Below, one piece after another: positions 1 through 35,086 of a stretch of DNA of 35,086 nucleotides. This stretch comes from Promethearchaeota archaeon (GTDB lineage: Archaea > Asgardarchaeota > Lokiarchaeia > Sigyniarchaeales > SOKP01), in the NCBI GenBank assembly GCA_048938025.1, contig JBHLMP010000041.1, positions 1 through 35,086 on the forward strand, written 5' to 3'. Position 1 is the stretch's first letter; each line of letters starts with the position of its first letter. The notes beneath the pieces were generated by a model. That model did no database searches. It was not told where the DNA came from and saw only the letters and a program-made list of their open reading frames with translations. The position numbers and the translations under genes are program-made.

Positions 1-1
1 T

Positions 2-1882
2 CAATTCGATTAAAAATTTGTGTAAATCATTATCAACTGGTTCTGAAACCTTCTTTTCAATCGAAATTTCTTTAAAACTGACATTGCCAGCAGTATCGTT
101 AGCATAAAATGTTATTGTAATATTCCCATTTAAAAATTTATTCCATTCAGTTTCATCTATCGTACCATTTATGGTAAATGTAATATTTACAGTACCACCA
201 TCGAGAGAATACCACATTGTGTCTAAATTTACATCATTTACGAAAATAATAAAGCTGGGAGGATCTTTTCCAAAAGTATCATTAGGTTCAGGTAAAAGTA
301 TCGTAATATTTGGAAGAGTTATATCTTTTTCTACAGTTATAGAATTTTCATATATATTTCCTAAAGAATCATTAGCATAAACTATAATTCTAATTGAATC
401 ATTAATTTGTTCACTCCAAGCAGTTTGATTAATTGTTCCAGTTAGCTCTTTAAATGTATAATTAGTAAATCCTTTATCAATTGTATACCATGTCGTATTT
501 ATTGAACACCATGAAGGTTTTGATACTTGTTTCTCAATTGTAACATTGTAGTTTGGAGCGTTATATCCAAAAACTTGATTTTCGTTCGGGGAATGGATGT
601 TAATGATTACTCCTTTTTTAATAATAGTTATATTATCAATAAGATAAATATTATTATAATCATCTGGCATAGCCCATGTTTCTAACGTCAGAATAGTTTC
701 TTCGTTAATATCATCAACATTGATTTTAATAATTATAAAATGATATGTGCTATTATAAAAGGGGGCATAAACAGGATTTGTATCGCGAGTATATAAAGGG
801 GCTCCAGCTCCCCCAGTGATAAAATACATCGGATTGGATGGGTTTTTGAAATTATATGAAGATGGGCTATTAAAATTTTTAAATCGGTTCATTGGATAAC
901 TTCTTTCATAATAATGATTATGCCCTGCAAAAACCATATCAACATCATATTCTTCAAATAAGGGACACCAATTAGAAATTAAATCTGTTAGATCCGGACG
1001 GCTTGATAAAGAGTTAAATATTGGTTCATGCATAAATACAAATCTCCATAGCGTATTATTATCATGATTTGTTTTATTTAATTCTGCTTCTAGCCATGAA
1101 GTTTGAATTAATAGATCTCGATAATTATTAAGCCCTATAAAGTTTATTGGACCAATATTAAATGAATAATAATAGGAATTTAATCCATTGGAAGGTAAAT
1201 GAACGTTATCATACATATAACCATCTGTATGTTCATGATTACCTTCAATGTAATAACCAGGAATTTTTTTAGTTAATGGTTCAATATCTTCAAAGTAATT
1301 ATTCCATTGATCTTGAATTCTACCATCAGAAACGATATCACCAGTATGAATTGTAAAATTAATATCATCAAAATTTTCAACAACTTTTTTAACAAGTTCA
1401 CTCCTTTGTTCTCTCTGTGATCGAGAATCCCCAAATACTAAGAACTTTAATGATGTTGCATTTCTTACTGGTGATGTTGTAAAATTTAAAATCTCTCTCT
1501 CATTAAAGGCATCTGAACTTACTTTATAATAATATATTTTGTTAGCATCTAATTCTGATATAAAAACACTATATATATATGTACCAGTAATTAACTTAAA
1601 AGAGGGTACTACGGTATTATTATTTATCAATGTTGATTCGTTTGAATAGATTAATTTTGGATCGGATGCTTGACTTTCTGTGTACCAAGAAATTACAATT
1701 GAATTACTTGAATCATTAACTGCAGTTAATCTTATGCCTTTAGGAGTTAATAGACCATTTGAATTAAGATTAAAATTGTTTTCATTAAAATCTACATAAT
1801 GATGATCAACTAAAAAAGATAAAGTAATTAAAAAAAATACTATTATGAAGACCTTATGTTTGGCTAATGGGCTAACCTTCAT
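2..1882 (-). CDS. Secreted purple acid phosphatase-like metallophosphoesterase with N-terminal FN3-like domain and C-terminal Ig-like repeats (3' end runs off the window)
   Basis: Not in the ORF track. Manual translation from ATG at 1882: MKVSPLAKHKVFIIVFFLITLSFLV (signal/TM), then ISWYT, FGDSR, HTGDIV, EGNHE, FMHEP, AGHNHYYER, ITGGAGA (calcineurin-like/PAP motifs), then two repeats with WY(T/S)(I/L)D...YAND(S/T)xGN. Frame stays open to the window edge. Confidence 0.9.
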   Translation of the reverse strand, partial: MKVSPLAKHKVFIIVFFLITLSFLVDHHYVDFNENNFNLNSNGLLTPKGIRLTAVNDSSNSIVISWYTESQASDPKLIYSNESTLINNNTVVPSFKLITGTYIYSVFISELDANKIYYYKVSSDAFNEREILNFTTSPVRNATSLKFLVFGDSRSQREQRSELVKKVVENFDDINFTIHTGDIVSDGRIQDQWNNYFEDIEPLTKKIPGYYIEGNHEHTDGYMYDNVHLPSNGLNSYYYSFNIGPINFIGLNNYRDLLIQTSWLEAELNKTNHDNNTLWRFVFMHEPIFNSLSSRPDLTDLISNWCPLFEEYDVDMVFAGHNHYYERSYPMNRFKNFNSPSSYNFKNPSNPMYFITGGAGAPLYTRDTNPVYAPFYNSTYHFIIIKINVDDINEETILTLETWAMPDDYNNIYLIDNITIIKKGVIINIHSPNENQVFGYNAPNYNVTIEKQVSKPSWCSINTTWYTIDKGFTNYTFKELTGTINQTAWSEQINDSIRIIVYANDSLGNIYENSITVEKDITLPNITILLPEPNDTFGKDPPSFIIFVNDVNLDTMWYSLDGGTVNITFTINGTIDETEWNKFLNGNITITFYANDTAGNVSFKEISIEKKVSEPVDNDLHKFLIEL

Positions 1883-2107
1883 GATAATTTTATTAATTTA
1901 ATTATTAATAATCTTTTTTTAGCAAAAATAATCTTTAAAAATTACATGGAAATTTTTATTAATAAAATTAGTAATAATGAACGGTAAATAATGTTTTTTC
2001 AAAATAATAATTTATTATTTTAGTTATTTAATAAAACTACATTTCATTAACTAAAAAGTTGAGTGAGTTATTACATTTCATTTGAAATTAGAATATAGTA
2101 TTGCTAA

Positions 2108-3370
2108 TTATTCTTCTAAAAATGGAGACAGAGTTTTATATTTAAGATTTAAAATTATTAAAGTAATAGCTAAAAAACCTGTTAGAATTGACCATCTTAG
2201 ATACACTAAAATAACTAAGGGAAATTCATTAAATAATGGAAATGCTCTTAAGAAGAATTGGGTATCTTTTGATGTAAAAATCATTCCTATAATACTAAAT
2301 ATACTTATCATTATTATATAATTTTCTTTAACAAATTGCTTTATTGATTTCTCTTGTTTTACGAAAGGAATTAATAAAAATAAAATAAATGGTAATAAAA
2401 TCTGTAACATACCATAACCTCTAAAGATATCAAGATAAAGAAATGAAAAACAAAAAAGCGAGAACTTCCATTCAATTAAAATCTTTTTGTTAATAATTAA
2501 ACCCAACATTATCATGAATATCATAAATAACATTACATATCTTATAATAATCAAGATAGATTGATTAGAAAATTGAAAATCTGAAAGAAACAATACTCTA
2601 ATCGAGTTTTCATCTAAATTAAATGTGAATCCCTTTAAAAAATCAAATATTAATTCTGGATATATAAGAAAAAGCAAATTTTCAATCAAAAATATGGATA
2701 TAACTATTAAATATTTAAGAATATTATCCCTATTAAATAAATTAGAAATTTTAATTTCATGAAATAAATAAATAATGAAGAGAAAGATTAATTGAGGAAC
2801 CATGCCTATAGCAAAAATAAAAAGTATATAATTTAGTGTGAAAAATGAAATTGTTCTCTCCTTTTCTTCTTTTCTATAATATATTTCTCTCCAAATTATC
2901 CATAGAAATATTACGCTCACAAGGAGTTTAATTTGAAGAGTTCTATATTGATCAAAAATGATCCATCCATTAGAAACTATTAAAAGAAATAATAATCTAT
3001 TCCATTTGTTTTTTAAATTCATCAATCTCATTATTCGGTTGAATAATAAAATAAAAATAATAGAAAGAATATAATTTGTAATCAAAAAAATACAAGCGGC
3101 TAATTTAAGATTAAAAAAACCTAAAAATGAGAAAAAACATGCAAAGCTTGGTAAATAATAATAACCCCAACCAGAAATGTCAATATCATAAAGTTCTTTA
3201 GGATTACTTAGAACCTTCTTAAAAGCTTCATGAAATATGTGAAAATCTACATGATATACATTAAAATCATACCACACTAAAAATAATAATAACCAAAAGG
3301 TTAAACATGAAAATGATATAATAAGATGAAATCTATTTCTAAAAAATTTTAATAACCTTTCAAAACTCAT
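2108..3370 (-). CDS. Polytopic membrane glycosyltransferase, GT-C fold (GT87/DUF2029-like)
   Basis: About 10 hydrophobic segments; N-terminal loop 'VDFHIFHEA...LY...YYYLPSF' and 'LQIKLL' resemble GT87 mannosyltransferase motifs. Confidence 0.65.
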   Translation of the reverse strand: MSFERLLKFFRNRFHLIISFSCLTFWLLLFLVWYDFNVYHVDFHIFHEAFKKVLSNPKELYDIDISGWGYYYLPSFACFFSFLGFFNLKLAACIFLITNYILSIIFILLFNRIMRLMNLKNKWNRLLFLLIVSNGWIIFDQYRTLQIKLLVSVIFLWIIWREIYYRKEEKERTISFFTLNYILFIFAIGMVPQLIFLFIIYLFHEIKISNLFNRDNILKYLIVISIFLIENLLFLIYPELIFDFLKGFTFNLDENSIRVLFLSDFQFSNQSILIIIRYVMLFMIFMIMLGLIINKKILIEWKFSLFCFSFLYLDIFRGYGMLQILLPFILFLLIPFVKQEKSIKQFVKENYIIMISIFSIIGMIFTSKDTQFFLRAFPLFNEFPLVILVYLRWSILTGFLAITLIILNLKYKTLSPFLEE

Positions 3371-3735
3371 AATTATTTACTATTCTAAAGAAATTTTGTA
3401 ATTAACGGCTGGCATACCAAGTTTTAATTTGAGGTCCAAAAATAATTAATAGTAAAAATAGTATAAAAATTAATAAGGTAATTAAGCATTCAATATTAAA
3501 TTTAAAAGTCACTTAATGAATGTTCAGAAAATTATAAAGCAGATTTTATATTTTGATAATAATCTATTTTTATAATATTCTTACTTCTAAAAATTTTAAA
3601 ATTTTTCCAAAAAAGACGATTAATAAAACTAAATTGTTTTAACAAAAAAATTAAGTAATTTTTCCTTTAATTGGGAACAGTTATTCCTCAATCCTTTTTA
3701 TAATAATTTAATTCTTTTAAGTTAGACTAAATTAG

Positions 3736-4419
3736 GTGTTTAAAAAAATGAAAAAATTAAACAAAATTTTACTAGGAGCCTTTGTTTTTATGGCACTAAT
3801 TTCCATAATTAACATAAGTAATGTAGTAGCAACAAATCCTTTAGATATTCCTACAGATGAATATAGTGGTACTCTAGATCCAGGTGAAAATGCAATACGA
3901 TTTCGTAATCAAACACAGATACGTATAGATTGTAATCAATGTATTTGTATAAACATAGAATGTGAAGCTTTGAAGATTGGAGCAAAAGATTTTATATTAG
4001 AGCTTAATACTTCTGGTGATTGTCTAATGAATATGACTTGTACAGAAGAGCAAGCTGAGCTTGGTTTATTAAATGGTAATAGTATTCAAACAAGAACCCG
4101 CAATAGATATACTTATAGAGAAGGATTCTGTATTTCAATAGAATGTAATTGTTCAGAAATTCAAGCAAGATTACGCATTAAAGCATCAATCCATAATAGA
4201 AATGGTGTTTGGGCATATTATCAAGGTGACAAATGGGTTCCTGTTCCTACAACAATTGAAGATGACTATTTAACTGCAGAAGTTGATCATTTTTCCTCCT
4301 GGACTGTTTTAATCCCAACAGCAGGAGAAAATTTAGTGTTTTATGTTGGTATTGCTGCTATAATAGGAGTAATTGCTGTAGGCTCAGTTGCTTTTCTTAG
4401 AAAAAGAGTAAAACAATGA
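3736..4419 (+). CDS. Cys-rich secreted, C-terminally membrane-anchored surface protein
   Basis: Signal peptide (MKKLNKILLGAFVFMALIS; ATG at 3748 is a likely start), Cys-rich beta-type ectodomain, 'W..VPT...LTAEVDHFSSWTVL' motif seen in archaeal surface proteins, C-terminal TM helix followed by a basic tail RKRVKQ. Confidence 0.8.
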   Translation: MFKKMKKLNKILLGAFVFMALISIINISNVVATNPLDIPTDEYSGTLDPGENAIRFRNQTQIRIDCNQCICINIECEALKIGAKDFILELNTSGDCLMNMTCTEEQAELGLLNGNSIQTRTRNRYTYREGFCISIECNCSEIQARLRIKASIHNRNGVWAYYQGDKWVPVPTTIEDDYLTAEVDHFSSWTVLIPTAGENLVFYVGIAAIIGVIAVGSVAFLRKRVKQ

Positions 4420-4498
4420 GCATCCAATTTTTTAAACTAAAAATTTTTTTTATTTTTATTAATTAAATTAAAAAAAGAATGCTAAAAATTGAACTTAT

Positions 4499-5749
4499 TT
4501 GATTTTTAATAGAAGAATTACGAAGAAAAATCATCGGTTAAAAATTTTACTCATATTTATTCTTATTCTTGAATTTAATTTTGTTTTTTATTTTGTGTTA
4601 GCTAGAGATGAAGATATTCCAGATTTTTGGACAGAAGATACAGTCAACCCTGGAGAACATGTTTCTTATTATTTTCCTAATAATATTATATTTGAAATTT
4701 CGACAGATTCTTTAATAGATCTTTATCTAGAATATGATAGCAAAATAAAAAACCGTCAATCTTATTTTATGTTTAACAACAATGAGTCAATATCTCTAAA
4801 TATAACGTCAAAAACAAGCATGAAAAATTATGGTATACCAAATCCTCCCCCAAATCCAAAAAAAGGAAATTTTCAGTTGAGATACCAATACAATTGTATT
4901 TTTAGAATAAGAACCAATACTTCAATAGAAAACTTAACTATCATGTATCGAAAAAATAGTTTATATGGACTAAAACCTAGTATAAATTACTCTTTAGCGA
5001 TATATGAACCAAATCAACAATCATGGGAATTAATTGACACAGAAGAGAAGCTCAATGAATCAATTTCTGAACTATATTTAGAGGGTACGCTTTTAGGTAT
5101 TGAAGGAGATATTGATTATTTTGTAACACTTTTTGAGTTTACTGTAGAACCTTATGATTGGACGTGGTTGATAATAACAATACTAATTACTGCTGTTAGT
5201 ATTTTATCAATAGCATTATTAATATCAAAAAAAGATTATTTTCAGTATCTAAGAACAAGAACTATTCCAATTGAGAAAGGGGCTCATAGATTATCTTTAG
5301 ATGAGGTTCTGGAAAACAGAAATCGAAGCAAAATTATTGAACTAATTTTAATCGAGCCTGGAATTCATTTTAATGAATTATTACGAAAGACAGGCCTTGC
5401 TGCTGGAAACTTGGTTTGGCACCTTGATATTCTTCAGACTTACAAAATAATTGGAAAAAAGAGAGTAGGTAACTTTATTGCTTATTTTCCTTATTATCAA
5501 AAAAATCCTATTTCTAATGTCGATTTAAAATTACAGAAAAGTAAATTAACTTTAGAAATACTAGAAATGATTGAGCAAGATCCAGGAATATGGAATAATT
5601 TAATTACTAAAAAACTAAAGGTTGATCATAAAACAATACAATACCATATTAGGAAATTAGAAGAATTAGGCTTGATAAACTTTAAAAAAGAAGGAAGGAA
5701 GAAAAAAATCTTTCCCAACCTAGAGTCAGACTATTTTAATAATAACTAG
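4499..5749 (+). CDS. Single-pass transmembrane transcriptional regulator: signal/TM, ectodomain, TM, tandem winged-HTH (COG3398-like)
   Basis: Cytoplasmic part has two wHTH units: 'NRSKIIELILIEPGIHFNELLRKTGLAAGNLVWHLDIL' and 'ILEMIEQDPGIWNNLITKKLKVDHKTIQYHIRKLEELGLI'; TM 'WTWLIITILITAVSILSIALLIS'. Confidence 0.85.
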   Translation: MIFNRRITKKNHRLKILLIFILILEFNFVFYFVLARDEDIPDFWTEDTVNPGEHVSYYFPNNIIFEISTDSLIDLYLEYDSKIKNRQSYFMFNNNESISLNITSKTSMKNYGIPNPPPNPKKGNFQLRYQYNCIFRIRTNTSIENLTIMYRKNSLYGLKPSINYSLAIYEPNQQSWELIDTEEKLNESISELYLEGTLLGIEGDIDYFVTLFEFTVEPYDWTWLIITILITAVSILSIALLISKKDYFQYLRTRTIPIEKGAHRLSLDEVLENRNRSKIIELILIEPGIHFNELLRKTGLAAGNLVWHLDILQTYKIIGKKRVGNFIAYFPYYQKNPISNVDLKLQKSKLTLEILEMIEQDPGIWNNLITKKLKVDHKTIQYHIRKLEELGLINFKKEGRKKKIFPNLESDYFNNN

Positions 5750-5800
5750 ATCTCATCATCTCCTCCTATCAACTAATTCTTTCTTTAAGCTTGATTTTTT

Positions 5801-7204
5801 TTAAAAACTATTTAACCAAGAATTAATTTGAGGTGCAAAAATAATTAATAATACTAAAAGAGCTAAAAAAATAATACAAGATAGACTTTTGAATATTTTA
5901 TGTCTTCCTAATTCAATGTTAGTTGATCTTTGCTTGAATTCTTTTACTTTAGCACGATAAAACCCGTATAATCCTTTTCTTGTTAAGATGAGCTTTTCAT
6001 CTAAAACCTCAATATATCCTCCCTCTATTAATTTATTCAAATATTTATCAGCAATTTCAGGACCTAAATCATCATAAAAGAAATCAGCAAATCCTTCATA
6101 GTACATACGTCCTAAACTAAGACCTTTAGAAAAATTTTCAATAACCTTTTTTCGTGAAAGGCTTTCACGTCTAATACTACCTAGAATATATCCAGTTAAT
6201 CGATTTTCATATATATTATCCGCATAAACTTTTATAGAAGTAATATCAAAATCCTCTTCTCTCTTTAAAATTTCACAGATAATCTCAATTCCCTCTTTAA
6301 ACACCAAAGCTGCAATAAGTATTCCAACAAGAGCATCGATAAAGTATATTTTAAAAATGGCAAAAGTTAAACCGATTAAAACTCCAAGAGAAAGTTTTAT
6401 ATTAAATTCAGAATCTTTGGAATCACTTAAAAGAGCCAAATTTCCTGAATTTCTCCCGACCATCCCTTTAAGATACATTAAACCGGCATTCATGGCAATT
6501 GATATAAATCCAATCATATAGGCTTGGACATTTGGGATGATAATCTCCTGTGTAAACAAACTCTCAATACCAGTCCAAACCAATGTTGCTCCCGTAAACA
6601 TCATCATAATGATTATAAGGATACTCGCAAGTCTATCTTTTTTAAATTTTAATCCAACCAATCCAATGATTGCAATTTTTATTAAATCGGTTAAATTTTC
6701 AAAACCTTCAGTCAACATACCCTGGGAACCTAATTGCAAACCAGTTAAGATTTTTAGAATTGAGAGAATGATTAAAAAAAATGCAGAAGCAAGCATTACT
6801 GACGTCACAGAGAAAAATTTTCTCATCCAATATGTTGTATGTAAGTTCCAGTGATAACTTGTTTCTACCAATTTAATACCAGTTTTTGTAAGTCTAATGG
6901 TTTGATTCTGAGTTATTTCAATTAATTGTTTTTGTTTAGCCTTTTGAATATACTCGTCTACATCATTATCTTCAATAATGACTTGTTTTGTTGCCGATAT
7001 AAAAAAAACCTTCATTTCAGATTTTAAATTATCAATATTAGTAGTGCCATCATATATCAAGCATAAAAAGCCATATAGAAGATCTTCATGGGGTTCTTTA
7101 TGATGACCATCATAATATTTTGATATGAATTTAGCTCCTTCGCTTCTTGGACCAAATTTTAATTCTTTTCGTGAATATTTAGATTTTAAATCTGTTAAAG
7201 GCAT
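5801..7204 (-). CDS. Cation diffusion facilitator-like transporter with atypical N- and C-terminal extensions
   Basis: Six-TM core with CDF-like 'KILTGLQLGSQGMLTEGFENLTD', 'SGNLALLSDSKDS' and 'IDALVGILIA' segments. Confidence 0.7.
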   Translation of the reverse strand: MPLTDLKSKYSRKELKFGPRSEGAKFISKYYDGHHKEPHEDLLYGFLCLIYDGTTNIDNLKSEMKVFFISATKQVIIEDNDVDEYIQKAKQKQLIEITQNQTIRLTKTGIKLVETSYHWNLHTTYWMRKFFSVTSVMLASAFFLIILSILKILTGLQLGSQGMLTEGFENLTDLIKIAIIGLVGLKFKKDRLASILIIIMMMFTGATLVWTGIESLFTQEIIIPNVQAYMIGFISIAMNAGLMYLKGMVGRNSGNLALLSDSKDSEFNIKLSLGVLIGLTFAIFKIYFIDALVGILIAALVFKEGIEIICEILKREEDFDITSIKVYADNIYENRLTGYILGSIRRESLSRKKVIENFSKGLSLGRMYYEGFADFFYDDLGPEIADKYLNKLIEGGYIEVLDEKLILTRKGLYGFYRAKVKEFKQRSTNIELGRHKIFKSLSCIIFLALLVLLIIFAPQINSWLNSF

Positions 7205-7346
7205 TAATTATCAGTATATCTCATAAAAATTATTAATTTTGGAACTTATTTAATATTAAATATTATCATTACAGATAATCAAAAATTTGATTTAATAATT
7301 TTTAATTCAATATAAATATTAAAATGAGATAAGAAGATAAATTAAG

Positions 7347-7853
7347 ATGATAGATCCTGAAATATTTTTGAAATTTCTAATAAGTAGAAGGAGTATTCGA
7401 AATTTTCAAGAAAAACCAATTTCTGATAAAGAAATCGATATGATTCTTGAGGCTGGTCGATGGACACCTTCAGCTAATAATCGACAGCCATGGGAGTTTA
7501 TTGTTATAAAAAATAAAGAAATTTTGAAAGCAATATCCAAATTAGCAGGTTATGCAAAGTTTATTGAAGAATCATCAGTAGCTATTGCTATTATTGGTAA
7601 AAAGAAAGTAAGTCCTAAATGGTGTTTACAAGATACTTCCTTAGTTTCAATGAGTATGATGCTAATGGCATGGTCGTTAAATATTGGGACATGCTGGGTT
7701 GGTAATCTAAATAGAGAAAAAGCAAAAGAATTACTAAAAATATCAAAAGATGATCTTCTTTTAACAGTATTACCCTTTGGATATATTAAAGGAAATATTC
7801 CTCAACAAACTTATAGAAAAGATTTAGATAAAATTAAAAGAGAAATTGTTTAA
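7347..7853 (+). CDS. Nitroreductase family flavoprotein
   Basis: 'RRSIRNF', 'PSANNRQPWEF', 'MLMAWSLNIGTCWVG' motifs. Confidence 0.92.
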   Translation: MIDPEIFLKFLISRRSIRNFQEKPISDKEIDMILEAGRWTPSANNRQPWEFIVIKNKEILKAISKLAGYAKFIEESSVAIAIIGKKKVSPKWCLQDTSLVSMSMMLMAWSLNIGTCWVGNLNREKAKELLKISKDDLLLTVLPFGYIKGNIPQQTYRKDLDKIKREIV

Positions 7854-7868
7854 CATTTTTTATCTAGA

Positions 7869-9038
7869 TTATTGAATAGGTATTACCAGATCCTCAAGTT
7901 CCTCTGGTGCTTTAGTTAATTTCATGTATCCATCCTCAGTAATTAAGACTGTATCAGAATGGCGAAATCCCCCAATATTAGGTATATAAATTCCGGGTTC
8001 AATACTAATTAACATATTTGGTTCAAGTTCACGATCGTATCCTTCAGCAATAAAAGGGGCTTCATGTCCAGTAATACCAAGACCATGTCCAGTCCTATGA
8101 AGTATAAAATCCCCATAACCTTTGGCATTGATAAATTTTCGTACTTTTTTATCAATCTCACTCATTACAACTCCAGGTTTTAATAAATCATAAGCTAATG
8201 ACCTAGCATTAAGCATTACTTCAAATGGCTTTTTTGCTTTTTCAGGAATATTACCTAAAAAAAATGTCCTTTCAACCTCTACTCCATAACCATCAACTTG
8301 TGCTTGAATTATAGAAACATGTGGTCCGCCTTCTTCCATCTCAGAAAAAATATGTGGCACAGAATGGGGATCATACGATATTGATGGAGGCCACACTATT
8401 CCCATAGTGTCTGTAACTTTAAAATTAGCACTAGGTATATCTTGCACTATTTTGGAGATCATGGCGTCTGTAACCTCTTTATACAAAGCAAATTCGAGAA
8501 CTTTAGGACGACATTTTTTAAGTAATACTCTGTGTCCCTTATTAGCAACCTTACAAGCATGTACAGTCCTCCCTATCTCATAATCAGTTTTTATTATGCG
8601 TACTTCTTCTATTATATCAGTAACTAATTGATAACCAGGTGTTTTATTAACAATGCCTACAGGCATCATTGATTCTACTCCAACCTTTGCATCTTTTTCA
8701 ATGAGCTCTTGATAATGGTCAAACCAATTTTCCCCCTCTCTTGCAGGAAATTCATAATAAGTCATAGTATCAATATCACATCTAACTCTCTCTTCAAAAT
8801 GTCCTTTTTCTAACAATGGAATTAACATTCTTGGCAAACCTTCAATAGGAATCACCAAAATAAAAGGTCGTTCATGAACATAGAACGCAAAATTAGTTAA
8901 GTAATAAATGTTCACAGGATCAAATGACACATAGTAATCCAAATCCTGCTCTTTCATTTTCGTTCTTACTCTTTCTAAACGATTTGATAATTCTTCTCTA
9001 CTTGGTGGAGAAGTAATAGCTTTTATTTTTATAATCAT
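7869..9038 (-). CDS. M24 (Xaa-Pro peptidase/creatinase) family hydrolase
   Basis: Creatinase-N-like domain (NIYYLTNF) and pita-bread motifs 'HRTGHGLG..HEAP', 'EPGIY', 'GFRHSDTV'. Confidence 0.88.
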   Translation of the reverse strand: MIIKIKAITSPPSREELSNRLERVRTKMKEQDLDYYVSFDPVNIYYLTNFAFYVHERPFILVIPIEGLPRMLIPLLEKGHFEERVRCDIDTMTYYEFPAREGENWFDHYQELIEKDAKVGVESMMPVGIVNKTPGYQLVTDIIEEVRIIKTDYEIGRTVHACKVANKGHRVLLKKCRPKVLEFALYKEVTDAMISKIVQDIPSANFKVTDTMGIVWPPSISYDPHSVPHIFSEMEEGGPHVSIIQAQVDGYGVEVERTFFLGNIPEKAKKPFEVMLNARSLAYDLLKPGVVMSEIDKKVRKFINAKGYGDFILHRTGHGLGITGHEAPFIAEGYDRELEPNMLISIEPGIYIPNIGGFRHSDTVLITEDGYMKLTKAPEELEDLVIPIQ

Positions 9039-9127
9039 TCTACATTCCTACATTTTAATTATGTATTATAATCATATAATATTAAATAATAAATATAGCT
9101 TTATTAGTTAGAAGAGACTGTAATAAG

Positions 9128-10723
9128 ATGAGTTTGGGGTATTTTGGTTTAGTATTGCATGGTCATATTCCATGGTGTAAAAAGTCCGGAACTTGGCCTG
9201 CAGGTGAAGAATGGCTCATGGAAGCTATGAATGAAACATATATTCCAATGCTCAATGTTTTAAGAGATTCAAAAGAAAGGGGAATCAAAACAGCTATAAC
9301 AATAAATATTACTCCTATCTTGGCAGAACAGCTTGCCGATGATTATATGAAGCAGCGATTTTCAGAATATATGGAAAATTTAATCTCAAAGGTAAAAAAT
9401 GATATTAAAAGATTTGAAGATCATCCTAAACGAAGAAGAATTGCTGAATTTTATTTAAGAAATTTTGAACATGTATTAGACACATTTTATCATGACTATT
9501 ATAGAGATATTTTAGGAAGTCTTAAATGGCTTCAAGATGAGGGGATGATTGAATTAATCACATGTGGAGCAACACACGGTTTTTTACCACTGTTTGAGAG
9601 TGAATCTGGTATTTTTTCTCAAATTCAATTAGCTGTAGATACTCATAAGAAGTATTTTCAAAGAGAACCAAGAGGTATATGGCTTCCTGAATGTGCTTAT
9701 CGACCTAAAGAATATAAAGAAGGCAAAATTCGAGAGAGTATTGATTATTGGTTGAATAATTCTGGTATTGAATACTTTTTTGTTGATTCACATGGAATTT
9801 TAGATGCTGAAACAATTGAGCAGAAGAATAACATTGGATTAACTACTAATTTTGGTTATAATTTAGAGAGTGGTGTGTCAGTATTTGGCAGAAATAAGAA
9901 TACAAGTAGACAAGTTTGGGATTCAAAAATAGGATATCCCGGAAACGAATATTATAGAGAATTTCATAAAAAAGATCATGAATCTGGTTTGCATTATTGG
10001 AGAATCACTAATAAAGAATTAGGAAAAAGTGAGAAACAATTATATAATATTGAAAAGGCAGAAGAAGTAGTTGAATCTCATGCAAATCATTTTGTTTCAT
10101 TTATTACCGAAGAGTTAAGACAATTCGCAGAAAAATTTAAATCAAAAGGGATCATAGTCTCTCCTTACGATTTTGAACTTTATGGGCATTGGTGGATGGA
10201 GGGGATATTATTGTTAAGTAAAGTTTTTGAAATAATTCATAACTATGAAAATATAGAAATGATTACTTTTTCTAATTACATTTCTAAATATAAAAATAAT
10301 TTTTCAAAAATTAGAATGAAAGAAAGTAGCTGGGGTGAAGGAGGTCACTTTCAAGTTTGGAAAAGTCCTGAACATGGTTGGATTTGGCCATATATTAATG
10401 GATCAATTAAAGAGTTTGAGAATGTTTTAGAAGTTAACCCTAATCCAAATCATTGGGAAAGAGAGATTTTACAACAAACAGCCAGAGAATTATTATTAAT
10501 GGAAGGAAGCGATTGGCCATTTCTATTATACACTAAGCAAGCAAAAGAATATGCTAATCAAAGATTTCATCATCATCATCAAAGGTTTAATAAACTAATT
10601 TGGCAAGCTAAGGACTTTAATGATAAAAATAGACTTACCTTAAGAGATTTGGAAGAAATAGAAACAATAGATAGTTGCTTTCAAAATATTGATATTAATT
10701 ATTTCAGAAAAATTACAAAATGA
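9128..10723 (+). CDS. GH57 1,4-alpha-glucan branching enzyme (with DUF1957)
   Basis: GH57 conserved regions: 'HGHIPW', 'ETYIP', 'THGFLPL', 'GIWLPECAY', 'PYDFELYGHWWMEG', 'SSWGEGG', 'ELLLMEGSDWPF'. Confidence 0.92.
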   Translation: MSLGYFGLVLHGHIPWCKKSGTWPAGEEWLMEAMNETYIPMLNVLRDSKERGIKTAITINITPILAEQLADDYMKQRFSEYMENLISKVKNDIKRFEDHPKRRRIAEFYLRNFEHVLDTFYHDYYRDILGSLKWLQDEGMIELITCGATHGFLPLFESESGIFSQIQLAVDTHKKYFQREPRGIWLPECAYRPKEYKEGKIRESIDYWLNNSGIEYFFVDSHGILDAETIEQKNNIGLTTNFGYNLESGVSVFGRNKNTSRQVWDSKIGYPGNEYYREFHKKDHESGLHYWRITNKELGKSEKQLYNIEKAEEVVESHANHFVSFITEELRQFAEKFKSKGIIVSPYDFELYGHWWMEGILLLSKVFEIIHNYENIEMITFSNYISKYKNNFSKIRMKESSWGEGGHFQVWKSPEHGWIWPYINGSIKEFENVLEVNPNPNHWEREILQQTARELLLMEGSDWPFLLYTKQAKEYANQRFHHHHQRFNKLIWQAKDFNDKNRLTLRDLEEIETIDSCFQNIDINYFRKITK

Positions 10724-11261
10724 ATATTGCTGCCGCTAATACAGATGCCCATTCATCTTCTTCTTTAACTGTTGCACTAGCAGTTATACTCTTTGTTTCT
10801 ACTATTTTCCCTCCCATTTTAAAGACTTCTCTTTTCTCATCGTAATTAGCATCTGGATCAAAAGGAATTCCTAAGGTTGTTGCCAACATTTCTGCTGCTA
10901 AATCTTCAGCTATGTCAGCAACTTTATCAGGTTTTACTCCAAAAGAGTGATGTTCACTTAGATACCCATATTGTCCTTTATCAGCCGGTTTTGCTACTCC
11001 TATAGAAGCACATATCAGTCGATTGTACTCATTAGATTCGGCTCTGGCGATAACTGTATATACAATTTGACCAGGACGTAGTTGTTTTAAACCATCTTCT
11101 TTATTAATTTCAATACAATAAGGTGGTAATATTGAGGAGACATTAACTAAATTAAATTTTTCAATATTTGCGTCTCTAAGAGCTTGTTCAAAAGCAGATA
11201 ACTTGATTTTATGAAATCCTTTACCTTTGACGAAAAATACTTTCTTTGGGACGAGTGACAT
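10713..11261 (-). CDS. pdaD: Pyruvoyl-dependent arginine decarboxylase
   Basis: 'SAFEQALRDANIEKFNLVNVSSILPP' with Ser-Ser self-cleavage site, and 'YGYLSEHH'. Confidence 0.93.
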   Translation of the reverse strand: MSLVPKKVFFVKGKGFHKIKLSAFEQALRDANIEKFNLVNVSSILPPYCIEINKEDGLKQLRPGQIVYTVIARAESNEYNRLICASIGVAKPADKGQYGYLSEHHSFGVKPDKVADIAEDLAAEMLATTLGIPFDPDANYDEKREVFKMGGKIVETKSITASATVKEEDEWASVLAAAIFIL

Positions 11262-11612
11262 CTTTCATTTGTGAATTAATTTTCGATAATAGTTAATATA
11301 ATAAAAAATTCTATAATTATTTAAATTTATTCAAATTGTAAAAATATAACAAACACTTATATGATAAAGGATTAATACTTTTATCAATTTGATAATAAGT
11401 ATAATATGGTTATTTTCATAAGAATTATTCGCAACCTTTTAGAAGTTTCTTAATAATAAATGAATAAAATGTCTTTATTTATTTGAAAGTACTATTATAG
11501 AAATTTTATACCTTTTTATAATGGAAGTATTTATTAATTTAATGATTATACTCTATTTTTTATAGAAATAATTTAGATTTATTTATAAAATTTCAACCAT
11601 TAATTTTTATGT

Positions 11613-12602
11613 ATGAATGAAAAGAATAAAGAAGAATACTTAATTGAAAAAATTATACCATTTAATGTGAAGAAAATAAAAAATGTCGAGGATTTATTAA
11701 ACTCATTAAAAAAATGTGGATTTCAAGGGAGAAATTTAGGAAAAGCTCTTGATCTTCTTTATAAGATGGTCTCAGATGATAAGATTTTAACAGTTTTAGC
11801 ACTTTCGGGAGCTATGGTCCCTGCTGGTATGGGAGATTTAATATGTGTTTTAATTGAAAATAGACTTATTGATGTTTTAATTACTACAGGAGCAAATACT
11901 ATTCATGATTTAGTAGATGTTGCAACTGATGTAGGACATTATATTGGAAGCTATAATGTGGATGATGACGAGTTATTTAAAGCCCGAATTAATCGAATTT
12001 ACGATACTTTTCTTCCAGAAAATAACTATAAACAAGCAGAAGAGATTTTATTAAAAATAATACATGAAATTTTTGAAGAAAAGGAAATTTATATCACTCC
12101 ATCTGATCTCATGAAAAAAGTTGGTGAGAAAATCGAAAAAAGGTGCATACTTTCCCAAGCAGCAAAATATAATATTCCTATTTTTGTACCAGCTTTCTCT
12201 GACTCTGAATTTGCATTAGATTTAATAAAATATTCAGTAAGAGAAGGTTATAAATTCAATTTTGATATTTTTGGTGATGTACTTAAATTTGCTGATATCA
12301 TAAAGAGTTCAAAAGAATACGGCACCTTTATTATTGGAGGAGGTGTTCCAAGAAATTGGGCTCAACAAGTCTTTCCTTTACTTGATCAAATCAATGAGAT
12401 TAATACAATGGGATATAATTATTCTGTTAGGATACATACAGCAACAGAATATGATGGAGGTCTTTCCGGTTGCACAGTATCTGAATCAAAATCATGGGGT
12501 AAATATTCACTTGAATCTAGATACGTTAGTGTATGGTGTGATGCAACTATTGCATTACCTATTTTGATTACTGGTTTATTACAACGTTTAAAGATTATAT
12601 AA
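11613..12602 (+). CDS. Deoxyhypusine synthase family protein (copy 1)
   Basis: 'GFQGRNLG', 'SGAMVPAGM', 'TTGANTIHD', 'RINRIYD', 'GGGVPRNW', 'DGGLSG...ESKSWGK' (catalytic Lys), 'DATIALP'. Confidence 0.92.
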   Translation: MNEKNKEEYLIEKIIPFNVKKIKNVEDLLNSLKKCGFQGRNLGKALDLLYKMVSDDKILTVLALSGAMVPAGMGDLICVLIENRLIDVLITTGANTIHDLVDVATDVGHYIGSYNVDDDELFKARINRIYDTFLPENNYKQAEEILLKIIHEIFEEKEIYITPSDLMKKVGEKIEKRCILSQAAKYNIPIFVPAFSDSEFALDLIKYSVREGYKFNFDIFGDVLKFADIIKSSKEYGTFIIGGGVPRNWAQQVFPLLDQINEINTMGYNYSVRIHTATEYDGGLSGCTVSESKSWGKYSLESRYVSVWCDATIALPILITGLLQRLKII

Positions 12603-12641
12603 TTCTAAAATTTTTAAAAGACTTAGCCTTTAATTTAATAT

Positions 12642-13643
12642 ATGAAACATCATAACAAAAAAGACTATTTAATAAAAAAAATCATTCCTTATGATGTCAA
12701 AAAGATAAACAATCTTGATGATTTATTAACTGCTTTGAAATATTGTGGCTTCCAAGGAAGAAATTTAGGTAAAGCACTTGATATTCTTTATAAAATGGTA
12801 ACTGATAAAGAATGTCTTACTATATTAACTCTTTCAGGCGCTATGGTACCAGCTGGGATGGGAAATCTAATATGCTGTTTAATTGAATATGAGTTAATTG
12901 ATGTATTAGTGTCAACAGGAGCTAATATTACTCATGATTTCATCGATGCGGTTTTAAATGGGGGACATTATAGTGGAGGTCATCAAGTTGATGATAACGA
13001 GTTATTTAAACAAAGAATTAATCGAATTTATGATGTTTTTCTCCCAGAAGATAATTATGATAAAGCTGAAAAGGAATTATTAAAAATATTAAATAAGGTG
13101 TTTCCTACTAAAGATTTTGAAATATTACCATCAGAATTTTTTAGAATTATAGGAAAGGAAATCAAAAATAAATGTATATTATCAACAGCAGCAAAAAAAA
13201 AAATTCCTATATTTGTTCCTGCTATTTCTGATTCTGAATTTGCGTTAGATTTAATTAAATTTACGGTGACAGAAGGTTATGACATTGATTTCCGTGTTTT
13301 AAGAGATGTAAAAAAATTTGCTAATATAATTAGGACCGCAACATCATGTGGTACAATTATCATTGGTGGAGGAGTTCCAAGAAATTGGGCGCAACAAATT
13401 TATCCTTACATTGAAAATATTGAACGATTAACAAGAAAAGACTATGAATTTGGATACAAATATTCTGTTAGGATTCATACTGCAACAGAATATGATGGAG
13501 GATTATCTGGTTGTACAATTTCAGAATCAAAATCTTGGGGTAAATATTCTTCAGATTCGAAATATGTAAGTGTGTGGTGTGATGCAACAATAGCCTTGCC
13601 TATTCTTATAACAGGATTATTACAACGATTAAAGATCATTTAA
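12642..13643 (+). CDS. Deoxyhypusine synthase family protein (copy 2, tandem paralogue)
   Basis: Same motifs as copy 1, including SWGK; identical C-terminus 'YVSVWCDATIALPILITGLLQRLKII'. Confidence 0.92.
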   Translation: MKHHNKKDYLIKKIIPYDVKKINNLDDLLTALKYCGFQGRNLGKALDILYKMVTDKECLTILTLSGAMVPAGMGNLICCLIEYELIDVLVSTGANITHDFIDAVLNGGHYSGGHQVDDNELFKQRINRIYDVFLPEDNYDKAEKELLKILNKVFPTKDFEILPSEFFRIIGKEIKNKCILSTAAKKKIPIFVPAISDSEFALDLIKFTVTEGYDIDFRVLRDVKKFANIIRTATSCGTIIIGGGVPRNWAQQIYPYIENIERLTRKDYEFGYKYSVRIHTATEYDGGLSGCTISESKSWGKYSSDSKYVSVWCDATIALPILITGLLQRLKII

Positions 13644-13649
13644 TTTTTC

Positions 13650-14948
13650 TTATACGTCTTCTAACTCTATTAGATTTTCTAATTCTTTGAACGCTATCTT
13701 TTGTTTTTCATCATCAAGTAAGCAATCCGTTACTTTCCAAAATCGATATTCATGATTAAGATAAGCAAGACATCTTTCTCTTATTTCCTGAGGACAATCT
13801 GTTATTTGCCAGCATTGAAAATTAGCTTTTTCAAAAAACCTATGAAATTTTTTTGGCAATTTTTTATAATTAAATTTAGTTTCTCTAATGTACTGGTCTA
13901 AATCATTTGAATTATAACTGTTCCAAAAGAGAACAGTTTTATTTTTATTCTCTTCTTTTTCGAGAAAATCAAACATAGCTGCCATCGCTTTTCCAGTATA
14001 TGTAGTTTCCAAATTAAATCCTCTCTCTTTTCCTTCTAATTCAAATACAATATCTACAGCTTTTTGCCCCTTAATAGTTTTAACTCCATATCCAGATCCT
14101 AAATAGCCCTTTATTAATTCAAAATCATCTTTAATAATCTTGAATTTAGGGAAACTTTCATCTTTTTTATATAAATATTTAAGACCTTTATTAGCATTTC
14201 TAACTATATTAGAAGGATTAGCAATGAAATTTTTATACACTGCTACTGCATAAACTTTTGTTTTAAGTTCTAGTAATTTACAACCTGCTATTAATCCTGC
14301 CGCTGTTCCTGTAGTACCAGTTGCAATAAAAATTATATCCGGTTCAGAGATTTGTCCTTTTTCAATTTGTTCATTTAATTCTAAAATTGCCTCTATGAAA
14401 CCAACCATTCCTAAGGGAGTCCCTCTTCCAAACAAAACGGATCCTCCTGGAAGGATAAAATCATATTTCCGGTGGAAAATCCAAAAAAATAAAGCTTTAA
14501 TAAACATAGTTATATCTGTTTTCCCTAGATGGAGCTTTGCATTAAAATAATTAAATAATAATAAGGAACGTTGTACCTGCCAATTAAGAGGTTGCTGATA
14601 AAGAAATAAATCACATTTTAAAGGGGGATTCAAATTATTGCAAACTATTACAGAAGCTAACCCGTGGTGTGTTCCAATCCCTCCATAAGTCACAATAGCT
14701 TTTTTCTTCTTCTTTTTAATGGTGTTTCCAAAGATGAATTCAAACTTCCGGAGTTTATTACCTCCATAAATTTGATGATTTTTATCGTCTCGTTTAATGT
14801 AAATTTTACCCTCTTTTAAATTAACATACTTTTCTAGTTTAGTTAATCTTTCTACAGGTGTAGGCACATTAGTAAGTAGAGGTATCCAAGGAACTTTTTC
14901 CTTAAGATTAGGATATTTTTTAAATAAGAGAGGTTCTTCTCGTTCCAT
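13650..14948 (-). CDS. PLP-dependent D-cysteine desulfhydrase / ACC deaminase family enzyme with Cys-rich C-terminal extension
   Basis: 'IKRDD...YGGNKLRKFEF' (PLP lysine), 'ATGTTGTAAGL', 'LETTYTGKA'. Confidence 0.88.
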   Translation of the reverse strand: MEREEPLLFKKYPNLKEKVPWIPLLTNVPTPVERLTKLEKYVNLKEGKIYIKRDDKNHQIYGGNKLRKFEFIFGNTIKKKKKKAIVTYGGIGTHHGLASVIVCNNLNPPLKCDLFLYQQPLNWQVQRSLLLFNYFNAKLHLGKTDITMFIKALFFWIFHRKYDFILPGGSVLFGRGTPLGMVGFIEAILELNEQIEKGQISEPDIIFIATGTTGTAAGLIAGCKLLELKTKVYAVAVYKNFIANPSNIVRNANKGLKYLYKKDESFPKFKIIKDDFELIKGYLGSGYGVKTIKGQKAVDIVFELEGKERGFNLETTYTGKAMAAMFDFLEKEENKNKTVLFWNSYNSNDLDQYIRETKFNYKKLPKKFHRFFEKANFQCWQITDCPQEIRERCLAYLNHEYRFWKVTDCLLDDEKQKIAFKELENLIELEDV

Positions 14949-15014
14949 ACTGGTTAGAATATTGAATCAATAAAAATATTTTATAACGAGAAAAATACAA
15001 TTTTGTTTATAGAT

Positions 15015-15794
15015 TTAATGCTTTTTTTTTTCTTTGACAAATTTTTCAAGCCTCTGCTTCAGTTCTTCAGATTGACCTGTTAATATCATCGCTCGTAATT
15101 CCTTGGCCAGCACTGATTCAATAGTGTCATCTTGGTTTTCATTTATCAATTTTTTAGCCCACTTGAGAGCTAAATGATCTTTTTGTACTATTGAATTTGC
15201 AGTCCTTCTAAGAATCCTTTTCAGCTCTTCAGGTTTGCATACCTGGTTTACTAATCCAATATTAAGAGCCTCTTCAGCATTAATTTCTGTACCTAGATAC
15301 AATAATTGTTTTGCTCGACCTTCACCGATAATTCTTGGTAATAATTTAGTAGAGGCATTAGAAAAAAAAAGCCCTACGCCTAGTTCTGGAAGCATTATCC
15401 TTGTATCATTTGCTGCGATTCTTAAATCACAATATAATAACTGTTCAAAACCTCCCCCAATAACCCAACCATGAACACCTGCAATAATCACTCCTGGATG
15501 AGCTATCATAGCTCTTGTTAAATTTTGAAAGGATTCCAAAAACTCTATAGCTTCAGCTAATCTTTCTCTACTTGTAAGTAGATCATATCCATATTTCAAG
15601 TCAGCACCAACAGTGAAATGCTTCCCATTAGCTGCATAAATAACACAAACGTCATTATTCTCAGCACTTTTTTTAAAAGCGTTAATCAATTCTTTAAGAG
15701 TCACCAAATCTAAGGTATTTCGCTGTTCTGGTTTGTTTAGTGTTATTTTTCCAATATCTCCTTGTTTTTCATATAAGATGATATCTTCCAACAA
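15015..15794 (-). CDS. Enoyl-CoA hydratase/isomerase (crotonase) family
   Basis: 'ITLNKPEQRN', 'FTVGADL', 'GGGFEQLLYCDLRIA', 'LPELGVG'. Confidence 0.92.
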   Translation of the reverse strand: MLEDIILYEKQGDIGKITLNKPEQRNTLDLVTLKELINAFKKSAENNDVCVIYAANGKHFTVGADLKYGYDLLTSRERLAEAIEFLESFQNLTRAMIAHPGVIIAGVHGWVIGGGFEQLLYCDLRIAANDTRIMLPELGVGLFFSNASTKLLPRIIGEGRAKQLLYLGTEINAEEALNIGLVNQVCKPEELKRILRRTANSIVQKDHLALKWAKKLINENQDDTIESVLAKELRAMILTGQSEELKQRLEKFVKEKKKH

Positions 15795-16021
15795 TCAAAC
15801 CTCCATATCAGATTTATTATGAATAAAAAGTTCTTATTTAAGAAATTATTTTTTTTATCCAAAATTTAATTATCAATGCTCCAAAAACAAATTGTAAAAG
15901 AATTTAAGTTAGTTTAATCCAATATCAAATCTTATTTATAATATTATTATCTACTTTTATTATTAATCAAATAAAATCTAAAATAACAATTTTTTTGTAT
16001 TGTTTTATATAGTGATGTAAT

Positions 16022-17545
16022 ATGGTTTTAGAGAAGTTGAAACCAACAATTGTTTGGAATATTTTTGAAAATGTCGTTGCTAGTACCCCTAGACCCTCCA
16101 AACATGAAGAAAAAATTCGCAATAAGATTAAGGATTGGATATTTGAGCAAAAAAGAACATCTAATATTAATTTTAAAATTTATGAAGATAATGTTGGAAA
16201 TTTATTAATTAAGAGACCCGCTTCTAAAGGAATGGAGTTAATTCCTTCTATTTTACTTCAAGGGCATCTAGATATGATATGCGTCACAGAACGACCAGAA
16301 GGGTATAAATTTTTTGAAAAGGGGATTCCATTACGAATCCAAGAAAATAATGAGTGGGTAGATGCTGATGAAACAACATTAGGAGCAGATAACGGTATAG
16401 GAATAGCATTAGCACTTTCTATTTTAATAGAAAAAGAAATTGAAGAATCTCATGGTCTTATCGAAGTGCTTTTTACTGTTAATGAGGAAGATGGATTCAC
16501 AGGAGCAACTAATCTTGATGTTAAAACGCTTAATATTACAAGTAAATATATGATAAATTTAGATAGTGGACCGCAAGGAGAAATTATTATAGGGTCTGTT
16601 TGTGGGCGAAGAACCTACTTTAGGAAAAAATTTGAATGGTTAAAACCAAAATCAAAAAAAGATTTATTATTTATTGAACTTGCAATTAGTGGACTTTTGA
16701 GTGGTCATTCTGGAGGGGATATTCATCTTCCTAGAGCAAATGCAAATAAATTAGTAACTAGGATATTATCTGCTATAATTCAAGAAATTGAGTTATATAT
16801 ATGTAATTGGAATGGGGGCATTAAAGGGAATATTATTCCTAGTGAATCTAAAGTAATATTTGCAATTAATTCAAAAGATCGGAACTTATTTGAAAAATTA
16901 ATTGATAAAGAAATTTCCACATATTATGACTATTATAAAAGAAATATATCAAATGCACCCAAATTAGAGTCAAATTTGCAAATTGAATGGAAAATTGTAG
17001 AATCAGAAGATTTTCTATCCTTAAGAGATACAAGAAATATTATTTATACAGCAAACATCATTCCTCATGGAGTTATTCGTAATTCTCCTTTTTTTGAGAA
17101 CTTTGTAGAGACTTCAAATAATTTTGCAACTGTCAAAACAGAAGATAATGAGATTGAATTTCAATTATATCCTCGCAGCATTATACGTACAGAGTTAGAT
17201 AGTTTCTGCCGTAGAATGAGTCACTTAGCAGAGTTAGCAAACTGGCAAATTACATTACGTCCTGTATTACCTGAATGGATACCAAGACCAGAATCAAAGT
17301 TCCTAAATTATGTAAAAGAGCAATATGAAGCTATCTTAAAAAAACCAGTTAAAGTCAATGTAATACATGGAGGATTGGAAACAGGAATGATAAGTAAAAA
17401 AATTCCAGGAATAGATATGATCTCTATTGGGCCCACCATAATAGGGGAACACACAACTAATGAAAAGCTGAAAATCTCTGATGTTGGAATCGTCTTTGAA
17501 TTATTAATTCAGATTATAAAGAATTTTCCAAAATCACAATACTAA
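16022..17545 (+). CDS. pepD: Aminoacyl-histidine dipeptidase (M20C, PepD-like)
   Basis: 'PRPSKHE', 'LQGHLDM', 'TTLGADNGIG', 'NEEDG', 'GHSGGDIH..RANANK', 'HGGLETG', 'SIGP...HT'. Confidence 0.88.
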   Translation: MVLEKLKPTIVWNIFENVVASTPRPSKHEEKIRNKIKDWIFEQKRTSNINFKIYEDNVGNLLIKRPASKGMELIPSILLQGHLDMICVTERPEGYKFFEKGIPLRIQENNEWVDADETTLGADNGIGIALALSILIEKEIEESHGLIEVLFTVNEEDGFTGATNLDVKTLNITSKYMINLDSGPQGEIIIGSVCGRRTYFRKKFEWLKPKSKKDLLFIELAISGLLSGHSGGDIHLPRANANKLVTRILSAIIQEIELYICNWNGGIKGNIIPSESKVIFAINSKDRNLFEKLIDKEISTYYDYYKRNISNAPKLESNLQIEWKIVESEDFLSLRDTRNIIYTANIIPHGVIRNSPFFENFVETSNNFATVKTEDNEIEFQLYPRSIIRTELDSFCRRMSHLAELANWQITLRPVLPEWIPRPESKFLNYVKEQYEAILKKPVKVNVIHGGLETGMISKKIPGIDMISIGPTIIGEHTTNEKLKISDVGIVFELLIQIIKNFPKSQY

Positions 17546-18444
17546 CGTAAAATATAGCCTTTACCTTCTTGTATTACTAATTTGTTTTTAACAAATTTAT
17601 CAAAATGTTTTTTTATCATTATCATTTCAGCAATAATCTCATATTCCTTGAATTCACTATAATATTTATATATAAAATTTTTACCCTTAAAATCTATTAC
17701 CGATATTGGTTTTATCTCAGGAAGCTTTGATAAAATACGCTCATCGCGTTTATAAATTATTGATTTGTATTTGAATAATTCTTCTTTTATCTCTTTTTCA
17801 CCTTCAATTAGTCCTCTATGACCTGTAGCAACCATTCTTATATTCAAATCTATTAATTTATCAATAGATTCTTCAAAATCAATTAAATTTGAGTCAATAC
17901 CAGCATAAAATACAAAATTAGTTAAATCAATATCGGCTAAGAAGGCTATTTTAGAATTCAATTCTAGAAATGAACAATGACCGGCTGTATGCCCTGGAGT
18001 ATGAATTACTTTCAACTCATAATCATTACCGACTTTTATTATCTCATTGTCCGTTAAAGATTTTTTTATTTTAGTATTATCTAATTTGAAGCTTTCCCAA
18101 AGCCATTCAAATTCTTCTTCTGCTGGACTATTTGAGATGCCATAATATTCATAAAATTTATCAACATTCTCTATCAGAAATTTATCTTTTGAATGGATGA
18201 AAAAATTGGCATTAGGTAAAAGCCTATTACCTGAAGTATGATCTTCATGCCAGTGAGAGAGTAAAACATTATTTATAGGAAATTGTCTTTTTAACTTTCT
18301 TAATAATCTACTTGAGATTCCTGTATCAATTAAATAATCATTAATAAGTAATGAGTGTGAGTAAGGATATTTTCCATCTCTTGCGCCTTTTACAAAATAA
18401 AAATTCTTAAACTCATCTGAGAGACGTTCTACAAAATTATCCAT
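17542..18444 (-). CDS. Metallo-beta-lactamase fold hydrolase
   Basis: 'LIDTG', 'SHWHEDH' (HxHxDH), 'HTPGHTAGH', 'ADID', 'TGH'. Confidence 0.9.
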   Translation of the reverse strand: MDNFVERLSDEFKNFYFVKGARDGKYPYSHSLLINDYLIDTGISSRLLRKLKRQFPINNVLLSHWHEDHTSGNRLLPNANFFIHSKDKFLIENVDKFYEYYGISNSPAEEEFEWLWESFKLDNTKIKKSLTDNEIIKVGNDYELKVIHTPGHTAGHCSFLELNSKIAFLADIDLTNFVFYAGIDSNLIDFEESIDKLIDLNIRMVATGHRGLIEGEKEIKEELFKYKSIIYKRDERILSKLPEIKPISVIDFKGKNFIYKYYSEFKEYEIIAEMIMIKKHFDKFVKNKLVIQEGKGYILR

Positions 18445-18609
18445 AGCGACCCTTTAACTCAAGATTTTGAAAGAGTTAAAGGTTTTAAATGTCTTAAATT
18501 TTTGGATTTATTTAATTGGAATTATTGTAGTTTTTAATGTTTTTTAAAAAATCTAAGCTAGTTATTTACATTTAATTAAAAAAATAAAAAAATCGAAGGG
18601 GTCTTTAAA

Positions 18610-18774
18610 ATGCAATATTATTGCCCAAATTGTACGAGCATGAAAAAACCTGAAATAATAAGGTATTTTCCTCCCATAACAGTAAGATGCTCGGATTGTG
18701 GATATATAAATTTTGAAATAAAATTTATTAGGGATGAGAAAACTAAATACACCGCAATTCACTACTCTCATTAA
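18610..18774 (+). CDS. Small zinc-ribbon protein (54 aa), not in the ORF track
   Basis: MQYYCPNCTSMKKPEIIRYFPPITVRCSDCGYINFEIKFIRDEKTKYTAIHYSH*; CxxC-18-CxxC; GAAGGGG upstream; T-rich tract downstream. Confidence 0.7.
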   Translation: MQYYCPNCTSMKKPEIIRYFPPITVRCSDCGYINFEIKFIRDEKTKYTAIHYSH

Positions 18775-18919
18775 TTCTCTTATATTTACTAATTTTTTTT
18801 ATTTTAATTTTATTAAATTTCGATCCAATAATGCTATACATAATTTTTAAAGAAATCTAACAAAGTTATAATTAGTTGGTAAATAATTTTTAATTAAAGT
18901 TTATATTTTTGCTTAATTT

Positions 18920-20128
18920 ATGAATTCTGTTGAATTGTTTATAGGGATATTAAGTGTTTTTATTGGGTATCTTTTAGGTGCAATTAATCCTGGTTACTTT
19001 TTTGGGAGACTGAAAGGTATTGATATACGAGAAGAGGGAACTGGAAATGCTGGCACCTCAAATGTCCGCATTGTTTTAGGTGTTAAATATGCTGCTTTTA
19101 CGGCATTTTATGATACCTTTAAAGGTATAATTGCCATTTTTATAGCAATTGCAATCGGAGCTAATTTTGTTTTTGCTCAAATAAGTGGATATGCGGCGAT
19201 TATTGGACATATTTTTCCTTTTTATATGCAGTTTCGTGGAGGTCAGGGAATAGCTACTGCTTCAGGAATCATGCTCCTTTATTTATTTACACAATATTTA
19301 GTTAATATTGAATTTTTTTATATCATTTGTTATTTATGCGCTATATATCTCATCTTTTATTCAGCATCTAAAGTTAAAAAATCTATGCCAATGATTTTTA
19401 CATTGCCTGTCTATGGATTTGCTATATATTTACATTACCCTGATAATCCCTATAATATCTTTTGTTGGATAATTCTTGCTTTTCTTTTTTCATTTGGCGT
19501 TTACAGTGTTATTGCTTTAAAAATGTTTAAAATTGAAGATGAAAGTTTTAAATCTCATTGGTGGCGAGTCGCAATAAGACCGGTTGCTCTTCTGTTTTTG
19601 CTATTTTATTTTGCTTTTTCTGAGATTGTGGCTCTGTTCTTAATAGGTATTGTAAGCTTGTGTTTTATCGCTCTTGATATATCCAGATTTCTCTCAACGC
19701 AAGCCCAAGAATTATTAACGGTTAAAATCAAATCAATTTTTAAAAAAGGTGAAGAAAGTAAATTTTCATCAATGACAATTTTCCTAATCTCTACTTTTAT
19801 AAGTATATTATTATTCGATATTGAGATCGCAATAACTGCCTTAATTTTCCTTATATTTGGAGATATTTTTAGTAAAATATTTGGACTAGCTTTTGGTCGT
19901 CATAAGTTATTTGATAAATCAATCGAAGGGACTCTTGCCTATATTGGCACTGTATTTATTTGTGGATATTTTATTTATAACATAATGGATATACCATTAC
20001 TAATTCTAATAACAGGGGGAATTGCAGCAACTTTTTCTGAATTTCTTCCGTTGGGAATGAATGATAATTTTACAGTTCCTATTATTAGTGGATCTGTAAT
20101 GTCAGCATTAATCTTATTTGGTACTTAA
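18920..20128 (+). CDS. PlsY-like glycerol-3-phosphate acyltransferase domain fused to a SEC59/DGK1/VTE5-type CTP-dependent kinase (cytidylyltransferase-family) domain
   Basis: N-half: 'GYLLGAINPG', 'DIREEGTGNAGTSN', 'DTFKG', 'GHIFP..QFRGGQGIAT'. C-half: 'GDIFSKIFG..FGRHK..KSIEGT', 'DNFTVP'. Confidence 0.85.
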   Translation: MNSVELFIGILSVFIGYLLGAINPGYFFGRLKGIDIREEGTGNAGTSNVRIVLGVKYAAFTAFYDTFKGIIAIFIAIAIGANFVFAQISGYAAIIGHIFPFYMQFRGGQGIATASGIMLLYLFTQYLVNIEFFYIICYLCAIYLIFYSASKVKKSMPMIFTLPVYGFAIYLHYPDNPYNIFCWIILAFLFSFGVYSVIALKMFKIEDESFKSHWWRVAIRPVALLFLLFYFAFSEIVALFLIGIVSLCFIALDISRFLSTQAQELLTVKIKSIFKKGEESKFSSMTIFLISTFISILLFDIEIAITALIFLIFGDIFSKIFGLAFGRHKLFDKSIEGTLAYIGTVFICGYFIYNIMDIPLLILITGGIAATFSEFLPLGMNDNFTVPIISGSVMSALILFGT

Positions 20129-20252
20129 ATCGATCAATAACTGGAATTTAGTTTAGATTTAAACTAATAGACGATTGGGATTTAAAACGAGATTAGAATG
20201 TAAAATAATAATTTTAATTTATTTATATCAAACAAAATTAATTAATATAACT

Positions 20253-21740
20253 CTAATAACTTTTGGCAATATAAATAGTACATCCAGCAGGTTTTCCACA
20301 TATTAAGCAAGTTGCAAATTCATGCTTTTCCTCATCAACCCTTTTACCTCGAACTTCTCCGCCAATTTCTTTCTCAACCACTTCAGCACAATGATAAGCA
20401 TCCATATCAATTGAGCAGAAACCACAGCACACTATTTTTCCATTATTAATTGCTTCAATTGCAGCATCTTTTTCATATACACATTCAACTTGAGACTCAA
20501 ATTCTATAAGAGAATTCTCTTTTATTTCTTTAGTGTAATTATTGGCTATACTATCAATAGCGGTGGTTAAATCCTTATCGTTGATAATAATTTTTTCACT
20601 ATTATGACGTTTTACCACGATTAATTCATTGTTCTCTATTTCTTTAGGTCCTATTTCAATTCGTATTGGTACCCCCCTTAGTTCCCAGTAATAAAATTTA
20701 TTACCAACAGATTCATCAGAATTATCTAATTTGACGGTGTATTTATCTTTAAGTAGATTTTCTATTTTTTTTGCTTTTTTTAAAACAATATCTTCCTTAC
20801 CTTTGTAGATTATGGGAATTATAATTATCTGGACAGGAGCAAGATCAAAAGGTAAAACTAACCCCTTATCATCCCCAAGATATGCAATCATAGCTCCATA
20901 ATTTCTACTTTGAGCAGGACCATAACAAGTCTGATAACCATATTTCTCTTCTCCATCTGAATCTACAAATTTTACATTAAATGGTTTTGAGAAAATCTGT
21001 CCCAACAAATGTGTAGAGGGCAATTGTAAAACTTTTCCAGATCCCATTAATGCATCAGCAGCATAAGTATGAACAGCTCCTGGAAATTTATCCCATTCTG
21101 GTCTTTGAAAAAAGATTATAGGAATACAACACTCATCCTGAAGAATCTGATAAGTTATTTCCATATCCTCTTTAACCTGTTCCATTGCATCTTCCATTGT
21201 GGCAAAAACATTATGCGATTCAATCCAATGAAACTCTCTACCTCTAAAAAATGGCCTTGTCATTTTCCCCTCATATCTCCAAACCTGACATGAAAGATAT
21301 CTTTTATAGGGTAGATCTTTATAACTTCTTATCCATAAAGAATACATCTTGTATAACGCAGTTTCGCTAGTCGGTCGTAATGCCAATCGTTCTGATAATT
21401 TGCCAGAACTACCTGCTTCTGTTACCCAAAATACCTCCGGTGAAAAACCCTCAACATGCTTAGCTTCTAATAAGAAATTCGATTCAGGGATAAGAGAAGG
21501 CATTGTCAGTGGGAGATGACCTTTTTGTTCCAGCAGATCTTCGGTTTTTTTATACATTTTTCTAATTGTGATTGTTGCCCATTCTCTATAGACAACAAAT
21601 CCTTTAATATTATATCTAATATCAGCTAACTCTGCTTTGTTAAGTAATTCAGTATACCAACCTGAAAAATCTTCTTCTTTAGATACAGTAATTCCAGTTA
21701 TAGGAGCTTCTTTTTCCTTTTTTGCCATAGAGATCATCAA
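20253..21740 (-). CDS. proS: Proline--tRNA ligase, archaeal/eukaryotic type
   Basis: 'DFSGWY', 'HVEGFSPEVFWVT', 'LRPTSET', 'RPFFRGREFHWIESH', 'GDDKGLVLP..LAPVQ', C-terminal Cys-containing Zn site, terminal 'AKSY'. Confidence 0.96.
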   Translation of the reverse strand: MMISMAKKEKEAPITGITVSKEEDFSGWYTELLNKAELADIRYNIKGFVVYREWATITIRKMYKKTEDLLEQKGHLPLTMPSLIPESNFLLEAKHVEGFSPEVFWVTEAGSSGKLSERLALRPTSETALYKMYSLWIRSYKDLPYKRYLSCQVWRYEGKMTRPFFRGREFHWIESHNVFATMEDAMEQVKEDMEITYQILQDECCIPIIFFQRPEWDKFPGAVHTYAADALMGSGKVLQLPSTHLLGQIFSKPFNVKFVDSDGEEKYGYQTCYGPAQSRNYGAMIAYLGDDKGLVLPFDLAPVQIIIIPIIYKGKEDIVLKKAKKIENLLKDKYTVKLDNSDESVGNKFYYWELRGVPIRIEIGPKEIENNELIVVKRHNSEKIIINDKDLTTAIDSIANNYTKEIKENSLIEFESQVECVYEKDAAIEAINNGKIVCCGFCSIDMDAYHCAEVVEKEIGGEVRGKRVDEEKHEFATCLICGKPAGCTIYIAKSY

Positions 21741-21827
21741 TTATAATATTCTTAAAATTAAATATTTTATGAGATTTGAACAATTTGTACCATCATTCAG
21801 AAGAAAAAAATAAGAATAGTATGACAG

Positions 21828-22571
21828 CTAATTATCTGACAATAACACAGCGTTAGTAATTACCTTACCGGGTTTATGTACCACCTTATATCCTTTTGAA
21901 ACTAAGAATTTTTTTATTTCTTCTCCAATTTTATGCAATTTCTCTCCATTCTGGTCATTATCCAAAGCAATATTAATTATGGATTGTGCTGAATCCAATT
22001 CCTTTTTATCTAAAGTACCAACTGGCTTGATTTCGATTTTAGAAGCACCAGCAATAGATGCAATCTTGTTGATTTCCACTTCCATTGATCCAAATGTGAA
22101 GAATTCTCTACTCCGTCGTTTTAATTTTTCTGCTAAAATCTTTTCTAAATTGTTTCTTGAATCCTGATCATAAAAAGCAGTTAATTCCTTAGTACATATG
22201 GCTTTATATTTCCCAGAAATTAGATTCTCTTTATCCTCAATAAAGGCTATTAAAGTATTATAATATTCTTGATCAATTTTTTGAAAATTTTCGGTATTTC
22301 TTACTAAATCTGTCAATTTATCGATTAAATCGTAATAAAATTTTAAGAATGATTTAATAACTAATTTATCGTTCATTTCTTTGACTTCAGGATAATACTT
22401 TTTAAGAATTAGATTAATATTTTTATTAAACTCAGCACATAATTTCGCTATCTCATCAATATTTTTAACTGATTTTTGATTTAAAGTTTTAATTAAAACT
22501 CTTTCTAAGGTTGGTAATTCCTTGAAAATTTGATTGATTTTATCTCGATATTTTTTTTCTATATAGCTCAT
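21828..22571 (-). CDS. Hypothetical protein (helical N-terminal part, alpha/beta C-terminal part)
   Basis: 247-aa ORF co-oriented with its neighbours; no recognised motif. Confidence 0.7.
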   Translation of the reverse strand: MSYIEKKYRDKINQIFKELPTLERVLIKTLNQKSVKNIDEIAKLCAEFNKNINLILKKYYPEVKEMNDKLVIKSFLKFYYDLIDKLTDLVRNTENFQKIDQEYYNTLIAFIEDKENLISGKYKAICTKELTAFYDQDSRNNLEKILAEKLKRRSREFFTFGSMEVEINKIASIAGASKIEIKPVGTLDKKELDSAQSIINIALDNDQNGEKLHKIGEEIKKFLVSKGYKVVHKPGKVITNAVLLSDN

Positions 22572-22702
22572 TACTTATAAAAAAGATAATAGTTTTCATA
22601 TATAATGTTAATTTTTCCAAGATGGTAAAGAAAAAGATTTAAAAATGTGTTGTATTGTTTATAAAATCTTAGCAAAATATGTTTATATTCAGATTGTAAT
22701 TC

Positions 22703-23137
22703 TCATTCTTGGATTAATGGAATTTTCTTAACATCGTTATCTTTTGATTCTACTACTTTTTCAAGAATGTGTGAAAATGTGTGAAAGTTAGAAATTTCTC
22801 CATTAAAATCCTTTAAGTCGTTCTTAAATTTTGTTATAAAATTACCAATTATCTTTTCAGCTAGAGATTCTAATAATCCTCTATCAAATGTATCATTATC
22901 ACATTTAAATATAATATGTAATCCTGAGTTATGGGTGTAAAAGAAAAAAATAGAATTGTCTAAAGAAATGGTTCTTAGACTTTCCTTAAACTGATTTTTA
23001 GTAAAACGACAAATTAAATCGAAATAACTCGCTAATGATTGTTGATCTTTAAAAATATTACTCCCGGAGAAGTGATGATAAAATAAAGCTATTCCTGCTT
23101 TATTGATTATCATTAACTGTTGAATCATATTAAACAA
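22703..23137 (-). CDS. Longin-like domain protein
   Basis: 'MIQQLMIINKAGIALF...DQQSLASYFDLICRF...LRTISLD...FITKFKNDLKDFNGEISNFHTF' pattern typical of Asgard stand-alone longin-like proteins. Confidence 0.7.
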   Translation of the reverse strand: MFNMIQQLMIINKAGIALFYHHFSGSNIFKDQQSLASYFDLICRFTKNQFKESLRTISLDNSIFFFYTHNSGLHIIFKCDNDTFDRGLLESLAEKIIGNFITKFKNDLKDFNGEISNFHTFSHILEKVVESKDNDVKKIPLIQE

Positions 23138-23385
23138 ATTATAAGGACTTTTTTATTTGTAGCATTGATTTTATACTATTTTATAAATAACCTTACAACC
23201 ATATTAATAATAGAAATATTTTTTTCGCATAATACTACACCAAACATGTATTTAAATTTATTCTATTTAGTAAACAATAAAAAAATCAATGTTTTTTGTC
23301 GGTTCTTAATAATCAGTTATATTTTTTCCGTAATTATGCAATTTTATATTGAAGAAATTGAGTTAAATATATCCTGAGATTTTTT

Positions 23386-23409
23386 AAAAAAAATAAAAAA
23401 ATAAAAAAA
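23386..23409 (-). terminator. Putative U-rich archaeal terminator downstream of tfb
   Basis: Repeated A-runs separated by single T on the + strand (poly-U on the transcript) about 50 nt after the tfb stop. Confidence 0.4.
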
Positions 23410-23459
23410 GTCTGTTTAAATCACTCAGAACTTGGACAAATCTTACTTAATTAACCTGA

Positions 23460-24389
23460 TTATTGAAGTTTACTCCTTATCTGTTTGGAACGACTACGAA
23501 GTGTAACCTCGGTCACTTTTGCAACTTCACTTACTTCAGCTTGAGTTTTTCGACAATTTCCTGCTTTAGCTGCCATATAAATAACACTTGCTGCTAATCC
23601 CTTTGGGTCTTTACCAGTTCGTAATAACCCATTTTTAGATGCTTCTACAAGCATGTTAATTGCCTTTTTCTGAGTTTCCATTGGCAAACCAAGGTCATTT
23701 CCGAACCGAAATACTAGTTGCTCTGCTGTAATTGGCTTATATTTCAAATTAAGTTCCGGGAGTACCTCTTTAACAACCATCCCTAAAGAACGGTGTACTG
23801 TTCGTCTTGGTGTCATAGCAGCCTCACATACTTCCTCGAGTAATCGTGGAAATTCATGTACTCGGATTGCGGCATACAAAGAAGCAGCGATAAATCCATC
23901 AATTGATCTTCCCATTGTGAGCTTTTTCTTTGCCACAACAGAATAGATTTTCCATGCAGTTTCCTTAATATACTCTGGTATATTCATTTTCGATGTGAGC
24001 ATTTTAAGTTTGGGCTTAGCTTCCCAGAAATTTCGCTCAATACTAGAAATTAATGAATTTTGAATTTTTGATAGTCGAGAAAATAACGTTTTTCCCTTTG
24101 CTCCGATTAAACGACCTTTTGAATCAATCTTAGAGTTTGGTAACATAGTACGAGGTCCAAATTCCCTCCACCTTGGCTCTGTTCTGCGACGCTTATTCAC
24201 CTCTTCGATAGTATAAGCACGCCTCTCATTCCCTACCAAATTTCTACCAATAATCATACCACAATTAATACAAACAGCATCTCCATCACGAGATTCGATG
24301 CATGGGTTGCTACAGCATTGATCTGGACTGCACCTAGCCTCTTCAGAAGTAGCCTTTGCTGATCGTAGGCGGTCTTTGTAATTACTCAC
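23460..24389 (-). CDS. tfb: Transcription initiation factor IIB (TFB)
   Basis: Zn ribbon 'CCSNPC...VCINCG', B-reader 'ERRAY', two cyclin repeats with 'GRSIDGFIAASLY' and 'GKDPKGLAASVIY...TQAEVSEVAKVTEVTLRSR'. Confidence 0.95.
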   Translation of the reverse strand: MSNYKDRLRSAKATSEEARCSPDQCCSNPCIESRDGDAVCINCGMIIGRNLVGNERRAYTIEEVNKRRRTEPRWREFGPRTMLPNSKIDSKGRLIGAKGKTLFSRLSKIQNSLISSIERNFWEAKPKLKMLTSKMNIPEYIKETAWKIYSVVAKKKLTMGRSIDGFIAASLYAAIRVHEFPRLLEEVCEAAMTPRRTVHRSLGMVVKEVLPELNLKYKPITAEQLVFRFGNDLGLPMETQKKAINMLVEASKNGLLRTGKDPKGLAASVIYMAAKAGNCRKTQAEVSEVAKVTEVTLRSRSKQIRSKLQ

Positions 24390-24749
24390 TTTTATTCACT
24401 TTTCAGTAACTTTTTTTTTCGATTGTTTTAATTTTGATCTTTTATAGTAATGTTTTTAATAAATCCTATAGTATAATGTAAAACTTGAATACTTAAATTT
24501 AACAGTTTTAAATTATAAATATTTATTTTTTTTTGAAATTATTAAATAATTGTAATGTAATATATTCATCTTCCGTATTTAAAAATATTTTTATCCAAAA
24601 ATGTGATATTTCCCAGAACAAATAAAGTATGGGCAATCTGTGGGAATTTCGCTATACTTATATTTCATAATAAGCTGAAGAATTTAGTAGTATGAAGGCG
24701 AAAGAAGTAGAATTACGAAATTAATCTGAATCAAGATATAGACCTGCAA

Positions 24750-26030
24750 TTATCTCTTTAACAATGGTATGATTTGTGGACCATTTGGCAGAATTAAAAT
24801 ATTTGAATCATTTCCATGGGTTTTGAGAGAAAAATGGATTGCTTCCTCGACAGTTTTAGCGTATTTTAAGCCAATATTACCCAATTCATTTTCATTTAAT
24901 TTAGAAACGACGTATATTTCTGCTTTCATAAGTATTCTTGCTAAGATTTGGATCTCCCATTGATCAGGGACGATAACTTCTTTATTTAGAATTTTATAGT
25001 AAATATCAGCCGGTTTCATATCTGAGAAAAGTAATTCTCGAAATTCCTCTTGACCTTCACCGATTCCATCACTACATTCGTTTACAGAAATTATGGTCCC
25101 GCCTTTTTTTACCACCATTTCTCCAATTGCCATGCTCTTAACTGCTTGATATAGATTGAGATCTAAGGGATAACCTCCATTTCCACAGATTACTATATCA
25201 TAAGGTTCTGTAATTTCCATAAATACTTTTTTTAATTGATATTTAACAAGTTTATTATGTGTTTTTTCCAAATCTCCGGCAGCAATTTGTGTGATTCTAT
25301 GTTTTTCATCTATACATATATTAATAATAAAATCGACACCTACTAATCTTGATATTTCTATTGCATTTTTATGCATGGGGTTCTTTTTATAAATCCCAAA
25401 TTGAGAATAGGGAGATGAAATATTTTCAGCTGAATGATTCAATTGAATCGTTTCAGCACCAGCGATACCAGGAACTAAAGCCTTACGTCCTCCAGAAAAT
25501 CCAAAGAAGAAGTGAGGTTCCACATATCCCGTTAAAATTTTCACATCACTTTCATAGTAATATTTGTTAATGTAAATAGGAGTATGATTTGACGTTTTTC
25601 CTAAATATTGTAATAAGTCTTTATCTGTTGCTTTATGATCTATTACTTTTAGACGATTTTTTAACTTGTTTCCTAAAATTCTTTCTAATTCTTCTTCACG
25701 AGAGGGACGATGTAAGCCAGTGGCTATTAAAATAATAATTTTGTTATCTTCAATTCCATATGAGTTTAATTCTTCTATTAATGCTTTCAAAATCAAATGA
25801 GAAGGTAGAGGTCGAGTAGCATCGCTTACAATTATGCAAACTTGATTCAAGTTTTGCTTTTCTCTAATAATACTCTTAAGAGGGGAACCTGAGATTGGAT
25901 TATTTATGGCTTTTTTAATTTTTTCTACAGGATTTTCAATTATATATTGAGTTTTTGGACGTAAAATATCAACATTCCAGGATGCATCTAAAGATATTTC
26001 TAATCCAGTTTTCCCATAATCAAATTTCAT
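24750..26030 (-). CDS. larA: Nickel-pincer-dependent lactate racemase family protein
   Basis: 'SDATRP', 'ATGLHR', 'EPHFFFGFSGGRK', 'GGYPLDLNLYQAVK', 'DQWEIQ'. Confidence 0.92.
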   Translation of the reverse strand: MKFDYGKTGLEISLDASWNVDILRPKTQYIIENPVEKIKKAINNPISGSPLKSIIREKQNLNQVCIIVSDATRPLPSHLILKALIEELNSYGIEDNKIIILIATGLHRPSREEELERILGNKLKNRLKVIDHKATDKDLLQYLGKTSNHTPIYINKYYYESDVKILTGYVEPHFFFGFSGGRKALVPGIAGAETIQLNHSAENISSPYSQFGIYKKNPMHKNAIEISRLVGVDFIINICIDEKHRITQIAAGDLEKTHNKLVKYQLKKVFMEITEPYDIVICGNGGYPLDLNLYQAVKSMAIGEMVVKKGGTIISVNECSDGIGEGQEEFRELLFSDMKPADIYYKILNKEVIVPDQWEIQILARILMKAEIYVVSKLNENELGNIGLKYAKTVEEAIHFSLKTHGNDSNILILPNGPQIIPLLKR

Positions 26031-26037
26031 AGCATTT

Positions 26038-27777
26038 TCACTTCCTCATATGAATTATTTCACGAGCTTTCTCAAAAATTTCGTGTGTGTCAATCCCAGC
26101 AGGGCAGGTTGTATGACAGAGTGCACATAATGTACATGTGTTAAGAATATCTGATATTAATTCAGTCAGGTTTAAATCACCGTATACTAATCCATTCAAA
26201 ATGCTCAAACGACCTCTTGGACTATAAGCTTCTAATAGATAATGGATTCTTGATGGACATGTAGCAATGCAAAATCCACATCTCATGCATTTTAAACTTA
26301 ACAGCTTATCATTTTGGTTTTTTAACAATCGTGATTTCCTAGATATTCTTATTGGTTGCTTTTCTCCTTTTCCAATGCCAGGATTCAAGATTCTATTTGG
26401 ATCAAAGAGTTCTTTAATTTTATACATTAAGTTTATAATTTCAGATCTATGTTCCAACTCAAGATATGGTGTTTTAATTTTACCTATTCCATGTTCACCG
26501 GTTAAAGTACCTCCAGCAGGAATTATAATTTCTTTATATAAGAATTCAATTGCTTTTTCAAAATCTATTATATCTTGTTCATCATTTTCGTTAAATAAAA
26601 AAGTAGGATGTAAATTCCCCTCCATATGGCAAATAATAGCTACTAACAAATTTTTTGCATTAATTTTTTCCGGTATTTTTTCAATTTTTTTTATAACCTC
26701 GGCAAAATGAGTTAGCTGAATAGTACAATCTTCCACACAGGTATTTGGTTTTAATCTGGATAAAGCAGGTAGATTTGCCTTTCTCGCTAGTATAAGCCTC
26801 TCTCTCTCTTCATTGTTTTTAGCAATCTTATGATAAACGGGATCATTTTGAATAATAATATCGAATAAGTTCGAAAAATTTTCCTCAACTTCGTTAATAC
26901 TCTCTCCATCTACTTCAGCTAATAACACATATCCGTTAGGAAAATCTAAAAATTCTCCACCTAAGTAATTTGTAACTGCTTCCAAAACAAGTTTATCCAT
27001 AAATTCTAATAAGTTTGGAACAATCCCTTTTTTACGTATTTTTAAGACAGAATTTTGTAAATCTTGAATATCCTCAAAAATAAACATACCCAATTTTCTT
27101 GCTTTTGGTAAAGGTCTAATTCTGAGACCAATCTTAGTAATAACTCCTAAAGTTCCCTCTGAACCTATAATTAAATCTTTTAAATTATATGATGATACAG
27201 ATTTTAAAACATTTGTACCTAAATTCATAATAGTTCCATCAGGGAGTATTACTTCTAAATACAGAACGTAATTTTTTGTAACACCATATTTAAATGCCTG
27301 AATTCCTCCAGCATTAGTAGCAACCATTCCTCCTATTGTTGCAACTGAGCTTGAACCGGGATCTGGAGGAAAAAAATATCCAAACGGCGCTAACTTTTCA
27401 TTTAAATCGTCGCAAATGACTCCTGGCTCCACTTCAACAAGATTATTTTCAATATCAATTTTGATTATTTTATTTATTCTAGATAAGTCAAGGACAATAC
27501 CCTTATAAGGAGTCATCGGACCTGCAGATAAACTAGTTCCACTCCCTCTGGGAGTGACAGGAATTCTAAATTTATTTGCTAATTTTAAAATTTTAGAAAT
27601 TTGTAGAGAATTTTGAGGTAATAAGATTAAATCAGGAATCCAATCTCTTTCAAATATCGTACCTCCAAAAGAATAAGTCCATCGAATTTCAAAGTTATCA
27701 AAACATGATCCTTCTCCTACAATTTGTTCAAACTGTGCAACTACTTGCTTTGAAATTTTATTATATTTTGGAGTCAT
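26038..27777 (-). CDS. FAD-linked D-2-hydroxyacid (D-lactate/glycolate, GlcD-like) dehydrogenase fused to a 2x[4Fe-4S] domain
   Basis: 'PRGSGTSL', 'PDPGS...TIGGMVATNAGG..KYG', 'GSEGTLG', 'GEHGIG', 'DP..ILNPG'; C-terminal CMRCGFCIATCP and CTLCALCHTTCP. Confidence 0.9.
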   Translation of the reverse strand: MTPKYNKISKQVVAQFEQIVGEGSCFDNFEIRWTYSFGGTIFERDWIPDLILLPQNSLQISKILKLANKFRIPVTPRGSGTSLSAGPMTPYKGIVLDLSRINKIIKIDIENNLVEVEPGVICDDLNEKLAPFGYFFPPDPGSSSVATIGGMVATNAGGIQAFKYGVTKNYVLYLEVILPDGTIMNLGTNVLKSVSSYNLKDLIIGSEGTLGVITKIGLRIRPLPKARKLGMFIFEDIQDLQNSVLKIRKKGIVPNLLEFMDKLVLEAVTNYLGGEFLDFPNGYVLLAEVDGESINEVEENFSNLFDIIIQNDPVYHKIAKNNEERERLILARKANLPALSRLKPNTCVEDCTIQLTHFAEVIKKIEKIPEKINAKNLLVAIICHMEGNLHPTFLFNENDEQDIIDFEKAIEFLYKEIIIPAGGTLTGEHGIGKIKTPYLELEHRSEIINLMYKIKELFDPNRILNPGIGKGEKQPIRISRKSRLLKNQNDKLLSLKCMRCGFCIATCPSRIHYLLEAYSPRGRLSILNGLVYGDLNLTELISDILNTCTLCALCHTTCPAGIDTHEIFEKAREIIHMRK

Positions 27778-27851
27778 ATTGAAAAACTAAATATTAGCCT
27801 TTTTTCTATTTGGTAAAAAGAATTCTGATTAATATTTATGCTTGTTATTGA

Positions 27852-28739
27852 TCATAAAGTAGTAAATTCATTACTATCAAAACCCCAAGATCTAAGAATC
27901 TTTTCAGTATCAGTTATAATCTTTTCAATAAATTCTTTTACAGAAACTATTTTATCGATGTGTCCAATTGCCATTGAACCCACAACAGAATCTTTTAATT
28001 CAAAATGAAATATTTTTTTATGGAATTTCTCATCAAAGATATTTTGAGTTATTAATCTCTCTTTCCATGACTCTGATGCAGGGCTTTCTATTGTTGCTAA
28101 AATAACAGTACCAAAACACACAGCCTCAGCTCCCATAGCTAAGGCTCCCAGAAAACCCCTAGCATCTCCTAATCCGCCAGCAGCAATGATAGGTATTTTA
28201 AGCAATTTTTTAGCCATTGTTATGTTTATTAATGTTGTATTTTGAAGAGGATTTTTGAATCCAGTACCTTCAACACCTACTATTGTCACCGCATCAGCGC
28301 CTTGTCTTTCGGCTGATATTGCATGTTTTATGGTAGCACATTTATGAAACCAATAACAATTAGCATCATGTAGTTTCTTTCCAATTTTGGGTGCCTGATA
28401 AGCTGAAGTTGTACAAACATTAACTCCAGCGTCAATAGCTAAATCAACGAAATCTAAATATGATTCTTCTGATCTTCCCTTCCCTCCCATTTTTTCAATG
28501 AGATAGGGTGGCATTATTGAAAAATTCACACCCCAAGGTTTATTAGTTAATCTCTTCATTTTGTCAATTTCAGATTGAAAGTCTTCAATATTCTTAAAGT
28601 TGATTGCTGCGAGAATACCAAAACCACCTGCATTTGAGAAAGCTGCAGCAAATTCAGCTTTTCCTAATCCTACAAAAGCACCCATTATTATTGGGTATTT
28701 AGTATCCATCATTTCTGAAATTCTGGTTTTCCATATCAT
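27852..28739 (-). CDS. Nitronate monooxygenase / FabK-like FMN oxidoreductase
   Basis: 'KYPIIMG', 'SNAGGFG', 'TNKPWGVN', 'GVEGTG', 'PIIAAGG.GDARG..ALAMGAEAV..GT'. Confidence 0.88.
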   Translation of the reverse strand: MIWKTRISEMMDTKYPIIMGAFVGLGKAEFAAAFSNAGGFGILAAINFKNIEDFQSEIDKMKRLTNKPWGVNFSIMPPYLIEKMGGKGRSEESYLDFVDLAIDAGVNVCTTSAYQAPKIGKKLHDANCYWFHKCATIKHAISAERQGADAVTIVGVEGTGFKNPLQNTTLINITMAKKLLKIPIIAAGGLGDARGFLGALAMGAEAVCFGTVILATIESPASESWKERLITQNIFDEKFHKKIFHFELKDSVVGSMAIGHIDKIVSVKEFIEKIITDTEKILRSWGFDSNEFTTL

Positions 28740-28909
28740 CCTTTTTCGTTCTGAGAAATTTTATAGGTAAATTTGATAATAAATTCTGATGTTTTTCCTT
28801 TAATAATTTGTTTGTTCTCTGTAGTAAAATAATTTTTCCAAAAAAAAGATATTTTAAATAGAATTAATATAATAGTTGTGTATAAGAATATAGGCTTTAA
28901 GGGATTTTT

Positions 28910-29308
28910 TTGGGAAAAAACTTAAATGATATATGGGTCTTAACAGAAAGTGGGATAACAGTATATAGTCGTGTTCTTGATCCAAGGATTAACCCCCAAC
29001 TGTTTGGAGCACTTATGAGTGCATTAAATTTATTTGCAGAACAGCTGTCTAACGGGGGTATTACGAATTTTGAGTTAAGTAGATTACGATTTACAATTAT
29101 TAAAAAAAATCATTTTATTTTTGTAGCAAATTCATCAAATAAATCAAAAGAGAAAAAAGTTTTAAATGAATTAAGTCGAATTTCAGATAAATTTTTTGAA
29201 TTATATCCAGAAGAAGTTTTAGAGAAATGGGATAATGATATTAACATCTTCGCAAGTTTTGAAAATGAAATAAAAGACTCATTAGAAGAAACTACAAAAA
29301 AGTTCTAA
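28910..29308 (+). CDS. Longin-like domain protein
   Basis: 'DIWVLTESGITVYSR...PQLFGALMSALNLFAEQL...ITNFEL...FFELYP...WDNDINIFASF'. Confidence 0.75.
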   Translation: MGKNLNDIWVLTESGITVYSRVLDPRINPQLFGALMSALNLFAEQLSNGGITNFELSRLRFTIIKKNHFIFVANSSNKSKEKKVLNELSRISDKFFELYPEEVLEKWDNDINIFASFENEIKDSLEETTKKF

Positions 29309-29461
29309 AAAGCTTAGCATGTAAAATTTTTCATTATATTTATCTCAATATTTTATTTCTTATTGTCTATAATAGAAAAAAATTTAAGAAGAATTAGATT
29401 CTTAATTATTGAATTAAATTAAAAATAATTTTTTAAAAGTAGATAATCAAAATAAAATAAT

Positions 29462-29806
29462 ATGGATAAAGAAGAATACACTAAAAGGAAAAATCTTTCA
29501 AATAATTCTAATTTTCATAAAAATTTGAAAGAAGAACGAACTATTGAAAAATACAGTTCACTTTCTTCAGATTATCTTCATGATATTATTAAAAACATAT
29601 CAAGACCAAAATTTTTAGGTTCTATTCATTTAAAAAATGACACAAATATTTACAATCGTTCAGTTGAAAATTTATTAAAAGGTGAATTAGAAGAAAATTT
29701 AACAAAATCCTTAAAAAATACGTTCTTAAACCCGATCACAAAAACTCTAATAATCTTAGTACTTGTCTTTAATATTATCTGGTTCTTCTTAATTTACTTA
29801 TTTTAA
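29462..29806 (+). CDS. Hypothetical tail-anchored membrane protein
   Basis: Hydrophilic ~90-aa body and a single C-terminal hydrophobic helix 'TLIILVLVFNIIWFFLIYLF' ending at the stop. Confidence 0.6.
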   Translation: MDKEEYTKRKNLSNNSNFHKNLKEERTIEKYSSLSSDYLHDIIKNISRPKFLGSIHLKNDTNIYNRSVENLLKGELEENLTKSLKNTFLNPITKTLIILVLVFNIIWFFLIYLF

Positions 29807-29928
29807 AAGAGCAATCAAATTTATTTAGAAAAAATTTTATTTCTTTTTAATAAAAGATTTTTTATAATTAGAATTTTTAATTCATAACTAATTTACTTAA
29901 AATATTAATTTTAAGGGGTAGTTTTTAA

Positions 29929-31398
29929 TTGATTTATGATGTTATCATTATTGGTGGTGGCGTAATTGGTTGTTGTATTGCACGAACTCTCTCAAAATAT
30001 GATTTAAAAATATGTTTATTGGAAAAAGAAGCTGAACTTGCATCTGGAACAACAAAAGGAAACTCTGGAGTTGTACATGCCGGTTATGCTGCCCCAAGAG
30101 AATATGTAAGGAGAAATTTATGTATTAGAGGAAATAAATTATACACTCAGGCTGCTGAAGAATTAAATTTTCCATTTCAAAGAATTGGATCCTTTGTGGT
30201 TGCTTTAGAAGATAGTCAAATTAAAGTATTAGAGGAGCAGAGAAGACAAGGAATACAAGATGGTATACCTGGATTAGAAGTAATTTTAGATAAAGAGAAA
30301 ATAAAATATATGGAACCTAATATAAATGATGAAGTTGTTGGTGTGCTCCACGCTCCTACTGCCGGGATTGTAAGTCCTTATGAAATGACATTTGCATTAG
30401 CAGATAATGCGGCTATGAACGGAGTTAAATTTTTTTTAAATCAAAAAGTTAGAAGGATTAAACATCAAGATTATACTTTCACAATTAAAACAAAATCAGA
30501 AGAACTTAAAGCACGTAATGTTATTAATGCAGCTGGTTTATATGCGGCAAGAATTTCTAAATTAATAGGCTTAGATTATTTCGAAATTATGCCCCGGAGA
30601 GGGGAGTATATTTTATTTGATAGAAATGCACTTCATTTAAACAAAATATTATTTCCAACTCCTACAAAAGTATCTAAAGGGATATTAGTTTGTCCAACGT
30701 GTCATGAAAACACATTTGTTGGTCCTAATGCTCAGAACATTACTGACAAGAAAGATATATCTACTACCGAAGCCGGATTAAAAGAAATTTTAGAAGCTGG
30801 TAGAAAGTTAGTACCAAATTTACCTGCAAGAAGTTCTATTAGAAATTTTGCTGGATTAAGAGCAGTTCCTGATAGTTATGATTTTATAATAGATAATACT
30901 GATGTATATGGTTTTATAAATGTAGCAGGAATATTATCTCCAGGTTTAACTTCTTGCTACGCAATAGCAGAAAAAGTTGTAGAATTTCTTGAGCTATTAG
31001 GTATTGAACTAAAAGTTAAAGAGAATTATAATCCAATTCGCCCAAAGCCAGAGAGATTTAAAGATTTTTCCAAGGAAGAACTCGATCAGAAGATAAAAGA
31101 AGACTTATCATGGGGTAGAATTATATGTCGATGTGAAACTATCCCTGAGAAAGAAATTATAAATGCCATTCATGCTCCAGTAGGAGCAACCACCTTAGAT
31201 GGTGTAAAATTCAGATGTAGACCAGGAATGGGACGTTGTCAAGGTGGATTCTGTCGACCAAGAGTCATCGAAATTCTATCGAGAGAGTTAAACATACCAT
31301 ATGAAGAAGTAACAAAAAGAGGTGAAGATACTAATCTCTTAATAGCTAAGACGAAAGATTTTATATTAAATAGACTAGAAAGAGGTGTTGAGGAGTGA
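29929..31398 (+). CDS. FAD-dependent glycerol-3-phosphate dehydrogenase-like (GlpA/LhgO family) subunit with BFD-like [2Fe-2S] domain
   Basis: 'IIGGGVIG', 'TTKGNSGVVHAG', 'FAGLRA', 'SPGLTS'; C-terminal 'ICRCE...GMGRCQGGFC'. Confidence 0.85.
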   Translation: MIYDVIIIGGGVIGCCIARTLSKYDLKICLLEKEAELASGTTKGNSGVVHAGYAAPREYVRRNLCIRGNKLYTQAAEELNFPFQRIGSFVVALEDSQIKVLEEQRRQGIQDGIPGLEVILDKEKIKYMEPNINDEVVGVLHAPTAGIVSPYEMTFALADNAAMNGVKFFLNQKVRRIKHQDYTFTIKTKSEELKARNVINAAGLYAARISKLIGLDYFEIMPRRGEYILFDRNALHLNKILFPTPTKVSKGILVCPTCHENTFVGPNAQNITDKKDISTTEAGLKEILEAGRKLVPNLPARSSIRNFAGLRAVPDSYDFIIDNTDVYGFINVAGILSPGLTSCYAIAEKVVEFLELLGIELKVKENYNPIRPKPERFKDFSKEELDQKIKEDLSWGRIICRCETIPEKEIINAIHAPVGATTLDGVKFRCRPGMGRCQGGFCRPRVIEILSRELNIPYEEVTKRGEDTNLLIAKTKDFILNRLERGVEE

Positions 31399-32693
31399 AA
31401 CAATATAAAGCAGATATAGCTATTATAGGATCTGGGGCAGCAGGACTAGCAGCAGCAATAGAGGTTAAAAAAGCAAACTTAAGTGTCTTAATTATAGAAA
31501 GAGATAAAGAATTAGGGGGTATCACCTTACAATGTATTCATAATGGGTTTGGATTAAAGGAGTTTCAGGAAGAATTAACTGGTCCAGAATATGCTCAAAG
31601 ATTTATCAACCAAGTAAAAGAATTAGAGATTCCTTATTTGCTAAATACTATGGTAATTGAATTAACTAAAGATAAAAATATCTATGCAGTTAATAATGAA
31701 GAAGGTCTAATCGAAGTGAAAGCTAAAGCAATAATCTTAGCAATGGGATGTCGTGAAAGAACAAGAGGTGCAATTAATATACCTGGATTTAGACCAGCTG
31801 GAATATATACAGCGGGGCAAGCTCAAAGATTCGTAAATATTGAGGGATATTTGCCAGGGAGTACTTTTGTTATTTTAGGGAGTGGAGATATAGGAATGAT
31901 TATGGCAAGAAGATTAACATGGGAAGGATGCAAAGTTAAAGCTGTAGTTGAGATTTTACCCTATGTGAGTGGTTTATTAAGAAATCAAGTACAATGTTTA
32001 GAAGATTACGATATTCCACTTATAACTAACTACACAGTTACCAAAATTCATGGTAGAGATAGAGTGAAAGGAGTAACAATAACTAAAGTTGATAGAAATT
32101 TTGATAGAATCATTGGTTCTGATAAATTTATTGAATGTGATACTCTACTATTATCAGTAGGGTTAATTCCTGAAAACGAATTAACTCTAAGTGCGGGGGC
32201 AGAACTTTCAAAAAATGGTGGTCCAATTGTTGATAATAATTTGGAGATAACAATTGAAGGAATATTTGCTTGTGGGAATGTTCTACAAGTCCACGATTTA
32301 GTTGATTTAGTGACTGCTGAAGCAAAGAGAGCGGGGCAAAATGCAGTAGAATATATTAAAAACCGATATAGTAAAGCATCAAAAGAAAAAGAAATAATTA
32401 CATGTCTAGCAGGAGAAAATGTCAATTATGTTAAACCAGATATTATCAGAAAAAGAGATTTGGAGAATGACATAATTTTTACACTAAGAGTGAATTACCC
32501 TGATAGAAGGGTGCTTATTCAATTAAAAGATAATAACAATAATGTGATTTATAAAAGAAAGAAAGTTTATGTAATTCCTAGTGAAATGGTTGAATTAAAT
32601 GTTAATTTAAAGAAAAATGACATAGATCCAAAATGTAAATCTATTACCATTGAAGTTATCCCTCGTCCAGAGGTATTAATTGAAGAGGAGTGA
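31395..32693 (+). CDS. FAD/NAD(P)-dependent oxidoreductase subunit (partner of the GlpA-like protein)
   Basis: 'IIGSGAAGLAAA', 'QCIHNGFG', 'AMGCRER', 'GSGDIGMIMARR', 'CGNVLQVHDLVD'; GTGA overlap with the upstream gene. Confidence 0.88.
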   Translation: MKQYKADIAIIGSGAAGLAAAIEVKKANLSVLIIERDKELGGITLQCIHNGFGLKEFQEELTGPEYAQRFINQVKELEIPYLLNTMVIELTKDKNIYAVNNEEGLIEVKAKAIILAMGCRERTRGAINIPGFRPAGIYTAGQAQRFVNIEGYLPGSTFVILGSGDIGMIMARRLTWEGCKVKAVVEILPYVSGLLRNQVQCLEDYDIPLITNYTVTKIHGRDRVKGVTITKVDRNFDRIIGSDKFIECDTLLLSVGLIPENELTLSAGAELSKNGGPIVDNNLEITIEGIFACGNVLQVHDLVDLVTAEAKRAGQNAVEYIKNRYSKASKEKEIITCLAGENVNYVKPDIIRKRDLENDIIFTLRVNYPDRRVLIQLKDNNNNVIYKRKKVYVIPSEMVELNVNLKKNDIDPKCKSITIEVIPRPEVLIEEE

Positions 32694-33085
32694 TTAGAAA
32701 TATGTCAGAAAGTAGTCAAAGTGTAATAAAAGTGATAAGATGTATTGTTTGTCCAACTGGTTGTGAGATTCAAGTTAAACAAGATCAGAAAAGTAAAATT
32801 TCATTTGAGGGTTATACTTGTGAAAGAGGGTTGGAATATGCAGAGCAAGAATTCTATGAACCAAAGAGGATTCTTACAACTACTATGCGGGTTGAAAATG
32901 GTTTATTACCTTTAATTCCGGTAAGATCAGATAAACCTATCTTAAAAGATAAATTAAAAGATGTGCTGAAAGAAATTGCCAAGATAAAAATAGAAGCACC
33001 TATAGAAATGGGCGATGTGCTAATTGAAAATATCCTAGAATTAGGAGCAAATATTATCGCAAGTCGGAATTTAATAGAAAGCTAA
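32690..33085 (+). CDS. DUF1667 domain metal-binding protein (third subunit)
   Basis: 'CIVCPTGC...GYTCERG..YA..E...PKRILTTT', 'PIEMGDVL'; GTGA overlap with the upstream gene. Confidence 0.88.
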   Translation: MIRNMSESSQSVIKVIRCIVCPTGCEIQVKQDQKSKISFEGYTCERGLEYAEQEFYEPKRILTTTMRVENGLLPLIPVRSDKPILKDKLKDVLKEIAKIKIEAPIEMGDVLIENILELGANIIASRNLIES

Positions 33086-33096
33086 GGTATTACATT

Positions 33097-33552
33097 TTGT
33101 CAGATATGGATCAAATATACGAGGTTTATAATAATCTATACATAGGAGCCTACTGGCCAAGACTAAATTTTAATAAATTTAAAAAAATAGGTATTACTGC
33201 TATTGTTAATTTAATGGAAGAAAATCTTTATAATCCCAACTCTCAAGGTTTTGCTTATTTACATAAGGGATTTCCTGATGATTGGTATCCTCCTCACAAC
33301 TACCTCGAAGAAATTCTCTCATTTATTGATACGAATATAAAAAATGGAAAAGTTCTAGTACATTGCTCAATGGGAGTCTCTAGGAGTGGCGGAATTATTG
33401 TAGCGTGGTTATTAAAAGAACATCCTAGCTGGAGTTGGAGTGATGCTCTAAATTATGTAAAAAAATCACGGTTGATATATCCTGCTATTGAAATAAAAGA
33501 ATCAGTATTAGATTATTTGGAATCAAAGGAAGGATATAGAAGATCTGATTAA
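33097..33552 (+). CDS. Dual-specificity (Cys-based) phosphatase
   Basis: 'LYIG', 'GITAIVNL', and CX5R motif 'VLVHCSMGVSRSG'. Confidence 0.92.
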   Translation: MSDMDQIYEVYNNLYIGAYWPRLNFNKFKKIGITAIVNLMEENLYNPNSQGFAYLHKGFPDDWYPPHNYLEEILSFIDTNIKNGKVLVHCSMGVSRSGGIIVAWLLKEHPSWSWSDALNYVKKSRLIYPAIEIKESVLDYLESKEGYRRSD

Positions 33553-33608
33553 TTAAACATATTTTAAACGAGAGAACTTAAAATCATATAAAAATCTATT
33601 TTATCTTT

Positions 33609-33633
33609 AAAAAAAAAATAAAAAAAAATAAAA
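33609..33633 (-). terminator. Putative U-rich terminator after heliorhodopsin, in the convergent intergenic region
   Basis: Long A-runs separated by single T on the + strand just after the HeR stop. Confidence 0.4.
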
Positions 33634-33643
33634 TCATTTTAAT

Positions 33644-34516
33644 TTAACTTGGAGAGAGTACTCCTGCAAAAACAAACCAAGCAAGGAATGTTTTAGCAAA
33701 TAAACTTAATAACTGATACACCCGTTCTCCGTAGAGATAGTCTTTCCATTTTCCTACACCTTTATATTGAAGTACCATGTTAATAGCAAATGTATTGAAG
33801 AAAAATAGTTCAATTCCATAAATCCAATAGACAAACCAAGGAATTTCTCCTCCAATGGTCTGTGTACTAAGGAAATAACTTGTTATAACGATCCAAGGTA
33901 CAGCGCCAATAATACATCCAAGGATAAATGGGGTCCATTTTACTTTCTCATTTTTTTCACGAGTATAAACGTTATATAGTTCCATCATTAAACCGAACAT
34001 ATTCATTATCGCATTTGCCATGAAAATCATAAATAAAGACCAGAAATCCCAAACTCCAAAGAAAATAGCAATTAAGACAATCATAACCGAACTAGAAAAT
34101 GCATATTCAAACCACCGTACTTTATTGATTCCACGTTTTAGATTTCGAACATAGCTCTTATTAAGTGGATAAGCGATTAATAAATGGGCTATAGCAGACA
34201 TCAATAAAAATGACCCTACAAACACACCTAAGATTCTAAATGTAAAGAAAATTTGAGCATTAGGTTCAATAAGAAAAGTATCTGGTGCAATCTCTTCAAA
34301 TCTAAGATAAAAAGTGTAGATGGGTCTAGCAAAATCTAAGAGAAATCCAAGAAAAATCATCAATAACCCTTGTATTAGATGTAAAATCCCCATGTTTCGG
34401 TTGAATTTTGTTAGGTATTCAAATGTAATGGGTGACTCAGGTATTAACCAATCATCACGAGAATTATTTGCTTTCATAATTAAAAATAGCTTTAATTTGG
34501 ATTTAAACAAAATCAC
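33644..34516 (-). CDS. heR: Heliorhodopsin
   Basis: 'N..MGILHLIQG', 'SAIAH', 'NKVRWFEYAFSSSVM', 'N..MNMFG..ME', 'W..Y..GE..Y..LSLFAKTFLAW' (retinal-binding Lys). True start may be ATG at 34477. Confidence 0.95.
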   Translation of the reverse strand: MILFKSKLKLFLIMKANNSRDDWLIPESPITFEYLTKFNRNMGILHLIQGLLMIFLGFLLDFARPIYTFYLRFEEIAPDTFLIEPNAQIFFTFRILGVFVGSFLLMSAIAHLLIAYPLNKSYVRNLKRGINKVRWFEYAFSSSVMIVLIAIFFGVWDFWSLFMIFMANAIMNMFGLMMELYNVYTREKNEKVKWTPFILGCIIGAVPWIVITSYFLSTQTIGGEIPWFVYWIYGIELFFFNTFAINMVLQYKGVGKWKDYLYGERVYQLLSLFAKTFLAWFVFAGVLSPS

Positions 34517-34654
34517 TAGAAATTATAAATCTTAATCCAGTATTCTTTTGAATTGATAATAAATCTACTTATACTTTTAATAAAATATATAAAGCTAAAC
34601 TAGGATTATTTAATAAAAAATAAATTCATTCTAATAGTAAAAGAGGAGAAATTA

Positions 34655-34981
34655 TTGTCATTTGAAGAAAAAGTATTAAATATGTTAGAAAAAATAAATG
34701 AGAAACTAGATAAACTATTAGGAAGTGAAAGTTCTAGTGAAAGTGAAATTAAAACAGGTTCATCATTAGAAACAGTAAAACCATCTGAAATTGTTGAAAA
34801 ACAAGAAGCTGAAGAGAAGGCGATGGAAAAACCTCCAGTCGAAGGGAGAAGAATATGTCCAGAGTGCGGAGGTACTTCATTTAACACAGAGGAAGATAAA
34901 ACACAGGTGTTACATCAGCAGGGTGGCATAAAAATCTATAAAAAAAAATATATTTGTAGAAAATGCGGAAGAGAAGTTTAA
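34655..34981 (+). CDS. Zinc-ribbon protein with N-terminal coiled coil
   Basis: 'LEKINEKLDKL' heptads, acidic/Ser-rich linker, 'CPECG...YICRKCG'; GAGGAG upstream of the TTG start. Confidence 0.8.
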   Translation: MSFEEKVLNMLEKINEKLDKLLGSESSSESEIKTGSSLETVKPSEIVEKQEAEEKAMEKPPVEGRRICPECGGTSFNTEEDKTQVLHQQGGIKIYKKKYICRKCGREV

Positions 34982-35086
34982 GGATAAAAAATTAATTTCC
35001 TTTTTATTATCTAATTCCTATAGGATGGTTCTGCTTACCTGCTGCAATTTTGTCATGGTTTGGTAGTTATAAATTGTTTCTTATCC

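What the first reader, a model, noticed from the sequence alone, without database searches (positions are those of the whole stretch)
3736..5749. Candidate surface signalling pair: an anchored surface protein and a transmembrane wHTH transcription factor with homologous ectodomains
Seen in sequence: the two ectodomains align by eye. Gene A: DIPTDEYSGTLDPGE-NAIRFRNQTQIRIDCNQCICINIECEALKIGAKDFILELNTSGDCLMNMT...ELG...YREGFCISIECNCS...AYY..DKWVPVPT. Gene B: DIPDFWTEDTVNPGEHVSYYFPNNIIFEISTDSLIDLYLEYDS-KIKNRQSYFMFNNNESISLNIT...NYG...YQYNCIFRIRTNTS...AIY...QSWELIDT. Shared pattern: DIP..T(L/V)(D/N)PGE, F.N, KI, N(M/I)T, Y, N.S, A.Y, W...T. A has about nine Cys and only a short basic cytoplasmic tail; B has one Cys in the ectodomain and a cytoplasmic tandem wHTH. 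Inference: a duplicated ectodomain lets A act as co-receptor, decoy or ligand for B (ToxR/ToxS-like logic, or receptor-to-DNA signalling by dimerisation or regulated proteolysis), with B possibly controlling A. I do not know of this arrangement being described.
Basis: partly seen in the sequence, partly recalled or inferred. Interest (0 to 1): 0.78.

Follow-up and report, generated by a model that had tools for sequence, protein, structure and literature searches.

The report
Self-cleaving surface protein plus membrane regulator
An Asgard archaeon keeps a small membrane protein, built from a domain of the kind that cuts its own chain in animal adhesion receptors, next to a membrane-bound gene regulator whose outer part is an uncuttable copy of that domain; the pair may carry a surface signal to gene control.

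Summary
Gene A (3748-4419) and gene B (4499-5749) have homologous ectodomains: hhalign probability 96.9%, E 1.8e-10, against reversed or shuffled controls at E >= 0.13. The order A then B holds in 67 of 67 Asgard genomes that have a near-full A.

A consists only of a signal peptide, one beta-sandwich, a TM helix and a short tail. The sandwich carries an invariant His-Phe-Ser (52 of 52) in the turn before its last strand. Its best solved-structure matches are adhesion-GPCR GAIN domains (Z 7.2, 7.1, 6.6), which is suggestive rather than decisive. This fits the recently described microbial "MAIN" domains.

B's copy reads Tyr-Phe/Tyr-Val/Ile (0 of 104 keep His-x-Ser). It is joined through a TM helix to two cytoplasmic winged helices.

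A palindromic box next to the TATA box of A's promoter is conserved in 21 of 21 loci and occurs once in this genome.

Two rare single-chain proteins join an intact HFS domain to B's DNA-binding part.

Self-cleavage, A-B contact and B binding the box are all inferred. Earlier agents of this scan reported the same pair on other genomes. I found no paper describing it.

The parts
3672..3694 (+). Conserved promoter box TGGGAACAGTTATTCCTCAATCC. It contains an imperfect palindrome, GGAA-N6-TTCC, and lies about 76 nt upstream of A's ATG.
   Evidence: The same box sits 73-97 nt from the start of A in 21 of 21 loci from 9 genera of one family, plus one locus of the sister family. The best match to the 31-nt consensus is 19-28, and 18 of 21 loci reach 22 or more, against 1 of 420 shuffles. 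It occurs once in the window, with 0 of 100 shuffles giving a match. It is unique in the 3.52-Mb genome: 27.3 bits against 17.9 for the next hit.
3695..3702 (+). TATA-box-like TTTTTATA directly after the box. The TCAATCC just before it lies where a BRE would be.
   Evidence: Read from the sequence. T/A-rich in the same register in the 21 loci. The function is inferred.
3748..4419 (+). Gene A: a 223-aa type-I membrane protein made of a signal peptide, one GAIN/MAIN-type beta-sandwich, a TM helix and the tail RKRVKQ.
   Evidence: It has 105 homologues, none with a Pfam family.
3748..3831 (+). Signal peptide of A (residues 5-32 of the GTG-numbered ORF, ending in VVA).
   Evidence: The alignment shows conserved MKK, a hydrophobic core and a nearly invariant A32. 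The model has a helix at 5-25. No signal-peptide predictor was run.
3832..4317 (+). Ectodomain of A (residues 33-194), an all-beta sandwich.
   Evidence: AF2 model: mean pLDDT 82.3, with the 10-residue blocks over residues 41-190 at 82-94 and those at the ends (31-40, 191-200) at 73-78, and 15 strands. The best solved-structure matches are GAIN domains: CD97 Z 7.2, BAI3 Z 7.1, BAI2 Z 6.6.
4288..4296 (+). His185-Phe186-Ser187, the putative autoproteolysis site (cut expected between F186 and S187).
   Evidence: Invariant in 52 of 52 aligned family members and present in 102 of 106 homologues. In the model it lies in the turn between the last two strands, E178-183 and E188-194. B. subtilis YfkN cuts between F and S of its HFS (read in the preprint).
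4333..4398 (+). TM helix of A (residues 200-221).
   Evidence: Hydrophobic stretch. The model has a helix at 199-226.
4444..4469 (+). A-B spacer: a T8 run after A's stop, then a TATA-like stretch. These are a likely terminator for A and a separate promoter for B.
   Evidence: A run of T, of 7 or more in nearly every locus, follows A's stop in the 21 loci, and most then show an A/T-rich TATA-like stretch before B's start. Read by eye; the function is inferred.
4499..5749 (+). Gene B: a 416-aa membrane-tethered regulator with a TTG start.
   Evidence: It has 103 homologues of about 417 aa.
4538..4603 (+). N-terminal signal or anchor helix of B (residues 14-35, ending in VLA before Arg36).
   Evidence: Sequence and alignment. 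The model has a helix at 2-34. Whether it is cleaved off is not known.
4604..5155 (+). Ectodomain of B (residues 36-219), a diverged non-cleaving copy of A's sandwich.
   Evidence: hhalign against the A family. The model is all-beta with pLDDT about 85-95. Secondary structure is collinear with A.
5117..5125 (+). Tyr207-Phe208-Val209, the positions that pair with A's His-Phe-Ser.
   Evidence: hhalign pairs 185/207, 186/208 and 187/209. In the B family these positions read Y in 54 of 54, Y/F in 54 of 54, and I/V/L/F in 54 of 54. None of 104 homologues has an H-x-S/T motif there.
5159..5224 (+). TM helix of B (residues 221-242).
   Evidence: model helix 222-253.
5225..5716 (+). Cytoplasmic part of B: a conserved juxtamembrane stretch (243-273), wHTH1 (274-331) and wHTH2 (349-406).
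   Evidence: Pfam PF24266 and PF13412. Structural matches to MarR/ArsR/MecI-type wHTH at Z about 10. Mean pairwise identity is 84%, against 53% for the ectodomain.

Best explanation
A and B form a two-gene module that links the cell surface to gene control.

Shown:
- A is a membrane-anchored protein made of a single GAIN/MAIN-type beta-sandwich, with an invariant His-Phe-Ser before its last strand.
- B is a membrane-tethered tandem-wHTH regulator. Its ectodomain is a diverged copy of that sandwich without the His and the Ser.
- The order A then B is fixed across one Asgard order.
- A's promoter carries a conserved palindromic box abutting BRE/TATA, and that box is unique in this genome.

Inferred:
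- A cuts itself between F186 and S187, and keeps its roughly 150-residue N-terminal fragment bound non-covalently. Bacterial MAIN domains and animal GAIN domains do this.
- Loss of that fragment, through force, a ligand or a protease, changes what B's uncuttable paralogous ectodomain contacts. That could be the intact A domain or its exposed membrane stub.
- B, acting from the membrane, then changes its occupancy of the box and so the synthesis of A. In relatives the same would apply to A-like paralogues and a few exported proteins.

The result would be a closed loop that reports the state or shedding of a surface protein.
For: - Homology of the ectodomains.
- HFS is invariant in A (52 of 52; 102 of 106) and replaced in B (0 of 104).
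- HFS lies in the last beta-turn, 13 residues before the TM helix.
- The top structural matches are GAIN domains (Z 7.2, 7.1, 6.6), followed by FIIND/ZU5 (6.1-5.5), which are also autoproteolytic folds. Generic sandwiches score 5.9 or lower.
- The A profile reaches bacterial SLH-anchored proteins that carry H-F/L-T just before the anchor (E 6.6e-9; hhalign 82%).
- YfkN cuts at HF|S and its products stay associated: preprint.
- A then B, same strand, in 67 of 67 genomes.
- The box is present in 21 of 21 loci and unique in the genome.
- The same box precedes 6 of 6 unlinked A-like paralogues. A variant precedes the small gene upstream of a second B paralogue in 3 of 4 loci. What those loci share is a B-type regulator.
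- Two single-chain proteins join an intact HFS domain through a TM helix to B's tandem wHTH (P0221, P0267). This shows that the domain and this DNA-binding module can be wired directly.
- B's cytoplasmic part is 84% conserved, against 53% for its ectodomain.
Against: - No cleavage, binding or expression data exist.
- The fold matches have Z below 8, a range the tool itself calls common for chance arrangements. ZU5/FIIND lies within about 1 Z of GAIN. Foldseek found nothing at E <= 0.001.
- Nothing shows that B, rather than one of its 7 paralogous matches in this genome or another factor, binds the box.
- B seems to have its own promoter behind a T-run, so the pair is probably not one operon.
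- A has no passenger domain to release, unlike published MAIN proteins, which average 158 kDa.
- The single-chain forms are rare: 2 of 205 profile hits, each seen on only 1-2 contigs. No relatives turned up in two further searches.
- In some A-like paralogues of other genomes the His is lost.
Confidence: 0.5

Rival explanations
1. B is a self-sufficient transmembrane regulator. It would be controlled by a ligand, by dimerisation, or by site-1/site-2 proteolysis that releases the wHTH part. A is only its regulated target. The ectodomains are alike because of common descent and do not touch.
For: Transmembrane transcription regulators are common in archaea, about 4 per genome (passages of PMC10269533). 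The genome has M50 site-2 protease homologues. The box at A's promoter fits 'A is the target' equally well. B appears to have its own promoter.
Against: This does not explain why the target gene is always the paralogue of the sensor domain and always adjacent (67 of 67). It also does not explain why B's copy has lost exactly the catalytic His and Ser while keeping the fold.
Confidence: 0.25
2. A does not cut itself, and HFS is a structural motif. A would act as a ToxS-like stabiliser or co-receptor of B.
For: Adjacency and paralogy. Some A-like paralogues in another genus read (N/S/T)(V/T)LS instead of HFS and are still kept behind the same box. One of 106 A homologues reads EFS.
Against: H, F and S are each invariant in 52 of 52 aligned sequences, although the ectodomain as a whole is only 58% identical. 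The same tripeptide is the proven cleavage site in YfkN. It also sits in the last beta-turn of the model.
Confidence: 0.15
3. The two genes are functionally unlinked products of an old tandem duplication. The box would be bound by another factor, and A would be an ordinary surface or adhesion protein.
For: There is no experimental link. B has 7 other matches in the genome. No RNA data were available.
Against: Order, strand and short spacing are kept across two families that are only 37-56% identical in A, while the flanking genes change. A box variant recurs next to the second B paralogue.
Confidence: 0.1

Closest known systems
MAIN (Microbial Autoproteolysis INducing) domains, e.g. Bacillus subtilis YfkN (Brogan and Rudner, bioRxiv 10.64898/2026.05.12.724683; I read the abstract, Results part 1, section 8 and passages found by term search)
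   Same: Both have a signal peptide, a GAIN_B-like beta-sandwich and an H-x-S motif. The tripeptide is HFS, as in YfkN, and lies in a turn before the last strand, followed by a cell-surface anchor. Archaeal members are mentioned in the paper.
   Different: [quoted passage not shown] A is the domain alone (223 aa) on a TM helix. It is paired with a regulator that carries a dead copy. Rare single-chain forms join the domain to a DNA-binding module.
GAIN domains of adhesion GPCRs (CD97/ADGRE5, BAI3, BAI2) and polycystin-1
   Same: These are the best structural matches of A's model: Z 7.2, 7.1 and 6.6, with 127-130 residues aligned across nearly the whole ectodomain. The H-hydrophobic-S/T site lies a few residues before the membrane. 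The cleaved strand stays tethered to the membrane part.
   Different: A has no GAIN_A helical subdomain and no 7TM domain. The output would be a separate membrane-bound transcription factor, not a G protein. Sequence similarity is not detectable. Z is below 8.
RsgI/SigI with SEAL domains (PMC10556640, abstract and introduction read; PMC10328401, seen in the search listing only)
   Same: This is a prokaryotic route from a constitutively self-cleaved juxtamembrane ectodomain to transcription. The regulated step is dissociation of the fragments, which is then followed by site-2 proteolysis. It is the closest model for the single-chain forms P0221 and P0267.
   Different: It uses a different fold (SEA-like) and an anti-sigma factor rather than a DNA-binding protein. 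It is bacterial. The sensing chain itself is cleaved, whereas B has lost the site.
ToxR-ToxS and CadC-type transmembrane transcription regulators; ArnR/ArnR1 of Sulfolobus (PMC10269533, passages read; PMC6396743 and PMC7496328, search listings only)
   Same: A DNA-binding domain is held at the membrane with an extracytoplasmic sensor. In ToxR/ToxS there is also a small membrane partner encoded next door.
   Different: As I recall it, ToxR has an N-terminal OmpR-type wHTH and type-II topology, and ToxS is not a paralogue of ToxR's sensor. B has a signal peptide, an N-terminal ectodomain and a C-terminal tandem wHTH (PF24266 plus PF13412).
ZU5/FIIND autoproteolytic domains (ankyrin ZU5, NLRP1, CARD8)
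   Same: These are the second group of structural matches (Z 6.1-5.5) and the best Foldseek row (ankyrin ZU5A-ZU5B, E 0.039). As I recall, related proteins such as PIDD cut at an HFS site.
   Different: In FIIND, as I recall it, a whole UPA subdomain follows the cut. In A only one strand and the TM helix follow. FIIND proteins are cytoplasmic and eukaryotic.

Membership tests
MAIN / GAIN_B-type autoproteolytic domain (ectodomain of A) | H-x-S/T motif with a hydrophobic x | tested here: met
   HFS is present in 52 of 52 aligned sequences and 102 of 106 homologues. Three of the misses are truncated fragments and one reads EFS.
MAIN / GAIN_B-type autoproteolytic domain (ectodomain of A) | The motif lies in the turn between the last two strands of the beta-sandwich | tested here: met
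   In the AF2 model (pLDDT 82.3) the strands are E178-183 and E188-194 and the turn is 184-187 (DHFS). This is a predicted structure, not a solved one.
MAIN / GAIN_B-type autoproteolytic domain (ectodomain of A) | GAIN_B-like fold | tested here: inconclusive
   The top matches are GAIN domains: CD97 (Z 7.2, rmsd 4.1, 127 aligned), BAI3 (Z 7.1, rmsd 3.7, 127 aligned) and BAI2 (Z 6.6, 130 aligned). All Z values are below 8. FIIND/ZU5 follows at 6.1-5.5. Foldseek found no match at E <= 0.001.
MAIN / GAIN_B-type autoproteolytic domain (ectodomain of A) | Signal peptide, and a cell-surface anchor C-terminal of the domain | tested here: met
   N-terminal MKK plus a hydrophobic helix, and a C-terminal TM helix at 199-226 with a basic tail. 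These were read from the sequence and the model; no dedicated predictor was used.
MAIN / GAIN_B-type autoproteolytic domain (ectodomain of A) | Large adhesion or enzyme passenger N-terminal of the domain | tested here: not met
   A is 223 aa, and residues 33-194 form one domain. Distant relatives do carry passengers, or tandem copies of the domain.
MAIN / GAIN_B-type autoproteolytic domain (ectodomain of A) | Sequence relationship to bacterial surface proteins that carry the motif just before their wall anchor | tested here: met
   P0314 (1460 aa, HLT at 1270, SLH from 1289) scores E 6.6e-9, and P0358 scores E 2.1e-5. hhalign gives 82%, E 1e-5, over 69 columns. Whether these two proteins are in the preprint's MAIN set could not be checked, because its supplements are closed.
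MAIN / GAIN_B-type autoproteolytic domain (ectodomain of A) | Autoproteolysis, with the fragments staying associated | not testable with these tools
   This needs protein expression and an S187A control.
MAIN / GAIN_B-type domain (ectodomain of B) | Homology to the A-type domain | tested here: met
   hhalign 96.9%, E 1.8e-10, with controls. Secondary structure is collinear.
MAIN / GAIN_B-type domain (ectodomain of B) | H-x-S/T catalytic motif | tested here: not met
   The positions read Y207 in 54 of 54 and I/V/L/F at 209 in 54 of 54. None of 104 homologues has the motif. B is therefore a non-catalytic relative.
ZU5-UPA / FIIND | A UPA subdomain following the cleavage site (definition recalled from memory) | tested here: not met
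   Only one strand (188-194) and the TM helix follow HFS in the model.
Transmembrane transcription regulators (general class) | A DNA-binding domain plus at least one TM segment in one protein | tested here: met
   PF24266 and PF13412 are above their cut-offs. TM helix at 221-242.
ToxR/CadC family | N-terminal cytoplasmic OmpR-type wHTH, type-II topology, C-terminal periplasmic sensor (definition recalled from memory) | tested here: not met
   B has the reverse order: an N-terminal ectodomain and a C-terminal tandem wHTH of ArsR/MarR type.
ArsR/SmtB metalloregulators (NF033788) | Score above NCBIfam's cut-off | tested here: not met
   40.1 bits against a cut-off of 55.

The most novel reading that the evidence does not exclude
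Asgard archaea possess a prototype of adhesion-receptor or Notch-style signalling. A GAIN-type domain that cuts its own chain is wired to transcription through a membrane-tethered factor. The rare single-chain forms (intact HFS domain, TM helix, tandem wHTH) would represent the ancestral direct coupling. The widespread A/B pair would be a split version, in which shedding of A's N-terminal fragment is read by B's uncuttable copy. This would be the first signalling output assigned to a microbial GAIN/MAIN domain, found in the archaeal lineage closest to eukaryotes.
Probability: 0.3. Interest if true: 0.9.

Novelty: new variant of a known kind. Interest (0 to 1): 0.72.

Why it matters
GAIN domains are the defining force-sensing, self-cleaving modules of animal adhesion GPCRs. 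Their microbial counterparts (MAIN) were described only in 2026, as release devices with no known signalling role.

A conserved pairing of a minimal MAIN protein with a transcription factor carrying a dead MAIN copy gives a concrete and testable case of such a domain feeding into gene control. A dedicated promoter box and the single-chain fusions add to the case. The organisms involved are relatives of the eukaryotic ancestor.

The system is small: two genes and one operator. Cleavage, binding and footprinting assays could settle it.

Tried and rejected
The queue was full or the machine gave no answer. There is therefore no result on binding.
As a result B's ectodomain was never searched alone, and the lists for B's model were filled by the wHTH domains.
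- RNA evidence: no RNA holder was listed among 21 runs.
- A sequence search of solved structures with the A profile gave only chance-level rows, with E >= 0.11.
- ESM Atlas: for A, only its own family and generic sandwiches at TM 0.55-0.61. For B's ectodomain the Atlas holds no model, and a ZU5 cluster at 0.78 is below the level that counts.
- Single-chain form P0267: no relative was found in genome contigs, and only the protein itself in the 5.8-billion-protein search.
- A candidate single-chain locus with a 384-aa open frame (G030:C135) proved to be a further B paralogue without HFS.
- The neighbouring cation-efflux gene (5801-7204) as part of the module: it is adjacent to B only in G000 and G210. 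It is elsewhere in G240, G174 and G030 and was not found in G147. Rejected.
- Further box copies in this genome: none above 17.9 bits, and the runners-up are not followed by a TATA-like stretch, judged by eye on the downstream sequence printed there. The pattern with up to 2 mismatches in 5 other genomes matched no more often than its reversed control. Only hits with 0-1 mismatches were followed up.
- Chance or compositional similarity of the ectodomains: rejected by the controls.
Full report
**The genes.** The window holds two co-directional ORFs at the stated place: A at 3736-4419 and B at 4499-5749. In the family alignment all A relatives begin at MKK, which is ATG 3748 here. An AGGTG lies 10 nt upstream of that ATG. 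I therefore take 3748 as A's start. The window is contig C50 of a 3.52-Mb, 88-contig genome that is 96.7% complete and about 21-35% G+C per kb. Public names attached to homologues are all Asgard MAG labels: Promethearchaeota, Lokiarchaeota, Hod-, Thor-, Odin- and Heimdallarchaeota.

**Check of the observation.**
- A has 105 homologues and B has 103.
- hhalign of a 52-sequence A alignment against a 54-sequence B alignment gives probability 96.9%, E 1.8e-10, over 157 columns. These lie wholly within the ectodomains.
- On ectodomain columns alone the score is 40.6 (83.5%, E 8.3e-6). Two reversed and ten column-shuffled controls reach at most 15.7, with E >= 0.13.
- The A profile by itself finds the neighbouring ~420-aa frame in ten genomes, at E 4e-10 to 9e-7.
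- It also finds two B-like representatives at E 8e-8 and 3e-7 in a library of 1.84 billion proteins.
- B's cytoplasmic part matches PF24266 and PF13412 above their cut-offs.

**Conservation of the pair.** I searched 301 genomes of the phylum with each profile.
- The A profile matched 92 at E <= 1e-5. Strong full-length matches were confined to two families of one order: f1 in 60 of 68 genomes and f2 in 7 of 7.
- The B profile at E <= 1e-40 matched f1 in 64 of 68, f2 in 7 of 7, and none of the 225 genomes of the other 28 families.
- From I took the 71 near-full-length A rows. I left out split matches to longer paralogues, fragments, and the weak rows that matched only the C-terminal part.
- Of these 71 rows, 67 have a B-family match downstream on the same strand, 53-748 nt away by match coordinates. 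One such pair occurs in each of the 67 genomes.
- The four rows without a neighbour are second copies.
- Eleven full-length B rows lack an A upstream. Two sit at contig ends with an A fragment beside them. Nine are a second B paralogue.
- Flanking genes are not conserved.

**What the domain is.** Earlier notes of this scan, on other genomes, pointed to a GAIN/"MAIN" reading and to a 2026 preprint. I tested that lead here.
- In the A family, H185, F186, S187, W189 and T190 are invariant in 52 of 52 sequences.
- Of 106 homologues, 102 have HFSxW. Three of the misses are truncated and one reads EFS.
- hhalign pairs these residues with B's Y207, F208 and V209.
- In the B family those positions read Y (54 of 54), Y/F, and I/V/L/F. 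None of 104 homologues has an H-x-S/T motif there.
- The AF2 model of A (mean pLDDT 82.3; 82-94 over most of the ectodomain) is a 15-strand sandwich. DHFS forms the turn between the last two strands and the TM helix begins 12 residues later.
- Foldseek gave nothing at E <= 0.001. Its best row was ankyrin ZU5A-ZU5B at E 0.039.
- VIA-align against 48,161 chains ranked CD97 first (Z 7.2, rmsd 4.1, 127 aligned, model 44-196). Also in the list were CELSR1 GAIN (5.7), CARD8 FIIND (5.6), BAI3 GAIN (5.6) and ankyrin ZU5 (5.5).
- The second look gave CD97 7.2, BAI3 GAIN 7.1, BAI2 GAIN 6.6, NLRP1 FIIND 6.1 and ankyrin ZU5 6.0/5.9. Unrelated beta-sandwiches scored 5.9 or lower.
- These Z values lie in the range the tool warns may be chance. 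The top rows are nevertheless all autoproteolytic sandwich families and cover the whole ectodomain.
- The preprint states three things. MAIN domains use H-x-S/T. YfkN is cut between the F and the S of HFS, with its products staying associated. No signalling has been tied to them.
- The A profile also reaches bacterial proteins with tandem HFT/HLT domains just before SLH or wall-binding domains. hhalign to those domains gives 82%, E 1e-5, over the C-terminal 69 columns.
- Many archaeal hits are tandem HFS domains with PGF-like or TM anchors. Of the 148 listed hits other than the two that were already in the A-family set, 115 carry the motif.

**B.**
- The model (pLDDT 79.5) shows an N-terminal helix and an all-beta ectodomain at pLDDT 85-95. 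These are followed by a TM helix, a low-confidence linker and two wHTH domains.
- The wHTH domains match MarR/ArsR/MecI-type DNA-binding domains at Z about 10.
- The secondary structure of A and B is collinear on the hhalign pairing. Of 153 positions, 116 share the DSSP state and 72 are strand in both, against 35-49 after sliding B by 5-12 residues.
- Mean pairwise identity in the B family is 53% in the ectodomain and 84% in the cytoplasmic part. The juxtamembrane stretch alone is 85%.
- The genome has seven further matches to B's wHTH part. The closest is a 260-aa protein with two TM helices and no ectodomain.

**The promoter box.**
- All 21 loci compared (the window and 20 others, from 9 genera of f1 and one genome of f2) carry TGGG(G)AA-N3-TTATTCCTCAATCC followed by a TATA-like run. 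It lies 73-97 nt before A's start, while the rest of the upstream DNA is not alignable between genera.
- Best matches to the consensus are 19-28 of 31, and 18 of 21 loci reach 22 or more, against 1 of 420 shuffles. The consensus was derived from these same loci, which flatters the comparison.
- In the window the box is at 3672-3694. None of 100 shuffles gives a match.
- In the whole genome a 27-nt matrix scores it at 40.0 bits, with the next hits at 16.4 and 15.7. An 18-nt core scores it at 27.3 against 17.9 for the next hit.
- In f2 the left arm TGGGGA.AAG is kept and the right arm differs. This was read by eye in 4 of 5 loci.
- The same box precedes 6 of 6 unlinked A-like paralogues in other genomes, at 18.8-28.8 bits.
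- A 16.7-bit variant precedes a different small membrane protein that sits upstream of the second B paralogue, in 3 of 4 loci.
- In five other genomes, hits with 0-1 mismatches were the A promoter alone in three of them. In two genomes there were a few extra sites as well. One extra site lies before an exported HExxH protein.
- After A's stop, the 21 loci have a T-run, of 7 or more in nearly all of them, and most then have a TATA-like stretch. B probably has its own promoter.

**Single-chain forms.** Two representatives from the profile search join an A-type ectodomain with intact HFS, through a TM helix, to B's tandem wHTH.
- P0221 (384 aa) has an ectodomain 48-50% identical to A-family members and a cytoplasmic part 78-81% identical to B.
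- P0267 (481 aa) shows 35% and 45% respectively.
- Each is known from only 1-2 contigs, and further searches found no relatives.
- They show that this domain can be wired directly to this DNA-binding module. P0267's ectodomain resembles A far more than B's ectodomain does (35% against about 20%). This suggests that B's copy is the derived, degenerate one.

**Reading.**
- Shown: the paralogy, the motif pattern, the fixed gene order, the box and its uniqueness.
- Inferred from the family: A cuts itself at F186|S187.
- Inferred from association only: B binds the box, and B's ectodomain reads A's state.
- I put the signalling-pair model at 0.5. The rivals and their weights are listed in their own section.
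- The closest working analogy for the single-chain forms is RsgI/SigI, where a self-cleaved ectodomain holds back site-2 proteolysis (abstract of PMC10556640). The genome has M50 homologues.

**Novelty.**
- Searches for HVO_0163 and for membrane-bound transcription, Asgard and winged helix listed no paper on such a pair.
- The same holds for searches on GAIN domain, autoproteolysis, archaea and transcription factor, and on archaeal membrane-anchored regulators.
- The MAIN preprint's main text has no occurrence of DNA-binding, HTH or regulator.
- Nine earlier notes of this scan describe the same pair on other genomes.
- New here are the single-chain forms, the uniqueness of the box in a whole genome, the controls on the homology, and the Cys-repeat paralogues.

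Noticed in passing
L030, L031, L035 (genus g1) and L032-L034 (genus g4); not present in this genome: Unlinked A-like paralogues of 294-317 aa carry a 70-90-residue insertion of (CxC)n / CxCxCxCxxEC repeats. The insertion sits in the loop that reads ECNCSE in the window's A. The g1 copies keep HFS. The g4 copies read (N/S/T)(V/T)LS. All six have the promoter box. The repeats look metallothionein-like, which hints at metal or redox chemistry on the cell surface.
   Followed up: partly
L036, L038, L039 (also L037): A second B paralogue (411-421 aa) is preceded by a 182-196-aa N-terminally anchored, Ser-rich small protein rather than by an A-type gene. That protein has no Pfam family, and a variant box lies about 80 nt upstream of it in 3 of 4 loci.
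   Followed up: partly
L052 (G195:C37), L050 (G174:C3), L053 (G195:C58): Extra box copies in other genomes lie before three genes: an exported HExxH protein of at least 565 aa with a weak InhA-like MAM hit (E 4e-4), a 130-aa protein without a family, and a 115-aa Cys4 protein.
   Followed up: partly
window 5801-7204 (-): A cation-efflux (CDF) protein with long N- and C-terminal extensions and a weak wHTH-like stretch lies convergent with B. Adjacency to B is seen only in G000 and G210.
   Followed up: yes
window 11613-12602 and 12642-13643 (+): Two tandem deoxyhypusine synthase genes, each matching PF01916 at about E 1e-88.
   Followed up: no
window 33644-34516 (-): A heliorhodopsin gene (PF18761, E 2.5e-88) in a sediment Asgard genome.
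   Followed up: no
window 18920-20128 (+): A 402-aa protein with a PlsY-type glycerol-3-phosphate acyltransferase domain, which is a bacterial-type lipid enzyme family, in an archaeon.
   Followed up: no
window 2108-3370 (-): A 420-aa multi-pass membrane protein without any Pfam match lies divergent from A.
   Followed up: no
L003 (G000:C6): The closest paralogue of B's cytoplasmic part (260 aa, two TM helices, no ectodomain) follows two other genes. One encodes a 197-aa membrane protein whose sequence recalled an isoprenylcysteine methyltransferase to me; no family scan was run on it. The other encodes a 172-aa C-terminally anchored protein.
   Followed up: no
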